In this document: positions 1-64,000 of the stretch, piece after piece
Position numbering within the stretch: the first letter of the stretch is position 1
Layout of the letters: the number at the start of each line of letters is the position of its first letter
NCBI GenBank assembly: GCA_964631415.1
Contig: CAZVZC010000004.1
Location: 17,658-81,657, forward strand
Reading direction: 5' to 3'
Source: an uncultured archaeon
GTDB taxonomy: Archaea; Asgardarchaeota; Thorarchaeia; Thorarchaeales; Thorarchaeaceae
DNA: 64,000 nt
Notes under the pieces: generated by a model
Told to the model about the DNA's origin: nothing
The model's input: the letters and a program-made list of their open reading frames with translations, nothing else
Databases searched by the model: none
Made by a program: the position numbers and the translations under genes

Positions 1-176
1 CAGCCGTCTAGCGGCCCATGTCCCTCTTGTGAGAGTTTCAGGTTTCTCTTGTGTCTTCCTCCGCAATAAGAGTGGGGGTGTGCGCATTAGACTATGGAAC
101 GCTTATTGAACAGAAACCCCACAACCGGTGAGGCACACATGCCCGGCAGTCACCCAGATGCCGAGGCTTTGCGGGT

Positions 177-836
177 TTAATGGCTCGCATTGCCGACAGA
201 CACAAGACTCATTGAGAGCACAACGGGGTTTCGAATCGGCTTTCTCCAGTCGCGTCGCTTCGTCTTATGCTTGCCATCGAACCACTCGACGAAGTCCTGT
301 AGGCTCTTCAAGACCTCACCCGGGTTCTCACCCTCGCCGACACGGAAGACCATGAGCTTCGTCACCACATTGGGTGAAGAATCCCTCATTTCTTCTTGGC
401 ACGACATAGAGATCAGCAACTGGGTTGTGTGTTGATTGAGAGTAGCTGGAAGGAACTCAAGGTTTCTGATCCATTCGGCCACCAAGCCCGCTCTGCCTTG
501 TGACTCAGCGTAAGATGCAAGATCCAGAGAACTGAGCTCCTTGTTCATCTCAATGATATTCTGGGAGATGTAGTAGTGCTGAGAGTATCTCTTGTCTGCC
601 ACTTCCGAGTCCGCCTCCTGTGCAAGCACGCCTGCTTCCGACATCAACGCGAGGCTGCGAAACATGGTCGCTTTGCTCAGACCGGTTGCATTTCTCAGCT
701 CTGCTGGCGTTGTCTTTCCGAACAACATGAGATAGGAGTAAATGGATAGGCAGGAATCAATCTTGATGATCCGACTCATCAGTTCCATTGTTCTCAGCTT
801 GGCCTGCAGCTCTGAGTCCGTGCGGTTCGTCGGAAT
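177..836 (-). CDS. winged-HTH transcriptional regulator (ArsR/TrmB-like)
   Basis: HTH-like segment TTPAELRNATGLSKATMFRSLALMSEAG. Start uncertain: ATT at 836 sits 7 nt after SD GGAGGTG; alternatives are ATG 788 or TTG 896. Confidence 0.75.
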   Translation of the reverse strand: MPTNRTDSELQAKLRTMELMSRIIKIDSCLSIYSYLMLFGKTTPAELRNATGLSKATMFRSLALMSEAGVLAQEADSEVADKRYSQHYYISQNIIEMNKELSSLDLASYAESQGRAGLVAEWIRNLEFLPATLNQHTTQLLISMSCQEEMRDSSPNVVTKLMVFRVGEGENPGEVLKSLQDFVEWFDGKHKTKRRDWRKPIRNPVVLSMSLVSVGNASH

Positions 837-898
837 TGTAGTACACCTCCCAACTTGGGACTGAGATGGTGGACTCCTCCTGGTTGGCGAGTCCAACC

Positions 899-913
899 TA
901 TCTCATGTGTGAG
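899..913. promoter_or_regulatory. imperfect operator TATCTCA-TGTG-TGAG upstream of the regulator
   Basis: Same motif as at 1847-1888, next to a minus-strand TATA-like TTTTTACA (917-924). Confidence 0.55.
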
Positions 914-941
914 CCGTGTAAAAAGCTCACCTACTGTCGCT

Positions 942-1820
942 CTAGCTAGCCGTCCCAATCCTGAGAAGAGCAAACCTTCTGTTGGGGTAGTCGATCACAA
1001 CTTCTAGGTCCCTCATGAAAGGATACCCGATAATGCCGTCACGTATCAGCTCGCCACGGGGCGATACCACCTTCAGGTCGATGACTGCCGCTATTGTGTT
1101 CTTTTGGGTGACCGGACCGACAGTGAGGCTATCGATCTGAACACCATATGCCTGTGCTCTTCCCCCTACGCCTTGGCATCCATCCGCACATCCCCGATTG
1201 GTGGGACTGGCAACTTGAACTGCGGCCACCGCCTGATCTTCAGTGAAACCCAGCTGCTGTGCAATCCGGGGTGTGATTACTGTTCCTCCTGACCCTGTGT
1301 CAACCACAAGATGGAAGGGGCCATTTCCATTGATGTACGTTGGCACGCTTATCAGATGCGAGTCTTCGACGTACTGCAACTCCTGCCAAGATAGGTTCTT
1401 GTCGCGGCGTGAGGTAGCACCCTTCGCCCGCTCCAATTTCATCTTCTTGGCGGGGTAGTTCACTGACATCACGTAGTTCTTCAGGAATGAGTGCCCGATG
1501 ACGCCGGGGGTGAAACAGAAACCCCCCATGGCTGAATCGAAGTCTATGACGAGCACTTCCTCATTCTCAACAACCTCTGTTCCTATTTGCAGTCTGTCAA
1601 CCTTGGCAAATGCAACCGGAACACGACCGCCCCCGACACCGGACACAATCTTCCTGTCACCCTCGTAGGTCCGGATGCTGAGCTCCTCCGCCAGCGATTT
1701 TGAAATCGTTGTCGCAATCGCCCCGGTATCCAGTGTGAAGGTGAAGGGGCCCTGCCCATTCACGAAGACCGGCAGATGCGGATGACCCGACTCAGCACCA
1801 ATGTCAAACTTGATTTCCAT
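942..1820 (-). CDS. tandem-domain retropepsin-like aspartyl protease
   Basis: Two DTG motifs (FTLDTGA, LVVDTGS), each followed by a GxIG..F motif (GVIGHSFL, GIIGYPFM). Confidence 0.9.
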   Translation of the reverse strand: MEIKFDIGAESGHPHLPVFVNGQGPFTFTLDTGAIATTISKSLAEELSIRTYEGDRKIVSGVGGGRVPVAFAKVDRLQIGTEVVENEEVLVIDFDSAMGGFCFTPGVIGHSFLKNYVMSVNYPAKKMKLERAKGATSRRDKNLSWQELQYVEDSHLISVPTYINGNGPFHLVVDTGSGGTVITPRIAQQLGFTEDQAVAAVQVASPTNRGCADGCQGVGGRAQAYGVQIDSLTVGPVTQKNTIAAVIDLKVVSPRGELIRDGIIGYPFMRDLEVVIDYPNRRFALLRIGTAS

Positions 1821-1846
1821 TGCATTTCACCACGTACTCAATACCC

Positions 1847-1888
1847 ATCTCATTGTTGAGATATAATACCTATCTCAGTGATGAGATA
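1847..1888. promoter_or_regulatory. two palindromic operators ATCTCA-N4-TGAGAT overlapping the protease promoter
   Basis: ATCTCA-TTGT-TGAGAT (1847-1862) and TATCTCA-GTGA-TGAGATA (1871-1888). Minus-strand TTAATATA at about 1887-1894 has purine-rich BRE-like GAAAGA upstream. Confidence 0.75.
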
Positions 1889-2015
1889 TATTAAGTCTTT
1901 CTGTCGGAACAGAGCTCCCAGCGCGGTTCAGGTGTAGGAGCGTGTTTCTGGATGGACACCAGTCAGTCCATCTTTGTTTGCATCAATCCTCGCTTGGTCC
2001 GCACGTGCTAAGTCA

Positions 2016-2426
2016 TCAGACGGACACACCATAGTACCACTGGTACCAGTGTTCACTGTCGATGGACGCAACAATGGCCGCAGCTGGGTTTGTGTGGCTG
2101 CTTGACACAACTCGAGGAGGAACAAGGACCATACCTCCAATCGAAGTGTTGAGAAGCTCGAACGATCCATCTAAGAATGTAGTCTTGAAGTGCACACGAA
2201 TCGGAACATCTAGTGGGACTTCCTCTCTATATAGGAACGTGAAGTTTACGGAGTAGAAGAGCACAGAGTACGATGCGTTCATGTTTAGGTCGTACATCTG
2301 TGATTTGTGCCACAATCCCTCGAGCCCATCAATTGTCCTTACGTCAGCAAGAGCCACCACCATCCCTGTGACTAAGTAGGCTATGACAATGACTGCGATG
2401 CCCGATTGTCGTCTATTCAGCCTCAG
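2016..2426 (-). CDS. small exported or membrane-anchored hypothetical protein
   Basis: Frame stays open upstream of ATG 2363 to CTG 2426, adding a basic plus hydrophobic signal-like N-terminus (LRLNRRQSGIAVIVIAYLVTG). Confidence 0.55.
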   Translation of the reverse strand: MRLNRRQSGIAVIVIAYLVTGMVVALADVRTIDGLEGLWHKSQMYDLNMNASYSVLFYSVNFTFLYREEVPLDVPIRVHFKTTFLDGSFELLNTSIGGMVLVPPRVVSSSHTNPAAAIVASIDSEHWYQWYYGVSV

Positions 2427-2471
2427 ACCACTGATCCCCGGTTGTGATTAGGTCAAATAGCTAGATGAACC

Positions 2472-3665
2472 TTACTCACTCCGCAGGTCCTCCTGCTGAC
2501 CAACAGACAAGGACTGTGCCATTCTGGAGAAGAGTGGCATGACAACGAAGATGGAACCTATGACTACTATCGCCGTCAGCGTAAGAAAGTCCGTTCCAAC
2601 GTATCCCGAGGCAAAAGCCTCCCGTGCGATGATAAGTGACATCTCTCCTCTCACAGCCAAGCCGAGTGTCGAACTCAGCAGGATTCTGCCATGCAGCCCC
2701 GCGGCCCGTCCCCCGGCTAGACCTCCGCCCAGCCTTGCACCAATAGCCACGACCAGGATGACGAAGGCCGTTGGCAGAAGGAGTGGAATATCGAAGGGGT
2801 TGATCGCCAGCCCAATACTGGCGAAGAAGACAGCTGTAAAGATGTCCTTCGTCATTCCCAGCTGTTTTTCGAGATTCTCGCCCACAGGCTTGTAGGGAAT
2901 GATGGCGCCCACAATGAAAGCTCCTGTGACAGCGGCTAAGCCCACGGAGGTTGCCGCGAACGCGAAGACCAATCCCAGCCCAAGGAGCACTGGGAAGAGT
3001 GTTTCGTCAGACAGCCGACCCTCAAGCCGAACTATTACACGAGGCAGGAGTTTTCCTCCGAGGAGAACCGACCCGACTATGAATGCGGTCGAGATCAGAC
3101 CGACACCAAGCAGATTGACCGGCACCAGGACACCACTGGCCATGACAGCTAGCGCAACGGTCAGAATGATGAGACCCTCCACATCGTCAAGTACGCATGC
3201 AGTAAGAAGGGTTGAACCGTCTTGGGTTCTTACTAGCTTGTTACTGCTCAACAAGGCTGCCACTACACTTGTTCCGCTCGGTGAGATTACAGCTCCGAGC
3301 AAGAAAGATGTGTTGCTCGGGAAACCCAGAGCCAATCCAACACCGTATCCGCAGACTAGTGAGAGCAACACTCCGACGGTCGTCAGGAGGAAAGCTCTTC
3401 TTCCCATTTTCCAGAAGGCGGATACTTCGAACTCTAGTCCAGTGGTAAAGAGAAGCAGGACAACGCCTAGAACAGCAAGGAAATTGATGGTGGCAAGATC
3501 CGTGACAAGACCAAGTCCTCCAGGGCCACCAATGAATAGCCCGACCAAGATGGCCCCAATCAGGCCGGGGAGGTTCAGCCGCTTGAACACCCCCGATACG
3601 ATGGAACAGACAATTATCAACAGTCCCACTTGGTAGAGTAGGAAGACGGTTTGTTCTCCCGCCAT
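2472..3665 (-). CDS. CPA2-family cation:proton antiporter (KefB/NhaS-like)
   Basis: Polytopic membrane protein with motifs LGVVLLLFTTGLE, ACVLDDVEG, FFASIGL, AVRGEMSLIIA. Confidence 0.9.
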   Translation of the reverse strand: MAGEQTVFLLYQVGLLIIVCSIVSGVFKRLNLPGLIGAILVGLFIGGPGGLGLVTDLATINFLAVLGVVLLLFTTGLEFEVSAFWKMGRRAFLLTTVGVLLSLVCGYGVGLALGFPSNTSFLLGAVISPSGTSVVAALLSSNKLVRTQDGSTLLTACVLDDVEGLIILTVALAVMASGVLVPVNLLGVGLISTAFIVGSVLLGGKLLPRVIVRLEGRLSDETLFPVLLGLGLVFAFAATSVGLAAVTGAFIVGAIIPYKPVGENLEKQLGMTKDIFTAVFFASIGLAINPFDIPLLLPTAFVILVVAIGARLGGGLAGGRAAGLHGRILLSSTLGLAVRGEMSLIIAREAFASGYVGTDFLTLTAIVVIGSIFVVMPLFSRMAQSLSVGQQEDLRSE

Positions 3666-3779
3666 GGGTTGGCAGCGGCTCACCTGGTGCTTAAGGCCCT
3701 TTCTGGAAGTCGAGATGCTCTCCTAATTCCAGTATACAAAGGTGTATATGGCACGGCTCGTTAACTATAGTGAACACAT

Positions 3780-4022
3780 ATGAAGGTAATGAGCAAGACT
3801 ACGAATCTGTCTCCGAAGGAGATCATTGACAGGGCAGAGGCGTTCTTCAATGGGAAGTATGGACTGAAAATGCTTGAGTCCAGCGAATCCTGTTGTGCAT
3901 ATTTCCAGAGTGATATCGGTTTTGTTTCACTTCGGATTGTGACCTTAGGCAAACGTAATGAAGCCATACTGGAAACTCGTGAATGGGACTATCAGATTCA
4001 GGAGTTTCTGAAAACGCTCTAG
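3780..4022 (+). CDS. small hypothetical protein
   Basis: 80-aa ORF filling the gap between genes, protein-like composition, C-terminal ETREWDYQIQEFL. Confidence 0.7.
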   Translation: MKVMSKTTNLSPKEIIDRAEAFFNGKYGLKMLESSESCCAYFQSDIGFVSLRIVTLGKRNEAILETREWDYQIQEFLKTL

Positions 4023-4054
4023 ACAAGATTGCAGGGAAGTTGTTGATAATCCGC

Positions 4055-4999
4055 TCAGGCATGCTTCGGGAAGAACACGCCCAAGTTGCGCGGCAGCATA
4101 TCGAGGTCTTCGAGTATCGAGAGATGCTGTAGTTTCTTCACTGTTTCAGGCGGCAGTTTCTCGCGTGTTACGCCTTCGAGAAGCATAGCGGTTTCTTGCT
4201 CCGAGAACTCCTCTCGGTCCTCAATCCATTTCAGGAACTCCTTGTCGACTGGACATACTCTCTGGCAGCGAAGGCAGCCCTCAATGCAGTTGTGCCACGA
4301 GGGTTTCATCCAAGCAGGAAACGGAATGTCACCCGGCCGCTCATTATGAAAGACGATGCAACGCTCTGCACGTAAGAGGAACCGGTCAGACGGTATGGCA
4401 CCCGTGGGACACGCCTTGCGGCAGACTTCACACGATTCGCAGGCCTTCATCATTGTGGGTTCTTGCCACTTATCCTCGGAACAGGGCATATCAGAGTAGA
4501 CAGCAACAAGTTGGAGAAAGCTTCCCATTCCGGGCACATAGCAGACATTGTTCCGACCGTACTGAGCCAGACCACTTCGCGCCGCCAAGAGTTTGAGCGG
4601 CAGACCTGTCTTTGCCACTCTGTAGCCCTTCTTCTCAAGAATCGTGCCTAACAAGCCCGCAGTCTGTTGCATGATTTCGTCATAGGCTGTATATGTTGGC
4701 GGAAGAATGAGCGATCGCTTCTGTCCGCTCCAAGTGAAAGTGGCTTGAGTCTGCGGCCGAGGAACTGCGACGATGATCAACGACTGAGTGTTTGGCAGTT
4801 GCTCAGGCACCTTGAAGTCGAACCATGCGAGACGTAGCTTGTAGAACTCCCGGTCAAGCTCCTCTCGCTGATAGCGCGACTCAATCTCATCTCGCAGCGA
4901 ACGAACGTGTTCGGCCGATACAGTGCGGACACGATAACCGCGCTCCCTCAGGGGTCGAAACAATAAATCGTCAGTTGGATTCATGCCAAACGACACCAA
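4055..4999 (-). CDS. QueG/reductive-dehalogenase-like 2x[4Fe-4S] protein
   Basis: KLLAARSGLAQYGRNN motif and two cluster motifs, CESCEVCRKACPTGAI and CIEGCLRCQRVCP. Confidence 0.8.
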   Translation of the reverse strand: MVSFGMNPTDDLLFRPLRERGYRVRTVSAEHVRSLRDEIESRYQREELDREFYKLRLAWFDFKVPEQLPNTQSLIIVAVPRPQTQATFTWSGQKRSLILPPTYTAYDEIMQQTAGLLGTILEKKGYRVAKTGLPLKLLAARSGLAQYGRNNVCYVPGMGSFLQLVAVYSDMPCSEDKWQEPTMMKACESCEVCRKACPTGAIPSDRFLLRAERCIVFHNERPGDIPFPAWMKPSWHNCIEGCLRCQRVCPVDKEFLKWIEDREEFSEQETAMLLEGVTREKLPPETVKKLQHLSILEDLDMLPRNLGVFFPKHA

Positions 5000-5129
5000 A
5001 TGCCATCTTATCGACTTGACAGATGAACTTGCCTGCTTAGGAGCAAGTATGCTGGCAGCACATGATTGCAGGATAGCCTAGCAACATCAGCTCTTTCGTC
5101 ACTCGGTATCGTAGTATCAGGTCCATTGA

Positions 5130-5744
5130 CTACCAGCTTCCGAAGTCCTTTTCCTTGCTGTAGTCTCTCTTCAGGGGCTTGCCTGTCAACATGGTGAGGT
5201 ATCTTATCTGTGCCGAGAATTCAACTCCGGTTGCGTTCTGGAGAGCGTCTTCTAGTGTTATTCCCTTGGCGAAGACCCCGTGACTCCTGATAACACATGC
5301 AGGGTAGTTCTTCAGGACAGGAGGTACCTTCTCGGCCGCCTCAGAAGAACCTGAGGGTACATTGAGCTCTACGACTGGTACCTTCTTGTACATGAACATG
5401 CCTTCCGCATCAATGCATGTGATCTCGTCTTCAATGAGCGATAGGACCACGCTGTAGGGAGAATGTGTGTGGACAACAGCCATTGCGTCTGTCTGTTGGT
5501 AGATGGCACGATGTACACCAAGCTCTGTGCTGGCGAGTAACGATGATGAGTCCTCTTTGTTCAAGGAGCATTCAATGAGGTCCTCAGGTTCAAGCCAACC
5601 CAGCATGGCCGCACGCTTCTTGATGATGATTTTCCCTCCAGATCGGATTGAGATGTTGCCAGAATGACTGGATCCCAGATTCCGCATGAGCACCTCCTTT
5701 CCGACCCTCTGAAAGATGCGAAAGGTCTCTTCATCGATTGTCAT
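5130..5744 (-). CDS. class II aldolase/adducin family (fuculose-phosphate aldolase-like)
   Basis: SGNISIR, ASTELGVHRAIY, VVHTHSPY and HG motifs (Zn-binding histidines). Confidence 0.9.
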   Translation of the reverse strand: MTIDEETFRIFQRVGKEVLMRNLGSSHSGNISIRSGGKIIIKKRAAMLGWLEPEDLIECSLNKEDSSSLLASTELGVHRAIYQQTDAMAVVHTHSPYSVVLSLIEDEITCIDAEGMFMYKKVPVVELNVPSGSSEAAEKVPPVLKNYPACVIRSHGVFAKGITLEDALQNATGVEFSAQIRYLTMLTGKPLKRDYSKEKDFGSW

Positions 5745-5756
5745 TCCATTCCACTC

Positions 5757-7577
5757 CTACAGCCTGATGCCAAGCTCCTCCAGCTTTGCTTTGGACGGAG
5801 CACCTGTTCTGTCCCAGTCCCTGAGTCTGTAGTAATCTTCGAGCATTGAGTCCAGTGGCACGGTTCTCCCCTTTGACAGCCCCTCGCTCAGAGGTTCTGT
5901 CAGGAACCGCTTGGGCAGGGTGTCGTCTTTCCTTGATAGTCCGGCCTTGGTGTTGAAGAGTCTCTCAAGGTTGTAGATTCGCTCACCAATCTTCATCAGA
6001 CGAGTGATGTTGAGGTCTTCACCTGTCACAGCAGTCGCAAACCTTGAGTAGAAGTCGAATCCTAGAGCATAGCCTGCGAACTTGCAGACAATGAGACTGT
6101 CCTCGATTGCGCTCTGATGTTGTTTCAGCACTAGAAGGTCAGCCTTGCTGCCTGTGCTGGCACGGGGAATCTTCTTGGGTGCGGCGAAGACCTCCATCGC
6201 CACCAAGTAGCCTGTCAGGTGGCAGCCGCCTCTGTTCGAGGTGGCATAGCCCAGTGCATGGCCAATCGCGCCGCGAGGATCATACGCCGGGAGTTCCATT
6301 CCTTTGACATGTACCGCCGCATCAGGCATACCGTGTTTTGCTGCTAGCCGGGCAGACCCGGACGCCAGCTCTTCTCCGATGCCCCGTCTGTAAGCAATGT
6401 CTTCTATCAAAGGAATCAGGATGTCTTTGTTTCCAAACTGAATCCTATCGTCATTTAGGGCTCCCTTCTCACGGAGCTCCATTGCACAGCTGATAGTTCC
6501 TGCAGTTGAAACAGTGTCCAAGCCGAGAAGGTTGCAGTGATAGTTCGCTTCAGCGACAGTCACCAGATCGAATATACCGGTTAATGTCCCAAGCAGCAGG
6601 GATTCAAACTCAGGACCCTTACCATTCATTGATTGGGTCTTTGTCATCCGACCACAACGAATGGGACAGGCATGACACCCCTCATCCTTCTCGAATATCT
6701 GTTCACGGATTGCTTCCCCGCTGAGGTTCTCAGCTTCATGCGAATAGCCCATCTGGAAGTTCCTGATTCCGAGCATTCCCAGTTCGTTGATCACGTTCAG
6801 CAGGCCTGCGGTTCCAAACATGGGGAGAGATGAGTTCGTGATGGGCGCGACCTTCAACTTGTCTCTCGCAGATTTCACATACGTGATGAGCAGTTCCGGG
6901 TTGTCAATATCCGGCTTCGCCTTCCCGACCTTGATGACGATAGCTTTGAGATTCTTCGCTCCCATGACGGCTCCTGACCCACCTCGGCCAAAAGCGCGGT
7001 GGTTGCCATCGTTCATGATAGACGCGTAGAGGACTCCATTCTCCCCGGCTGGCCCAACCATCAGAGAGTGGAACCTGCCAAGGCCTAGAGATTCAAGTCT
7101 GTTCTGAGTTTCCAGAGTGTCCAGACCCCAGAGGCCCCCACATGGCACAATCTGGGGGTTTTCACCCTCTGAGACCAGCACGTAGCCAGGTTCGTCGAGA
7201 CGCCCGCTCACTATCAGACAGTCATAGCCTGTGCTCTTCAAAGCAGGTCCGACAGAGCCACCTGTGTTGGAGTAGAGGATCAAGCCCGTCAGTGGGGACT
7301 TTGTGACAAGTGAGAAGCGACCACTCGTTGGAACGATTGACCCAGTCAGAGGACCTGTTGCGAAAACAAGACAGTTGTTTGGAGACAGTGGGTCTGTTCG
7401 GGGATTGACCAGAAACGTGAAGAGCTTGACGCCCAGCCCACGACCACCTAAGTAGTCTGTGAGTGTTTCGGCATCTATTGCGGATTCCTCTGATGATTGG
7501 GCCGACAGGTCAACTGACAGCAGCTTGTTGTGCATTCCTTTCATGGTTTCCAGGTTCCCCGCAACTGGCGCACTCAT
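5757..7577 (-). CDS. aor: tungsten aldehyde:ferredoxin oxidoreductase
   Basis: YLGGRGLG, KSPLTG, GRGGSGAVMGAKNLKAI, CHACPIRC, GPEFE, DPRG and NRGGCH motifs; 606 aa. Confidence 0.95.
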   Translation of the reverse strand: MSAPVAGNLETMKGMHNKLLSVDLSAQSSEESAIDAETLTDYLGGRGLGVKLFTFLVNPRTDPLSPNNCLVFATGPLTGSIVPTSGRFSLVTKSPLTGLILYSNTGGSVGPALKSTGYDCLIVSGRLDEPGYVLVSEGENPQIVPCGGLWGLDTLETQNRLESLGLGRFHSLMVGPAGENGVLYASIMNDGNHRAFGRGGSGAVMGAKNLKAIVIKVGKAKPDIDNPELLITYVKSARDKLKVAPITNSSLPMFGTAGLLNVINELGMLGIRNFQMGYSHEAENLSGEAIREQIFEKDEGCHACPIRCGRMTKTQSMNGKGPEFESLLLGTLTGIFDLVTVAEANYHCNLLGLDTVSTAGTISCAMELREKGALNDDRIQFGNKDILIPLIEDIAYRRGIGEELASGSARLAAKHGMPDAAVHVKGMELPAYDPRGAIGHALGYATSNRGGCHLTGYLVAMEVFAAPKKIPRASTGSKADLLVLKQHQSAIEDSLIVCKFAGYALGFDFYSRFATAVTGEDLNITRLMKIGERIYNLERLFNTKAGLSRKDDTLPKRFLTEPLSEGLSKGRTVPLDSMLEDYYRLRDWDRTGAPSKAKLEELGIRL

Positions 7578-7854
7578 CTCGGACCAGTACTAGTCCCAAA
7601 GTGGATGCAATCGCTATCACTTGACTGCTCTATTTTAGTGCTTTCTTTCGCAGGCAGGAATCATTTGGTTCACTTCCTGCGACATCAGTACCTTCATTGC
7701 ATGGTCTTCGGTTTCTGTGAACACTCCACGTTGGTCGAGTCTGCCTTAAGAAACAGTGGAATGTACCTCTTGTCCTCCACTCCCAGCACTGGAGCCTACG
7801 ACCTAATCAGACTGGTTCTACTGTAGCAGAGCTGACAGACTGAATCAAACCAGG

Positions 7855-8748
7855 CTACTCTCGAGGCTTTCCTCGTAGAGCCTGTTTTTCCTTCTCAGAC
7901 ACCATCTCGCCTGTGACGTCAGTTCTGCCCGCTGCCCTCAGTCTTACAAGTGCATGAGGATAGGGATCGAGGTACTCCTCTTCGACGTTCCTCCGAATCG
8001 ATTGATCTATGTCATTGAGTCGTCGATAGATTGTATCTTTCTCATTCTTCGATGTGAATCGAGGGTCAACAATCACGGCCACATGAAAGGAAACCCCCGC
8101 ATCCCATAGTCGCTGCGCGGCAATAAAAGGCAGGTCAACGAACTCACGGTTGCAACCAGTCTTCTCCTCGAAGGGCTCAGGGAGGCCGCCTCTGATTGAC
8201 AGACGAACATGCCCCACCGTGCCATCTGATGGCTTTCTCGATGCATACTGTGCCAGACGTGGAGCGAAGTCTGGTTCCATCGCAAGCACTACTCCATTCG
8301 TTTCAATCACAAACAGGTCGAAGGCACTTGATTCCTGATGAACTAGGTTCAGTATAGCACAGAGGTGGTCGGGGCACAGTGTCGGTTCAGCTCCACTCAC
8401 TCTCGCCCTTCTGAAACCTCTTTCACGCATCACGTTTCGCAAGCGCGCATAGACCTCATTCGGCGAGTAGAAAACGCCGTGACTCTCAGGCCAGTCCCGG
8501 GACCAGTCAACCCAACAGAACACGCAGCGAAAGTTGCACCCGACCGAGTATGCGGTGGCTATACCTCCGTATACGCCCACAGCATAGAAGCTGGTGTACT
8601 TCCTGAGAGGCACCCCATCGACTACTTTGCATACGATTCTTCTGGTATCAAGAGTCAGCTGCTTTGGGTCCATTGGAAACGGAAACTCGAACTCTCCATC
8701 TGGGCCACGCGTCGCGAAGCGCACAGGACCTTGTTCAGACTTCGGCAT
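7855..8748 (-). CDS. archaeal radical SAM protein
   Basis: GCNFRCVFC (CxxxCxxC), RVSGAEPTL, FVIETNG. ATG 8748 follows a purine-rich SD-like stretch. Confidence 0.85.
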   Translation of the reverse strand: MPKSEQGPVRFATRGPDGEFEFPFPMDPKQLTLDTRRIVCKVVDGVPLRKYTSFYAVGVYGGIATAYSVGCNFRCVFCWVDWSRDWPESHGVFYSPNEVYARLRNVMRERGFRRARVSGAEPTLCPDHLCAILNLVHQESSAFDLFVIETNGVVLAMEPDFAPRLAQYASRKPSDGTVGHVRLSIRGGLPEPFEEKTGCNREFVDLPFIAAQRLWDAGVSFHVAVIVDPRFTSKNEKDTIYRRLNDIDQSIRRNVEEEYLDPYPHALVRLRAAGRTDVTGEMVSEKEKQALRGKPRE

Positions 8749-8937
8749 GGAAACCCCTCTGAAACTCCCTCCGCTTGAAACTTGTGGAGCGATTGAAGAT
8801 GCATTTCGCTTCCTTACAACACCTGCTGCCAGCCGAGTCCAGTCCTTCACATCGTCACGTACGTACGCAGGAAAAAAAGTAGGTGAGAAGGGATGCCGCT
8901 AAGCACTCCTCCTCACGATTCGGGTAATGACTTGCTA

Positions 8938-10026
8938 CTAAGAGGACTGCTTCGGGGCAGAATCATCTGATTGCCTGCCGAACAGCCTTCTTGACCACTT
9001 CTTCCAACCTGAGTGGAGTCCGGACCCCCAAGTCCCTTGCCACCACCAGCCCTTTCCAGCCTTCATGTACATAGAGACCTTCATCCCGGATATCACAAGC
9101 TGCCACGAGTTGGTGACGGCAACGATGAAGACTATGAACGTCCAGACACCATTGAACAGGAGTGGCAGGAAGGAAATCTCACCGTACAGGCTTGTCATGT
9201 CAAAGAGCGACCACACACCATTGGTGTTATTCCAAACATTGACAATAGGCCAGCCAGTGGTGACCAGCACCATGCACACGACGATCCATACGGCTGAGAG
9301 AATGGCTTGGAGCAGTAGATTCGCATTGTTCTCTCCTGCCTTGAAAAACAGATAGCCCTTCGCCGCGCTCACTGCCATCAGAAACGCCATGACACCTAGG
9401 ACCGGTAGAAATGCGGGGATGAAGCAGAGCTGTATCTGTGGCAGCAAAAGGATTACTGCGAAGAATAGTCCGAACACAATGTCGGCGACTGCATCAAGCC
9501 TGGACTTAGGCGTGAAGACACCGCTTCCAGCGCCTAGGACTCCCTCAAGGACTGTCTTCTCAGTTGGCGCCTTGTACCTGTCAAGGAATGACAACACTCC
9601 AATGACGACGATGGCCAGTCCTACCCAAAACATGACCATGACAGGGATGTTGAATGGCCAGTTCTCGATAGTCGGGAAGCCCCACATTGATAGGGAGATT
9701 CCCACGAAGTAAGCGCCGATGCCGAATGCAATCGCAAGAGCCACAAGTGCCATCACCATCCGACCGGCGGGCAGCATGTACTCAGCGGGTATGGGGCCGA
9801 CCTTCTTGCCAGTCCCAGCATAGGCATTGGCGGCTTCCTTCGGATCGCCGAATCGTTCAATGGCCAGCATCACTGAGCCGCGGGTGAGCTTCCCTTGGCC
9901 TAGGGACTGGGCCTCCTCAATCAAGTGCGTTCTAATCTCGGTCAGTGTGTCCTGACTATCAATGGGAAGGTATATCCTGACCCGTTCGAGATACTTCTCA
10001 ATCATTTCCAATGGTTCTTCACTCAT
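8938..10026 (-). CDS. membrane protein with N-terminal HAAS-like domain (PadR partner)
   Basis: IEKYLERVRIYLP...EIRTHLIE...AIERFGDPKEAA followed by multiple TM helices; 4-nt overlap with the padR-like gene. Confidence 0.8.
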   Translation of the reverse strand: MSEEPLEMIEKYLERVRIYLPIDSQDTLTEIRTHLIEEAQSLGQGKLTRGSVMLAIERFGDPKEAANAYAGTGKKVGPIPAEYMLPAGRMVMALVALAIAFGIGAYFVGISLSMWGFPTIENWPFNIPVMVMFWVGLAIVVIGVLSFLDRYKAPTEKTVLEGVLGAGSGVFTPKSRLDAVADIVFGLFFAVILLLPQIQLCFIPAFLPVLGVMAFLMAVSAAKGYLFFKAGENNANLLLQAILSAVWIVVCMVLVTTGWPIVNVWNNTNGVWSLFDMTSLYGEISFLPLLFNGVWTFIVFIVAVTNSWQLVISGMKVSMYMKAGKGWWWQGTWGSGLHSGWKKWSRRLFGRQSDDSAPKQSS

Positions 10027-10397
10027 TGTGCGTCAACTCTCCCGAGTAGTTCTTTCATTTCATTCGTTAGCACAGACCATGTTTCGGTCATCATCTTGAG
10101 GGCTCTCTTGCCCTCGTCCTCAAGGCGGTAGTACTTCTTCGGTTTGGTTGGGTCCGCATAGTCCCACTCGCTGCTCAGCAGTTTTCGCTCCTTCTCGAGA
10201 CGACGAAGCAGTGGATACACTGTTCCCTGTTCAAGCTGAAGGAATGTCACCTTGTCGCTCAGACGTTTGACAATCTCGTACCCGTAGGCAGGACCTTCCT
10301 CCAGCACTGCTAGGATTGCGAGGGCCGCAGCACCTTTCTTCACCTCAGTGGACCACCGCTCGAATTCCTCTCTTGCAGGACCAGATCCACCGCTCAC
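10023..10397 (-). CDS. PadR-family transcriptional regulator
   Basis: ILAVLEEGPAYGYEI, GTVYPLLRRLE, KKYYRL. Confidence 0.92.
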   Translation of the reverse strand: MSGGSGPAREEFERWSTEVKKGAAALAILAVLEEGPAYGYEIVKRLSDKVTFLQLEQGTVYPLLRRLEKERKLLSSEWDYADPTKPKKYYRLEDEGKRALKMMTETWSVLTNEMKELLGRVDAQ

Positions 10398-10452
10398 GGC
10401 TCAGTACTCGCCTCCCTGTGGGCTGTTTTGCTCATTATTGTGTTACACCTTT

Positions 10453-10471
10453 TACTATGCGTTACATAGTA
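10453..10471. promoter_or_regulatory. palindromic operator TACTATG-N5-CATAGTA, probably for PadR
   Basis: Perfect 7-5-7 inverted repeat just downstream of the minus-strand TATA (CTTTATATAT, 10485-10494). Confidence 0.65.
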
Positions 10472-10706
10472 GTGTACTACATGCATATATAAAGCTTGCT
10501 TAGTACGCAGCCAGATTCACGCACTGTTTCTGAGCAGCTGAAGCGCAGCCGACCATTGTAGTCCCCATCACATCCAAATGTATCAGGACCCGCTTCATGT
10601 CAATGAAGGCAGGTGATCTCCGGCACATCATCGCAGCACCTGGTTTCGGAGTACTTCGTTTCTGCTGTTGTTTGCAACGAAACCCTGCATGGAGTAGACT
10701 GGTTGA

Positions 10707-10732
10707 TGTACACAAGTGTACGTTAATGTACA
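10707..10732. promoter_or_regulatory. three TRP-box-like elements TGTACA-N4-TGTACG-N4-TGTACA
   Basis: 10-bp phased hexamers matching the TrpY TRP-box consensus TGTACA, upstream of TTTATAA (10746-10752) and trpB2. Confidence 0.65.
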
Positions 10733-10800
10733 GTTATGAGCAATATTTATAAGATGACCACCACGACCGCCTGACCCTAAGCCTGAGGTGAAGAGTCGCG

Positions 10801-10863
10801 ATGAGCGTGCGTTCCTACCAATGGGGCAGGGGTCTGAAGCGACCCTTAAAGCTAGTTTTGTAG
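10801..10863 (+). CDS. putative Trp-containing leader peptide (MSVRSYQWGRGLKRPLKLVL)
   Basis: SD GAGGTGA (10785-10791) 9 nt before ATG; TGG at 10822-10824; lies in the long trpB2 leader. Confidence 0.5.
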   Translation: MSVRSYQWGRGLKRPLKLVL

Positions 10864-11009
10864 ATACCGCTCTCGCGCCATATTCTTTCACGGCGTCGTT
10901 CTCTCACGAAACAGTCGTGCGAAGACTCGATTCAGGTCATGTCATAGCACGTAGTGCAGACGTGAAACCCCACGCCGTCCTCGGGAAACATGAATGTGAG
11001 GAATCATAG

Positions 11010-12329
11010 ATGACAAGACAACAGATCAGAATCACACTAGGTCCTGATGATACACCAAAGAGCTACGTGAACATAGTTCCCTACTTGCGGAGCCCACTTC
11101 CTCCCCCAATCGACGCGACGACGGGCGAACCGGTGAATCCCGAAGCGCTGACGAGAATATTCGCGAAAGAGTGCGTGCGACAAGAGGTTTCCCAACAAAG
11201 GACTATACCTATCGCTGACGAGGTTAGGGAGGCAATGATCCGTTTCGGAAGGCCAACCCCACTTCAGAGAGCGTACGGACTTGAAGAGATGCTAAAGACC
11301 CCGGCCAGAATCTACTACAAGAGAGAGGATGTTTCGCCGACTGGCAGTCACAAGACGAACACAGCGCTGGCGCAGTGTTACTATGCTATGAAAGAAGGTG
11401 TGGAACGATACACGACCGAAACAGGTGCTGGTCAGTGGGGCTGCGCTCTCGCCCTCGCATGTTCACACTTCGGTCTCGAAGCAATGATATACATGGTAAG
11501 GGTCAGTTACGAACAGAAGGCATATCGTGGAACTCTCATGAGACTCTACGGAGCGAAAGTTGTTCCTAGCCCTTCGCAAAACACCGAGTTTGGGAGAAGA
11601 CTCAATCGAGAACAGCCAGGACACCCCGGATCTTTGGGAATCGCAATCAGTGAAGCGCTTGAAGATGCGCTTGGCAGCCAGAACACGAAATACAGTCTTG
11701 GATCTGTCCTGAACCATGTCTTACTTCATCAGACAGTCATAGGTCAGGAAGCGAAGCAGCAACTCAATCTAATCGACACGAAGCCAGACTACGTGGTTGG
11801 CTGCGTTGGTGGGGGCAGCAACTTCGCGGGCCTGTCATATCCCTTCATCGCCGACCCCAGATTCAAGGACACCGAGTTCATTGCTGCCGAATCAGACGCC
11901 TGCCCCAAGCTCACTCATGGCGAGTACCGCTACGACTTTGGGGACACAGCAGGGCTCACACCAAAACTGAAGATGTACACTCTCGGCGCGAACTTCATTC
12001 CGCCGAAGATACATGCCGGCGGGCTACGATATCACGGCTCGGCTCCAACACTAAGCGCACTGATACAGGAGGGCAGGGTCAGACCATTGGCCTATAACCA
12101 AATCGACGCCTTGAGTGCGGGGGCCCTCTTCGCAAGGACAGAAGGCATCGTCCCGGCCCCTGAGTCGTCTCACGCAATAAAGGCAGTCATCGACCTCGCT
12201 CTCGAGGCAAAGCAAAGAAACGAAGAGAGAACGATTCTCTTCAATCTGTCAGGCCACGGGCATTTCGATATGACAGCCTATGGCTCCTTGATGGATGGCA
12301 CGCTAAGCGGAGAGAGCATGGCAACATAG
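11010..12329 (+). CDS. trpB2: tryptophan synthase beta chain type 2
   Basis: [16 protein letters not shown] (PLP lysine), [37 protein letters not shown]. Confidence 0.96.
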
Positions 12330-12433
12330 GATTCGATCATGGCACATGCTGCTGTCAAATGGCAGACGATGCGTGGAACACTGCAACTACCTGCAGCTGG
12401 ACTTCCGCCACAGACCAGTAGGAAACGGGTCAT

Positions 12434-13177
12434 CTAAAACTCGTGCTTACGGAATCTCCAGACTGCGAGTTCGCCCAGCACGACCAAGACGACGATGGTT
12501 ATGATCAGCGGATAGACTGAGAAGTCTGTGCCGTTTGCTATGCCCATCGCCACTGTGAGCAGACCCCATGGGCCATATGGTCCGATAGTGGGGTTCATTC
12601 CAAGGTTGACCCCAAAGAAGATGAAGAATATCGGCAACCACACAACTGATCCGGCCTTCTCGTAGAATGTTCCCATACATATAGTCAGGAAGAGCAAGAA
12701 CACCTGCCAAAGAATGACAGGGACAAGACTTGCACAGAACGCCAATATGCTCGGAGCAGTACCAAACAGAACAGCTAGAAGGAACACTACTGAACCTGGT
12801 ATCAGGACCATCGAGATGGCAATGTTCAGAGAGTTCGGCAAGAGCTTGGCCAAGACAAATGCTGTTCTGGACACGGGCTTTGACAGGACCCACGCAGCAG
12901 AACCCGAATCCTTCTCTTCAAGTATCGTTCCTGTTGCGACGACTAGCACTGCAATGGACGGGAATATGAATGCCATGATGTAGAAAATCATCAAGCCTCC
13001 TTCCGCGTTTTGGAGACCTATAGACGAGAACAGGCCGAGCGCTCCAGTCCACATGAGTGCCTGCTGCCACCATGCTGATGTCCCGAACCAAGCCTTGAGC
13101 TCCTTACGCACTAGGTTCGAGAGTCCCATTCTCCAGCCAGTTTCAATGACAGGCTCGAATGCTTCACTGTGCGACAT
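12434..13177 (-). CDS. ABC-2 type permease
   Basis: About 6 TM helices; EKDSGSAAWVLSKPVSR motif; overlaps the ATPase gene. Confidence 0.88.
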   Translation of the reverse strand: MSHSEAFEPVIETGWRMGLSNLVRKELKAWFGTSAWWQQALMWTGALGLFSSIGLQNAEGGLMIFYIMAFIFPSIAVLVVATGTILEEKDSGSAAWVLSKPVSRTAFVLAKLLPNSLNIAISMVLIPGSVVFLLAVLFGTAPSILAFCASLVPVILWQVFLLFLTICMGTFYEKAGSVVWLPIFFIFFGVNLGMNPTIGPYGPWGLLTVAMGIANGTDFSVYPLIITIVVLVVLGELAVWRFRKHEF

Positions 13178-14129
13178 TGTTGCTGTCCTCCACCATCTTC
13201 ATGAAAATCTCTTCAAGCTCATACTGCTTCAAGCCGAAATCCACGACGTCTACGGTGTCATCTGCCATTACTGTCCTCAGGAGCTTCTTCCTAGCCATCG
13301 AATCATCGCTCACACTGACGACCCATTGCGTTTTGTCCTTGGCCTTCTTCTCGGTAATGCCTGTCACCCAAGGTTCCTTGGAGAGCCGTGCGTATGCCTT
13401 CTGGGGGTTTCCTTCCAGTGTGAGTGTATAGGCCACACCTTCGCTACCGGCAAGAAGCTGACCAATCGGTGCCTGCGCTATCATCCGGCCTTTGTTCAAG
13501 ATTGCCACAGTGTCGCTGACTCGCTGCACATCATCCAGGATATGAGTGCTGTAGAATATGGTCGATTCAGAACGTAACCCCTCCATGATCTTGAGAACGT
13601 CCTCTCTTCCTTCAGGATCAAGGCCCGCGGCAGGCTCGTCAAGGATCAGAAGCTCTGGATAGTTAATCTGGGCCTGAGCGATTCCCAGCCGCTGCATCTC
13701 TCCACCAGAGAAACCCTCAATCAGCCGGTCCGACTTGTCCTCGAGCTCCACAACCGAAAGAAGCTGCTCTATTCTCTCCTCGATTTTGTCACGTGGTCCT
13801 TTGAAGTAGAAACGCGCAGCAAAGCGCATGGTTTCTCTTGCCGTCATCTCTTTGTAGAACTTAGGATGCTGAGCAAGGTACCCCACTCCTCTTCTGACCT
13901 CGTTACTGTTCTGAACAATGTCATAGCCGAGCACGGTTCCACCGCCAGTTGTCGGCTTCGTGAGACCCACCAGTAGTTTGATTGTGGTGGTCTTTCCAGC
14001 CCCATTGGGTCCAAGGAAAGCAAAGATCGAATTCCTTGGAACTCTCAGATTGAGCGAACTCAATGCAGCAACGTCCCCGTATGTCTTGCCGAGCTCCTGA
14101 GTGCTTATCACGAATGACTGTTGGCTCGT
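13164..14129 (-). CDS. ABC-2 transporter ATP-binding protein
   Basis: GPNGAGKTT, FSGGEMQR, ILDEP. Start is ACG 14129 (7 nt after GAGGCGA) or GTG 14111. Confidence 0.92.
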   Translation of the reverse strand, partial: TSQQSFVISTQELGKTYGDVAALSSLNLRVPRNSIFAFLGPNGAGKTTTIKLLVGLTKPTTGGGTVLGYDIVQNSNEVRRGVGYLAQHPKFYKEMTARETMRFAARFYFKGPRDKIEERIEQLLSVVELEDKSDRLIEGFSGGEMQRLGIAQAQINYPELLILDEPAAGLDPEGREDVLKIMEGLRSESTIFYSTHILDDVQRVSDTVAILNKGRMIAQAPIGQLLAGSEGVAYTLTLEGNPQKAYARLSKEPWVTGITEKKAKDKTQWVVSVSDDSMARKKLLRTVMADDTVDVVDFGLKQYELEEIFMKMVEDSNNVAQ

Positions 14130-14182
14130 GTCAGAATCGCCTCTTTCTCTTTGAATGAGCGTCGTGGCTTGCCGGGGTCGTG

Positions 14183-14190
14183 TTATATAA
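14183..14190. promoter_or_regulatory. palindromic TATA (TTATATAA), possibly shared by the divergent genes
   Basis: The only AT-rich element between the divergent ABC and Gfo/Idh/MocA genes. Confidence 0.5.
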
Positions 14191-14230
14191 ACCCGGGGGG
14201 TGAGTCATCCCTACAAGATCTGATGAACGG

Positions 14231-15256
14231 ATGTCGGACAAGAGCATTGGAGTAGCTATTGCAGGACTAGGTTTCGTGGGAGCTCGTGCTCATGTTCCTG
14301 CCTTCAGAAAGATACCGGGAGCTGAAGTGGTGGGTGTCGTTGCCCGACCTGGTGGCAGCAGCGAACGCGTCGCCAAAGAGTTGTCCGAGAAGTATGGTTT
14401 CAATTACTATCTTGACTATGGGGCAGCCCTAGATGATCCCCGGGTTCATGCAGTAGTACTTGCAGTGCCAACACCGGATCACTTCGAGATGGCAGCCCAG
14501 GCCATGTCAAAGGGAAAGCATGTTCTGTGCGAAATGCCCTTGGCAACCACGATTGCTCAGGCAAGGAAACTGAAACAACAGGCCGAGAAGGAGGGAGTGC
14601 TACTCATGCCTGTCCTCAACTTCCGTTTCACTCCTAACTTCGTGAAAGCAAAGGAGCTGATTGACCAAGGAGTTGTTGGAAAGCCGCTTGCAGTGACGTT
14701 CAAGGAACTTATCGCAGCGAGGGATCTTGCGGCACAATGGCCGCTCACTTCATGGGCGTGGGATGTGAGAAAAAGTGGTGGGCTTCCGGATTTCACACTC
14801 TCGGTCTGGTCATTAGACCTCGTCAGATGGCTATTCAACACCGAAATCGAAGATGTGCATTGGGTCGCAGACTATGCCACTGTTGAAGGGCTAGAGAACT
14901 TCAAGGGGTATCAGACGATTGGTGTTGTTAAGCTCACGAATGGCATGGTTGGGAGTTTCCATTATGGTTCGACTGTTGCGCCAGGTAGGGGTACAAGTAG
15001 GTTGGAGGTCTATGGAAGCAATGGTAGAATCCTCGAGGCGAACCGGAACAACTCCTTGACACTGATTGGAGAGAACCTAGAGAAACAGGAATGGGCATTC
15101 GAAGAGAAAGGCAGCAGAGTATGGGGCCATTATCAGCTGGACTCGTACTTCGTAGACTGCATACTCCATGGGATGAAACCATCATTCGGTCCGGAGGATG
15201 CCATCAAGGTACAGATGATTGCCCAGAAGATGGTTCGACGGGCCCCCAAGACGTGA
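14231..15256 (+). CDS. Gfo/Idh/MocA family oxidoreductase
   Basis: Rossmann motif IAGLGFVG, VPTPDH, GKHVLCEMPLA, NFRFTP. Confidence 0.9.
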   Translation: MSDKSIGVAIAGLGFVGARAHVPAFRKIPGAEVVGVVARPGGSSERVAKELSEKYGFNYYLDYGAALDDPRVHAVVLAVPTPDHFEMAAQAMSKGKHVLCEMPLATTIAQARKLKQQAEKEGVLLMPVLNFRFTPNFVKAKELIDQGVVGKPLAVTFKELIAARDLAAQWPLTSWAWDVRKSGGLPDFTLSVWSLDLVRWLFNTEIEDVHWVADYATVEGLENFKGYQTIGVVKLTNGMVGSFHYGSTVAPGRGTSRLEVYGSNGRILEANRNNSLTLIGENLEKQEWAFEEKGSRVWGHYQLDSYFVDCILHGMKPSFGPEDAIKVQMIAQKMVRRAPKT

Positions 15257-15427
15257 CTCTGACTGACTATCGGGAGATTGTGAGATTCGGTCGGACACGA
15301 CCTTTCATGCAATGGTTTATGTGCGGCAATGCATTATGGCTAACCGATTTCCCAAAACAGTCGCCGCCCTGCCTGAAGCCTAACGTGCGCCGATACAACT
15401 GGAGAATCGTTCAGGAAATAGTCAGCG

Positions 15428-16042
15428 TTGATGGGTGTCAGAGTCATTCCCCGCCTACTGAGGAAAGACGGAGAGTGCAATCGCTGGACGAGCATGCTCA
15501 TACTAGTTGTCCTGGTTGGGATTGCCCTTTTCGCTCCGTTCATCGCTGTATTCCAGCATCCCTCAGAAGTCTTTGCGGAAGACATCACAGGAGTATTCAG
15601 CTCTGTGACATGGGCATTCATCGTCCTCAATAATCCACCTGCGTACGACAATCAGATGACGTTCATATTGTTTCCAATGCTTGAAGTCCCGATTCTCTTG
15701 TTTGTTGCCGTCCTGCGGGTCGCGTATGTCTTGACAGTGATTGGTCATCGCCATGGACTCGTCGGCGGCCGTTTCCCGGCATTGACCGGCGCATTGATGT
15801 TCTCGTGCATTATGATACTCTGTATCTCTGTCACGTTCAGTCCTCACCTTGTAGGACTGCCGTGGGGACATCTCATACCCGTCCCGCCAAGCGAGATAGC
15901 CACTGCAGTCTGCTACCCGCTTCCTGCATTGTTCCTAATCGGACTGTTGTCTTATCCGGCGGCCAGAAAACACTCAGCAGACAGGAGCGACCCGCGTGGC
16001 GTAGACACTACTGTGACACAATCGGATTCTCTACCTGCGTAG
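15428..16042 (+). CDS. hypothetical membrane protein
   Basis: 4-5 hydrophobic segments; start may be ATG 15494. Confidence 0.6.
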   Translation: MMGVRVIPRLLRKDGECNRWTSMLILVVLVGIALFAPFIAVFQHPSEVFAEDITGVFSSVTWAFIVLNNPPAYDNQMTFILFPMLEVPILLFVAVLRVAYVLTVIGHRHGLVGGRFPALTGALMFSCIMILCISVTFSPHLVGLPWGHLIPVPPSEIATAVCYPLPALFLIGLLSYPAARKHSADRSDPRGVDTTVTQSDSLPA

Positions 16043-16119
16043 CATCTAGGACACTAGGGATTGATCAACTGCCCTGCGATATGAATGGCCTTCAAATCAC
16101 AAAGCAGGAGGGACAGATC

Positions 16120-16893
16120 CTAGTTGACCAGCTTCAGAAGATGCTCTGGAGATAAGTAGTAGCAACTCAGCAGTCTGCCGTTGTAGACGATGTTGAAGGT
16201 CCCATAGGCAGACGGTGCAGAGGCTCGCACGTCTTCGGTGTTTCTTAGCTCGACACTCTTGGCTTCGATTCCATTGTCTCTTGCCGCCTTCAGCACTCCG
16301 GCAACTGCCTTCGCAACATACGGACACTGTAGTGTATAGACCACCGTGATTCCAGAACCGTATGCCTTGAGCCTATTGTCCCAGTCCTTAGGAAAACTCG
16401 GGGGAGGTGCTTGTTTGAATCTCAACACCAGAAGCTCGAAGCTCGGCGGGGCTGTGTCGACAAGCTCGAACCCATACTTCAGAAACAGACTCTTGTTTGG
16501 CAGCCAGGGCCTGTCGCTCGTTACTACTGCGACACCAGCCTTCCTCGTCTTCTTCGCATCGTCTATGTACATCTGGACGAGCTTGGTGCCATAGCCTTTG
16601 CTCTTCCATTTGCCTACGACCCAAAGACAATGAATCACTAGATAGTCCTCTGCATTCACGGCACGCCACGTGTACTTGCCGGGGATGTACTCAATGAAAC
16701 CTCTTGATGTGAGGCCCTTTGCTTCCCTGATACGCAGAAGCTTGATGTGCAGACCTTCTTTGAACCGCTCTCTGATCCAAGCCACCTTGTTCTGATAGCC
16801 CTCTCCTCCCTTGTCGGACTTCTTGCAGAGGAAGTCGTAGTCATCTAAGTTGCTCTCATTCACATCGACTATCTCATAGTCGGCTCCGGTCAT
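16120..16893 (-). CDS. GNAT acetyltransferase with YoaP-like C-terminal domain
   Basis: GFIEYIPG, IHCLWVVGKWKSKGYG, QCPY, APSAYGTFNIVYNG. Confidence 0.85.
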   Translation of the reverse strand: MTGADYEIVDVNESNLDDYDFLCKKSDKGGEGYQNKVAWIRERFKEGLHIKLLRIREAKGLTSRGFIEYIPGKYTWRAVNAEDYLVIHCLWVVGKWKSKGYGTKLVQMYIDDAKKTRKAGVAVVTSDRPWLPNKSLFLKYGFELVDTAPPSFELLVLRFKQAPPPSFPKDWDNRLKAYGSGITVVYTLQCPYVAKAVAGVLKAARDNGIEAKSVELRNTEDVRASAPSAYGTFNIVYNGRLLSCYYLSPEHLLKLVN

Positions 16894-17095
16894 TTCTGAA
16901 CCCTGCAAGCATCATAGGGAATTGCCTCAGTAGCAGAACAACCTTCTCATGAACTGTGCGGTGACCGACATACCCCGGTCAACAGGATTCCGAATTGTGG
17001 ATGTGAAGGCGATATCCGCGAATGACATCATGGTGTTTCCAGACGACAGAAATGATTGAGGGAGAGTAGTTCTCTCTCCCTCTGCATCTGAACTC

Positions 17096-17860
17096 CTAGC
17101 TAAGGTTCGCCGATATGGCACCTGTCGTAGCCTGCGCCACGATTGTGAGCGTGGTTTCGGCGGTATGGTAGTCGTCGGTTTCGTAGTGACTCGTTGTTAT
17201 CTTGTTCCATCCGACCTGAGTCACGGTAACTGGGCCGGCCGTGGTTGAGGCCTCGAAGCTCCCACCCACTCCTACTGGGAGGTCTAGGTTCACAGTGATG
17301 GCTCCGGCAGAGGCTTCAAGGTCAAAGATAGAGTCGCCTAGAACCTGCACGTCGTCACCCATGATGACAGAGATGGCGCCGGCTGTCGCGGTCAGAAACA
17401 TGTTACCAATGTGCGCTCCATGATCTAGTGTGATAGATACCGCGCCCGCGGACGTGATCACGTCAATCGTGTAGTTGGCACCTGTGCCCAGGGTGAGATT
17501 CACCCCTGCAGCTGTATAGTTCAAACGAATCACGTTTGAAGCCAAGATGACGACAGGCGCCCCGTGTGCTTCGAGTGTAGAGTTCTGAACCTCGACAGTC
17601 ATCCTGTACAAGAGGGTCGTGTTCTCCTCGAACTTGATGACAACTGCACCAGCGCCCAAGTTCATATCCAGAGTCACTGTACCTGTTGTGTTGCCGACCT
17701 CCTGTTCAAATGGAAAGACTGTCTTAGCAGTGTTCCAGCCCGGGAACCACCACCAACCAGTGGATCCAAAGTAGGTCAAAGCGCCGACTGCGAGGGCACC
17801 TCCGGTTATGACAGCGATTATGCATGCAACCATTCCCTTGTTTCTTCGATATTCACTCAT
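17096..17860 (-). CDS. membrane-anchored beta-repeat (DUF4097/adhesin-like) protein
   Basis: N-terminal TM, then repeated [TA]xAGA[VI][ST]x units (TSAGAVSI, ATAGAISV, ASAGAITV, ATTGAISA). Confidence 0.7.
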   Translation of the reverse strand: MSEYRRNKGMVACIIAVITGGALAVGALTYFGSTGWWWFPGWNTAKTVFPFEQEVGNTTGTVTLDMNLGAGAVVIKFEENTTLLYRMTVEVQNSTLEAHGAPVVILASNVIRLNYTAAGVNLTLGTGANYTIDVITSAGAVSITLDHGAHIGNMFLTATAGAISVIMGDDVQVLGDSIFDLEASAGAITVNLDLPVGVGGSFEASTTAGPVTVTQVGWNKITTSHYETDDYHTAETTLTIVAQATTGAISANLS

Positions 17861-18497
17861 TCTTCATTCCACCCGTTCGATGAGACCGGAGGAAGTCGTG
17901 CCACTTCTCTCGCAGGTCTCGATACTGCGGATCTTCTTCCAAAGCAAACCGACGCATGATCCGCGACACGTCTCCTCTGACCGATGGCGGAAGTTTGTTG
18001 TAGCTCGCCGCATCTATTACTTGAGTCTTTGAGCTGACAGCATTCTCGCGCTCGATCAGATTCCTCAGCAACGCTGTTGCCTGCTCCGCCTCAGACTCTG
18101 GTATCTCCATGCCATAGACCGACAGGCTTGATATCATGGACTTGAAGCGGTTTCTTGCGAAACGAGCGATGCCTCCGTTAGCCTGTATCATCTCACTGAT
18201 GCCCAAGCGAAACTCTCTGGCGGTCGCTCGGTAGTATCGCTGCACTATTCCAGTAGAAGTGAGCTGAGTGCGCTCCTGAACCACAAGACCGGCTTTCTTC
18301 AGCGCTTCAATGTGATGCAGTATGGTTCCAGGGTTCTTGCCAAGAGCGTCAGCCAGCTGCTTGACTGTCATTGAGCCATTCACGAGGTACTTGAATACAA
18401 TATCAGATCGGACTGGCTCAAGAAGGACCCTGATGACTTTGGAGTCCGTCACCACCTCAAGGTCTTTCATGGGCTCTACTCGCGTCGGCTCTGTCAA
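17853..18497 (-). CDS. ArsR-family winged-HTH regulator
   Basis: MTVKQLADALGKNPGTILHHIEALKKAGLV, QRYYRA; SD GGAGGTG before TTG. Confidence 0.9.
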   Translation of the reverse strand: MTEPTRVEPMKDLEVVTDSKVIRVLLEPVRSDIVFKYLVNGSMTVKQLADALGKNPGTILHHIEALKKAGLVVQERTQLTSTGIVQRYYRATAREFRLGISEMIQANGGIARFARNRFKSMISSLSVYGMEIPESEAEQATALLRNLIERENAVSSKTQVIDAASYNKLPPSVRGDVSRIMRRFALEEDPQYRDLREKWHDFLRSHRTGGMKNE

Positions 18498-18500
18498 GTT

Positions 18501-19373
18501 CTACACACCTCCGACGAGTCTCACGTCAGGACCTTCATCCTCTGTCGTTTCTGTCGCGTTGGGGTTGTCTGTCAGGATCAAGTAGACCCTGGTCAGTCCA
18601 ATCGTCATAGCTGGCAGACCTAGAAACACAAGGGCCAGACCGGCAATCGCTCCTATGGGAATCAGCACAACCGTCAAGGCAGACAAGAGGATGAACACAG
18701 CGATGTAGGACAACCAAGTGCCGAACACTCGGTCGAAGTACTGCCGGCTGAGTCGTACAGACTGCTTGACGGCACCCAGAACAGAGAGCCCGTCTATTAT
18801 CCCAGGAAAGAGCATTGATAGCATTCCAGTCGTCACTACGAGCCAGACAACTGCGAACGCTGCCACTGCCGCCATTGGCAATCCTAACATCCAGCTTCCC
18901 GTGACAGTAAAGGCCCAGATACTCATGAGGGCGATTGGCATCAAGCTCACCAGAAAAAGGACTACACCTCCTCCGGCAAGAGACAGGAACTTCTTTCTGT
19001 ACCAGACGAACACGCCCTCGGCAGTAGTGCCATCACTCTCGACTATCTCGCGAGCCATACCGAACAAGGCACCAAGGGCCACGAGGAATGGACCAAGTAG
19101 AGGAATCGCCAGAAACATGATCAAACTGAACAGTTCGGCGCCTTGGAGTGCTGACCAGTTCTGACCAAGAGAAAAGAAGAACTGCATCATTGGTTCCATC
19201 CCCCATGCGAGGATAACAGGAATCATGATGGCGGCTGCTACGATGACCATCAGAATGCCTGCGACTATCAAGACACCAATCATTGCCAAGACATAAGAGA
19301 TGACGTTCTTAGAAGCGAACCTGAAACTGATTCTCAGATCCTGCAGAAGAGTTTCAAAGCTTGAGTTTTTCAT
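18501..19373 (-). CDS. polytopic membrane protein (paralog of the next gene)
   Basis: About 6 TM helices; shares GxxxGM, AE, KF..AG and FDRVFGxW with 19453-20361. Confidence 0.8.
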   Translation of the reverse strand: MKNSSFETLLQDLRISFRFASKNVISYVLAMIGVLIVAGILMVIVAAAIMIPVILAWGMEPMMQFFFSLGQNWSALQGAELFSLIMFLAIPLLGPFLVALGALFGMAREIVESDGTTAEGVFVWYRKKFLSLAGGGVVLFLVSLMPIALMSIWAFTVTGSWMLGLPMAAVAAFAVVWLVVTTGMLSMLFPGIIDGLSVLGAVKQSVRLSRQYFDRVFGTWLSYIAVFILLSALTVVLIPIGAIAGLALVFLGLPAMTIGLTRVYLILTDNPNATETTEDEGPDVRLVGGV

Positions 19374-19452
19374 TTTTCAGCCATCCAGTAGAGGTAGTTT
19401 GAGAACACTCCCCTCTTGTTTCGAGGGGAGCAATCTCTCATCTTGCGTGCGC

Positions 19453-20361
19453 TCATACAATGGGTATGTCGGGGCCTTGCTTCGGCGCGACCTTTCCATC
19501 TGTGATCTCATGGTAGACCTTAGCAAATGCGATGACTACCATTGGGAACAGCAGGAGTATCCACAGAAGACCTGCGATAACAGTCCAAGCCGCGAGTGCA
19601 CCAATCACGGGCATGAACATTGACTCAGGTCCCATCATTGTCCAGTTGACCGTGAGCCCCCAGACCATCGCGGGCGCGAACATTGCTACAGCCAAGAGGA
19701 CTATGGCGGTCCACAGGCCGAAGACACGATCGAAGTGCTTGACGGCCAGTCTGAAGGACTCACTCACCGCCGCCTGCACTCCTTTTCCATTGACAACAGC
19801 TGGGAGGACCATCGAAGTCAGACCGACAGTGACGAAGGTCCAGACGAAGGAGAAAGCAGTCAGAGCCTGTGCAGCCAGACCTGTAATTGTGTACCCGAGC
19901 AAGTACCAAGCGGTGCCCCAGACGACTACCTGGGGGACAATGACTATGATTGTAAGTATAGCACCCGCACCTGCGAAGGCGAAGAACTTGTGCCAGAGAT
20001 AAGAGAACGCAGCCTCGGCTTTGGTTTCACCTATCATGACCAAGTCGTTGCTCATCCCATAGATTGAGCCAACAACCACCAGAAACAGGGACACAACTGG
20101 AATCATGACCAGAATGCCTAGTCCTCCTACTAGCATAGGACTGTGCCCGGCCCATGCCGACATCATTAGACCCATGTTGTTCCAGAACAGACCGCTGGTA
20201 GCGAGTGCTAGGAGCATGATGGGCATTGCAATGATGCCAAACAGTATCGCAATAACAAAGACCATGCCAAGGTTAGCAAGTAAGTAGCTCAGTACGCTCT
20301 TCCTTGCGAGTCCGAGGCTTGTCTTGAGATCGTTGAAGACTGTGTGAAAGTCTGTAGACAT
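19453..20361 (-). CDS. polytopic membrane protein (paralog of the previous gene)
   Basis: ATG 20361 follows GGTGA; aligns end to end with 18501-19373. Confidence 0.8.
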   Translation of the reverse strand: MSTDFHTVFNDLKTSLGLARKSVLSYLLANLGMVFVIAILFGIIAMPIMLLALATSGLFWNNMGLMMSAWAGHSPMLVGGLGILVMIPVVSLFLVVVGSIYGMSNDLVMIGETKAEAAFSYLWHKFFAFAGAGAILTIIVIVPQVVVWGTAWYLLGYTITGLAAQALTAFSFVWTFVTVGLTSMVLPAVVNGKGVQAAVSESFRLAVKHFDRVFGLWTAIVLLAVAMFAPAMVWGLTVNWTMMGPESMFMPVIGALAAWTVIAGLLWILLLFPMVVIAFAKVYHEITDGKVAPKQGPDIPIV

Positions 20362-20392
20362 AGATTCATTCACCACGATGATGATTGTGGAA

Positions 20393-20454
20393 CGTTTGAC
20401 ATGTGCCAAACATAGCACTCTTTTGCTTATAAAGCGTTTGATATCTGCCAAACG
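20393..20454. promoter_or_regulatory. two GTTTG-N8-CAAAC operators flanking a TATA box
   Basis: CGTTTGACATGTGCCAAAC (20393-20411) and CGTTTGATATCTGCCAAACG (20435-20454), with minus-strand TTTATAA between them. Confidence 0.75.
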
Positions 20455-20564
20455 TTTGGGTCTTACTATCTAACGAACGACCAAGAACCTGCGGCTGTCC
20501 ACAGGAGCCACTGCGCCTCTGCCTGTACACACGTAATCGCGGAGCCGATAATCGCCCCAATATC

Positions 20565-21179
20565 TCATACCCGTCTGGCATGCGGAATCCGCGACACCAG
20601 TGACTGCCAGACCCAGCTGAACAATGGTGTCAGCAAGAACACTGTGGGGACACCGACTGTCAACAGTGGAAGTAGTACGAATCCCAGCGCCACTAGGTCA
20701 GCGTAGACTTCCACGGTGAGGCCGACCACAACCGTGACAAGCACTGTAAAGACGAAGCCAATTACAGACATGATCGACAGTTTGGCTAGTGAGCGACCAT
20801 TTCCGAAGTCATACCGAACAAGGCCCACGATGAAGCCCATCAATCCGAAGGCCAAAGGATTCAACGAAACAGTCACGACAGTGCCGAAGAACAGAAGCCC
20901 ATAGAGCAGCGCACCCAGATATCCGGTCAGCAATCCTGCCAAAGGCCCCCTAATGGCCCCGACCGTTGAGATGACTGCGAGAGCCGGCCAAAGTCCGAGT
21001 TTGAAGAGGTCAACCATTACGTACGGCTCAGGTGGGATCGACAGGACGACGAAGAACGTCACGCCTGCGGCCGCAGATGCGATTGTCCAGAGTATGGCAT
21101 TGCGGTCCTGTATGTAGAAGAGTTCAGAAACTGTTCGCCTCTCTTTCTGATTGACATGAGCGTCTGCCTCTTGAGCCAT
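20565..21179 (-). CDS. ECF S-component-like membrane protein
   Basis: About 5-6 TM helices; GAIRGPLAGLLTGYLG resembles the S-component GPxxG motif. Confidence 0.6.
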   Translation of the reverse strand: MAQEADAHVNQKERRTVSELFYIQDRNAILWTIASAAAGVTFFVVLSIPPEPYVMVDLFKLGLWPALAVISTVGAIRGPLAGLLTGYLGALLYGLLFFGTVVTVSLNPLAFGLMGFIVGLVRYDFGNGRSLAKLSIMSVIGFVFTVLVTVVVGLTVEVYADLVALGFVLLPLLTVGVPTVFLLTPLFSWVWQSLVSRIPHARRV

Positions 21180-21182
21180 GCT

Positions 21183-22838
21183 TCACCCTCCTGCAACAAT
21201 GACCAGATGATATGTGCCCGGGTTCAGCGTCAACACGTAGTCAGATCCAGATGCAGTGAGCTGCCCCAAGGAGCGACCTCCCGAGTATGCACTGGGCACA
21301 GACCCGAAATTGCTGAAGGTCAGGGTTGCCGTCTGGTCTATCCGTACATTCAATACGAAGCCCTCCTTGTCAGGGTCCCACTGAGCTTGGTACACCCACA
21401 TTCTGTCATCATCTGCCTGAGAGATGTATGGATAGCCCCAGAACTCAGCAGGCCGTGGGTCACCTAGGTCCTTGATTGTCACTGGTACTGTGGCCCAGAG
21501 CCATCCGTAGGCCATACTCGACTGGAGGAACGGCTCTATGGCCATTGTATCCCAGTGCATTGCACGGCCATCAGCCGACCAGACCTTGTTGTATGGGGAC
21601 CACATGAAGTTGACAATCCGATCTCTGGTGATCAAATCTCCTCTCTGTTGAGCAAGCGCCACAGCATAGAGGTTGGACAACATGTCGAACTCATCAAACT
21701 TGGTAGGGCAGTTGTACGTATCAATCATGGAAAGCTGGTCGGCAGAGATCTCCTTGGAGTAGTGCTCAAGAAACGTGGAGTAGTCTTGAGCAACTATGCT
21801 CTCGTTGGTGTGCTCTATGAATAACAGTGACCATGCTACACCATATCCCTGCACAATGGGGCGTCCGTCTCGAACGAAGGGGTCTAGCATCTTGCCAGGA
21901 AACTGCTGTACCGGGCCACCGCCAGTCTGATTGAAGCCCATTGGGCGTTGCACGAAGTACTCGTCAGTATAGAGACCATAGTCGTCCGTCATGTTTGCCT
22001 CAATGAATCCCAGACCATAGTCCCACATTCCGCTCTCCATATAGCTCGTGTTGTGAATATCGTCATACAGCTCTGTGAAGAACAGCGGGATGACATTGCA
22101 CTGAACCCATACGGCATACGGCTGACATGGAATGAGCCCGCACTCCCATATCCCGCTCTCTCGTGCATTGCCCAGTCCATCAGTTGTCAGCGAGTTGTTC
22201 CAGTCGCGCATGTACCAGTCGTACTCGCTGAAGAACTCGCCCGTATTGAAGCTCCGCTCATAGAGGAGCTCCATCAATGCATAGTGACCAGTCCACATTA
22301 TGTTAGCTGGGCCTCTGAAACCCCCTGTGAAGATGTCATCTCCGTCAGGATGTATCGGGTCTGGGTAGTAGTACTTGGTCCAGTTCGAGTAGCCGATGAC
22401 AGGACGAATCCACTCCATGGACTCGATCGAGGTTTCGCCATACTCCTCCTCGGTGGTGTTCATCTTCTTGATGAGGTCGTATGCCATGTCCGAGTAGTAG
22501 TCAGTCCTGTAACCCGAGGTGACCTCGAACAGCCTTGCGATTGAGTAGGTCATGAATGCCAGTTGGTAGTGGACCAAATAGTAGACATCAGAACCAACGT
22601 TCCATCCGTCCCACAAACCGTATGGCTGCTCGACAAGTCCGCGTATGTAGTTGTACGCTGCGATTTGCTCATGAGTCAGTGACGGGTAGTCTGCCAGATT
22701 GAAGACTATACCATTGACTACTTGTATACTCGTCAGTGTTGCCGGGCCGGGCAGGTTACCGAAGGTCAGTCCTGCAAGAGCAATGGTGATGACGAGGGTG
22801 GTGATGAGGAACTTGCTGGCTTTGGGCGATTGACTCAT
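21183..22838 (-). CDS. secreted linalool dehydratase/isomerase-like protein
   Basis: Signal peptide; YQLAFMTY, NIMWTGHY and IPCQPYAVWVQCN resemble the LDI motifs NIMYKGHL and CEPDNYFVQCN. Confidence 0.75.
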   Translation of the reverse strand: MSQSPKASKFLITTLVITIALAGLTFGNLPGPATLTSIQVVNGIVFNLADYPSLTHEQIAAYNYIRGLVEQPYGLWDGWNVGSDVYYLVHYQLAFMTYSIARLFEVTSGYRTDYYSDMAYDLIKKMNTTEEEYGETSIESMEWIRPVIGYSNWTKYYYPDPIHPDGDDIFTGGFRGPANIMWTGHYALMELLYERSFNTGEFFSEYDWYMRDWNNSLTTDGLGNARESGIWECGLIPCQPYAVWVQCNVIPLFFTELYDDIHNTSYMESGMWDYGLGFIEANMTDDYGLYTDEYFVQRPMGFNQTGGGPVQQFPGKMLDPFVRDGRPIVQGYGVAWSLLFIEHTNESIVAQDYSTFLEHYSKEISADQLSMIDTYNCPTKFDEFDMLSNLYAVALAQQRGDLITRDRIVNFMWSPYNKVWSADGRAMHWDTMAIEPFLQSSMAYGWLWATVPVTIKDLGDPRPAEFWGYPYISQADDDRMWVYQAQWDPDKEGFVLNVRIDQTATLTFSNFGSVPSAYSGGRSLGQLTASGSDYVLTLNPGTYHLVIVAGG

Positions 22839-23076
22839 GTGAGCACCTCAAACGGATTGCGGACAGGTTTCGGAACGCCCGGTGGTTCGTGAGTTATATA
22901 CCTTCCAACCTCAACGATTATCACGTCGGCAGTTGACGTAGCGCCAACTGCTATTCATGAAACCGTCTTTGAAGGGAGGAACCTGCATGGGGCGTGAGAT
23001 ATTGACTGGTATGATCCCCGTGCGAATGCCCAAGCAAAGAGAGGATTGCTCGACGCGTTTGTGCTCAATCCCTTGA

Positions 23077-24342
23077 CTAGTACTCTGGCTCTACGTTTGC
23101 TCTGACACTCGGAAACAACAGCCTGACGATGGGTTTCATTGACGCCCTGCAGGAAACATCTGGCTCATGGAGCTGCAATTCATCGAGGGTTTCGTAGCCC
23201 ATAATCAGACGGGTCAATGCATCAGGAGAGAATGCCGCATCATAATGTGCCGTACCGGCATCCTTGCCTTGAGTGACCTTGTGGAAAGCCCCATTCTCGA
23301 ATTGGAGCGTGTAGAGGTCCCTGTAACTACTGATGATCAGGTTGCCTGTGAAGTTGTCATACTCAGTCCCCTTCAAGCGCTTTGTCAAGACAGATCCTAT
23401 CGTTTCAAGAAAAGATGCGACTGAAGGAATCTTCACATACCACGCATAGACTCTCGGGAAGTGGTTGCGTGCAATCGCCATGACGACCTCTCTGACTGCT
23501 TCTTGGTCCGGAGGCACAACTCTGATACAGACTCCTCCAAGCTTAGTCGCCATGGCCTCCACGTGGCGCAATACACTTGCAGTGTGCTGTGGATTCTCTA
23601 GACAGAGCTCTGCAAGATTCAGCACCCCTTCGTCGCAGCGCAACGAGAATGAGCCAACTATCGCACCTGCTTCTCTCACAGTGAAGAAGTTGTATGCGTA
23701 GCAGGTGAGCGAAACATCCGCATAATCGAGGTAGTCGTACTCGATAGACCTGAACTTTCGATAGAATGTGTGTTTCGGAGCGTGTTTCGCTCTGAATCTG
23801 AGGAACTGGTCGAGGCTCTTCTTGTTCACTCTCACGACGCTGACAGGCTCTGATTCTGCATCCTTGAGCTTGGGAATCAGCTCCGAAGGGACTATTAGGC
23901 CACCACCTAGAGATGCCGCATATTCGTACCCAAACATCCTGTAGAAGTATGGAATCCCTGCGATGACCCAGATCAAGACGCCCCGTTGCAGTGCTCGTTC
24001 TTCGTAGGCCTCGTTGAGCTTTCGGATGAGTCCTCTATTCCTGTACTCCTTTCGAGTGCCCACCATCTCCATTTGTGCCGCGGGAATCTCGGCTCCATCG
24101 ATCACCCATGTCACCGGGAGCAGCATGATATGGGAAACCACGGTTCCGCTGTTCGAATCGACTACGATGAAGCTGTCTTCTAGTTTGAAGTCCGCCATCC
24201 TTCTGTATATCGATTCTGTGAGCCCGACGACCCCTTCGTCATGGACGATAAGATTATGCTCCAATATAGCAGAAAGATCCTCCATTGTGGCTGTCTTCAG
24301 AATCAGCCCATCACCGAGTTCCCTGTTCACTTTCCTATCCAC
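23077..24342 (-). CDS. Eis-like GNAT acetyltransferase
   Basis: MVGTRKEYRNRGLIR, GIPYFYRMFGYEYA, C-terminal SCP2-like region. GTG 24342 is the likely start. Confidence 0.85.
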   Translation of the reverse strand: MDRKVNRELGDGLILKTATMEDLSAILEHNLIVHDEGVVGLTESIYRRMADFKLEDSFIVVDSNSGTVVSHIMLLPVTWVIDGAEIPAAQMEMVGTRKEYRNRGLIRKLNEAYEERALQRGVLIWVIAGIPYFYRMFGYEYAASLGGGLIVPSELIPKLKDAESEPVSVVRVNKKSLDQFLRFRAKHAPKHTFYRKFRSIEYDYLDYADVSLTCYAYNFFTVREAGAIVGSFSLRCDEGVLNLAELCLENPQHTASVLRHVEAMATKLGGVCIRVVPPDQEAVREVVMAIARNHFPRVYAWYVKIPSVASFLETIGSVLTKRLKGTEYDNFTGNLIISSYRDLYTLQFENGAFHKVTQGKDAGTAHYDAAFSPDALTRLIMGYETLDELQLHEPDVSCRASMKPIVRLLFPSVRANVEPEY

Positions 24343-24545
24343 AACCTCTGGGCAATACTGTAGATTCGATGCCTTGGGCACAGAAAGCCTGCCGGAAGCG
24401 CACCAATGGCCTGTGACAACCAAGCCAGCCCCTTTATAGTTCACCTTCAATCGATTCTCGGCCGTTGCAACGGGAAGACGCTTCTTGGACATCGTTAATA
24501 AGAGGCGGTTTGGCCGTAAGACTACAGGTCGGGGCGTGCTCACGA

Positions 24546-25901
24546 ATGCTGCCGCTACGCAAAAAAATCGGTTACGCCATGGGTCGGTTTCCGTCCTTTC
24601 TGATGACGTTCATCACGCTCACGAGTTTCTACATCTACGGCCATAGGTTTGAGCTGAACTGGCTGCTGACTGGCATATCTCTGTCTGCCTCGTATGTCGT
24701 GATTGGCCTGACCCACTGGTTCACAGGATACTACAGTGATAGTTTGAAGACACGATGGGGGCGTCGACGCCCTTTTGTCGTGCTGGGAACACCGGCTCTG
24801 ATCGTTTCCGGCTTCCTGCTCTTCGTACCCAACTGGTTCCTTGACATCGCCGACCCAGCCACTGAAACTCTGGTGTTTGTTTACTACCTTACGACTCTGT
24901 GTTTGTTCAAGTTCTCCTATGCATTTCTGATGACGGCGTACCAGGCTTGGTTGCCAGAGATTACCGATGAGAACGAGAGGCCGCTGGTGTCGAGCATGCA
25001 GAACACCGTCAACTGGTTTGCTGACTCGAGTGGTGCCGTGTTAGGAGTGATGTCAGCACTGCTCTTCTTGCAGGTGCCACCATACACCCTGACCAGTGAT
25101 GGTGTCATGATTCTTGTGGCGTTCTGCCTTGTGACACTGGTGTTCAGTCTCCCCTCTATTCTCTTCATCAGGGAGAAACCAGACATCATAATCCCGGCAA
25201 GGAAATTGAGAGAGGAAACGAGTGTCGTCCTGCACAACCGTACCTATGTGGGTTGGATACTTGCCGTAGGCTTTCTGTCCTTCACCTTCTCGGCATTCAC
25301 AAGCCAGATCGTGGGGTTCCTAGAGCAGGTACTGAACCTCACAACAATCGAGTCGCTCATTCCTGCTGCACTCACCATGCTTGGATCCGTTTTCGTCTTC
25401 CTGTACCTCTGGATTACCGCGATACGTCGAATCGGCAAGCGAAAGTCGCTCATAGCAGGGCTCATTCTCCTTGCAGTCATGCTCCCTCTCACACCATTCT
25501 TGCGCGATATAGGCGGCTCAATTGGCTATACAGTCGTCGCCATAATGTTCTTTGTACCCTTCGGAGCCGGCATGGCAATCTACTATCTCATGAGTTACAT
25601 CGTGCCCGCAGACATCGCTCAAGTCGACGAGATTGTTTCTGGCGAGAGCCGTTCTGGAATGTACACAGGCTTCCTTGGCGTGCCTCTGAACATGTTCCAA
25701 GCAGCCTCAGCGCTAGTCCTCGGGTGGCTCATGGACTACTCGGAAGTGATGACGGGCGGCGAGCTATGGGGTCTGATGTGGTGGGGCCCGGTCTTCGCAC
25801 CCACGCTACTGATCGCCGCATTGGTGCTTCACTTTATTGACATCGACCCCGACTTCAACTCGTTGAGGACACAAACAGAAACAAGTGAGAGCGAAAGGTA
25901 G
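24546..25901 (+). CDS. MFS transporter, GPH/MelB family
   Basis: GYYSDSLKTRWGRRRPF, ADIAQVDE...RSGMYTG; about 12 TM helices. Confidence 0.9.
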   Translation: MLPLRKKIGYAMGRFPSFLMTFITLTSFYIYGHRFELNWLLTGISLSASYVVIGLTHWFTGYYSDSLKTRWGRRRPFVVLGTPALIVSGFLLFVPNWFLDIADPATETLVFVYYLTTLCLFKFSYAFLMTAYQAWLPEITDENERPLVSSMQNTVNWFADSSGAVLGVMSALLFLQVPPYTLTSDGVMILVAFCLVTLVFSLPSILFIREKPDIIIPARKLREETSVVLHNRTYVGWILAVGFLSFTFSAFTSQIVGFLEQVLNLTTIESLIPAALTMLGSVFVFLYLWITAIRRIGKRKSLIAGLILLAVMLPLTPFLRDIGGSIGYTVVAIMFFVPFGAGMAIYYLMSYIVPADIAQVDEIVSGESRSGMYTGFLGVPLNMFQAASALVLGWLMDYSEVMTGGELWGLMWWGPVFAPTLLIAALVLHFIDIDPDFNSLRTQTETSESER

Positions 25902-25998
25902 ACTGTTACCTCGGCCCTGCCCTCCTTCCAAGACAGGGCATTGCACAAGATTACATTATATGCCGCGTGAGGTAGCACAGTCGGTAGTGGTGCATGTT

Positions 25999-26559
25999 AT
26001 GAACCGGTCCTGTCTGCTATGCTTGTACACCATCTTCTTTCTCGTCGGGCTCTTCGGTCTGGTATACGGAGGCCTCGGGTTCCTCACAGTGGGGCTCTTC
26101 GGTGCGATTCCTGGCTCAGGACTCCCTCCTGTCCTTCCAATCTCAATCGGCGTGGTCTTAGGGTTTGGAGGACTGTTCATGATTGTCAGCATGCTCAGGA
26201 AAGGTTCGATGATGTCTAGAGTCGTCGCCGTTGCCAGCGCTCATGACAAGATAGGAATGGATGACATCAGCCGTGAGTCGGGCGTCGGCCCTACGAAAGT
26301 GAAGAGTCTGCTGTATGAGGCCATTGCGAAGGGACAGCTGCATGGTACAGTAAAAGAGTACACATTCATACGTGCCGAGCAGAAACCTGGTGAGAAGGTG
26401 ACTATAGAAAGAGAGGTTCTCGTGTCACGCAAGCCCCCTGACCGCTGCATCAAGTGTGGAGCGTCCATCAACCCCAAGGACGTGGAGTGGGTGGGGCCAG
26501 ACCAAGTCAGATGCCCACACTGCGGTACGACATTGTCCGTTTCGACCGAACGCATCTGA
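25999..26559 (+). CDS. 2-TM protein with wHTH/PCI-like segment and C-terminal zinc ribbon
   Basis: Two TM helices, the segment IGMDDISRE...LLYEAIAKGQLHG, then CIKC...CPHC. Confidence 0.75.
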   Translation: MNRSCLLCLYTIFFLVGLFGLVYGGLGFLTVGLFGAIPGSGLPPVLPISIGVVLGFGGLFMIVSMLRKGSMMSRVVAVASAHDKIGMDDISRESGVGPTKVKSLLYEAIAKGQLHGTVKEYTFIRAEQKPGEKVTIEREVLVSRKPPDRCIKCGASINPKDVEWVGPDQVRCPHCGTTLSVSTERI

Positions 26560-26643
26560 ACGAGCATCCGTCCCGTTTCAGTGTGCCTTAATAGCGTCAA
26601 TTCTCAGCTTACGCCAGTTACAGTCCCCGAGTTGAATCAAAGC

Positions 26644-27471
26644 ATGCTCGATTTCAAGGGAGAGAATCGCATTCTCCAGTTTGAAGAGAGTGCAGGTAGG
26701 ATTGTTTCCGAAGTGTCAACCCTTGATGGTGTGGTTGGCATCGTCTTCCTTGGCGGGCTCGTGAGAGGCTTCACGGACAGGTCCTCAGACCTTGACATAA
26801 CGGTCTTTCTAGACGAAGAAGACCAGGGCCTGAGGAGAAAGATCGGACGGATAGGGCTTGAGGAACAGAAGAGGACAGGCGTTGATGTGGATCTTGAGGT
26901 TCACTGCCTTGAAAACTTCGAGAGGAAACGCTGGAGCGAGGTCGATAGATGGGACTACAGTATTGCCAAGGTCGTATTCGATCCCATCGGCAAGGTGACC
27001 AAGATGATTAGCACGAAGCTAGAAGTTCCAGAAGAGTTCTGGGTGAGGCGGGTCGTGCTGTGCGCAGAATACATGAAGTGGTATTGCTGTCCACCGAGCA
27101 ACAACATTGGCACAATCGCCGAAACTTCAGTCGAGAGAGGTGACTTGGCCACGGCACAATACTGCCTGAATTATGGGCTTGACCTGCTGTTTAGGACCCT
27201 CTTCGCTATCAACAAGACCTTCCTCCCACCTCAGAAATGGCGGCTCATCTACGCCCGCAACCTGCCCTGGCTTCCCAGAAACTATGAGAGCACGCTAGCG
27301 GATCTCCTCACAGTCAAGAGCATTTCGAAGAAAGATGTGAGCAGAAGAATCGGACTGATCCGCAGTCTGTGGTCGGATATGTCAGTGAAGATGACAAAAG
27401 ACATGGGACTGAGCCCGGACGCGGTTTCAAGATACTATATTGAGAAACACCTGCATCAAGCGTCGGGCTGA
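26644..27471 (+). CDS. nucleotidyltransferase-domain protein (DUF4037-like C-terminus)
   Basis: Pol-beta motif GGLVRGFTDRSSDLDITVF; LFAINKTFLPPQKW. Confidence 0.8.
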   Translation: MLDFKGENRILQFEESAGRIVSEVSTLDGVVGIVFLGGLVRGFTDRSSDLDITVFLDEEDQGLRRKIGRIGLEEQKRTGVDVDLEVHCLENFERKRWSEVDRWDYSIAKVVFDPIGKVTKMISTKLEVPEEFWVRRVVLCAEYMKWYCCPPSNNIGTIAETSVERGDLATAQYCLNYGLDLLFRTLFAINKTFLPPQKWRLIYARNLPWLPRNYESTLADLLTVKSISKKDVSRRIGLIRSLWSDMSVKMTKDMGLSPDAVSRYYIEKHLHQASG

Positions 27472-27580
27472 GCGAGAAGTGAACTTTGAAGGAACATCGC
27501 TCTGTGAACGCTAGGCTGAATAGGGCGCCAGTCATGAGCATTTGTCAGTTCCTCAATGGAGCCGTGGCCCGGTGTAAGAG

Positions 27581-28318
27581 TTGAGCAACCAGAACATTCG
27601 TGCAATCGTATTCGACTTGGACGACACCCTGTACACATCAGATGCGAGAATGCTGGATGTAGCTCGAAGGCTGTTGGGGGAGGTTGGCCTAGACAAATGC
27701 AGTGGTCTATCTGATCAACGCCTTCAGGAAGCGTTTACTCGAGGACCAGACCGATGGCTCAGCGGGTATATGCAGAAGAACGACGCCGACCGACACTGGA
27801 AACCCTCTCGTGATTTGTGGGTTGAGTACGGCCGAAGGTTGCTGCAATCACTGGGAGTCAAGGAGTCCAAGGAATTCGCAGCGAACATGATTCTCAGATG
27901 GATGGGCTACGGAGTGGACATGCGCTCTCACTTGCCAGAGAAGTCTAAGCTGATTCTTGAAGAGTTACACTCGAGAAACTACAGGTTGGGACTGGCGACA
28001 AACCGGTGGGAAGACCCGACGCCGCTTCTTGATAGAGACTCAATACTGCACCTGTTCGATGCAGTGGAGTATTCACGTGTGCCCGGCTACATGAAGCCCT
28101 CTCCGTTCATGCTGATTCAAGCCGCATCTCGTTTGGGCACTAATCCCGCCAGATGTGCTTATGTTGGGGACTTCGTTAGCATTGACATCGAGGCAGCAAA
28201 GAGAGCAGGGATGAAACCATACCTCCTCACATGTTACAGCCATAACCACATGGAACAGATTCCACCGGAAGTGATTGTTGTGGAGAGAATCATGGAACTG
28301 CTGGACTTGTTCCCCTAA
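27581..28318 (+). CDS. HAD-family hydrolase
   Basis: FDLDDTL, ATN, KPSP, YVGD...DIEAA. Confidence 0.92.
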   Translation: MSNQNIRAIVFDLDDTLYTSDARMLDVARRLLGEVGLDKCSGLSDQRLQEAFTRGPDRWLSGYMQKNDADRHWKPSRDLWVEYGRRLLQSLGVKESKEFAANMILRWMGYGVDMRSHLPEKSKLILEELHSRNYRLGLATNRWEDPTPLLDRDSILHLFDAVEYSRVPGYMKPSPFMLIQAASRLGTNPARCAYVGDFVSIDIEAAKRAGMKPYLLTCYSHNHMEQIPPEVIVVERIMELLDLFP

Positions 28319-28493
28319 AGCGCCAATGTGTTGTTTACCTCGTGGACCACGACGTGAAACTGGTCCAAAGGTCATGAATGCCTATCTCTTGTCCTCAACC
28401 TGGCAGAAGGAATAAAGGAAACAGATAGATACGCTTCATCTAACAGTCCCTCAAGAGAACCACACACACACAGACGCTATGTGAGGTGAATCC

Positions 28494-29366
28494 ATGACCG
28501 ATTCCATGACATCCACTAAGACCATCATTCGTGCTCCAATGGCTGAAGAGAGAGAACGGTTCTACCAAGTCTACAACACCGGTCTGCCCAATGTCGATGA
28601 GATTGCTTTCGATCGATTCTCAAAATGGTGGGAAACAAGCACCAACAATGGGGACCTCGAGAAACTGTGGAGAGTAGCCGTCTTAGAACACCAAATCGTC
28701 GGGGTTGTGATTAACGCCGTTTTAGAACCACTGAGATGGGGCATGGTCTGGGAGTTGGCTGTACTTCCTAAACATCGAAACAAGGGCATAGGTTCCAGAC
28801 TCATTAAAGAGTCGGAGCGATTGCTCGTCAAGCACGGAGGAGAAATCACGCATTTTGCCATTGGTGTGAAGACCCACAACACGCGTGCCTTCTCTCTCTA
28901 TGAGAAGCTGGGCTACGGAGTGCAATTCTTGGTCCTTCGGTTGAGAGGCAAGGTCTGGAAGCCCGAGAAGACCCCATCAGTTTCGATTCACAATGCAGAT
29001 GTCCGACATGCCGGAAGACTGTCGCGCCTTGTTTCCAATGCCTACTGGAGTACCAGAACAAAGGACAGCTGGAGGAGGCTGATTCCCATGGGGGACTGGC
29101 ACGTGCTCACAACAAGAGAGGACTCGAAGATAGTTGGTGCCGTGAGCCTATCTGAGGATAAGAAGACCGGCAGCACCGAAGTGTCATTCAGCGCGAAACG
29201 CGGATTCGGTAACAGTGTGCTCGATGCTGCTTTGGACCTGGTGAAGACGAAGCAAATCGATCTCTGGCTACAGGACGATCACCAAGACATCCTCGAGTAT
29301 GTCTATCGGAGGGGGCTGAAGCGCGTCGACTCTGAGTATCTTCTGAAGAAACGCGTTGGCAAGTGA
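28494..29366 (+). CDS. GNAT acetyltransferase
   Basis: LAVLPKHRNKGIGSRL, NTRAFSLYEKLGY. Confidence 0.88.
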   Translation: MTDSMTSTKTIIRAPMAEERERFYQVYNTGLPNVDEIAFDRFSKWWETSTNNGDLEKLWRVAVLEHQIVGVVINAVLEPLRWGMVWELAVLPKHRNKGIGSRLIKESERLLVKHGGEITHFAIGVKTHNTRAFSLYEKLGYGVQFLVLRLRGKVWKPEKTPSVSIHNADVRHAGRLSRLVSNAYWSTRTKDSWRRLIPMGDWHVLTTREDSKIVGAVSLSEDKKTGSTEVSFSAKRGFGNSVLDAALDLVKTKQIDLWLQDDHQDILEYVYRRGLKRVDSEYLLKKRVGK

Positions 29367-31504
29367 ATTATGAGGTGATACTCGTGCCATTCCGCGACTT
29401 TCTCACCGTGATAAGACCGCTACTGGACCTGTACGATGAATGCGAATACGAGGACGCATCCATCATAGCCAAGAAGGAACTCGCTGCTGCAACCGACCAT
29501 GGACTGTCAGTCCTTCTGCAGGCACTGATGCTTCATTTCGAGGGCTACTCTAGGTGGGAGTCCTCATACGACTATGCGATGGCTAGGAACCTGTTGCGCC
29601 AAGCAGACGAGGTCATTGATGCGAGCGTCGATTCATGCCCAAGACTGGATCAGAAAGGACTGCGTTCGGTCAAGATACTCAATGGTGTCGTGACTTCGGC
29701 AATCGACCTTGAGAACGCTCTCATCTCGGCAGACCCACAATCGATGATGGAGTTGGCTAGCAGGGTGGAGAGTCTAGCTGAGAGTGGGCTTCAGCAATTG
29801 GAGGGTCTCGAGGAACAGAAGGGGGACTTCGTGGACTGGCTCCGATCACAGCTGAGAGTCTGGAAGCACTATGGGGCAGGAGTGGCCGCCTATGGCAGGG
29901 CAATGTCCGCACTAAGGACACCTAAGTTCAAAGAGGTATATCCTGAGTCGGAGAGAGTAATTCTCGCGAGCCTTGAGTTCCTCGACAATTATGGCGACGA
30001 AGACTCCTACACCGAACTCTCAAGCTACTACGCATTTCTGCAGCGCCATGCCGAGATGGCTGACAGACACCCAGAGTATCTGGTTCTCAAAAACAACGAA
30101 CTCACTTGGCTGTTCAGCTTCTGGGTTGAGGAGAAGTGCCTGAACACCATACTGGACAGGCTAATCGAAGACGGCCGCGGATTCATTGACCATATGGGCT
30201 CAGCGGGCATACACGCTGAAGCCGTGGATGAGGACTCTCTCAGCGACCTGTTTGAGACCGTGTTGGGAAAAGACCGGATGAAGAATGTGGTCATTCCATT
30301 GAAACCGGTCACCATGAGATTCAGAGGTAAGACCGTGTCATTGGCACTGTCTATCCGCCTGTACAGATATGCAGTTGGCAGCATCTATCTCAAAACGGAA
30401 GAGGATGAGATGACTGTTTCTGATTTACGAACTTATCTGACTTTCAATGGGCCTCAGTCGGCAGAGTATTCGATTGAGTGGGAAGACAGAGCATACAGAT
30501 ATCTGCCCGAGCTGGCCCTCGAAATTGTCGCAGCCCTGCAGGACACATTCAAGAAGATCGAACCGAGTGCGGTCGTCAGATTCGTCCCACATCTCAATTG
30601 GTACGCATATGCTCTGATTCGTCGTGGCATATGGGGCAGGAGCGACAGAGGAGAAACGGCACTCGCCCTCAATGAGGCCAGCGAGCACCCCGACTTCAGG
30701 GGTCTGCTAATAGGACAGATGGAGGCTCGTGCTGCCCTGAACGACTGGATTGCCAGAGACCCGCTTCGGTCCCGCAACCTGGCCCCGATACGCTCGCACA
30801 CAACGGACCTCTTGGTGACGACTGAGAATCATGGAATCCTCTCTTTCCCAGATGATCCTCATTGGGTGGTTGTGCAGTATCAGGAAACGATAGAAACAGT
30901 CGTACGTCTGCGCTGTCTGATCTCGACGCTCATAGAGATCGCAGGGGAGCTTCTGGACTCCTTTGTTGAAGAGACCGCCGATCTTGCAGGAGAACTTGAC
31001 AGCCTTGACGTTGATGTGGCCGAAAAGAGAATCGCAGAAACCCGCAGGCAGCTGTTGCCAGTGATTCACTTCGACACAATGGCGCACATGAACATCGAAC
31101 TCATCCGTGGCACTTTCACATCCCACTTTCGGGACCACGCAGAACTGCTCAGAGCCGTAATGGATGCTGTGAATGTCAATCCCATGGTTGAGTTTCTGGA
31201 ACGTAGACTAGGAATACTCTCTCATCATGAAACCCTCTTCTCCGAGATCGCGGCAGGGGTAGTGGAGAGAAGGGAGAAAGAGCAGGAGAAGATGGAGGCC
31301 AAACACGAAGAGCGACGGACTAGAGCGACTGAGCTGGTTGAGATATTCATATCTGTGCTGGCAATAGGCGAGATACTCGGCATGTTCTTTGGAGCCCTCA
31401 GGGGCGACCCCTTCTTGCTGGTCATTCTGCCGATACAGGAGTTCATTGTCTACGTCGCCACAATCATTGTGGTGTTCAGTCTGATCCTCTACATTCGTAG
31501 GTGA
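29363..31504 (+). CDS. large hypothetical protein: helical N-terminus plus divergent CorA-like C-terminus
   Basis: 713 aa; long helical stalk and two terminal TM helices, with GMF where CorA has GMN. Confidence 0.6.
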   Translation: MNYEVILVPFRDFLTVIRPLLDLYDECEYEDASIIAKKELAAATDHGLSVLLQALMLHFEGYSRWESSYDYAMARNLLRQADEVIDASVDSCPRLDQKGLRSVKILNGVVTSAIDLENALISADPQSMMELASRVESLAESGLQQLEGLEEQKGDFVDWLRSQLRVWKHYGAGVAAYGRAMSALRTPKFKEVYPESERVILASLEFLDNYGDEDSYTELSSYYAFLQRHAEMADRHPEYLVLKNNELTWLFSFWVEEKCLNTILDRLIEDGRGFIDHMGSAGIHAEAVDEDSLSDLFETVLGKDRMKNVVIPLKPVTMRFRGKTVSLALSIRLYRYAVGSIYLKTEEDEMTVSDLRTYLTFNGPQSAEYSIEWEDRAYRYLPELALEIVAALQDTFKKIEPSAVVRFVPHLNWYAYALIRRGIWGRSDRGETALALNEASEHPDFRGLLIGQMEARAALNDWIARDPLRSRNLAPIRSHTTDLLVTTENHGILSFPDDPHWVVVQYQETIETVVRLRCLISTLIEIAGELLDSFVEETADLAGELDSLDVDVAEKRIAETRRQLLPVIHFDTMAHMNIELIRGTFTSHFRDHAELLRAVMDAVNVNPMVEFLERRLGILSHHETLFSEIAAGVVERREKEQEKMEAKHEERRTRATELVEIFISVLAIGEILGMFFGALRGDPFLLVILPIQEFIVYVATIIVVFSLILYIRR

Positions 31505-31651
31505 AGCATCACCGGGGTCAGTAGTTCACTAATGATCTTGTGCACATGGGCGGCAGGAAGTGACCGTGAAACGGCCATGCCAAGGAGGAAGAATCTGTTC
31601 AGCCAATAGCGTAATTAGTCAGACTGGACCACGTGTAACACCAAACAGACC

Positions 31652-32386
31652 ATGACCGTCCAAGGGTTCTCTGCAAACGCTGAGCAGGCGTGGAATGAAC
31701 TCGAGTGGCTTGCCAGCGCTAGAGAGTTAATCCACTGGTCCAATACGACCAGTGCTGAAGAGCCCCTGATGCTAGTTGTCAGGCACTCCCACAGAGAAGT
31801 AATCGCCAGCTACGATGACATGATTGGCAGAGGACTGACCCCACTCGGGCACGCCATGGCCAAGGAGTTTGGCAGGCGATTGCCGCCGCGAAAGAACGTC
31901 CATATATTCCACAGCTATGTGCCGCGATGCCAAGAAACTGCTGAAGATATCGCAGAAGGTATTCATGACAGAGGCGGGCAAGTAGACTTGGTTGAGGCAT
32001 CAGACCTGCTCGTCGGCCCAATAGTGGTTGACCCTCAGTTGTGGCGGAAGCTGGGAAAGGATGGGATTTGGGTTCTCCAGTTCGTGAATGACTGGTCCAG
32101 AGGAGTGTTCACAGAGAGGCAGATTGAGCCTATTCAGGAGTTCAGGAGAAGGGTTGTTCGTGAGGTGATCGGGAAGCTCAGGATGGCTCCAACGGATTCG
32201 ATGCGCCTACATGTGACCCATGACCTGTTCCTAGTGGCCGCAAGAAGTTTGCTACGGACAGCTTCTGCCAGCCGTGAGAGGCCCGCTTACCTCGGGGGGT
32301 TCGGTGTTTTGCTAAAGCCCGACAAGCTTGTCATCTTTGACGCGGGAAGAAGCGAGGAGGTTTCAACCCCGGAGCAGGAGCAATAG
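31652..32386 (+). CDS. histidine phosphatase superfamily protein
   Basis: VVRHS, LTPLG, SYVPRCQETA, VTHD. Confidence 0.85.
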   Translation: MTVQGFSANAEQAWNELEWLASARELIHWSNTTSAEEPLMLVVRHSHREVIASYDDMIGRGLTPLGHAMAKEFGRRLPPRKNVHIFHSYVPRCQETAEDIAEGIHDRGGQVDLVEASDLLVGPIVVDPQLWRKLGKDGIWVLQFVNDWSRGVFTERQIEPIQEFRRRVVREVIGKLRMAPTDSMRLHVTHDLFLVAARSLLRTASASRERPAYLGGFGVLLKPDKLVIFDAGRSEEVSTPEQEQ

Positions 32387-32462
32387 GCACCATTCGTATA
32401 GTTCGGAAAGATGACCCAATGCTGTGCACAGGTTCTCGGCATGTCTTCGAAACCCTCGTGCA

Positions 32463-33410
32463 TCAATCAGGGGCGTGAAGACGTTCACCAAGCCACGACA
32501 GGAAGACATCGCCGTCTTCTGCGAATACAATCTCAAGATGTGATTCTTTCTTGAGGATGAACTCCGTGCTTGCATCATCGGGTTCCACATTTAAGACTCC
32601 CAAAGCACTCTTATATGGCACGCGATTGACAGCGACAGCCATCGCAAAACAGTCATGCGGGCAGGTGCCTATGATAGGCTCGTTAAAGAGCGCAGACCGA
32701 TAGCGCAGCCAGACATCTAACATCCTGCCTACAAGGCGAACATGAGGGACCTTTGTTTGACGAAAACGGTCTATGGCGCGCCCTTCCAGCCAGTATCGAC
32801 AGGTGGCATCATTTGTGACGACACGCATCGGAACACCTGACTGAAGGACTCGGCTTGCGGCTGCCATGTCACAGAGGATATTGTGCGAATGCCTAGCCCG
32901 ATAAGACTGGCCACTGAACAGTGTTGGTGGAAGGCTTTGGGGGTAGGTCAGACCCCCACCCATAAACACGATCTCCTTCAAATCGTCTATCAGATGGGGG
33001 CTGGACTCAAGCGCCTTAGCAACGTTTGTGAGAGCACCAAGTGCCACGAGTGTGACTTCCTTGGGATGGGTCATCACTTGGTCCATGATGAGACTCGTGG
33101 CATCATCAATAACGTTGAACTTGTCAAGCGGCGCTTCAATCTCGTCCTTTGTGAGGATACCTTCGCCTTCGGTACCTGCTGTCCAAACGGGCATGAGTGA
33201 CAGCATGGGTTCGGAAGCTCCCGCCGCCACCGGCGTGTTCAGCCCAGCTGCTGCTACAATCTTGCGTGCAATCTTTGCGCGTAGCTCAGTAGGTCCGTAT
33301 ACTGTTGTGATTCCTAGTATCTCCACATCTTTGAGATGAATCGCCAGCAACAGAGCCAAGGCATCATCAATGTCCGAACCAATGTCAGTGTCGATAAGAA
33401 CACGCTTCAT
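32463..33410 (-). CDS. nucleoside hydrolase (IUNH family)
   Basis: IDTDIGSDIDDALAL, LGALTNVA, MGGG, HD. Confidence 0.9.
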   Translation of the reverse strand: MKRVLIDTDIGSDIDDALALLLAIHLKDVEILGITTVYGPTELRAKIARKIVAAAGLNTPVAAGASEPMLSLMPVWTAGTEGEGILTKDEIEAPLDKFNVIDDATSLIMDQVMTHPKEVTLVALGALTNVAKALESSPHLIDDLKEIVFMGGGLTYPQSLPPTLFSGQSYRARHSHNILCDMAAASRVLQSGVPMRVVTNDATCRYWLEGRAIDRFRQTKVPHVRLVGRMLDVWLRYRSALFNEPIIGTCPHDCFAMAVAVNRVPYKSALGVLNVEPDDASTEFILKKESHLEIVFAEDGDVFLSWLGERLHAPD

Positions 33411-34114
33411 TCTCGCTCCACCCTCTGACACGAAGATCGATGCCGAGTTTCATGATGACCCGTATCATTCTGATGGACGGGATAGCCGTTATGATGTGCC
33501 GATAGAATGTCAGATCGCAGCAGAATCTCGACGCAGCAGAAACCGACTACAAGTATCGCCAATCCTACTATGAACCATACTTCTGGTGGGGTATTGGCTA
33601 TTCCATCTACGCACACTCCGAAAGTGCAGGAAACATCCTCAAAGAATGCAGCCGCCCCTGAGTCCACCCAACATACTACCACAAACTCTGCGACAGCCAA
33701 GAACATGTGACAACCATTGTTGGGCATATCATCATTTACGAAACTCACTTCGATTGACATGTTCTCCGCATGCCATGTCACCTGCGAATGCGAGTCCGGC
33801 TCGGCAGTGGCATTGCTGGTCGCAAAGACTACTCCGATGTGTTTCCTCCACAGCAGCTCGTGTGTCGGCCACCACTCTTCGACACGAACTGCAGCCAATG
33901 TTTCCGAAATCGAGGTGTTGTAGGACAAGGCAGACTGGTTGAAACCTGCTAGGTCCAAGACGACACTGAATCCGAAGCCTTTGACATTGCCTGTCGGGGT
34001 CGCATCACCACTCAAGGTATAGCTGCCCACAAGCATGCTCGATGGGACCGCCCCGACGGGTGAGCATGGAAGGCAGCACAGTGCGAGAACTAGGGGGATT
34101 GCAGTCTGATACAT
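33407..34114 (-). CDS. hypothetical exported protein with C-terminal TM
   Basis: Signal-like MYQTAIPLVLALCC and TM VWFIVGLAILVVGFCC; start uncertain. Confidence 0.5.
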   Translation of the reverse strand: MYQTAIPLVLALCCLPCSPVGAVPSSMLVGSYTLSGDATPTGNVKGFGFSVVLDLAGFNQSALSYNTSISETLAAVRVEEWWPTHELLWRKHIGVVFATSNATAEPDSHSQVTWHAENMSIEVSFVNDDMPNNGCHMFLAVAEFVVVCWVDSGAAAFFEDVSCTFGVCVDGIANTPPEVWFIVGLAILVVGFCCVEILLRSDILSAHHNGYPVHQNDTGHHETRHRSSCQRVERE

Positions 34115-34312
34115 GCGCAAGACGAACCACTCTCCAATGCACCCGAGCATCTGGTACTGAGCTAGGAGCTCGAAACGAACACGATTGCCCTTATGACATA
34201 CAGATGTAACACCGACCGCATATGTCTTTTGCAGGGAATGACCCCTCCTCGACACTGCGATGAGAGATTCCTAGGAAAAAGGATAAACCTGATGCGAAGT
34301 GAGCATGCAAAC

Positions 34313-35281
34313 ATGGAGTATGATGGTGTGAAACTGCTGAAACCCCCAAGGCTTGCTGCAGGGGACACAATCGGGATCGTCGCTCCGTCCCACCCGGTTG
34401 CGCCCTTTCAGGCAATGTACGACCAAGGAATAAAGAACCTGAGAAGCCTCGGCTTTCGGATCAAGGAGGGCAACACAGTCAAGCTTCAGCACGAAGGCTA
34501 CATGGCCGGCACGGACCAGCAAAGAGCCGATGACATCAACAGTATGTTTGCAGACGAAGAAGTGAAGGCGATAGTCTGCGCCCTCGGGGGACAAGTAGCC
34601 ATTCGAGCTCTGCGCTACTTGGACTTCAGTCTGATAAGGAGAAACCCCAAGATATTCTCTGGAATGAGTGACATATCGACATACCACATTGCCATGCTGG
34701 CGAAGACGGGTCTCAGTGGTCTCCACCAGAGCGATGTGACTTTCGCATTTGGGGGAGAGGTGCACAGCAACGACACTTACGAAAGAGATCTCTTTCTGAG
34801 AATAACAGAGAACCCAGAACCACTAGGCATCCTGCCAGCTCTCACGAGCTGGGATGTCTGGCGCGAGGGCTCTGCCAAGGGCAGGCTGTTTGGTGGAAAC
34901 ATGAATAGCATTCAATGCCTGCTCGGGACTCACTACGTTCCCAAGCTGACCGAGGATGTCATCTTCTTCTGGGAATCGATGACACAGCCTCTTAGCCACA
35001 TCGACCAGAAGTTGGCTCACTTCAGAGAGGCAGGCCTTTTCGACAGAGCTGTTGGAATGCTGATAGGCAAGATCAGGGGAGATGAGGGGGGTTCTGTGAA
35101 AGACATGACAGCTGAAGTGAAGCCGGTCGCTGTTGATATAGCTGAGGAGTTTGACGTTCCTGTCATTGCAGGCATGGACTTCGGTCACTATACACCCAAC
35201 CTGCCTCTACCCATGTGGCTCAAGGCGAGCATGGACACTGAGAACCCGACCGTACGCATTGAGGAGTCCTATGTCGTATGA
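34313..35281 (+). CDS. S66 family peptidase (LD-carboxypeptidase/MccF-like)
   Basis: GDTIGIVAPS, GMSDIS (Ser), GRLFGGN, FFWE (Glu), FGH (His). Confidence 0.92.
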   Translation: MEYDGVKLLKPPRLAAGDTIGIVAPSHPVAPFQAMYDQGIKNLRSLGFRIKEGNTVKLQHEGYMAGTDQQRADDINSMFADEEVKAIVCALGGQVAIRALRYLDFSLIRRNPKIFSGMSDISTYHIAMLAKTGLSGLHQSDVTFAFGGEVHSNDTYERDLFLRITENPEPLGILPALTSWDVWREGSAKGRLFGGNMNSIQCLLGTHYVPKLTEDVIFFWESMTQPLSHIDQKLAHFREAGLFDRAVGMLIGKIRGDEGGSVKDMTAEVKPVAVDIAEEFDVPVIAGMDFGHYTPNLPLPMWLKASMDTENPTVRIEESYVV

Positions 35282-35299
35282 AGGGGCCGTTTCCGGAAT

Positions 35300-35899
35300 C
35301 TACCAGGGTGTGGAACTGCCCATCCAGCCAAAGAGGAAAGCCCAGACCAGCTGTGTGCCAATCAGCAGGTTGACCAATGCGATGGCAGGACCAAGCGGCA
35401 CATCATGAAGCTTGTTGAAGGCGACAACATACAGATATCCCACCCAAAGACCAGAGATCAGTCCGAAGAAGGGGATCCACCCAAAGAGCAATACAGGCGC
35501 AGTTGCGTATGCTCCCACCTTGAATGAGTCCAGAAGTGTGCCGTGACCTCGTAGTATCTTGGCAAAGCCATGGAACAGGAGCCCTATGACAGGCAACTTC
35601 GCGATATTGCCAACGTATGTCAATAGAGCCACCCAGAAGTAGCGAGAGATGCCTGTTGACACGTCAAGCGAGGGAGCAGCCGCGTAAGCCCCCATCTGAG
35701 CGTTGGTCCCTGCATGGACTATGTCGCAGGGGACACCAAACCAGTTCACAACCGGAGTTAGTACTGCAATCACGATGTTAAGAATCAAGAACCAACGCAA
35801 GACCGGCCAGTAGCCCGGGACCGACTTCTCTTGAGCAAAGGCGGTATCGGGTCGCGAAATGAACTCCCATGACTTCCTGAAGTCCGGAGGGGCTCTCAT
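35300..35899 (-). CDS. Yip1-domain membrane protein
   Basis: P..AF N-terminus and HGFAKILRGHGTLLDSFKVGAYATAPVLLFGWIP. Confidence 0.75.
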   Translation of the reverse strand: MRAPPDFRKSWEFISRPDTAFAQEKSVPGYWPVLRWFLILNIVIAVLTPVVNWFGVPCDIVHAGTNAQMGAYAAAPSLDVSTGISRYFWVALLTYVGNIAKLPVIGLLFHGFAKILRGHGTLLDSFKVGAYATAPVLLFGWIPFFGLISGLWVGYLYVVAFNKLHDVPLGPAIALVNLLIGTQLVWAFLFGWMGSSTPW

Positions 35900-36181
35900 G
35901 GTACCACCACCCAACAACTCTTCCTGAGCTGAACAAGGCCAACTGACCATTTATGACCTTCGAACTGCGAGTTGTTTGCGCAGTTGTCAACTCTCTTCGT
36001 TATGGACCCCTTCTGTGATGTGCGACAGCTTTGTTGCTGCATCTCGTCCGTCATTCAACCATCTGATCGATTATCACCGATAAGGGTCCGGGCGGCATTG
36101 CTTTGGTAGGACTACTGGTAAGGATCACTCGATTATTCATGGTCAGTGATCGGATTTCCAGAAGAAGGAACACCAAGTTGT

Positions 36182-36952
36182 CTATGACCACATCGGAAAT
36201 GGTTGAAGGTCCTGTATGATTATCTGAAACAGCTCAGGGTAACTCAGTCCTATCAACACCGGTGTAAGAAAGAGAAGGACCACGCAGATGCCACCGAAGG
36301 CAATAGTTGCGTAATCGTTGCGCGTCCATTTCACCGGCATGTCCACGTCCGAAACAACCGTTTCTGTTTCGATTAGGCGCTCCTCTGGTACATGTGCCCG
36401 AAATGCGGTGGCCCACTCCTCTTCAACGCCATTATCCTCTGGCACATTGTCGCTCTTCTTGTCGTTTCTCTTTGCAATTGCAGTGGTCGTGGTCCGGGCG
36501 ACATCGTCAACAGACAACATGATTCCGCGTACTGCGCTCTCGTATGCTCCAATTCCTGCTCCACTACGAACACCAACCTGACTCACTCGTCCTACACGGG
36601 AAATGCCCCCGAGTCCAGCCATGCCAAACAGGACACCCAAGTATGCGCTCACTGCAAAGGAGAACGCGATAAACGACATGTCGAGCTTCAGGTTCCAGAA
36701 GGACCCACCAACTGCCTTCCTCAAACAATCTGGACAATGACTGTGTTGCCGTGCCAGCTCAAGCACAAAGTGAAAATCAACAATGACGACCAACCAGAAT
36801 AGGCTGACGAAAACGCTGAGGACTACCGCGAGAACGATATAGAGCACATTGAAGGCTCTGCTCTCATCGTGGCTGATCATCCAAATGTGGGCAGAGCTCA
36901 GACGCCCAGGGCTCAGCTTGAACACCAGTGGTGACCATGGCATCTTGCGCAT
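36182..36952 (-). CDS. hypothetical membrane protein
   Basis: 3 TM helices with an acidic loop; start uncertain. Confidence 0.55.
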   Translation of the reverse strand: MRKMPWSPLVFKLSPGRLSSAHIWMISHDESRAFNVLYIVLAVVLSVFVSLFWLVVIVDFHFVLELARQHSHCPDCLRKAVGGSFWNLKLDMSFIAFSFAVSAYLGVLFGMAGLGGISRVGRVSQVGVRSGAGIGAYESAVRGIMLSVDDVARTTTTAIAKRNDKKSDNVPEDNGVEEEWATAFRAHVPEERLIETETVVSDVDMPVKWTRNDYATIAFGGICVVLLFLTPVLIGLSYPELFQIIIQDLQPFPMWS

Positions 36953-37099
36953 TTAGACTATGTGGACACGACTTCGAACAGGAAGGCACAGTGCTCCTCC
37001 TGGCTGCTGACGTTCCGGTTTTCCTCTTCTTGGGTCTGGTCGTATTCCCCACAAGCTAGAAGAACCGCTTCGATCAATTCATTGTGGGTACATCATTGT

Positions 37100-38158
37100 T
37101 TGAGTAGTGAAGTCGCCCTTAGACGGTTCGATCCGAGAGTAATCCATGATGGCCTTCTTCAGAGAAATGAGGAAGAGGGTGCAAGGTGTCTGACCTGCAA
37201 CCATCGCTGCCTTATCCCAGATAGTGCAAGGGGCTTTTGCGGCACGAGAACGAATTTCAATGGCAGGGTGACCACGTTGTGTTTTGGCAACATTTCCTCG
37301 ATCAGCAATAACCCCATAGAGAAGAAGCCATTCTTCCACTTCGCCCCGGGAACGATGGCGCTCACTGTTGGAAGCTGGGGCTGCAATGCCACATGTGGTT
37401 TTTGTCAGAACTACGAGATATCGAAAAGACATCCGAGTCCTCAGATATCAAGGTACATGAGTCCAGAGGAGTTCGTCGAGCGGGCTATGATAGAAGGGAG
37501 CGAAGGAACATCAATCTCACTCAATGAGGCCGCCACGCTCATGCTCGAGTGGAACCTAGAGGTCTTCAGGAAAGCCCACAGCAAGGGTCTATACAACACA
37601 ATCGTCACGAATGGATACATGACCACAGAGGCGCTCGATCTCATGATTGACGCAGGTCTTGATGCAGCTAACGTCGATGTGAAGGGGTGTGCGGAAGGCG
37701 TCAAGAGAGTCTGCGGCCTTACAGTAGATCGAGTCTGGGACAATATCACCCATATGAGCAAGAGAGGAGTGCATGTTGAGCTGACCACTCTGGTCGTACC
37801 AGGACTGAGTGACGACAATGAGTGTCTTCAAGAAATCTCATCTCGCATAGTCAGTGACGTAGGTGCGGACACGCCTTGGCATGTGAACAGGTATTTCCCT
37901 CATTATCACTTCAGAGAACCGCAGACGCCGATTGAAACGCTCCTTGGTGCGAGAGAAGTAGGTAAGCATCAAGGTCTACAATATGTGTATGTAGGCAATC
38001 TGTGGCAGCAAGGACTGGAAGACACCATATGCCCGGCCTGCGGCCATGTCTGCTACGTGAGGATGGGGTTCCAATCAAACAATACAGGCACTGATTCTCA
38101 GGGAAAGTGTACTCAGTGCGGGCACAACTTGGGAATACGATACTGGTCAAGAAACTGA
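37100..38158 (+). CDS. amrS: AmmeMemoRadiSam system radical SAM enzyme
   Basis: CLTCNHRC, PIEKKPFFHFAPG, GCNATCGFCQN, GLQYVYVGN, C-terminal CPAC...CTQC. Confidence 0.9.
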   Translation: MSSEVALRRFDPRVIHDGLLQRNEEEGARCLTCNHRCLIPDSARGFCGTRTNFNGRVTTLCFGNISSISNNPIEKKPFFHFAPGTMALTVGSWGCNATCGFCQNYEISKRHPSPQISRYMSPEEFVERAMIEGSEGTSISLNEAATLMLEWNLEVFRKAHSKGLYNTIVTNGYMTTEALDLMIDAGLDAANVDVKGCAEGVKRVCGLTVDRVWDNITHMSKRGVHVELTTLVVPGLSDDNECLQEISSRIVSDVGADTPWHVNRYFPHYHFREPQTPIETLLGAREVGKHQGLQYVYVGNLWQQGLEDTICPACGHVCYVRMGFQSNNTGTDSQGKCTQCGHNLGIRYWSRN

Positions 38159-38289
38159 CTCGTGGACGTCGTCCATGGAAACCGCGTCAGAGGGAGGCCC
38201 TCGAAAGCCCAGATACAACGGATGGCACGAGCGAGGCTCCCATCGGCACGATAGGTTTCACGAGCAGGCGGGCCCATGCACCTTCGGTC

Positions 38290-40155
38290 CTACTTCATTT
38301 CCGCCGATAGCCGGGCAGGAAGAAGACGCTTCATCAGAAGTGTCAATGTTGTGGTCAACGTGAATACTAGGAATGACAGGACGAAGAAGAAGTACATCAG
38401 CGACCTGTCAGCATTGCTCAAGAACCAGAGTAATCCGGGTCCACTGTCGACAATGAAGTATGCGGTGACAGAGAGATAGATCCCTGTTATGATGAAGATG
38501 AATAGTGCTAACCACACCATTGCATCCTTCGGAGCCCCCGATTTCTTGTCAGACAGTCTGAGAAGCAAGAAGAGAACAACCAGACTAGGCAACAGAGCAA
38601 ACAACGTGGGGCCGAACAATCGGATCAGGAAGTCTTCGACAGAAGTGAAGAAGTAGCTGGCTGAGAACCTCCAGCCAAACAGAAGCAATCCGACATATAG
38701 CAGCGCGAAGTATATGACAACGACAACTACAGTGGCCGCCACTCGTTGTCCGTCTGCAAGCGCAGTCTTTGTACTGCTAAAAGAGTTTCTGAACAAGACA
38801 GGCACGACCAAGATTCCGGCGAAAATACACGCCAGTACGACCAGAAGCCTTGTGGTTCGTTCTTCAGCGACCTTTGCATTCCACGACGTTCGGAGAATGC
38901 TCTCGGAGACCTCGATAGATGTGATTGCACCGTTGGTGGCAGCACTGCTATTTCCGCTCGTGAAGTTGCCTCGGGCATACGTGATGAGTTGTTCGGCCTC
39001 TGCAATCTGGGACTGATATTGAGTAAGATAGCCCATCTTGCTGACTCTGTGTGTTGCCTGTGCTATGCGTATCTCTGATAGATTGATTCTGTAGACGGCC
39101 TCTTGTTGGAGGGTGAAGCTCAGGCATTGGAACAGGACCGTTCCTGAGCAGTCAGAAGGCACAGCCCAACCCATTACGGCAGCAATGGTGGGAGCAATCG
39201 AGTTCTGATGCAGAGGATCGGCATACGTCCCTGACTTCACACCCGGTCCTCTAATCAGCAGGGGTATGTGAAGCACCTCTTCCTCGATGCCGCCGTGTTC
39301 GCCCTTACCTGAAAGGACATCGACTTGCCCATGATCAGCAACTACAATCACAAGTGTGGTATTCAGCAGCCCCATAGCATCGTATGCGTCCAGCACCTCT
39401 CCAATGTACGTGTCTTCGTTCTTCAGCGCCGTCACATACGACTCGCTTGCAGTGCCGTTCTGATGGCCCGCCTCGTCAGTTTCGCCAAAGTGAACGAGCA
39501 TGAACGTCGGAGAGTGCCTCTCCAAGACAAGACGTGCATAATCTGACACAAGACTGTCTCGATAATCAGGCAAGGTGGCCTCCGTGACCGGCACGCCGCT
39601 TGTCGCGTTTATCAGAACAGCTTCTTCATTGGGCACTTGGCTCGTGAACGCCAGAGAGTAGGTCAGCCAAGGGCCAAAAAGCCCGTACCAAGAGTCACTT
39701 CCAATCATGGCTGTAGTGCCCGAGTTCGTGACTGTCGTGTTCCAAATCGAGTCTGCAAGAAACACCCCTTTGTATTCGTTACTTATTACCTCACTCTCGG
39801 ACGAGTTGACTCCGGATGAGATGACGCAGTAGCCGGTCTTGCTGACACTGAGAAGAGTGGAACACTGGACAGCAGTGAAATTGGCCCAGTCGTCGTAGGT
39901 TTCAATCTCTGGCTTTGACGTTCGATAGAAAGTGTCTGCGCGCACGCCGTCCAGTACGAACACGACTGTCCGATTGGCCAATGGAGTCATCCCCATGCCT
40001 TCAATTGATGAAACAGGTCCGGAGGGCACGTAACTGTAAGGGTTCACAAAGGCCACATAGGTAGAGAGCCCGGACACTAAGAGCTGCAGGAAGCCAAGTG
40101 AAACGAGCAACATCAGTGCTACTGCATACCTGAGACTGCGATTGCATGCTGGCAT
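38290..40155 (-). CDS. alkaline-phosphatase-superfamily membrane enzyme (PIG-N/O/G-like architecture)
   Basis: N-terminal TM; VLDGVRAD, SVSKTGY, GSDSW, HFGETDEAGH, ADHG, GEHGG; about 5 C-terminal TM helices. Confidence 0.8.
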   Translation of the reverse strand: MPACNRSLRYAVALMLLVSLGFLQLLVSGLSTYVAFVNPYSYVPSGPVSSIEGMGMTPLANRTVVFVLDGVRADTFYRTSKPEIETYDDWANFTAVQCSTLLSVSKTGYCVISSGVNSSESEVISNEYKGVFLADSIWNTTVTNSGTTAMIGSDSWYGLFGPWLTYSLAFTSQVPNEEAVLINATSGVPVTEATLPDYRDSLVSDYARLVLERHSPTFMLVHFGETDEAGHQNGTASESYVTALKNEDTYIGEVLDAYDAMGLLNTTLVIVVADHGQVDVLSGKGEHGGIEEEVLHIPLLIRGPGVKSGTYADPLHQNSIAPTIAAVMGWAVPSDCSGTVLFQCLSFTLQQEAVYRINLSEIRIAQATHRVSKMGYLTQYQSQIAEAEQLITYARGNFTSGNSSAATNGAITSIEVSESILRTSWNAKVAEERTTRLLVVLACIFAGILVVPVLFRNSFSSTKTALADGQRVAATVVVVVIYFALLYVGLLLFGWRFSASYFFTSVEDFLIRLFGPTLFALLPSLVVLFLLLRLSDKKSGAPKDAMVWLALFIFIITGIYLSVTAYFIVDSGPGLLWFLSNADRSLMYFFFVLSFLVFTLTTTLTLLMKRLLPARLSAEMK

Positions 40156-40274
40156 CTAGCATTCGCCCCAAATGGTATTTGATGAGGAGTGCCTAAACCG
40201 GCAATCAATGCTATATCAATTGCTGCTCATGATTCTGAGCCCATATCTTGCTGCTGCTAGTCCCCTAGTCGGAT

Positions 40275-40568
40275 TCACGTTGGCTTGATCTCGCCTGCAC
40301 GCCTCAACTCAAACACTACCACGTTGCCCGGGTCTGGACATGCCACAGAGGTGCGATCCGGATCCTTTCCCCAAGGAAAAGCACCACCGAACTCGAGGAC
40401 GGTGACGAATGGAAGCATGGAGTTGTACGCCCAGCGACAGACCTTTGCCCTCTCGCTGTCTTTCGACAGGTCAAACTCGTCACCCACTTTGTAGAGCTTG
40501 CACGGACTCTCTCCTTGCTGGGCACGAAGTTCTGCGACACGTGCAATTATCCGGTATCTCTTTGTCGT
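40275..40568 (-). CDS. TIGR04076-like small Cys protein
   Basis: PCKLYKVGDEF, CRWAYNSMLP, ACPDPGNVVVFEL. The conserved-looking N-terminus needs a start upstream of GTG 40487; ACG 40568 fits. Confidence 0.8.
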   Translation of the reverse strand, partial: TTKRYRIIARVAELRAQQGESPCKLYKVGDEFDLSKDSERAKVCRWAYNSMLPFVTVLEFGGAFPWGKDPDRTSVACPDPGNVVVFELRRAGEIKPT

Positions 40569-40590
40569 TCTTGCATCACCATCCGAAACA

Positions 40591-42240
40591 TCACTTTACC
40601 TCGCGAAGCTCACGTCGCAGTATCTTCCCCACGGCACTCTTCGGCAGTGAGGAAACAAAAGAGATGATGCGAGGGTACTTGTAGGCAGCCATATGCTCCT
40701 TGGCCCACTCCTTGATCTCATCCTCAGTGACCTTTCCTTCGTACTCAGGCTTCAGTCTGATGAATGCCTTGATTGTTTCACCTGCCGCCGGGTCTGGAAT
40801 GCCGATGACTCCAACTTCAGCGACTGCGGGATGTCTGTAGAGGAGATCCTCCACCTCCGCTGGGAATACCGAGTACGCCTTGTACTTGATGAGGTCTTTC
40901 TTCCTGTCGCCGATGTACACATAGCCGTCTGCGTCAAAGCGGCCGATGTCGCCAGTGTGCATCCAACCCCCTTTCAGCGTCTCATCGGACTCCTTCTCCT
41001 TGTGCCAGTAGCCAGCCATCACCTGTGGGCCTCGAATCAGGATTTCACCCCATTCACCAATTGCCATCTCCTTGGCATCATTCGTAGTGTCCACTATCTT
41101 GATGTCAGTGTTGAAGATTGGGAGGCCCACGCTTCCTGGCTTCAAGACACCCTCCGGAATAAGAGTCTGTATTGGCGAGGTTTCTGTCATTCCGTATCCT
41201 TCGACTATGTATATTCCTGTGAGCCGCTGAAACTGCTCCAGAATCTCAACAGGGAGAGGCGCAGCGCCGGAGAAAGCATGCTTCAGGGACTGCAGCGTTT
41301 CTTTCTTGAGGTCAGGCCGCCCTAGCATTGAAACATACAGTGTTGGCACTCCAACGAGTACCGTCGCTCCATACTTCGGGATTACGTGAAGGACCTCCTT
41401 TATGTCGGGTCTTGGGATCATTATGATACTGGCCGCTATGTACGAGGCCAGTACAAGCACACATGAAAGGCCAAATGCGTGAAAGAACGGAAGGACTCCC
41501 ACAAAGCACTCCTTGCCCTCATTGACCTTGAACCACCTACGACCCGCCTCTGCGTTGAACATCAAGTTGCGGTGCGTCAGCATCGCGCCCTTGGGCATAC
41601 CCGTGGTCCCTCCTGTGTATAGCAGAGTGGCAACATCATCTGCGCCAAGAATGTTCTCAGGGGGTGTCACGGGCTGGTCAGACATCAAATCCTGAAAAAG
41701 ACGGATCTCAGGTCCAACCGGTAACGTTGGGTGCTCGATCTTGCCAACAAGCTTGCCCAAAACAGCCTTGGCTTTCGGCAGATATTCACCTGTCCTCGTA
41801 TAGACTACTGTCTGAACTTCTGTGCCCTTTCTCCCTTTCTCAGCAACCTCATGGAACATGTCCAGAGCCACAAGAATCTTGGCTCCAGTGTTCTCAAGTT
41901 GATGGTGAAGCTCGAGTTCCTTGAGCAGTGGATTGACTGGTGAAATCATTGCCCCTGCTTTGAAAGCGCCGTAGAAAGCAATAGGAAACTGCGGCAGGTT
42001 GGGAACCATGATTGCTACTCTATCGCCCTTCTCGATGCCCAAGCCCAATAGAGCATGAGCGAACTGATTACTCATCTCATCGATCTGTCTGTAGTTTATC
42101 GTCTTGCCCATGATGTAGAAAGCGGGATGACTGGGAAACCGCTTGGCAGTAGTCATGAAAGTTTCATGAATTGTTACGTTGGGAACCTCGATATCATGTG
42201 GCAAGCCCTTCGGCCAGCTGTTCTGCCAGAACCTCTCCAT
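40591..42240 (-). CDS. fadD: long-chain fatty acid-CoA ligase
   Basis: YTGGTTGMPKGA, EGYGMTE, HTGDIG, LPKSAVGKILRR. Confidence 0.93.
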   Translation of the reverse strand: MERFWQNSWPKGLPHDIEVPNVTIHETFMTTAKRFPSHPAFYIMGKTINYRQIDEMSNQFAHALLGLGIEKGDRVAIMVPNLPQFPIAFYGAFKAGAMISPVNPLLKELELHHQLENTGAKILVALDMFHEVAEKGRKGTEVQTVVYTRTGEYLPKAKAVLGKLVGKIEHPTLPVGPEIRLFQDLMSDQPVTPPENILGADDVATLLYTGGTTGMPKGAMLTHRNLMFNAEAGRRWFKVNEGKECFVGVLPFFHAFGLSCVLVLASYIAASIIMIPRPDIKEVLHVIPKYGATVLVGVPTLYVSMLGRPDLKKETLQSLKHAFSGAAPLPVEILEQFQRLTGIYIVEGYGMTETSPIQTLIPEGVLKPGSVGLPIFNTDIKIVDTTNDAKEMAIGEWGEILIRGPQVMAGYWHKEKESDETLKGGWMHTGDIGRFDADGYVYIGDRKKDLIKYKAYSVFPAEVEDLLYRHPAVAEVGVIGIPDPAAGETIKAFIRLKPEYEGKVTEDEIKEWAKEHMAAYKYPRIISFVSSLPKSAVGKILRRELREVK

Positions 42241-42409
42241 TTTGCACACGTCCGGGATTAGCTAGATGAAACTATACTAACCTGCAGACCCGGGATATAA
42301 CAGCATTGCCCAATCAAGTGAAACAAAGGCATGTTGACCTCCAGACAAAAACGATTTGTGCCAGCAATACTATGCACCTGATTACTGAAACGCTCTTGGA
42401 GAGGACTAC

Positions 42410-44395
42410 ATGAAGACAATCACTGTGATTGGCGCAGGTACAATGGGGCACGGAATAGCCCAGTTGGCTGCCAAGGCAGGTTATCAAGTGTACCTGAATG
42501 ATGTGAAGAAGGAGTTCATTGACAAGGGTTTCGAACGCATAAAGTGGAGCCTCGGGAAATTCGCAGAGAAGAAGAACATCACTGAGGAGCAGGCGAAGGA
42601 GATCTTCGGGAGAATAAAGCCCGAACTGGATCTAGCAAAGGCCGCAAGAACTGCTGACATCATAGTTGAGGCAATCATCGAGGACATGGCCATGAAGCAG
42701 GAACTTGGCCGTAACTTGGACAAGGTCATGAAGAAAGGGGCCATATTCGCTACCAACACAAGCACACTGCCCATCACAGAGATAGCCTCTGCTTTCTCGC
42801 ATCCTGAGAATGTAATTGGGATGCACTTCTTCAACCCACCACAGCTAATGCCACTGGTAGAGATAATCCGCGGCGAAAAGACTTCAGAGAGCACGCTGAC
42901 GACAATAGTCGAACTGTCGCGCGAGATGGGAAAGGACATTGTCACTTGTAAGAAGGATGTCCCTGGCTTCATTGTGAACCGCATGCTCGGGCCTCTGCTC
43001 AACGAAGCCGCATGGATAGTCGAACGAGGTGAAGCGAGCATCACGGCCATAGACTCTGCATCGAAGTACAGGCTTTCTCTGCCCATGGGTCTGTTCGAAC
43101 TCGCAGACTACAGCGGAGTCGATGTGATCTACAATGCACAGAAGTACTTCGTCAAGAGAGGATTGATTTCCAACCAGCCGCCCATTTGGGAGAAGAAGGT
43201 CAAGGCCCAGGAGTTCGGGATGAAGGTCGGGAAGGGCTTCTACACGTACAAGCAGGGTGCCCTCGGATGGGAGAGACCAGACATCCCGAGAGATGCAGGA
43301 AACAGCGTAGACCTCGTCAGACTCTTCGCTCCGGCAATCAACTCAGGAGCAGAAGTTGTGCGACTGGAGATTGCCACCAGAGAGGACGTCGACAAGTCGG
43401 TGAAGATGGGGCTGGGATTTCCGAAGGGCATTCTCGAGATGGCAGATGAGTTTGGCATAGACAAAGTGATGGATGCTCTGAAAGACCTGCGCAGCAAACA
43501 CGGCGAGTTCTACAAACCAGACCCTATGCTAGAACAGATGATGAGCGAGGGTCGCACAGGGAGGGCGGCTGGCAAGGGATTCTATGATTACAAGGAGAAG
43601 GCAACCGAGCTGGAAACACTCATTTTGAGAAAGGAACCCGAGAACAAAATCGCTTGGCTGATTGTGAACCGGCCGCACAGACTGAACACATTCACCCTTG
43701 AGTCCATAGGGGACTTCCGACGGGCATTCCTTGATGTCGCCGCTGACAAGAACATCAGAGTACTCATAATCACTGGCGCAGGAGACAAAGCGTTCTGTAC
43801 GGGAGCAGACCTGACAGCTTTCTCTGGTGACATCAACCCCTCGGCAGCGCGAGACCTATCCGCACAGGGTCACGACCTCTTCGCCATGATTGAGAAGCTG
43901 CCGCAACCCGTCGTCGCAGCCATAAACGGGTACGCCTATGGAGGTGGGTGCGAACTCTCATTGGCCTGTGATTTCCGGATTGCCGCTGAGCGTGCCAAGA
44001 TCGGTCTGACAGAGATGCGCTTGTCACTCCTTCCTGGATGGGGTGGTACACAGCGGCTACCGAGAATCATCGGGCTTGCGAAGGCCAAGGAGGCCATCAT
44101 GCTTGCACGGAGGTACACTGCTGAGGAGGCACTGGCGATAGGTCTCGTTCACAAGGTCGTTCCAAACGAGCACTTCGAGGAAGAGGTCAGAGCATTCGCA
44201 AAGGAACTGGCCAAACAGTCCCCAATCGCGATAAAACTCGCCAAGCAATGCCTGAATCAGGGTACGCAAGTACCACTCGACGTAGGCATGGAACTTGAAG
44301 CACAGGCCTTCGGGACACTCTTCTCGACAGAGGATCTCTTTGAGGGGATTGCGGCATTCATGGAGAAGAGGGAGCCGGACTTCAAGGGCAAGTAG
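42410..44395 (+). CDS. 3-hydroxyacyl-CoA dehydrogenase / enoyl-CoA hydratase fusion (archaeal order)
   Basis: GAGTMGHGIA, TNTSTL, GMHFFNP; C-terminal crotonase domain (FCTGADL, GGGCEL, PGWGGTQRL). Confidence 0.95.
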   Translation: MKTITVIGAGTMGHGIAQLAAKAGYQVYLNDVKKEFIDKGFERIKWSLGKFAEKKNITEEQAKEIFGRIKPELDLAKAARTADIIVEAIIEDMAMKQELGRNLDKVMKKGAIFATNTSTLPITEIASAFSHPENVIGMHFFNPPQLMPLVEIIRGEKTSESTLTTIVELSREMGKDIVTCKKDVPGFIVNRMLGPLLNEAAWIVERGEASITAIDSASKYRLSLPMGLFELADYSGVDVIYNAQKYFVKRGLISNQPPIWEKKVKAQEFGMKVGKGFYTYKQGALGWERPDIPRDAGNSVDLVRLFAPAINSGAEVVRLEIATREDVDKSVKMGLGFPKGILEMADEFGIDKVMDALKDLRSKHGEFYKPDPMLEQMMSEGRTGRAAGKGFYDYKEKATELETLILRKEPENKIAWLIVNRPHRLNTFTLESIGDFRRAFLDVAADKNIRVLIITGAGDKAFCTGADLTAFSGDINPSAARDLSAQGHDLFAMIEKLPQPVVAAINGYAYGGGCELSLACDFRIAAERAKIGLTEMRLSLLPGWGGTQRLPRIIGLAKAKEAIMLARRYTAEEALAIGLVHKVVPNEHFEEEVRAFAKELAKQSPIAIKLAKQCLNQGTQVPLDVGMELEAQAFGTLFSTEDLFEGIAAFMEKREPDFKGK

Positions 44396-44397
44396 GA

Positions 44398-45582
44398 GTG
44401 GATGTTATGGTTGTGAAGAAACTGCGCGAAGCAGTCATCGTCGAAGCAGTACGAACGCCTATCGGCAAGAGAAACGGGAGTTTTGCCAATGTCCGACCTG
44501 ACGAGTTGGCCTCCCACGTCCTGAAAGAGATCGTCAAGCGGGTCAAGATAGATCCTGCCACCGTCGACGACGTGATCATGGGCTGTAACACTCAGACTGC
44601 ACAACAGGCGGCAAACATAGGCCGCCTCTCGGTATTGGGTGCCGGCTTTCCGTACACAGTGCCGGCTTGCACACTCAATCGAGCGTGCGGCTCATCCCAG
44701 CAGGCAGTCAACTTCGGAGCTCAGTCTATAGCTACATACAACGCAGACATCATCATAGCTGCCGGCGTCGAGCATATGACCCTGCTCCCAATCGGTGCGG
44801 ATTTCGGAGAGGGCTATGCGTCGTTCAATCCGAAGCTCGTGGAGAAGTATGCCCTCGTGCCTATGACGATGAGTTCGGACATGATGGCAGAGAAGTACAA
44901 GATAGCAAGGGAGGACCTAGACAAGTTCGCCCTATGGAGCCACAAGAAAGCGGTTGCCGCTTGGGATGCTGGGAAGTTCGAGAAGGAAGTGGTGCTCATG
45001 GAAGTGGCTCAGCCAGACGGAGGAACCACAATCGTCAAGAAGGATGACAGCCCTCGTCGTGAAACCTCTCTTGAGAAGCTGGCTTCACTGCCCACACTGC
45101 ATGGCGGAACGACCACTGCTGGAAATGCCTGTCCCATAAACGATGGAGCTGCCGCAGTGATGATGATGTCCCGCGAGAAGGCGGACGAGCTCGGTCTCAA
45201 GGCTCGTGCGTTAGTCCATACTCAGGCCGTCGTAGGGGTTGAACCTGTCACCTGCCTTGAGGGACCAATCTACGTCATACCCAAATGCCTGCAACGTGCA
45301 GGACTGACGTTGAAAGACATCGACCTCATGGAGATCAACGAGGCATTTGCATCGGTTGTCTTGGCCACAGGCAAGATGCTAGGCTTTGATGCCCTGACGG
45401 ACAAGCGACTTGCGGTTCATGGTGGCTCAATTGCCCTAGGACACCCTCTTGGCGCCTCTGGTGCTAGGCTGATAACAACGTTGCTCCATGCGCTAGAGGA
45501 CCGAAAGCTGAGATACGGGCTAGTTTCGATGTGCATTGGGCTCGGACAGGGAACAGCTACAATCATCGAACGTGTGAAATAA
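44398..45582 (+). CDS. acetyl-CoA acyltransferase (thiolase)
   Basis: RTPIG, NRACGSS, INEAF, GHPLGASG, MCIGLGQG. Confidence 0.95.
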   Translation: MDVMVVKKLREAVIVEAVRTPIGKRNGSFANVRPDELASHVLKEIVKRVKIDPATVDDVIMGCNTQTAQQAANIGRLSVLGAGFPYTVPACTLNRACGSSQQAVNFGAQSIATYNADIIIAAGVEHMTLLPIGADFGEGYASFNPKLVEKYALVPMTMSSDMMAEKYKIAREDLDKFALWSHKKAVAAWDAGKFEKEVVLMEVAQPDGGTTIVKKDDSPRRETSLEKLASLPTLHGGTTTAGNACPINDGAAAVMMMSREKADELGLKARALVHTQAVVGVEPVTCLEGPIYVIPKCLQRAGLTLKDIDLMEINEAFASVVLATGKMLGFDALTDKRLAVHGGSIALGHPLGASGARLITTLLHALEDRKLRYGLVSMCIGLGQGTATIIERVK

Positions 45583-45647
45583 CAAGCATTCATCTGCATA
45601 GGTTCTTTACGCGACATGCCACATCAGAACTCGCAGGCGGCAATGGC

Positions 45648-46454
45648 ATGAACATCGAGAAAGCTGTTGCTTTCGTGACGGCCAGAGGCAATCCAATCGA
45701 GATTGCTCGAATGTCATCCATACTATGGAATCAGAAGAGCAGCCGTTCTGCTGTCACCAGACTCAGTAGGATGCAGAACGAAGACGGAGGGTACTCGTTG
45801 GAGCAAGGGGGCATCAGCACAGTCTGCACCACGGTCAATGTGATCTCATGGTTGGATGATCTTCAACTTCGCAGTGGCCCGCTCGTAGACATGGCGTTCA
45901 GGTTTCTACTCAAGCACGAACACACCGATGGCGGCTGGGACGAGGTGGAAGGAATCATCGGAACAAACCCTCCTCCATTCCTCATGCCCGGAGAAGCGAG
46001 TACGAGAACTTGGCTCACTGCGTGCTGCGCCCACTGGTTTGTGCGGTTTGGCCGCGGTCAGCCGCTCGACGCCAAGGGACACCCAGTGGATTTCCTGCTC
46101 CAAAGCCGGGAAGCGTCGGGCAGACTGAAGGGGTATCTTCGTGCTACTTGGGATGCTCTGGTCCTATTAAGTCAACACCCCGGGCCTGACTCCAGCGAGT
46201 TCAAGGAAACCTTGGCAGCGATAGAGAGAGAGCTTGCCCCAGAGAACTGGGAAGGGTCCAACCTGGCTTGGCTGCTGTGTTGCTTCAGAGATGCGGGACT
46301 GCCCGGTGACAACCTGCTGGTCAAGAAAGCCCTGGATGAACTCGCCAGAAAGCAGCGCCCGGATGGGAGCTGGTCCTCTGAGGACGGTGAGAAGTTCGCT
46401 GTGAGTGCCACCATTGAAGCGCTACGCGTGCTCAAGCACTATGGCAGAGTCTAG
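45648..46454 (+). CDS. prenyltransferase/squalene-cyclase (QW) repeat protein
   Basis: QNEDGGY, HTDGGW and QRPDGSW repeats. Confidence 0.8.
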   Translation: MNIEKAVAFVTARGNPIEIARMSSILWNQKSSRSAVTRLSRMQNEDGGYSLEQGGISTVCTTVNVISWLDDLQLRSGPLVDMAFRFLLKHEHTDGGWDEVEGIIGTNPPPFLMPGEASTRTWLTACCAHWFVRFGRGQPLDAKGHPVDFLLQSREASGRLKGYLRATWDALVLLSQHPGPDSSEFKETLAAIERELAPENWEGSNLAWLLCCFRDAGLPGDNLLVKKALDELARKQRPDGSWSSEDGEKFAVSATIEALRVLKHYGRV

Positions 46455-46515
46455 AGAGCCGCCATTTGGCCTGACCGAGCCACAACTGACAAGTGGGAGT
46501 CATGTGTGGCAGAAA

Positions 46516-47019
46516 ATGGGTGCCGATACGAGAGAACTCCGTCGAAAGGAGAAAGCGATTGCAAATCGGAACGAGATGCTGTGGATTCTGGAGCACACAC
46601 AGTACATCACAGTTGCGATGTGTGCTGACAACGAACCGTATCTTGTGACCCTGAGCCACGGCTATGACAGAGAAAGGAACTGCATCTATTTTCACTGTGC
46701 GAGAGAGGGCAAGAAGATTGATGTCCTGTCAGTCAACAATGTCGTCTGGGGTCAAGCTCTGATCGACAAGGGCTATGTTCAAGGCGCATGTGACCATCTA
46801 TACGCCACCGTGCATTTCAGAGGCAGGGTCACATTTGTGGGGAATACGGAGGAGAAAGAACATGCGCTCAGAATCATGATACATGCCTTGGACGATGACC
46901 CATCAGCAGTCATCAAGAAACAGCTCACCCCTCAGTCAGTTGCACGCGTCAACATAGGCCGGATCGATATCGATTACATGACGGGAAAGAAGGCAGAGAA
47001 GGTAGTCATGTCAGTATAG
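46516..47019 (+). CDS. pyridoxamine 5'-phosphate oxidase-like (NimA-type) flavin-binding protein
   Basis: RRKEK, PYLVTLSHGY, IYFHCAREGKK, MTGKK. Confidence 0.88.
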   Translation: MGADTRELRRKEKAIANRNEMLWILEHTQYITVAMCADNEPYLVTLSHGYDRERNCIYFHCAREGKKIDVLSVNNVVWGQALIDKGYVQGACDHLYATVHFRGRVTFVGNTEEKEHALRIMIHALDDDPSAVIKKQLTPQSVARVNIGRIDIDYMTGKKAEKVVMSV

Positions 47020-47127
47020 AGGACTACTGTGCCATTGTATCCACGGCCAGTCTTCTTCTGACATCAAGGTTCGTGCTCAGGACAAGCAAGAGGGTCATAT
47101 TCATCTAGGTGAAGCAGCTGATTCTGC

Positions 47128-47757
47128 TTGGCTATGTTGTTTCTTCTTTCTGTCATAGGGATGATAGTTGCGGTTCCGATTCACTTCTTGTCGGTCGAAC
47201 ATTCAAGGCTGGAGAAGAAGTACGGGCAAAAGAAGGGAAGAAAAGTTGGAAGCATATTGGGCATGATATCAGGATGGGGTTTCTTCGGATTCTGGGTGGG
47301 AATATGGGTATCTTCTCAGCCGAAGTTCAGTATCCCGGTTCTTCCAGAATTCGTCGTGTTTATCCCGATTAGTGGCTTGGCAGTCCCCATGGTCCACTTC
47401 TTCTTTGGGCTGCCTCTCGTCTTAGTGGGAGCTTGGTTGGGAATCGCAGGCGTCAAGGAGATCACGCTCAAAGTCGCCGAAACTCACAGAGCAGAGAGAG
47501 TCGTGAAGACGGGGGTCTACTCAACAATTAGGCACCCTCAATACCTAGGCGGCGTTGTTTCTCACTTGGGAATCATACTCATCCTGTGTGCTTGGTATGC
47601 TCTTCTTGTGACGCCGCTGATTGTTTCACTGAACTATGCACTTACCTGGAAAGAAGAGAAGGAGCTCGCGAGGGAGTTCGGCAGTGAATACATAGAGTAT
47701 CAGAGGAGCGTGCCAATGATGGTGCCCCGAGTCGGGGGTCGCAAGGCAGATCATTGA
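47128..47757 (+). CDS. isoprenylcysteine carboxyl methyltransferase/PEMT family protein
   Basis: TGVYSTIRHPQYLG, EEKELAREFGSEYIEYQRSVP. Confidence 0.88.
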   Translation: MAMLFLLSVIGMIVAVPIHFLSVEHSRLEKKYGQKKGRKVGSILGMISGWGFFGFWVGIWVSSQPKFSIPVLPEFVVFIPISGLAVPMVHFFFGLPLVLVGAWLGIAGVKEITLKVAETHRAERVVKTGVYSTIRHPQYLGGVVSHLGIILILCAWYALLVTPLIVSLNYALTWKEEKELAREFGSEYIEYQRSVPMMVPRVGGRKADH

Positions 47758-47934
47758 CATATCGAGAAACATGGGTGAGTGCGATCGGTATCGTTGGCTT
47801 TCCGACCCGCACTAACCGTATTGATTCAGTGGTAGACTACAACATGGCGGAACCTTCCAACTAGAAGCTCGTACCAACGAGAGCTGTACTCAGCGGGCTC
47901 CTGTCGTCCTTGATTTCGCGGCGATGTACAGCGC

Positions 47935-48327
47935 CTACTTGATTCCCATTCTCGTAGTGAGCTTGATTATGACGAATATCACGAAGGCGATTGTTATGAA
48001 GGTGATTAGGTCACCCACGAATGCGCCCACGCGAAATGGCCCAAATACTATCTCCTCCCATACGATGCCGACGGGTAGGAAGAACTGAACAATGGGCATC
48101 ACGAGATTATCCACTAGCGACTTCACAAGACCTCCAAGATAGAGGCCGAGGATGAATGCAGTGGCCAAGCCCATAACCTTGTACTCACTTAGAAAGAACT
48201 TGAATTCGTTCAACAGACCCTTTGGTCTGGGAACGGGTGGACCTGGTGTAAGCAGCTTTCGTATACCTCTTAGCTCTTCCAGAATGGAGTCTTCCTGTTC
48301 CATAGTAGCACCGTCATGTCTTGACAT
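47935..48327 (-). CDS. mscL: large-conductance mechanosensitive channel
   Basis: EFKFFL..YKVMGLATAFILG, LVKSLVDNLVMP, GAFVGDLITF. Confidence 0.85.
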   Translation of the reverse strand: MSRHDGATMEQEDSILEELRGIRKLLTPGPPVPRPKGLLNEFKFFLSEYKVMGLATAFILGLYLGGLVKSLVDNLVMPIVQFFLPVGIVWEEIVFGPFRVGAFVGDLITFITIAFVIFVIIKLTTRMGIK

Positions 48328-48460
48328 GTTCGCACCTCAAGCATGAGTTGTGTGTGTTCAGAGCGGCAGGGAACTCCCGTATCAATCCTATATTATCTAC
48401 CAATGTGCACCAAAACCGCGCTTTATCTGCTTGCTTGGAGATTTTCGGGAGGGAGTTCAT

Positions 48461-49249
48461 ATGGTACTGTCCGCGGAATCATGGTACCAGTCGATCTTTC
48501 TACGTCATTCAGAACGAGTCTACTCAAGTAAACCTGTCCCAGAGAAGGAATTGCTCGAACTCGACAAGCTATGCGAGCAGTTCCGACCATTCTCGGGTTC
48601 TCGAGCGAAGCTTGTCAGAAACCCGCCAGATGATGTCTTCAAAGGTATCATTGGTCCCTATGGCAAGGTCAAGAACGCCCCGCACTATATCGCGTTCATT
48701 GGTGACACCAAGTCACCGACTGTGGAGGAGGCACTTGGCTACATGGGCGAGGGCATTATCCTCGAGGCGACAGCCCTAGGTCTCAATACATGCTGGGTGG
48801 CCGGGTTCTTCCGTCCAGAGAGAGTGATGGAGCATATCGACGTTTCTGAGAATGAGGTAGTCATGGCAGTCACTCCCATCGGCCATGCGGAGGAGGAATC
48901 TGACCGCATTGAGGAGATGAGGCCGGGCCATGACAAGCCGCACATGCGGCGTGACCTCGAGAGTCTGATGGTGCAGGGCAGTCACACTCCGAAAGATTGG
49001 ATGAGACTGGGGCTTGAGGCCGCAAGATTGGCGCCATCTGCAGTGAACAGGCAGCCATGGCGGTTCCGCCTCGGAGAAGATACGGTGCTGATCGAGCATC
49101 TGAGGACTAGGAACTACTTTCGTATACCTTACCGCCTAGACTGTGGCATCGCAATGCTTCATTTCGAACTGGGGGCACTTGTCGCTGGCGCATCAGGCAA
49201 CTGGACACTGCTACAATCGCCAAGTGTTGCGGAGTACAGAATCACTTAG
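48461..49249 (+). CDS. nitroreductase family protein
   Basis: RHSERVY, LGLNTCWVAG, ARLAPSAVNRQPW, LDCGIAMLHF. Confidence 0.9.
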   Translation: MVLSAESWYQSIFLRHSERVYSSKPVPEKELLELDKLCEQFRPFSGSRAKLVRNPPDDVFKGIIGPYGKVKNAPHYIAFIGDTKSPTVEEALGYMGEGIILEATALGLNTCWVAGFFRPERVMEHIDVSENEVVMAVTPIGHAEEESDRIEEMRPGHDKPHMRRDLESLMVQGSHTPKDWMRLGLEAARLAPSAVNRQPWRFRLGEDTVLIEHLRTRNYFRIPYRLDCGIAMLHFELGALVAGASGNWTLLQSPSVAEYRIT

Positions 49250-49319
49250 TCGACTGGGTTCACATCTTCTTTCTTATGAGCAATCACAAAACGGCGATGG
49301 TTGTGGGGTGACACATGTC

Positions 49320-49601
49320 ATGTCACATGAGGTTGAGATGGAAACTAGTGCGAGAATTTTGTCCATTGCTTCTCGATATATCATAGTCAGTGTGCTGGTG
49401 ATTGCTATCGGCGCTGTCAGCATAGTCTACGCTTTGCTCATCTTCTTAGTGTCCGGGGCAGCGGGCTTGATATTCGAGGTCGCCGCAGGCATCTTCATGG
49501 GTCTGGCTTTCGCCGCAATTGGACTATTCATAGGGGCCTGGGGTCTCTTCTGGATGCGGACTGAGGGAAAGAGACTTCGCAAGATGCTTGAAGCTAAGTA
49601 A
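49320..49601 (+). CDS. small 2-TM membrane protein (paralog A)
   Basis: Shares RI...A.R..I..S......IG....VY and AWGLFW with the next gene. Confidence 0.7.
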   Translation: MSHEVEMETSARILSIASRYIIVSVLVIAIGAVSIVYALLIFLVSGAAGLIFEVAAGIFMGLAFAAIGLFIGAWGLFWMRTEGKRLRKMLEAK

Positions 49602-49616
49602 CGGGAGGTCGTAATA

Positions 49617-49955
49617 ATGGCGAAAGATGATCGAGTGACACACAGTGACGATAAGAAGACAGGACACGAACCAAAGCGCGATATTCCAACTTGGGAGCAG
49701 ATAACCCAGAACGTATATGATCGCATCGAGTGGTATGCCACCCGATTCATTGTGTTCTCAACCGTGGGTGTAGTGATTGGGTTCATCGCTCTTGTCTACG
49801 GCGCATTGGCGGTCGTATACTTTGGACAAAGCCTGCAGGTGGGCAGCGTCTTTCTCGCAGCGTTCGTGGGCATCGGAGCGCTCGTCGCGTCAGTCGTCTT
49901 GCTTGCCTGGGGTTTGTTCTGGCGCAAGAAGGTCGAAACACGAAGCATTTTCTAG
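49617..49955 (+). CDS. small 2-TM membrane protein (paralog B)
   Basis: SD GGAGGT; AWGLFW motif. Confidence 0.75.
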   Translation: MAKDDRVTHSDDKKTGHEPKRDIPTWEQITQNVYDRIEWYATRFIVFSTVGVVIGFIALVYGALAVVYFGQSLQVGSVFLAAFVGIGALVASVVLLAWGLFWRKKVETRSIF

Positions 49956-50054
49956 TCTGACTCCACTTCAATCATACATTGCTGAAGTGCCTGACCCCGA
50001 CAAATGGGGAAATGGGGGCTGCTGAGCCCCCTAGTCTTTCTGATTCGGAATTGT

Positions 50055-50846
50055 CTAGGACTTAGCTGTCTTGCGCCTGCGAAGGAGAAGCAGGGCAAAG
50101 ATAGCGACAACGACAACCAGCGCGGCCGTAACGGCAGTTGCCATTATCGTAACACTGGCCATCTGCTTGACAGCAATACCGACCACGGCCCAGACAAACA
50201 CGAGGCCGAACGCGATGTCACTCCTCCTGATGATCATTAGGAGATTGATCACCAGAGCCACGACTATCACAGCGGCTGTCCAGATCTCTTGTGTGGGCAA
50301 TGGTATTCCAGGCACAAGCACATTCAGAGCGGACGCGATGTTGGCTATGATAGCCACCGAGACCCAACCCAGATAGACGCTCACAGGCAGATGCACTGCG
50401 AGTCTTTGCTTCATGGGAACCTCCTTGATGCCTACCCCAAGTCGTACGTACATCACGAGCAACGACAGTAGAAGTACCGTCATTGGCAGGATAGAAAGTA
50501 GGTAGAGTGAGGGTACACCATAGGAGTAGTGGAACAGGACCAGCCAAGTGATGTTGGCGATTGCAGCCAGAAGATGTAGGAACCCTATCTGTGCAAGATA
50601 GCCTTGACTACGTTGGTTGACCCTTGCCTGATAAATCATGAATGTCACCAGAAGTACATAGATGACACCCCATATCGCAAACACATACCCCGATGGCGTG
50701 AACAGGTTATGGTACGAGTCGGAAACCTGACCAGTGTACACCCCATTCAAGGGAAGAATGTTTGCGAGCAGGTTGACAAGTATCGTGACGAATATCGCCA
50801 GCACGTTTGCAGCCTGCAGGACTTCCGAACTTGTTTTGAATGACAT
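50055..50846 (-). CDS. tryptophan-rich sensory protein (TspO/MBR-like) membrane protein
   Basis: NLLANILPLNG, FTPSGYVFAIWGVIY, SVYLGWVSVA. Confidence 0.8.
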   Translation of the reverse strand: MSFKTSSEVLQAANVLAIFVTILVNLLANILPLNGVYTGQVSDSYHNLFTPSGYVFAIWGVIYVLLVTFMIYQARVNQRSQGYLAQIGFLHLLAAIANITWLVLFHYSYGVPSLYLLSILPMTVLLLSLLVMYVRLGVGIKEVPMKQRLAVHLPVSVYLGWVSVAIIANIASALNVLVPGIPLPTQEIWTAAVIVVALVINLLMIIRRSDIAFGLVFVWAVVGIAVKQMASVTIMATAVTAALVVVVAIFALLLLRRRKTAKS

Positions 50847-50850
50847 GGGT

Positions 50851-50864
50851 TTAACAATTGTTAA
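50851..50864. promoter_or_regulatory. perfect palindrome TTAACAATTGTTAA between TATA and ATG
   Basis: 14-bp palindrome 4 nt upstream of ATG 50846; minus-strand TTATTAA at 50869-50875. Confidence 0.6.
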
Positions 50865-50939
50865 CCCGTTAATAAGTCTTCCCATGTTCATCTGTGCTTG
50901 TGAGCCCGATTCACAGTGCACTTGTAGAATCCGACGTAT

Positions 50940-51668
50940 TCACAAGACTGCCTTGATTGGCGCTCCACAATAGGGGCAGTAGCGATCCTCGGGTTTCAAT
51001 GCAAAGCCGCAGTAGACGCAACCTCTAGCTCCACTGACGCCACTGTCTGCAGGGTGCGCAGGTGCCGAGCTTGTCGTCCCTGTTGCAGGATTGAACCAGA
51101 CATCAGATGCCCCCTTTCTCTTCTGACCGATTATGAATTGTATTGCTTCGTCCTCTGGAACTCCCGCGCTGCCTGCAATCTCAGGCACCGTGCGACCTTG
51201 CCCGCGCTCAAACTCGGTCAGGACCTTTGACCTGTGACTCACGTTCTCGACAACACTTGAGAGAAACACGAACACGAGCACAAAGAGAGGTATCAGAAAC
51301 ACCCAAGAGAAACCACTCTCAAAGTAGAGCCAGCCAAGGATGCCAATCGGAATCAGAACCCCTACTGCGACGCCTTCCTCCTTCTGCTTCCGACGATCGT
51401 AGATGGGTTTTGTGTCGATCTGAGCAGGTATTGGAGTTTCCGAACTGGCAACCGTGTCCTTTCTTGCCCGTATCCTCTTCTCTTCGGTCACACTTGACAC
51501 TAGTGACACAAGTAGGACGAAGATTGGAATCAGAAGCCAGACTACTCCTGTAGCCACCATAATGATGGACAACACCCCTATCGGGATCAGCAGACCAACT
51601 GGCCTGTCTTCCTCATCCTCACTGTCATCATCTTCGTCTTCTCTGAACCGGCGACTATGCATCGGCAC
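50940..51668 (-). CDS. membrane protein with duplicated TM hairpin and C-terminal zinc ribbon
   Basis: VGLLIPIGVL / VGVLIPIGIL repeats; CVYC...CPYC. Confidence 0.75.
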   Translation of the reverse strand: MPMHSRRFREDEDDDSEDEEDRPVGLLIPIGVLSIIMVATGVVWLLIPIFVLLVSLVSSVTEEKRIRARKDTVASSETPIPAQIDTKPIYDRRKQKEEGVAVGVLIPIGILGWLYFESGFSWVFLIPLFVLVFVFLSSVVENVSHRSKVLTEFERGQGRTVPEIAGSAGVPEDEAIQFIIGQKRKGASDVWFNPATGTTSSAPAHPADSGVSGARGCVYCGFALKPEDRYCPYCGAPIKAVL

Positions 51669-51694
51669 ATCCGTTCCTTCCTTATTGTCCTCGG

Positions 51695-52687
51695 TTACGA
51701 CCTGAAGAACCTGTATGCCACGGCAACGATTAGCACTACTGTCAATGCTATACCGGCAGTCAGCCAGAAGCTGCCATCGAGGCCGCTGCCATCTGGTGTC
51801 GTGCTCGTTACTGAGGAGGTCGTGCCATTTGCGTGTTGCGGGACCCATCCGCTCAGAACTGCAGCCAACCACCAGAATGCATGGCCTTTCTGCTCGCAGC
51901 TCGTGTATGTTGTGTGGCCCGCTTGGTCGCCATGGAAGTCCTCGTGCTCGACCGGAATATAGTAGTCCCCATACGCATAGGTGCTCTGTTCACCGTTGCT
52001 CCATGCATCGAGATCTTCGAAGTCAAAGAGCACCTTGTCATTTGCTATGCAATACTGGCGAATCTGCTCGTTCCTCTGCCACCTGTTGTAGCCTTCATCT
52101 CCGGTGGACTGAGCGTTGCATGTCATGTACACAAAGATTACACTGGGATTCGCCGTTTCCAGTGAAGACATCGCATCAAGATAGGCTTGGGTTTCAGCCT
52201 CACCATACCAGTACAGCTGAGTGCACCATGACCATATGGACACGGTCAGTGTGGGGTTCTCATCAAGTGTGTTCTGAGTGATGGCAAGACCATCGGGTGT
52301 TTCCCAGTATAGGTCTGGCGTGATGTATGACTCAGGGGGATTGCCGTCAAGCACGCACAAAGCACCGGACTCGGTTGGCAGGTATCGATCGCCCTGAGCC
52401 TGACTGAAAGTAGAGTTAGCATCCTCAATCAAGTCAAGGCCCGTGGTGATCTGACTGCCATGGCTTGTGTGTGCATAGTGAACTTTCACATCTGACTGAG
52501 CGGCCTCTATCCACTCTGCAGGAATCGCATTCAAGTCTGTGCAGGTGTGGTCTACGATGAGTCCACTCGGCCAGTCAGCAGAAACCCTGCCGGACGTTGT
52601 ATAAAGGATTTCAGAAGAGGCCGAGTAAACCTGTAGGGACAGGAAAAAGACAGACAACAGTAAGGCAAGACTGGCGTGGCGCGGCAT
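51695..52687 (-). CDS. secreted protein with C-terminal TM anchor, uncharacterised (possibly SGNH-like)
   Basis: Signal peptide; HYAHTSHGSQITTG, WSWC, NEQIRQYC, GH; Ser/Thr linker plus TM. Confidence 0.75.
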   Translation of the reverse strand: MPRHASLALLLSVFFLSLQVYSASSEILYTTSGRVSADWPSGLIVDHTCTDLNAIPAEWIEAAQSDVKVHYAHTSHGSQITTGLDLIEDANSTFSQAQGDRYLPTESGALCVLDGNPPESYITPDLYWETPDGLAITQNTLDENPTLTVSIWSWCTQLYWYGEAETQAYLDAMSSLETANPSVIFVYMTCNAQSTGDEGYNRWQRNEQIRQYCIANDKVLFDFEDLDAWSNGEQSTYAYGDYYIPVEHEDFHGDQAGHTTYTSCEQKGHAFWWLAAVLSGWVPQHANGTTSSVTSTTPDGSGLDGSFWLTAGIALTVVLIVAVAYRFFRS

Positions 52688-52804
52688 GTTTCATCCTCCA
52701 AGATTGCCGGCAATCTCACTGGTTAATAGTAAAAGCCTTTTCTCGTGCCAAGTTGCGACCCACACCGATATAACCGCAATCACGCCCTCCGTGTTCAAGA
52801 AGTC

Positions 52805-53623
52805 ATGAGTGAGCGGACTGAAACTGTGTTCGTATCATGTTCCACAATCGGCGGCATAAGATCAGGAGCAGTGCCAGAGCTGTTCCTAATAGACCAAGTC
52901 CGCACGCTGCTAAGAGTCCATGACGCTGGATATCATCACGTCGAAATGATCTACACCAACCAACCAGAATGGGTTGGCAAGACAATAATGGAAGCGTTGG
53001 GTGAGCTCTCGCTTGAACCATACTCAATACACCTGCCGAAGTTCATCTTCTCCTACAGTGACGACGAGTTCACGGCGTTCACTGCCGCAGCATATCCCTT
53101 CATCGAGAAACTGGGGATTCAGGTCGCTGTCCTACACCCGCCCGACCCATCACAGATCATGAACACAGACTGGTCGAAGAGATTCGACACACTCCTAGAA
53201 CTCTCGGAGAAGGCTCACTGCAGACTGACGCTCGAAAACATGCCGTATCTTCCCAATGTGGACCAGTTCATCTTGGATCACATATCAAAGAACGTTTCCA
53301 CCTCCCTTGGCGTCACAATCGACCTAGAGTACATGAGATACAACGGGTCTGACATAGGCGAACTGATCAAGATGTTTGGAGAACGTCTGTTGAATGTTCA
53401 CTTCCGTGACGGGGACGGTAGCCTCGTGGACAGTGAGGGGCACAGGCGATACCTGCTTCCTGGCTCAGGAAACATCGACCTGCTTGGTGTACTCCGAATG
53501 CTCCATCGTTCAGGATACAGTGGAGTACTGACCGTTGAAGTTTCACACAGACAGAGGGACAACATCACCAAAGCCAAGGCGTTTCTTGAGGACAGTCTCA
53601 GAAGCATTGGAGTTCAGCTGTGA
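52805..53623 (+). CDS. sugar phosphate isomerase/epimerase (AP endonuclease 2 TIM barrel)
   Basis: LENM, TIDLEY, NVHFRD, PGSGNID, GYSGVLTVE. Confidence 0.85.
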   Translation: MSERTETVFVSCSTIGGIRSGAVPELFLIDQVRTLLRVHDAGYHHVEMIYTNQPEWVGKTIMEALGELSLEPYSIHLPKFIFSYSDDEFTAFTAAAYPFIEKLGIQVAVLHPPDPSQIMNTDWSKRFDTLLELSEKAHCRLTLENMPYLPNVDQFILDHISKNVSTSLGVTIDLEYMRYNGSDIGELIKMFGERLLNVHFRDGDGSLVDSEGHRRYLLPGSGNIDLLGVLRMLHRSGYSGVLTVEVSHRQRDNITKAKAFLEDSLRSIGVQL

Positions 53624-53651
53624 AAGAAAGAGATGGGGAGTCCAACCCCTC

Positions 53652-55349
53652 TTAGGCAGACTCCCTCACGCGGTTGATTCGAATGCATACTGCTGACAGG
53701 ACAAAGACTGCACTCCCACCTAGGAACAGCGAGGTGTACAGTATCCCTGAGATTCGCCCGCTGACATCACCAGGAGCCATTTGAGGGAACACCGTGAAGA
53801 TTGGGTCGTGAACGATTGAGTACCCGTCCCACTCTCCATAGCACGAGCTGTAGTAGTACGAACCGGACATCATCCCGGTTGATCCTGTGGCAACTCCGCT
53901 CAAAGAGGGGGTTGCTTCTGCAGCAAACGCATAGAGGTACACGGGCATGATTGCTGTGCCCACATCGTGTGTAGAGTTGTCCTTTCTCCAGACATAGGTG
54001 CCGCCAAACTCAACAGATGCCAGCGGGTTCTCACCTTCATTGAAGGAGATTCCCCCACTGATGACGGGTTCTGCCATGTTGACGGTGGTGGGGGCTATTG
54101 GCTGATCATCTCCTCTGACGAGAAGATCAGAGCTCGAGAAGGAGCTCCAGTAGTTCAACATCAGGCTGAGCCCCTCGGCCTGCGGCAGCATGCCGCCTGT
54201 GACCGGTTCTCTAAAGTCACCGATGAGCTGGTCAATCTTCAGTACTGCCGCTTTCTCATTGACCTCAAAGCGATAAGTCATCTTGAGACTGTCAACCTTA
54301 GCCGGGATTGTTTCTGGTTCAGCAAATGGCTCACCACCAGGATAGTCGTATGAGGCGACCATGTACGGATAACGAGAGTTGAGGACGCCCTCAATGTCAA
54401 CGACCTCGGTGCTCCATTCTATCTGTCCTTGTGCGTTCACGAACGGAGTCTGGACACTGCCCACTGCTGCACTCTGTGCATAGAAGTCATACTTCAGTTC
54501 GGAGTTGGTGTAGTTGACCACATAGTACGACCAATCAATGTGACTGTCGTTATCAAAGTCGTACTCGACCAGGTCATAGGCAATGTCTACTACTCCGTCA
54601 TCATCTGTGTCATTGAATACGCTTAGCCCTGAGAAGTAGTGCTGCATCCACTGTGTCTGGTCGTCAGCCGTTGTCATTTCGCTCACATCATATCCAAAAC
54701 CGCAGTAGTACCAGTCCTGAGCATCACTGTATGATCCGTTCATGAAGGATGCCCACTGATACTCCTCCTTCAGGAGTGGAACAATCAGACTAGGGTCTAC
54801 GACACTCCAATTCTCATCCATCCATGTGTACTGGGCGCTGTACGAGTAGCTGTAGTTGTAGGTGCTATAGTAGAACGAAGAATAGACAAGGACCTCGTCT
54901 CCTGTGAGCGCATCGGCAGTCGGCCACCAGTACATCATCCAGATGTCACCGGCTGTTGGCTGAGTAGATAGCCATGAGATGAAGCTACCATCAGGATCTA
55001 GCACTATCGTCACAAGTAGATTCGAAAAAGACCAATCGGAAGTCGAGTTGTATTCGGCGTCTTCAAGGATCCAGTAAGTGTTGTTGTTTCTGTCCTCCAC
55101 CATGTAGTAGTACTCGTAGTCGTACTCATTGCGCATCTCTACAGGAACTGGCCCCATATCGTCACTGGATGCGTTCCACCATTGCCAGTAGACATAGACA
55201 CTGGGCAGCATCTCATCAAAGGGTACGGTGGTCTGTATTGGCGTGGTGATTGGGCCCGTCTGCATGGCAGCGACCGGACCGACACCAAGCAACAACAGGG
55301 CGGCCAGTAGCCCTATTGTAGTGGCGCATTGCCGTGCTCGATCGTTCAT
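53652..55349 (-). CDS. acidic Tyr-rich cell-surface glycoprotein with C-terminal TM
   Basis: Signal peptide, many NxS/T sites, Dx[DN]xDG-like loop (NDTDDDGVVD), HDP motif before the TM. Confidence 0.75.
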   Translation of the reverse strand: MNDRARQCATTIGLLAALLLLGVGPVAAMQTGPITTPIQTTVPFDEMLPSVYVYWQWWNASSDDMGPVPVEMRNEYDYEYYYMVEDRNNNTYWILEDAEYNSTSDWSFSNLLVTIVLDPDGSFISWLSTQPTAGDIWMMYWWPTADALTGDEVLVYSSFYYSTYNYSYSYSAQYTWMDENWSVVDPSLIVPLLKEEYQWASFMNGSYSDAQDWYYCGFGYDVSEMTTADDQTQWMQHYFSGLSVFNDTDDDGVVDIAYDLVEYDFDNDSHIDWSYYVVNYTNSELKYDFYAQSAAVGSVQTPFVNAQGQIEWSTEVVDIEGVLNSRYPYMVASYDYPGGEPFAEPETIPAKVDSLKMTYRFEVNEKAAVLKIDQLIGDFREPVTGGMLPQAEGLSLMLNYWSSFSSSDLLVRGDDQPIAPTTVNMAEPVISGGISFNEGENPLASVEFGGTYVWRKDNSTHDVGTAIMPVYLYAFAAEATPSLSGVATGSTGMMSGSYYYSSCYGEWDGYSIVHDPIFTVFPQMAPGDVSGRISGILYTSLFLGGSAVFVLSAVCIRINRVRESA

Positions 55350-55524
55350 CGATAGACCTCATTCGTTGTTGTCGGTAGGCCTGCTAGGAAACAGAAAGAA
55401 CATAGTTGTTACCTGTGAACTGTTCCAGAACAGAGAGTTGAAGGATATGATTTGCCTTGAAAAACGATTACGAGGGCGAATAGGTCTTCGAATCGTTCGA
55501 AGAGATGATTTCGATGAGTAAAAA

Positions 55525-56019
55525 TCATCGTGGGACATTGCGTACCAGAACGACTGTCTTGGTCCTGCCGTGGGCCTCTCGACTGATAAGCGATTTTCTC
55601 TCCAGTGAAGACAGGATGACACTCAATGTTGACTTGCTCAGGCCCGATACTCTTCTGAGCTCGTCTTGAGCCATCTCACCGCCGTTCTCCTCCAATCGGT
55701 TGATCACTCGTCTTTCGGTGCTACTCAGAGTGATCACTAGGACCTTTTCGCTCTCGGATACAGGGACTTGAGTTTCAGTGCCTGCCACCAAGCCCTCTAA
55801 GCGAGAAACCCTTCTCTGAAGCCTCAGTACTACTAGGACTGCCACGTTCACAATCAGTACTAAGGATATCACGAGTGCGATTGTGGTGGCAAGGAACACT
55901 ATCTCTTTGGCGATGGGCATCGCCGCCATCCAGACCCCTACAGAAGCAGACAGTATCACTACAGAGATGCCAACGAGGACTGCATCGATCTTCGCATCCC
56001 GGTCTTCATGTCCGTCCAT
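55525..56019 (-). CDS. membrane-tethered winged-HTH regulator
   Basis: Two TM helices, then LSSTERRVI..L...GGEMAQDELRRVSGLSKSTLS..L..LE. Confidence 0.85.
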   Translation of the reverse strand: MDGHEDRDAKIDAVLVGISVVILSASVGVWMAAMPIAKEIVFLATTIALVISLVLIVNVAVLVVLRLQRRVSRLEGLVAGTETQVPVSESEKVLVITLSSTERRVINRLEENGGEMAQDELRRVSGLSKSTLSVILSSLERKSLISREAHGRTKTVVLVRNVPR

Positions 56020-56299
56020 CTGTGGCACCTTCTGATGGTAGTCTGTCACCTCTTGCTACCGTAAAAGCAGATTGAGGCGTCCTAGTCAATCAACAGATTC
56101 TCACGTCTTCTTCCAGACGCTTTGACTGAAGATATGTGCAGGAAACCCGCCAGTGCTGATGAAGTTGACGCCGACAGAGACCTGACACAGAGCGGCCCAG
56201 AGTAGACATACATGGTACATTGCACAGGATTGCTGACAGTCTGCTATCATAGAACAAAGAATAATACGGTCCCTCCACTTTCCAGCTAATGTCATGTGA

Positions 56300-57340
56300 A
56301 TGGGGCTTGGTGAGATGCTGAAGGAGATATACCTTATCAGCCATGGTTTGCTGCTGTTCCACTACAACAGGGACAGGAGTCAGAGCGACACAGACGAGGC
56401 AGTCCTCTCATCGGGTCTCATGAGTGCCATGCGCGATTTCAGTGAACAAACGAGATCAGACGTACTTCAGTCGTTCTCCACTGAGAACGAGTACTTCCTA
56501 TTCCAACCATGCAAGGACATGAATCGGATCATTGTTGGGGTGTTTGACCGCCGTGCACCTGAGGAACTGGCAAGGGACATTCTGGATCGGATACAACGGC
56601 TCATCGCGGCCACAAGAATGCCTGAAACCATAGGGGTCCAGTTGAAACCCGAGGAGAAGGATGATCTCAGGAGCAGAATCGACAAGATACTGGATCAGAC
56701 GTTCAACACTGGGCAGATGGCAGCATTTGTGGAGAAGCAGATGAGCGGAAGAACAGACATTCCACTCGCTTTTGTCTTGGATTTGGATGAAAAGAAAGTC
56801 CTAGCTCATTTCGCAAGGCCACATCCTCTCTTCAAGGACACTCAAGTCAGGGATCTTCTGCTAGTTCACACGACAATCTGCACGACACTATCCAAGCTTG
56901 GCATTGGTGAGAAGTACAGCTATTTCTCGGTGCAGTCACCAGAGTACTCCATTGCTACCTGTTGGAGTGGACGGCTGCTGAGCATGGCCACCGGAGCTAT
57001 GCAGGCCCGAAGAGAAGACGTGAGGCAGGCTGCCGCGCAGATCTGCTTTCAAGACACTGAGGAACCCGGAGTTAGCTCTCCAGATGCCCCGCGACTTCTC
57101 AATAAGTCTAGCCTCCTGGAGAACGGAGTGGTTTCTCACCAGTCTGGCGAATTCCTTCCCGCTATCAGTGGAGTGTTGCTGTCGACACTCGCCAACAACT
57201 TGGATGGTTTCTTCAAGTCCATAACCCGGCGCACCTTCCAAGGATTCGAGATTGCCAGTCGCAATGGCAGCCCAAAGAAACTGGTAGTGACCCGAAAGGA
57301 GTCCGAGAAGACAATGACAGTCGAAGTATATCAACAGTGA
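56300..57340 (+). CDS. longin-like domain protein (possibly multiple longin/roadblock domains)
   Basis: MLKEIYLISHGLLLFHY...LSSGLMSAMRDFS...LQSF matches the longin beta-beta-alpha-beta pattern. Confidence 0.7.
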   Translation: MGLGEMLKEIYLISHGLLLFHYNRDRSQSDTDEAVLSSGLMSAMRDFSEQTRSDVLQSFSTENEYFLFQPCKDMNRIIVGVFDRRAPEELARDILDRIQRLIAATRMPETIGVQLKPEEKDDLRSRIDKILDQTFNTGQMAAFVEKQMSGRTDIPLAFVLDLDEKKVLAHFARPHPLFKDTQVRDLLLVHTTICTTLSKLGIGEKYSYFSVQSPEYSIATCWSGRLLSMATGAMQARREDVRQAAAQICFQDTEEPGVSSPDAPRLLNKSSLLENGVVSHQSGEFLPAISGVLLSTLANNLDGFFKSITRRTFQGFEIASRNGSPKKLVVTRKESEKTMTVEVYQQ

Positions 57341-57412
57341 TGAACTCGGTCCAGACAGTAAGCGATTTTAGATGCGGGTCCACACTACTCAACCGCTAGA
57401 GTTGGGAACACA

Positions 57413-58150
57413 ATGAGCACTGCTAGTATGAATAAGTCCGCGACAAGACGGTCAGAGCTTGATGCTGTCTTTCTATACATGGGAATACTGGACGCGTACG
57501 AGGCAGTTGGCATCGAGCTCATCGGTTCAAAGGTCTTAGACGAACAGGTGCTGCCGCGCATGGCCTATTATGTGAAGGAATTCTTGCCAGAGCTGTCGTC
57601 GGCCAAGGGAAGCTCTGAGGACCTGGTGCCAGAACTGAGAGTATTCCTGAAGGACTTCCGTGAGAGAGTACAGAAGGCGAAACAGACGGGGTCGGCTCAG
57701 GGCTTGTCAATGGAGGACATCTGGAAGCTGAGAGCAGCTGTCTTTGGGTTCGAAAGTGTCTTCATCAGTATCTTGGGTGACGCCGCAATCAAGAACTACG
57801 TCTTCGTGAGAATGTCTGACATTCTGTCAGCCTACTTGCCCGAGAATCTCCTCGATCCTAAGATTTCACTTCTCCAGAAGCTAGAAGCCTATGCGAAGTA
57901 CATCAAGGAACATGGATTCGTTGGGTACTCTAGGGTTTCGGTTGACAGACAGGGCATAACCGTCGCTGCAAACAACTGTGCCTTTGCCAGAATCCACGAT
58001 TCGGAGGCATACAGAAACCTGAACGTGAGGTTCTGTCCGTGGGGGATGATTGCTTCTGCGATAATAGCCGGGCACGAGGGCAAGGGATCACTGTTGAAGT
58101 CGAGTACTTTCACAACAAGGGGGAGTCTAAGCAAGATATCGTCCAATTAG
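57413..58150 (+). CDS. V4R/methanogen-output-domain-like protein with duplicated helical module
   Basis: C-terminal ANNCAF...FCPWGMIASAII. Confidence 0.6.
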   Translation: MSTASMNKSATRRSELDAVFLYMGILDAYEAVGIELIGSKVLDEQVLPRMAYYVKEFLPELSSAKGSSEDLVPELRVFLKDFRERVQKAKQTGSAQGLSMEDIWKLRAAVFGFESVFISILGDAAIKNYVFVRMSDILSAYLPENLLDPKISLLQKLEAYAKYIKEHGFVGYSRVSVDRQGITVAANNCAFARIHDSEAYRNLNVRFCPWGMIASAIIAGHEGKGSLLKSSTFTTRGSLSKISSN

Positions 58151-58165
58151 AAAGGAGGAGGAGTC

Positions 58166-58606
58166 ATGCAAGTCCAACTCACACCATTCGAGATAGCATC
58201 AATCGTGATGGTGGCAGAAACTGTGGTCGTTGTCGGGCTCTTGATCGGATGGTACTTCGGATCCAGACGAATGAAATTCACCATCCATCACGGGGCGGTC
58301 TACTCAGTGGTGCTAGTTCATCTTCTGACAGTAAGCATCTGGATGATCCCACAGGCATTGCTGCTTGCCTCCTCTGGTTTGTTCAGCGACCCACTAGGCA
58401 ACTGGTACCAGATCGCACATGATATGATTGGGCTACTGGCCATAGGCCTTGGGTCGATTTTGGTACTTGTCTTCATTACCAGAAGAGGCATGCCGCTCAA
58501 GCTTCTGAAGAAGACCCGTCCTCTGATGATAGTCACGTTGGTGATGTGGATACTTTCGTTCGGGCTTGGTATAGTGAGCTATGTCGCCAACCGTCTGTTG
58601 GGTTAG
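58166..58606 (+). CDS. 4-TM membrane protein (DUF420-like)
   Basis: Hydrophobic helices with histidines (HHG, VH, AHD); SD GGAGG. Confidence 0.7.
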   Translation: MQVQLTPFEIASIVMVAETVVVVGLLIGWYFGSRRMKFTIHHGAVYSVVLVHLLTVSIWMIPQALLLASSGLFSDPLGNWYQIAHDMIGLLAIGLGSILVLVFITRRGMPLKLLKKTRPLMIVTLVMWILSFGLGIVSYVANRLLG

Positions 58607-58704
58607 TCTTGTTCCAACGCATGGCTCAGGCAATGGGTTCAGGAACTAATGCAAAGAGGTAAATCACCAAGCACACAGTACGTCGTTGAACAGAGACGGT
58701 TGAT

Positions 58705-59082
58705 GTGACAGAGCAAGTGAGTGGGCAGCTGTCGAAGGAGGAACTCCGGCAGCTTAGAAGACTAAAGATGGTCAAGGAGGCCCTTGATGAGTTGAAGAGG
58801 AGGGGAATCTCTGCGGACATACCCGTGTGCCCTGTGTGCAAGAGCCCTCGCATTGTTCACATGACATCGTTTCAAGACCTGGGGTACATTGGGAGCTTTC
58901 AGCCGGCTTATTATTGCCTTGACTGTGGTTGGTATGGGAGAACTCTGACCATCATGACCAACCGGCCTGAGGATGATGCTGTGTCCGAGGATCTCAGAGA
59001 GGCATTCCCGTCATTCCGAGAGGAAACTCCAGAAGAAGAAGAGTATCCCGAGGACGAGGAAGAGCGCTCTTGGGAATCCTAG
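58705..59082 (+). CDS. small zinc-ribbon protein with acidic tail
   Basis: CPVCKS...YYCLDCGWYG. Confidence 0.75.
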   Translation: MTEQVSGQLSKEELRQLRRLKMVKEALDELKRRGISADIPVCPVCKSPRIVHMTSFQDLGYIGSFQPAYYCLDCGWYGRTLTIMTNRPEDDAVSEDLREAFPSFREETPEEEEYPEDEEERSWES

Positions 59083-59140
59083 TAGCCAAGGGCCCAGACG
59101 GCACAGATAACAAGAAACTGGCATCAGTTGTGCAGTGATG

Positions 59141-59815
59141 CTACTTCCGCGTTCCGCTTGCGTACCAATCACATAAAGTAGACAGGAAACAATCTGAGCA
59201 CAGAGGATTGCGGGCCCGACAGACTTGCCTGCCATGGAGAACTAGATTGTGGTTGAGGGAGTACAGGCAATGCGCGGGTATAATGCTCTCAAGCATAGGC
59301 TGTGCATTCTCACGCGAAACCTTGAGAGGGACCAGACCAAGTCGTCTTGTCACACGCCAGACGTGAGTGTCGACAGGCAGCGTCGGCCGTCCGAATGAGA
59401 AGAGTAGCACAATCGCTGCGGTCTTAGGTCCAACCCCATGCAGCGATGTGAGCCATTGAGTCGCATCCTCAGTAGTCATGTCACTAAACAACGAGAGATC
59501 CAGACGTCCCACTCTTCGCTGTATCTCCGAAAGCGCGGCCTTGATACGTTTCGCCTTCAGCTTGTAGTACCCTGACGACCTTATCACTTGTGCTATTTCA
59601 TCCTCTGGTGCTGACATCACTTCTTCCCAAGTCGGGTAGGTCGCCCTCAGCTTGTCATACGCCCTCTGAGAATTCACATCAGCTGTGTTCTGACTCAGTA
59701 TCGTCATAACGAGCTCATCGATTGGCGGACTGGCTTGCTCTACAACTGTGTTGCCGTAGTTATGCTGTAACAGCTTGCATATGTGAGAAGCCTTCTTCCG
59801 TGCTGCAACATCCAA
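59141..59815 (-). CDS. nth: endonuclease III
   Basis: ILSQNT, HhH motif LHGVGPKTA, VDTHV, C-x6-C-x2-C-x5-C. Confidence 0.92.
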   Translation of the reverse strand: MDVAARKKASHICKLLQHNYGNTVVEQASPPIDELVMTILSQNTADVNSQRAYDKLRATYPTWEEVMSAPEDEIAQVIRSSGYYKLKAKRIKAALSEIQRRVGRLDLSLFSDMTTEDATQWLTSLHGVGPKTAAIVLLFSFGRPTLPVDTHVWRVTRRLGLVPLKVSRENAQPMLESIIPAHCLYSLNHNLVLHGRQVCRARNPLCSDCFLSTLCDWYASGTRK

Positions 59816-59894
59816 ATGTCATGAACCACCTGCTCTCAAGCCTGTGGCTTGCTTCAGAACGCTTTTCTGTTGGTTGGTCTAGCTGCGTCGATAG

Positions 59895-60320
59895 ATGAAG
59901 ATGCGCGTAGCTGTAATCTACGAGAGCACCATGGGTCGCACTAGGGCCATGGCCCAAGCCATTGGCGAAGGTGCTCGTCTAGAAGGGGCACAGTGTGACG
60001 TCATAGAAGCGGCTCAGTTCAAGGAATTGGGTGATGCATGTGCACTTGCAGTAGGCAGCTCCACACGCATTGGGAAACCGCTGCCAAGAATCCGCCAGAT
60101 TCTCTCCGAACTGAACAACCTGAGTGGTATCACGGCTGCGAGCTTTGGCTCATACGGCTGGAGCGGTGAGGCGCCTGACATAATCGCGAATCTTCTCATG
60201 GGGCTGGGCGCCAAGTTAATAGACGGACAACCTGTGAAGGTGAAAGACGTCCCGGGCATTGAACAGCTTGAGAAATGCAGGGAACTTGGCCGGAACCTCG
60301 CGAGAGCATGCACAAGATAG
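59895..60320 (+). CDS. flavodoxin-like protein
   Basis: IYESTMGRTRAMA, AVGSST, SFGSYGWSGEA. Confidence 0.88.
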   Translation: MKMRVAVIYESTMGRTRAMAQAIGEGARLEGAQCDVIEAAQFKELGDACALAVGSSTRIGKPLPRIRQILSELNNLSGITAASFGSYGWSGEAPDIIANLLMGLGAKLIDGQPVKVKDVPGIEQLEKCRELGRNLARACTR

Positions 60321-60391
60321 TGCCATGGTCGATTACGTGGACTCCGGAAGTCTTATCATTTGAACCGGCGAGCCGCCTTCCGGCGCCAGGT

Positions 60392-62317
60392 GTGGGTTAC
60401 ATACTAAGACTCACAGGTTATGTCTTCAAACACTCAGACCTCTTCATAGGTGCCATGGCTGCGGCCGGGATTGGTGTTGTGTTCAACACCGTGTCACCTT
60501 TGGTCCTTGTGGTGATTATCGACTCTGTGATACCCACAGCCCAGTATGACCTTCTGCTACCCTATGCATTACTATACCTCACTCTTGGTGCATTGTATGG
60601 AGTATTCGATGTGGTTGGCCGCTATACGGCGGCCCTAGTGGCGCAACATGTTGTCTTTGACCTGAGGTCTGAGCTCTATGAGAGCCTGTTGGAGAAGGAC
60701 TTGGCATTCTATGATGAGAATGAAACGGGTCAGCTGCTTGCCAGAGTCACCACTGATGTCACGACAATGAGGGAGTTTCTCGTATGGGGCTATCGCGTCA
60801 TATTCATAGGTATAGCCTCCCTATTCGGCACATACTATGTGATGTGGTTGCTCAGCCCTCGGCTGACCTCATACATGCTGTCTGTAGTTCCATTTCTGAT
60901 CCTCTTCGTCTACCTGTTTGCGAAACGGGTACGTCCCCTGTTTTTCTCCTCTCGCACACAGTTCGGCGCACTCAGCAGCGTGTTGCAGGAGAACATTGTA
61001 GGCATGAGGGTCATCCGCTCGTACGCGGCGGAAGACAGAGAACTCGAGAGAGTGAACAGAGAGAACAAGCGATTCTTGGACGTAGTTGTCCATGCGTTCA
61101 GGCTCAATGCCCTGTACTCGCCTCTGATGACAGCAGTCTTGGGGGTTTCGACTGGAATCCTGATCTTCGCAGGTGGCATGTCCTACATACTTCATGACCT
61201 CACCTATGGTGAGTTCGCAGGGTTCGTCAGTCTGGTCGGCATGCTAGCTCTCCCGGCTCGGTTCTTCAGTTGGGGAGTCGGCATGTACCAGAGAGCCTCA
61301 GCGGCGGCTGAGAGGACATTCTACATTCTTGACCATCGTGACATAATGCTGGAGCCAGAGAACCCTGTACATGTAGAGAGGCTTGAGGGCAGAGTGGAGT
61401 TCGACAGGGTCGACTTCAGCTACCACGGTGGAAAGTGGGTGCTCAGAGATGTGAGCCTCAGGGTCGAACCGGGACAGGTCGTCGCGCTTCTTGGCGGCAC
61501 GGGTTCGGGAAAGACCAGTTTGGTCAACTTGATTCTCAGGTTCTATGATGTTGACTCAAGACCAAGTGTGACATGCAAGGGGCAGACGTACAGACTTGAC
61601 GAACGAGGCAGAACCAAGATAGAGGACAAGGAGTACACAGCATCTGATGGAGTCATGCTCATCGACGGCGAGAGATTCCAAGTGAAACAGCCTGGTGCAG
61701 TCCGAATTGATGGTGTCGATGTCCGTCAGTATTCACTCACCGATTTGAGAAAACAGATAGGCATGGTTCATCAGGACCCATTCCTGTTTTCCGCATCATT
61801 GCGTGAGAACATCGCCTTTGCGAAACCGGATACCACACAGGAAGAGGTCGAAAAGGCCGCCAGAGCTGCGATGATACACGATTTCATCGCCACGCTTGAA
61901 CAGGGATACGACACTGTGATTGGGGAACGTGGCATAACACTCAGTGGCGGTCAGAAACAGAGAGTCGCAATCGCAAGAGCGATTCTGGCAGACCCCCGCA
62001 TCCTCATCTTAGATGACTCGACCAGCTCAGTCGATGCCAAGACAGAGGAACTCATCAAGCAGGCGCTGGATAATCTCAAGGCGGGCCGGACGACGTTCAT
62101 AATAACACACCGCCTGTCTACTATTCGCAATGCGGACCTCATCGTGATCATGGATAGAGGACGCATTGTTGAAACTGGTACCCATGACCAGCTACTTGCC
62201 CGTGGAGGTGTGTATGCTGGAATCCATACGACGTTGAGTCAGATGGGCTCAACCTCCCTAGAATGGGGGAAAATGCCGTTGACTGCAGAAGCGGGAGGAG
62301 GTGGCAGAAGCGGCTAG
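60392..62317 (+). CDS. heterodimeric ABC exporter subunit 1 (TMD+NBD)
   Basis: GGTGSGKT, LSGGQKQR, degenerate Walker B LILDDSTS; start uncertain. Confidence 0.92.
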   Translation: MGYILRLTGYVFKHSDLFIGAMAAAGIGVVFNTVSPLVLVVIIDSVIPTAQYDLLLPYALLYLTLGALYGVFDVVGRYTAALVAQHVVFDLRSELYESLLEKDLAFYDENETGQLLARVTTDVTTMREFLVWGYRVIFIGIASLFGTYYVMWLLSPRLTSYMLSVVPFLILFVYLFAKRVRPLFFSSRTQFGALSSVLQENIVGMRVIRSYAAEDRELERVNRENKRFLDVVVHAFRLNALYSPLMTAVLGVSTGILIFAGGMSYILHDLTYGEFAGFVSLVGMLALPARFFSWGVGMYQRASAAAERTFYILDHRDIMLEPENPVHVERLEGRVEFDRVDFSYHGGKWVLRDVSLRVEPGQVVALLGGTGSGKTSLVNLILRFYDVDSRPSVTCKGQTYRLDERGRTKIEDKEYTASDGVMLIDGERFQVKQPGAVRIDGVDVRQYSLTDLRKQIGMVHQDPFLFSASLRENIAFAKPDTTQEEVEKAARAAMIHDFIATLEQGYDTVIGERGITLSGGQKQRVAIARAILADPRILILDDSTSSVDAKTEELIKQALDNLKAGRTTFIITHRLSTIRNADLIVIMDRGRIVETGTHDQLLARGGVYAGIHTTLSQMGSTSLEWGKMPLTAEAGGGGRSG

Positions 62318-64000
62318 TCCAATCATCGAAGACGAAGAGGAGCGGACACACGAGTATGCAGACTCTGCGCTACTGAAGCGCTTGGTCGGCTACCTGCTTG
62401 CATACCGGAAGCTCTTTGCCTTGGATGTAATCCTAGTGGCAGCAGACATTGTTCTTGCGATAGCTGCTCCTTTTGTTCTCAGACAGGCCATAGATGTGGA
62501 CTTCCCAAGCGGCAACCCTCAGGCCCTTGCAGGCACTGCACTGCTCTATGTGGTCCTCCAGATAATCGTCTGGCTCTCGGCCTACGGTTCAGGCTATGTC
62601 ATGAGTACGATGGGGCAGAGCGCGGTCTACAAGATGCGACAGGAGCTGTATCAGCACCTTCAGAGGATGTCACAGGACTTCTACGACCGAACCGCTAGCG
62701 GGAGGACTCTATCTAGGCTGACCAACGACATCGACAAGATAAGTGAGTTCCTAGCTGGCGGCCTCATAGAAACGTTTGCACAGTTGTTTGTGATTGTCGC
62801 AGTCGGCATCGTCATATTCACTGTTGACGTACAGCTGGCTTTCGTTTCACTGGCAGTTGTACCGATTCTTGCTGTCACAACTGTTTACATCAGAATAAGA
62901 ATGAGAGATGCCTACAGACGCACTAGAAAGACTATCTCTAGCGTTACCGCCAATCTGGCAGAGAGTATCTCCGGCGCGAAAGTGACAAAGAGCTTCGCAA
63001 GGGAGTTTGTGAGCAGCGAGAGGTTTGCAGAGCTGAACAAAGCAGACTACCAGTCGAATGTCGATGCCTCCAAGCCGTCTTCCCTGTTCTTCCCTGTGAC
63101 GCGTTTCATCGGTGGTCTGGGCGTTTTCCTGATTATCTGGTTCGGGGGGCAGCGGCTGATTGGAGAAACGCTGACTCTCGGAACACTCATCCTGTTCATA
63201 CAATTCAACGATCAGTTCTTCCGACCTATGCTGATAATCACGAACTTCTACAACACGGTACAGAGCGCCTTTGCCGCCTCGGAGCGTGTGTTCAGCATAA
63301 TGGACACTCAGCCAACGATAGTGGATGCAACCGATGCAGTCGACATCGGAGATGTGAAGGGTCACATCTCGTTTGATGATGTCACCTTCGCATACGTGGA
63401 AAACAGACCAGTGCTTGTCAATTTCAGTCTAGACATAAGATCTGGAGAGACTGTGGCGATAGTAGGTGACACAGGCGCAGGGAAGACGACAATAGTGAGC
63501 CTCCTCAACAGATTCTATGACGTCAACTCAGGCTCAATCAAGATTGATGATGTAGACATCCGCAGGGTCAGTCAGAAGTCACTACACTCAAACATTGGAC
63601 TGGTGCTGCAGGACCCATTCCTGTTTCAGGGCACTATCAAGGACAATATCAGATACGGTCGACCAAATGCGACTGAAGAGGAAATAATCAGAGCCACCGA
63701 GGCCATTGGTGCGCGGGCAGTGTTCGAGAACCTAGAGCACGGCTTCGATACCCAAGTAGGTGAGAGAGGGCTTAGACTGTCTGAGGGAGAACGTCAGCTG
63801 GTGAGCTTTTCTAGGGCTCTGCTGGCCAACCCCAGGATACTCGTACTGGATGAAGCCACCAGCTCAATAGACATCTTCACCGAGCATATCATTCAGAAAG
63901 GCATGAAAGCGCTGATCAGAGGCAGGACCTCGATTGTGGTCGCCCACAGACTGTCTACCATACTGAGCGCAGACCGGATTCTCGTGCTTGACAAAGGACG
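62301..64000 (+). CDS. heterodimeric ABC exporter subunit 2 (TMD+NBD), runs off the window
   Basis: Not in the ORF track because it has no stop in the window. GTG 62301 opens a frame with GDTGAGKTT, LQDPFLF, degenerate signature LSEGERQ, ILVLDEATS, AHRLST. Confidence 0.9.
   Translation, partial: MAEAASPIIEDEEERTHEYADSALLKRLVGYLLAYRKLFALDVILVAADIVLAIAAPFVLRQAIDVDFPSGNPQALAGTALLYVVLQIIVWLSAYGSGYVMSTMGQSAVYKMRQELYQHLQRMSQDFYDRTASGRTLSRLTNDIDKISEFLAGGLIETFAQLFVIVAVGIVIFTVDVQLAFVSLAVVPILAVTTVYIRIRMRDAYRRTRKTISSVTANLAESISGAKVTKSFAREFVSSERFAELNKADYQSNVDASKPSSLFFPVTRFIGGLGVFLIIWFGGQRLIGETLTLGTLILFIQFNDQFFRPMLIITNFYNTVQSAFAASERVFSIMDTQPTIVDATDAVDIGDVKGHISFDDVTFAYVENRPVLVNFSLDIRSGETVAIVGDTGAGKTTIVSLLNRFYDVNSGSIKIDDVDIRRVSQKSLHSNIGLVLQDPFLFQGTIKDNIRYGRPNATEEEIIRATEAIGARAVFENLEHGFDTQVGERGLRLSEGERQLVSFSRALLANPRILVLDEATSSIDIFTEHIIQKGMKALIRGRTSIVVAHRLSTILSADRILVLDKG

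Follow-up and report, generated by a model that had tools for sequence, protein, structure and literature searches.

Attenuation through a leader peptide that is read by the ribosome is a textbook mechanism of bacteria, and the trpL leader of E. coli and Salmonella (RF00513) offers a close comparison for the leader described here, which lies upstream of trpB2 in an uncultured archaeon of the Thorarchaeia. In both, a short open reading frame (ORF) led by a Shine-Dalgarno (SD) sequence precedes a Trp-forming gene and carries its Trp codon or codons near its 3' half. In both, the ORF also lies inside stable helices whose 5' strand could be covered by a paused ribosome, and the leader is combined with a Trp-responsive promoter repressor (TrpR in E. 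coli, putatively a TrpY-type protein here). Unlike trpL, the thorarchaeial leader is found in an archaeal host, whose RNA polymerase and termination signals are not those of bacteria (PMC13675443); it has no sequence or model similarity to trpL, and its long-range helix joins the SD of the upstream ORF (uORF) to the region beside the trpB2 SD.

The translational attenuators of ermC and cat are similar in another respect, as there too the position of a ribosome on the leader ORF could set access to a downstream SD via pairing, and an anti-SD-like segment can pair with the main SD or, instead, with a partner upstream. They differ in that a modelled stall at the thorarchaeial sensor codon leaves the trpB2 SD as it was, occupancy of the uORF initiation region alone having an effect, and in that the signal here would be the supply of charged tRNA, not a drug. 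The TrpY system of Methanothermobacter thermautotrophicus (trpEGCFBAD and trpB2) has in common with the present locus the TGTACA boxes of the trpB2 promoter and, in the genome, a TrpY-like HTH+ACT gene; no leader ORF or leader RNA is reported there, whereas a leader of about 235 nt is added here. Regulation of trpB2 by TrpY was reportedly described by Karr et al. in 2008. A 2019 paper describes the binding of TRP boxes by TrpY and holds archaeal Trp regulation to be little known beyond TrpY (PMC6737238). That uORFs regulate genes in archaea also is stated in general terms in a tool paper (PMC10219788). In the searchable literature on archaeal leader-peptide attenuation, uORF stalling and Asgard Trp leaders we found no worked archaeal example, and no paper that joins Asgard archaea, tryptophan and a leader peptide.

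The stretch of DNA analysed here (the window, 64,000 nt) comes from a metagenome-assembled genome, G000, of 2.16 Mb. The leader of its trpB2 gene looks like the bacterial ribosome-read amino-acid sensors, and comparison with its relatives suggests that it is probably a cis-acting, ribosome-read Trp-codon sensor of trpB2 expression, placed beneath a TrpY-type TGTACA operator. A preliminary description of the window had proposed a Trp attenuator at this locus; of that interpretation, the conserved uORF with its TGG codon and two of the proposed stems are supported, and the switching part is not.

The trpB2 locus and its promoter

The trpB2 product exceeds the equivalog cut-offs of two models, with 663.7 bits against NF009057 (cut-off 366) and 634.2 bits against TIGR01415 (cut-off 518.85). 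Between it and a divergently transcribed PadR gene lie 612 nt. As trpA is detected in just 7 of 87 genomes of the class Thorarchaeia, and as neither trpA nor trpE was detected in a search of G000 (85% complete), trpB2 is the only Trp-forming step found. The TrpB2 step probably converts indole to Trp, and most Thorarchaeia appear to depend on this single step instead of a full pathway. A lone trpB2 is likewise retained in Pyrococcus horikoshii (PMC1854888). For a lone Trp-forming trpB2, the sensible direction of regulation is induction under Trp shortage.

Three TGTACA-type boxes with a 10-bp period directly precede the TATA box (Table 1). They are kept at all loci of the family, and boxes of this type also precede trpB2 in Nitrososphaerales loci. 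In the whole G000 genome, the paired-box pattern is found at just three loci. At another place the genome encodes a TrpY-like HTH+ACT protein (G000:C10:16998-17492), which matches, with an E value of 3.7e-18, the regulator whose gene is divergent to trpB2 at a Nitrososphaerales-like locus. We take TGTACA to be the TrpY or TRP-box consensus. Phased boxes and a TrpY homologue, the two marks of a TrpY regulon, are thus found together in G000, and the boxes are described here as a putative operator. Transcription is inferred to start near 10775-10780, which implies a leader of about 235 nt downstream of the operator.

Table 1. Features of the trpB2 leader region, in window coordinates.
Feature	Position	Strand	Basis
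Three TGTACA-type boxes, putative TrpY-type operator (TGTACA 10707, TGTACG 10717, TGTACA 10727)	10707..10732	+	Sequence, conservation
TATA box TTTATAAG	10746..10753	+	TTATAA(G) conserved in all family loci
P1 5' strand CCUGAGG, overlaps uORF SD GAGGUGA	10782..10788	+	Minimum-energy pairing with 10979-10985; covariation across genera
uORF SD GAGGTGA, 9 nt 5' of ATG	10785..10791	+	Sequence
P2 5' strand (pre-start bases, AUG1, GAGCGUG)	10790..10807	+	Minimum-energy pairing with 10868-10888; duplex test
Leader ORF, 20 codons and stop, MSVRSYQWGRGLKRPLKLVL (ATG 10801, TAG 10861-10863)	10801..10863	+	Sequence; frame conserved in 54 unique leaders
Putative sensor codon TGG/UGG	10822..10824	+	Sequence
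P3 hairpin AGGGGUC (10828-10834) / GACCCUU (10841-10847)	10828..10847	+	Alignment, covariation
P2 3' strand: GUAG 10860-10863, CGCUCUCGCG 10868-10877, AUUCUUU 10882-10888	10860..10888	+	Folding
Variable middle arm closed by P4: ACGGCGU 10890-10896 / ACGCCGU 10972-10978	10890..10978	+	Minimum-energy fold
P1 3' strand CCUCGGG, anti-SD-like, also able to pair with trpB2 SD	10979..10985	+	Minimum-energy fold, covariation
trpB2 SD UGAGGA	10997..11002	+	Sequence
trpB2, TrpB-like PLP enzyme, 439 aa	11010..12329	+	NCBIfam NF009057, TIGR01415

Distribution and conservation of the leader

The leader element is confirmed to be real and far from chance, since the uORF, the TGG and the hairpin recur before trpB2 in all other family-level loci examined, and since a covariance model of the element core finds matches in 59 of the 87 Thorarchaeia genomes, in 15 of 17 genera. 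The features that the preliminary description had listed (TATA box, SD, uORF, TGG, hairpin and the complementarity between 10797-10807 and 10868-10877) were all located in the sequence as described there. There is one copy of the element per genome, except in G016 and G086, which have two strong copies each; G016 carries two trpB2 paralogues, each with its own leader. At every inspected locus the element is found 165-210 nt upstream of trpB2, and in the 26 genomes of the class that were checked for leader and gene alike, presence of the one matches presence of the other without exception. In G018, where trpB2 is broken, the leader is degenerate, with its start gone and a stop acquired early in the frame. 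Comparison within the same genus shows that the spacer has diverged except for the boxes and TATA, an 85-nt block over the uORF, and the trpB2 SD. The same short ORF is also found upstream of trpB2 at twelve further family-level loci, the TrpB2 proteins of which are 66-71% identical.

No other copies of the element were found in the G000 genome, and in a search of 151 phylum genomes the covariance model has strong matches solely in the Thorarchaeial family. Weak matches, whether in other Asgard families or within this one, fall in coding regions away from trpB2 and were discarded as noise. A scan of G000 for other amino-acid-rich leaders was noisy, and its sole candidate with four Trp codons has no conserved counterpart in the sister genome. 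That candidate is located before an operon of a ferredoxin and an aldehyde:ferredoxin oxidoreductase.

Trp-rich frames were confirmed ahead of trpB2 at three loci in other Asgard families. In one family, frames with the ending FWAWRWL(T/L)WP-stop precede trpB2 by 67-75 nt; in another, a frame with the ending DGWPWRGPWQ-stop precedes it by 118 nt. They are like the thorarchaeial leader in that they occur at the same gene and the same position, and in that the frame ends soon after the Trp codons. The thorarchaeial form differs in being a low-Trp variant, with 1-3 Trp codons and its own fold, and the likeness is one of position and Trp frame, the thorarchaeial model having no strong match outside its own family.

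The leader ORF and its Trp codon

The preliminary description had staked its reading in advance on conservation of the uORF and its TGG in orthologous leaders, and both are retained, with the TGG in frame, in 58 of 59 unique leaders from 15 genera. The sole exception is the leader of the second paralogue of G016, in which a TGG is found two codons later. Like trpL, the leader appears to carry a short ORF of the translated type with a cognate Trp codon, as the SD, AUG and in-frame UGG are conserved across 54 unique leaders; in the largest genus, the SD of the uORF is a weak one. A single Trp codon is found in 42 of these 54 peptides and two or three in the remaining 12, so that there is usually one Trp codon here, versus the tandem pair of trpL.

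The distance from AUG to UGG is 21, 24, 27, 30, 33 or 36 nt. ATGs are found in frame with the TGG in 53 cases, versus 15 out of frame, and the frame is preserved in all ten of the ten combinations of start offset and gap. Where the distance from the GAGCGUG motif to UGG has changed by a number that is not a multiple of three, the start codon shifts in compensation. Because of this excess of in-frame ATGs, and because start shifts offset the indels, the uORF frame is, to judge from the alignments, under selection. Much of the conservation in the block is nonetheless at the RNA level, as GAGCGUG is read in different frames across genera, as S-V in G000 and as R-A-C in the largest genus. The surrounding helices covary, yet UGG itself is invariant, and in the G000 fold it is unpaired. 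A longer frame of 73 codons (10788-11009), which abuts trpB2 in frame, was considered and rejected, as the distances from UGG to the trpB2 start in relatives ignore frame.

Structure of the leader RNA

Minimum-energy folds of 23 representatives have one shared architecture, a three-way junction that is completed by the variable middle arm (P4). In the G000 fold, the leader pairings put forward in the preliminary description also appear. RNAalifold over all genera recovers P3 alone, because the 3' strands of P2 and P1 do not align; comparisons of cognate with non-cognate duplexes, and alignments within genera, were therefore used.

The best supported helix, P1, is absent from the preliminary description: the segment 10979-10985 strongly covaries with the uORF SD region at 10782-10788. 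In relatives, P1 is formed between the uORF 5' UTR and SD on one side, and on the other a segment that precedes the trpB2 start by 20-45 nt. The sequences of the strands differ between genera and their complementarity is maintained, with a duplex energy of -23.3 kcal/mol for cognate versus -16.5 kcal/mol for non-cognate strands, a difference equalled in none of 10,000 permutations. Within one genus, both sides have changed in 4 of 11 pairs, and the within-genus covariation score is higher than those of all 500 shuffles and all slid controls.

P2 generally joins AUG1 and the first codons to a segment 15-45 nt 3' of the uORF stop; its core in G000 is CGCGATGAGCG (10797-10807) with CGCTCTCGCG (10868-10877). 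A compensatory exchange of C-G to U-A is found inside genus g3, and in many lineages UGG pairs with a CCA after the uORF stop. The 3' strand of P2, and with it the leader hairpin, is followed by a pyrimidine-rich tract. P3, a GC hairpin, begins 4-6 nt after UGG (4 nt in G000). It covaries at one pair (UA 14, UG 14, CG 12) and occurs in the variants GGCUCC/GGAGCC, GCGUCC/GGACGC and an 8-bp form, GGUCCUUC/GAAGGACC. Both stems, the hairpin and the helix between the uORF start and 10868-10877, are accordingly conserved with compensatory changes, in agreement with the preliminary description.

The uORF 5' strand pairs with the post-stop region, forming a long hairpin, in 52 of 54 leaders. In G000 this leader hairpin (10788-10890) has an energy of -36.8 kcal/mol (z = -2.70), matched by 1 of 200 dinucleotide shuffles. 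The internal complementarity of the middle arm co-evolves (z = -3.1), and its sequence is unconserved between genera.

In the test of cognate versus non-cognate duplexes over eight segments, z is -7.9 for P1 and -4.6 for P2, and the post-stop segment against the segment preceding the trpB2 SD gives z = -2.4. Co-evolving complementarity was found in this test for one fold alone, with no antiterminator-like alternative pairing. The thorarchaeial leader differs in this from trpL, in which the hairpins 1:2, 2:3 and 3:4 compete, and the switchable structure proposed in the preliminary description is not borne out. It had also been suggested that 10883-10896 pairs alternatively with 10788-10795 or with 10972-10978. 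The bases concerned are adjacent (10882-10888 and 10890-10896), which allows both pairings at once and means that neither is an alternative to the other. A C/D box or K-turn (GCGAUGA...CUGA), considered by eye, was rejected on misfits of bulge geometry and spacing.

Access to the trpB2 ribosome-binding site and transcript termination

The trpB2 SD is of GGAG type in 44 of 54 leaders. Its exposure was predicted by equilibrium modelling, with a ribosome footprint treated as a mask, and over the 54 leaders is 0.58 for the free RNA, 0.57 with the footprint at UGG and 0.57 with the footprint at the stop. A modelled ribosome stalled at either place thus leaves SD exposure unchanged in these leaders, which is not the response of an ermC-type attenuator, and the earlier proposal that stalling at the Trp codon alters access to the trpB2 SD finds no support in these folds (0.57 versus 0.58). 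Masking the P1 5' strand, i.e. the uORF initiation region, opens P1 and lowers exposure from 0.58 to 0.47 (p = 2e-5); opening of P1 is the sole modelled event that alters exposure of the trpB2 SD. The pairing of TCCTCG (10978-10983) with TGAGGA (10997-11002) suggested in the preliminary description is real as complementarity, and weak as a masking hairpin: on its own it has an energy of -6.2 kcal/mol (z = +0.95), no better than shuffles.

A terminator of a hairpin and a U-run, as in trpL, may also be lacking here: no bacterial-type pattern of a hairpin and T-run was found between 10400 and 12600 of the window, and a pyrimidine-rich tract follows the leader hairpin. T-runs have no positional preference in the leaders, and the gene ends of G000, taken for comparison, are without a T-run signal. 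Termination in archaea relies on U-rich tracts, hairpins being at most enhancers (PMC13675443).

Proposed mechanism

In the mechanism that we propose, a ribosome would load on the still-open uORF during transcription of the leader. With charged tRNA-Trp scarce, it would pause with UGG in the A site, and P3, at that moment at the mRNA entrance, should lengthen the pause. The paused ribosome would cover the 5' strands of P2 and P3, such that the long leader hairpin could not form, and it would also block re-initiation, because the AUG is merely 21-36 nt upstream of UGG. With re-initiation blocked, the uORF SD would be free to form P1, which would take the anti-SD-like segment off the trpB2 SD, allowing trpB2 to be made. 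With Trp plentiful, the ribosome would reach the uORF stop codon, and the output step may then take either of two forms. One is SD masking via P1, in which repeated initiation would hold P1 open and the freed segment would mask the trpB2 SD; the other is a premature 3' end beyond the leader hairpin, in which case the hairpin and the pyrimidine-rich tract would stop or destabilise the transcript. Our confidence in the codon-sensor reading is raised by the Trp-rich frames that precede trpB2 in other Asgard families.

Alternative explanations

The fold itself suggests a reading that we consider unlikely, in which the junction would act like a riboswitch or T-box: it would bind Trp, indole or uncharged tRNA-Trp, P1 would be stabilised and the trpB2 SD freed, and the frame would be secondary. 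This accommodates a single conserved fold that has no conserved alternative, and whose closing helix is located beside the SD of the regulated gene, as well as the finding that only P1 opening shifts the modelled exposure of that SD. The nucleotide motifs GAGCGUG, CCAAUGG and CCGUUUAG are conserved independently of frame, CCAAUGG at the nucleotide level beyond what Gln-Trp requires, and two leaders with a premature stop in the P3 loop still keep the downstream RNA motifs. However, the AUG shifts relative to the RNA motifs and yet is always in frame with UGG, and an SD-like purine run is retained within a P1 that otherwise covaries freely. The sequence of the middle arm is not conserved, and an Rfam scan of 9500-12000 with E values up to 10 returned chance-level matches alone, with no family, T-box and Trp_leader (RF00513) included, being matched. 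Neither a conserved UGGN bulge nor a conserved motif near the trpB2 SD, as in a T-box, is seen in the alignments, and a ligand pocket leaves unexplained the Trp-rich frames of other families. We see little chance that both readings hold in a composite sensor, in which the three-way-junction RNA would bind uncharged tRNA-Trp, Trp or indole and a translated Trp-codon ORF would lie in the same helices, so that a single P1 switch would combine ligand state with ribosome state and free the trpB2 ribosome-binding site. If this improbable arrangement were true, it would be a composite sensor of a kind undescribed in any domain.

It is very unlikely that the leader is a structured 5' UTR without any sensing, serving mRNA stability or the constitutive tuning of translation, with the frame and TGG being by-products of constraints on the RNA. 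Two of the three frames are indeed mostly stop-free across the leader region, and the folding energy of the whole leader is unexceptional (z = -1.4 against mononucleotide shuffles), but such a UTR would not explain why start shifts preserve frame, why the leader is strictly linked to a Trp gene that also bears Trp-operator boxes, or why Trp-rich frames are found at the same position in other Asgard families. Least probable in our view is an arrest peptide like TnaC, where the nascent peptide and free Trp would stall the ribosome near the stop and so remodel the leader. Many of the peptides do share Q-W-x-x-G-P-x-x-P-V-stop, with its Pro-Val-stop ending, the consensus of the family-level loci being M-x-(S/R)-(V/A)-x-x-x-Q-W-x-x-G-P-x-x-P-V-stop. 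However, instead of a set of residues at fixed spacing, Trp alone is invariant; the tail varies by lineage (GLKRPLKLVL, GRERPT, GLFWPV or VLLSGRTVQLFHY) or is truncated after GP, and the hairpin beneath is retained. As the hairpin is kept under all these varying tails, the GP..GP pattern is a consequence of the sequence of the stem. In the tna operon of E. coli, Trp-induced stalling switches on a catabolic gene, and by analogy such stalling would be expected here to induce a catabolic gene, not a Trp-forming one.

Implications

If the leader is indeed a ribosome-read Trp-codon sensor, then the closest known prokaryotic relatives of eukaryotes would use coupled transcription-translation to sense amino acids. 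A compact and defined RNA of about 210 nt, with testable helices and one sensor codon backed by a well-placed hairpin, would also become available for archaea. For the Thorarchaeia themselves, dependence of most members on a single regulated TrpB2 step would, if this reading holds, bear on their nutrition and on attempts at their cultivation.

The operator and its regulator

The TGTACA operator appears to be widespread and the leader lineage-specific, because TGTACA-type boxes lie 5' of trpB2 in the Nitrososphaeria-type loci L043, L044, L046 and L056, in all of which a long leader before the gene is absent. In three of these four loci a divergent HTH+ACT regulator stands beside trpB2. A TrpY-like regulator encoded in the genome holding the window (G000) shares 29% identity along its whole length with the HTH+ACT gene of L044 (L044:881-1387), a Nitrososphaerales-like locus in which that gene and trpB2 diverge. 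No TGTACA boxes were seen in the 260 nt examined upstream of this TrpY-like regulator gene itself. By genome-wide pattern, paired TGTACA-type boxes occur at only two G000 sites besides trpB2, one about 160 nt 5' of a class I/II aminotransferase gene (PF00155) and the other preceding a gene for a small winged-helix (MarR-like) protein; both might also belong to a TrpY-type regulon.

In the window, the genes divergent from trpB2 encode a PadR regulator and a HAAS-domain membrane protein; they overlap, and the pair has its own AT-rich promoter region (about 10440-10500).

Coordinates of the features discussed (window positions, or genome:contig)
Feature	Position	Strand	Locus
HAAS-domain membrane protein gene	8938-10026	-	
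PadR regulator gene	10023-10397	-	
73-codon frame, GTG start, through the leader	10788-11009	+	
17-codon frame, four Trp codons (MNWSYWFWGLTWLSRYA*)	G000:C3:64247-64306	-	L187:4748-4807
TrpY-like regulator gene	G000:C10:16998-17492	-	L183
Paired TGTACA-type boxes	G000:C44:1810-1830		L185
Paired TGTACA-type boxes	G000:C8, ~30407		L186

Leader variants and other Trp-rich frames

Several loci represent informative natural variants of the leader. The first Trp codon is substituted (HCHW) and the second retained in L161, from another genome of the class (G016:C6:21945-22842); in the leaders of L138 and L146 a stop codon falls within the loop of the P3 hairpin, yet every RNA motif is kept; and in L029 a degenerate leader adjoins a broken trpB2. 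In other Asgard families, frames with Trp-rich tails are found 67-118 nt 5' of trpB2 in L019 and L021 (family f3; FWAWRWLTWP* and FWAWRWLLWP*) and L022 (family f4; DGWPWRGPWQ*), with no obvious canonical start codon near those of L019 and L021.

Two other frames are probably due to chance. The four-Trp frame sits 82 nt 5' of a row of genes for a ferredoxin, an aldehyde:ferredoxin oxidoreductase, a luciferase-like protein and an MFS protein, and is so judged because the sister genome G002 has no conserved counterpart. The stop codon (TAG, 11007-11009) of the 73-codon frame is immediately followed by the in-frame ATG of trpB2, a relation that is not preserved in other genera, hence the same judgement.

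Tryptophan pathway content

Neither trpA (PF00290) nor trpE (PF00425) was found in G000, and trpA was detected in just 7 of 87 Thorarchaeia genomes. Most Thorarchaeia seem to have kept trpB2 as their sole gene of the pathway.

Follow-up and report, generated by a model that had tools for sequence, protein, structure and literature searches.

In eukaryotes and viruses, translation can initiate at the near-cognate codons ACG or CUG, as is the case for VP2 of AAV and the C' protein of Sendai virus. In bacteria, ACG is among the poorest initiators, and archaea select their starts using homologues of eIF1, eIF1A and eIF2. Plant organelles create an AUG start from ACG by C-to-U RNA editing, a process that needs PPR-DYW editing factors. 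Neither standard gene finders nor NCBI table 11 allow a gene to start with ACG. Among the rare non-standard starts of bacteria is the AUU of infC, which comes with autoregulation (PMC4705826). In ribosome profiling of Haloferax volcanii, ~30% of the putative alternative initiation sites were near-cognate, and these were set aside as possible false positives (PMC7261190). Our full-text literature searches returned no report of ACG starts in archaea or in Asgard archaea specifically.

The gene described here lies in a stretch of 64,000 nucleotides of Thorarchaeota DNA (hereafter, the window), which is part of an 85.8-kb contig of a metagenome-assembled genome (MAG; label G000; 2.16 Mb in 81 contigs, 85% complete). 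It belongs to the TIGR04076 family by profile match, and extends on the minus strand from an ACG codon to a TGA stop (40275..40568; 97 codons plus stop). An in-frame TAA stop is found upstream (40596..40598, minus strand), after which the frame runs for 36 codons (SDVSDGDARTTKRYRIIARVAELRAQQGESPCKLYK) without ATG, GTG or TTG, up to GTG 40487-40485 (minus strand; Val28). This GTG is the first standard in-frame start and the one used by the NCBI annotation, giving a 70-aa product (P0125); CTG is also absent from the segment between TAA 40598-40596 and GTG 40487. The first-pass annotation of this DNA had noted both the lack of a standard start before GTG 40487 and an ACG lying 7 nt after a Shine-Dalgarno-like GGTGA, and a reading of the frame confirmed both: the ACG, our proposed initiation codon (40566..40568, minus strand), is separated by a 7-nt spacer from GGTGA 40580-40576, which extends to GGTGAT at 40575 (40575..40580, minus strand). 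Since the 3' end of the 16S gene (the anti-Shine-Dalgarno) is masked, we derived the Shine-Dalgarno motif and its spacing empirically. In this genome, the most frequent spacers before the first ATG, GTG or TTG of long open reading frames (ORFs) are 7-10 nt for GGAGG and 6-7 nt for GGTGA, and the spacing at the ACG thus matches the genome's own peak.

We put at roughly 0.7 the probability that the gene is intact and expressed and that its translation starts at ACG 40568-40566 as a trait of this lineage. Lying 6-7 nt upstream, the GGTGAT motif would pair with the 3' end of the 16S rRNA and place the 30S subunit, and the ordinary initiator Met-tRNA (anticodon CAU) would then take ACG with one mismatch, at the middle base, yielding a 97-residue protein that begins with Met. 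In this Thorarchaeota genus, start changes from ATG to ACG behind a good ribosome-binding site would be tolerated and would persist across species, such that ACG would behave as a weak but usable start codon. Orthology of ACG and ATG, independent assemblies, ribosome-binding site spacing, purifying selection and recurrence in other genes carry the argument, and from them we infer that the ribosome actually starts at ACG and that Met-tRNAi decodes it.

In having ACG where AUG is expected, presumably read by Met-tRNAi with one mismatch, and in needing a favourable context, this arrangement resembles eukaryotic near-cognate initiation. It differs in relying on a Shine-Dalgarno motif within an operon, with no Kozak context or scanning, and in that ACG would be the sole start of housekeeping genes rather than the start of an alternative isoform. 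With the rare bacterial starts (infC AUU; CTG, ATT, ATC and ATA of table 11) it shares a weak codon behind a ribosome-binding site and conservation in relatives, but ACG is outside NCBI table 11 and nothing points to a regulatory role in these genes. The H. volcanii sites are near-cognate codons in an archaeon, but that study did not establish them as conserved main starts and does not mention ACG (PMC7261190).

Upstream of the TIGR04076 gene, on the same strand, lies a gene for an acyl-CoA ligase of the AMP-binding family (40591..42249, minus strand; Pfam PF00501 and PF13193, NCBIfam long-chain-fatty-acid--CoA ligase models). Its stop is only 22 nt before the ACG, and the two genes are therefore probably in one operon. 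The ligase neighbour is also present in the three sister lineages introduced below (A, B and O), beta-oxidation-type genes adjoin the TIGR04076 gene in all four lineages, and the downstream neighbour encodes a membrane protein of the phosphodiesterase/sulfatase superfamily. In the short interval after the ligase, three ATGs of another frame (40591, 40582 and 40576) open a mini-ORF that ends at TAA 40549-40547; counted from ATG 40591, which overlaps the ligase stop by one base (TGATG), it has 14 codons (40547..40591, minus strand). In G002, a genome of the same genus, the equivalent mini-ORF terminates at a TGA that overlaps the ATG start of the TIGR04076 orthologue. The 14-codon mini-ORF is probably a by-product.

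The start of the gene can be compared among four lineages: that of the window (W); the same-genus G002 (O; Thorarchaeota OWC3, PRDI01000129.1); lineage A (L021, L022 and L025, from ENA, NCBI (GCA_964354515.1), JGI and Logan contigs); and lineage B (L023 and L024, from ENA and JGI contigs). The proteins of O and W are 95% identical, and their DNA is 88% identical over 3.3 kb and gap-free near the start, where the same codon is ATG in O and ACG in W (AAGAATGACAAAG vs AAGAACGACAAAG). In four other genera, the orthologues begin MTK/MTM/MPK..YRII at the same column. The alignment of orthologues, which the first-pass annotation had proposed as a check, thus finds ATG at this codon both in G002 and in the four other genera, and the ACG of W occupies the ancestral start position.

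Lineages A and B have ACG at this position as well. Six codons upstream of it there is TCG in W (40584..40586, minus strand) and in O, and TTG at the same place in A and B; having TCG and not TTG, W is without any standard start. The gene callers picked this TTG in A and B, where it lies 4 nt after the ligase stop, and the resulting products have 103 residues. In front of this TTG, no Shine-Dalgarno motif is found at the normal distance. The motif before the ancestral start, GGTGAT in W and GGTGGT in the other three, persists in each lineage, with ATG or ACG alike. The six codons from TTG to ACG vary mostly non-synonymously (TTG/TCG, GAG/GAA/GAT, GGT/GAT, GCA/ACA), and they appear to vary as an untranslated leader would.

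ACG also occupies the start column of other genes of this genome. Six of them lie outside the window, each on the minus strand and with its ACG behind a GGAGG or GGTGA motif. In atpD (C5:27414; ACG C5:27412-27414), W and O have ACG, whereas G001, G003 (both of the same genus) and 11 other genera have ATG, and one has TTG; the ACG follows GGAGGTGA by 6 nt, a stop lies 2 codons upstream, and the next standard start is within the conserved TRMEL motif. In rpoL (C14:14094; ACG C14:14092-14094), W and O have ACG 8 nt after GGAGG, G001 and G003 have TTG, and almost all others have ATG or GTG. In cbf5 (C33:5447; ACG C33:5445-5447), W and O have ACG, relatives have ATG or TTG, and the next standard start is 34 codons downstream. 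An HdrB-like gene (C38:11240; ACG C38:11238-11240) has ACG in W and O and ATG in four relatives. Two further genes have ACG in W and ATG in O: one for a signal-peptide protein (C21:19404; ACG C21:19402-19404), in which the starts of other relatives are not at the same column, and one for a membrane protein (C54:5435; ACG C54:5433-5435), which has ATG in G001 as well and its next standard start 43 codons downstream. With the column only approximate, nop2 (ACG in W and O, standard starts nearby in relatives) and an ITPase gene (ACG in W and O, and in G001 and G003 too, there at the ancestral ATG column) can be added, bringing the ACG-start genes shared with the sister species G002 to six of eight. 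Essential genes such as these cannot all have become pseudogenes, and initiation at ACG must therefore be possible in this genus, either directly or after conversion. Two other candidates were rejected, C16:17012 because its spacer is too short and C60:4304 because its N-terminus is not alignable. In a separate observation, the rpoL of a different genus (L074, G006:C18) has CTG in the start column, behind TAGGAGG.

To place these genes in a genome-wide frame, we counted codons lying at least 4 positions before the first standard start in 1798 ORFs filtered by codon usage. ACG was the top non-standard codon after a Shine-Dalgarno match of at least 6 nt (7/205, vs 76/13334 overall; Poisson P=2e-4), and it also came first with matches of at least 5 nt (16/205 vs 393/13334; P=5e-4). 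The runners-up among codons preceded by such a motif were ACA (5) and CTG (4), and the enrichment of ACG itself rests on small counts. From the genome-wide counts, the ACG-start trait would touch roughly 1% of genes. In cruder tests (5-mer Shine-Dalgarno motifs with ORFs of at least 150 codons, or triplets after 6-mer motifs), shadow ORFs and intragenic motifs overwhelmed the signal, with ATG itself enriched only 1.19-fold, hence the need for the codon-usage filter. The first-pass annotation had regarded this gene as the strongest of several such cases in the window; within the window that claim is weakened, as an ABC ATPase gene (14111-14143, minus strand) has a usable GTG, but at the genome scale the pattern is real. 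The ATPase was set aside as ambiguous: its ACG lies 7 nt after GAGGCGA, and GTG 14111, five codons downstream, gives a normal N-terminus.

Since the nearest relatives, lineage A, have an upstream TTG that W lacks, W could have lost its true start recently. Under this scenario, which we consider unlikely, the start of the sub-clade was the TTG six codons upstream, a TTG-to-TCG change removed it, and the gene is a fresh pseudogene, silent or barely translated and not yet decayed. Such a loss would fit the position of the TTG in A and B and the shortness of the window's branch (about 12 codon changes). It would also fit a gene that may be dispensable, given that an orthologue was not found in two of the three same-genus genomes, G001 (93% complete) and G003 (88% complete). 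However, G002 combines TCG with ATG at the ancestral position, making TCG an ordinary leader state, and the TTG itself has neither a normally spaced motif in front of it nor, in the six codons after it, anything but non-coding-like variation. The substitutions point in the same direction: the window's own branch carries 10 synonymous and 2 non-synonymous codon changes (neutral synonymous fraction 0.23, P=2e-5), by which measure the TIGR04076 gene is under purifying selection on that branch. Between W and A, the gene body has 18 synonymous and 5 non-synonymous codon differences. Counting the other way, the sole window-specific change within the first 27 codons is non-synonymous (Pro18 to Gln). 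The essential atpD, rpoL and cbf5, which cannot be dead, show the same ACG-only arrangement.

The order of the lineages was read from the flanking genes. The ligase protein of A is 97.8% identical to that of W, that of O 95.5% and that of B 88.2%, and the downstream gene agrees, which suggests the order ((W,A),O),B; on this order, both the start-codon and the TTG/TCG characters would be homoplastic. Nothing would need explaining if all four lineages start at the ACG/ATG column and the TTG/TCG site is mere leader. Apart from the start, codons 55-91 (window 40275-40415) contain five synonymous or conservative states that W has in common with the distant B, against A and O, suggesting either recombination or the sorting of an old polymorphism at the locus.

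Returning to initiation at ACG, we examined what the protein itself says of its N-terminus. The stop-to-stop product scores 68.2 bits against NCBIfam TIGR04076 (cut-off 33), covering profile positions 4-89 of 91; among Pfam models, none matches it. The profile match starts at the first I of YRII, about codon 7 counted from the ACG, and the family domain thus includes the residues encoded ahead of GTG 40487. Across 35 aligned sequences, C23, C44, C77, G62, P65 and W66 are invariant, and the GG.FPW motif is present in the 97-residue ACG product. Like other members of this family of small proteins with conserved Cys (about 85-100 residues), the window protein passes the cut-off and has three invariant Cys; unlike the family at large, it falls in an Asgard subgroup whose members have a longer tail and a 5-residue insert (ELRxQ). 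The AlphaFold model of the 97-residue product has a pLDDT of 94.4, with residues 5-16 forming the first long strand. According to this model, a start at GTG 40487 would delete strand 5-16 along with the invariant Cys23, and the N-terminal 27 residues are needed for both. The description of a family-typical N-terminus, including the first Cys, ahead of GTG 40487 is therefore upheld by the TIGR04076 match and the invariance of Cys23, and the homologues do carry the 27 residues in question. As for the fold, a Foldseek search of the PDB gave nothing below E=0.5, and VIA-align ranked the N-terminal domains of XdhC-type proteins highest, with a Z of 6.0-6.3 that does not reach the noise guide of 8, a weak likeness between the predicted structure and these domains.

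These features bear on the use of a different start codon, namely ATA 40550 or ATT 40547, which are in the gene's frame downstream of the ACG and are minor table-11 starts, or GTG 40487 with a product of 70 residues, a reading that we find quite improbable. NCBI table 11 accepts ATA and ATT as rare prokaryote starts, the ATA column is GTG in lineage B, and in the shortest bacterial homologues only 2-3 residues precede the IARV strand; yet the two codons are 24-27 nt from the Shine-Dalgarno motif, have none of their own, and stand in columns that are not the start in any orthologue except for the GTG of B. GTG 40487 was the choice of the NCBI pipeline, but starting there would take strand 5-16 and Cys23 from a confidently folded single domain, and the codons that it would delete stay conserved among the four lineages. 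Where the earlier annotation had allowed for initiation at ACG or at the nearby ATA/ATT, ribosome-binding site spacing and orthologous position favour the ACG.

Even with ACG as the start, it might be read by something other than ordinary Met-tRNAi. In conserved genes the ACG of the genome coincides with the start column, as it does in plant-organelle editing, and it is ACG, rather than another near-miss codon, that recurs at start positions. It is very unlikely, in our view, that ACG was made a true start in this Asgard lineage by a dedicated device, be it a CGU initiator-type tRNA (a 3' half with this anticodon is on contig C73 and could belong to a split or intron-bearing gene), C-to-U editing or, in a milder form, low stringency tuned via aIF1. 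We likewise regard as highly improbable a mechanism that renders ACG cognate, either by editing the mRNA to AUG or through an initiator-type tRNA with anticodon CGU. Searching the MAG with ARAGORN and Rfam RF00005 recovered 25 tRNAs only, with no initiator and no complete initiator tRNA gene among them. At least five partial 3' halves of an initiator-type tRNA were found (G000:C73:640-705 on the minus strand, C60:6455-6517, C79:16-70 and 4326-4361, and C64), one of which, the C73 copy, carries anticodon CGT (G000:C73:685-697) instead of CAT. However, this copy is a 3' half only, has a T-stem mismatch and a C at position 72, and no 5' half lies nearby; it overlaps the end of a 434-aa ORF without a Pfam match, whose stop codon is supplied by the anticodon loop. 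A complete CGU-anticodon tRNA gene with initiator hallmarks was not found in the MAG, and a 5'-half-like match at C15:14265 was rejected as a chance match within a membrane-protein ORF. Every copy is either on a small contig or at the end of a contig, a placement also seen in attachment-site repeats of integrated elements, and the neighbours include an Nmad3-domain protein and a C39-like peptidase; such repeats are probably what they are.

As for editing, to our knowledge no mRNA editing has been described in archaea. PF14432 (DYW deaminase) had no match in G000 (85% complete), in a search whose control matched no genome either, and among clustered public sequences there is no A-type protein with Met at this column. 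Two side observations concern tRNA genes. In relatives of the same family, the initiator tRNA genes appear to contain introns at non-standard places, in the D-loop (L177, L178 and L180) and/or in the T-loop (L178, L179 and L182), and for this reason ARAGORN misses them. In the MAG, ARAGORN predicts two tRNA-SeC genes (anticodon TCA), one of them at G000:C16:14846-14936.

A consensus or assembly error at one base, the true sequence being TTG at 40586-40584 or ATG at 40568-40566, is scarcely credible. A single T-to-C call would suffice, and no second assembly of the window's species was found: looking up the 70-aa product by exact match and scanning metagenome and genome contigs for patterns gave only A, B and O. 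Nevertheless, TCG and ACG are both natural states of sister lineages from independent assemblies, and the alignment is free of indels. The assembly error that the first-pass annotation had weighed is countered by sister lineages A and B, whose independent assemblies have the same C in the ACG; the ACG is thus not a base-call error peculiar to this MAG. Nor can random error explain why at least six other genes of the MAG, four of them identical in G002, have ACG in their start column. An indel or frameshift as the cause was likewise rejected, since the region aligns without gaps to the three sister lineages. Entry from the out-of-frame mini-ORF (ATG 40591 or 40576), whether through a -1 shift at CAAAG or through termination and reinitiation at the TAA overlapping ATT 40547, deserves next to no weight: the base shared with the ligase stop (TGATG) is a classic coupling arrangement and the terminal TAATT overlaps an ATT in the gene's frame, but there is no slippery heptamer, the mini-ORF of G002 simply stops at the ATG start, lineage B is without the first ATG, and no relative needs a change of frame.

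If ACG works as a start in Asgard archaea, gene finders restricted to ATG, GTG and TTG would truncate or miss proteins. Here, the NCBI product has 70 residues against 97 and is without an invariant Cys, and AtpD, Rpo11 and Cbf5 would be cut likewise. The locus also amounts to a compact natural experiment, in which the four lineages share a leader but differ in what follows or precedes it as a start: ATG (O), ACG plus a TTG further upstream (A and B), or only ACG (W).

A weak start is found, too, in a gene for an initiation factor of these archaea. The aIF1 (SUI1) gene of the family starts with CTG (10 genomes) or GTG (8 genomes), 9-10 nt after CAGGAG, and CTG is the start in all members of the genus in which an aIF1 gene was found. 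The loci compared were L195-L213, and in the MAG (L207, G000:C16:28626-31838) the start lies ~85 nt upstream of the SUI1 match at C16:30126. Genus-specific substitutions in aIF1 (Q for E after CVC, NTD for NID, no basic C-terminal tail) were also considered as a source of altered stringency and dropped, since none could be matched to a residue known to affect stringency. The CTG comes one codon after a stop in three genomes, with the CPxC zinc knuckle six codons further on. By these comparisons, the CTG and GTG of aIF1 are weak starts in regular use in this Thorarchaeota family. The aIF1 start recalls that of infC and, by analogy with the infC AUU or with the poor start context of eIF1, may serve autoregulation.
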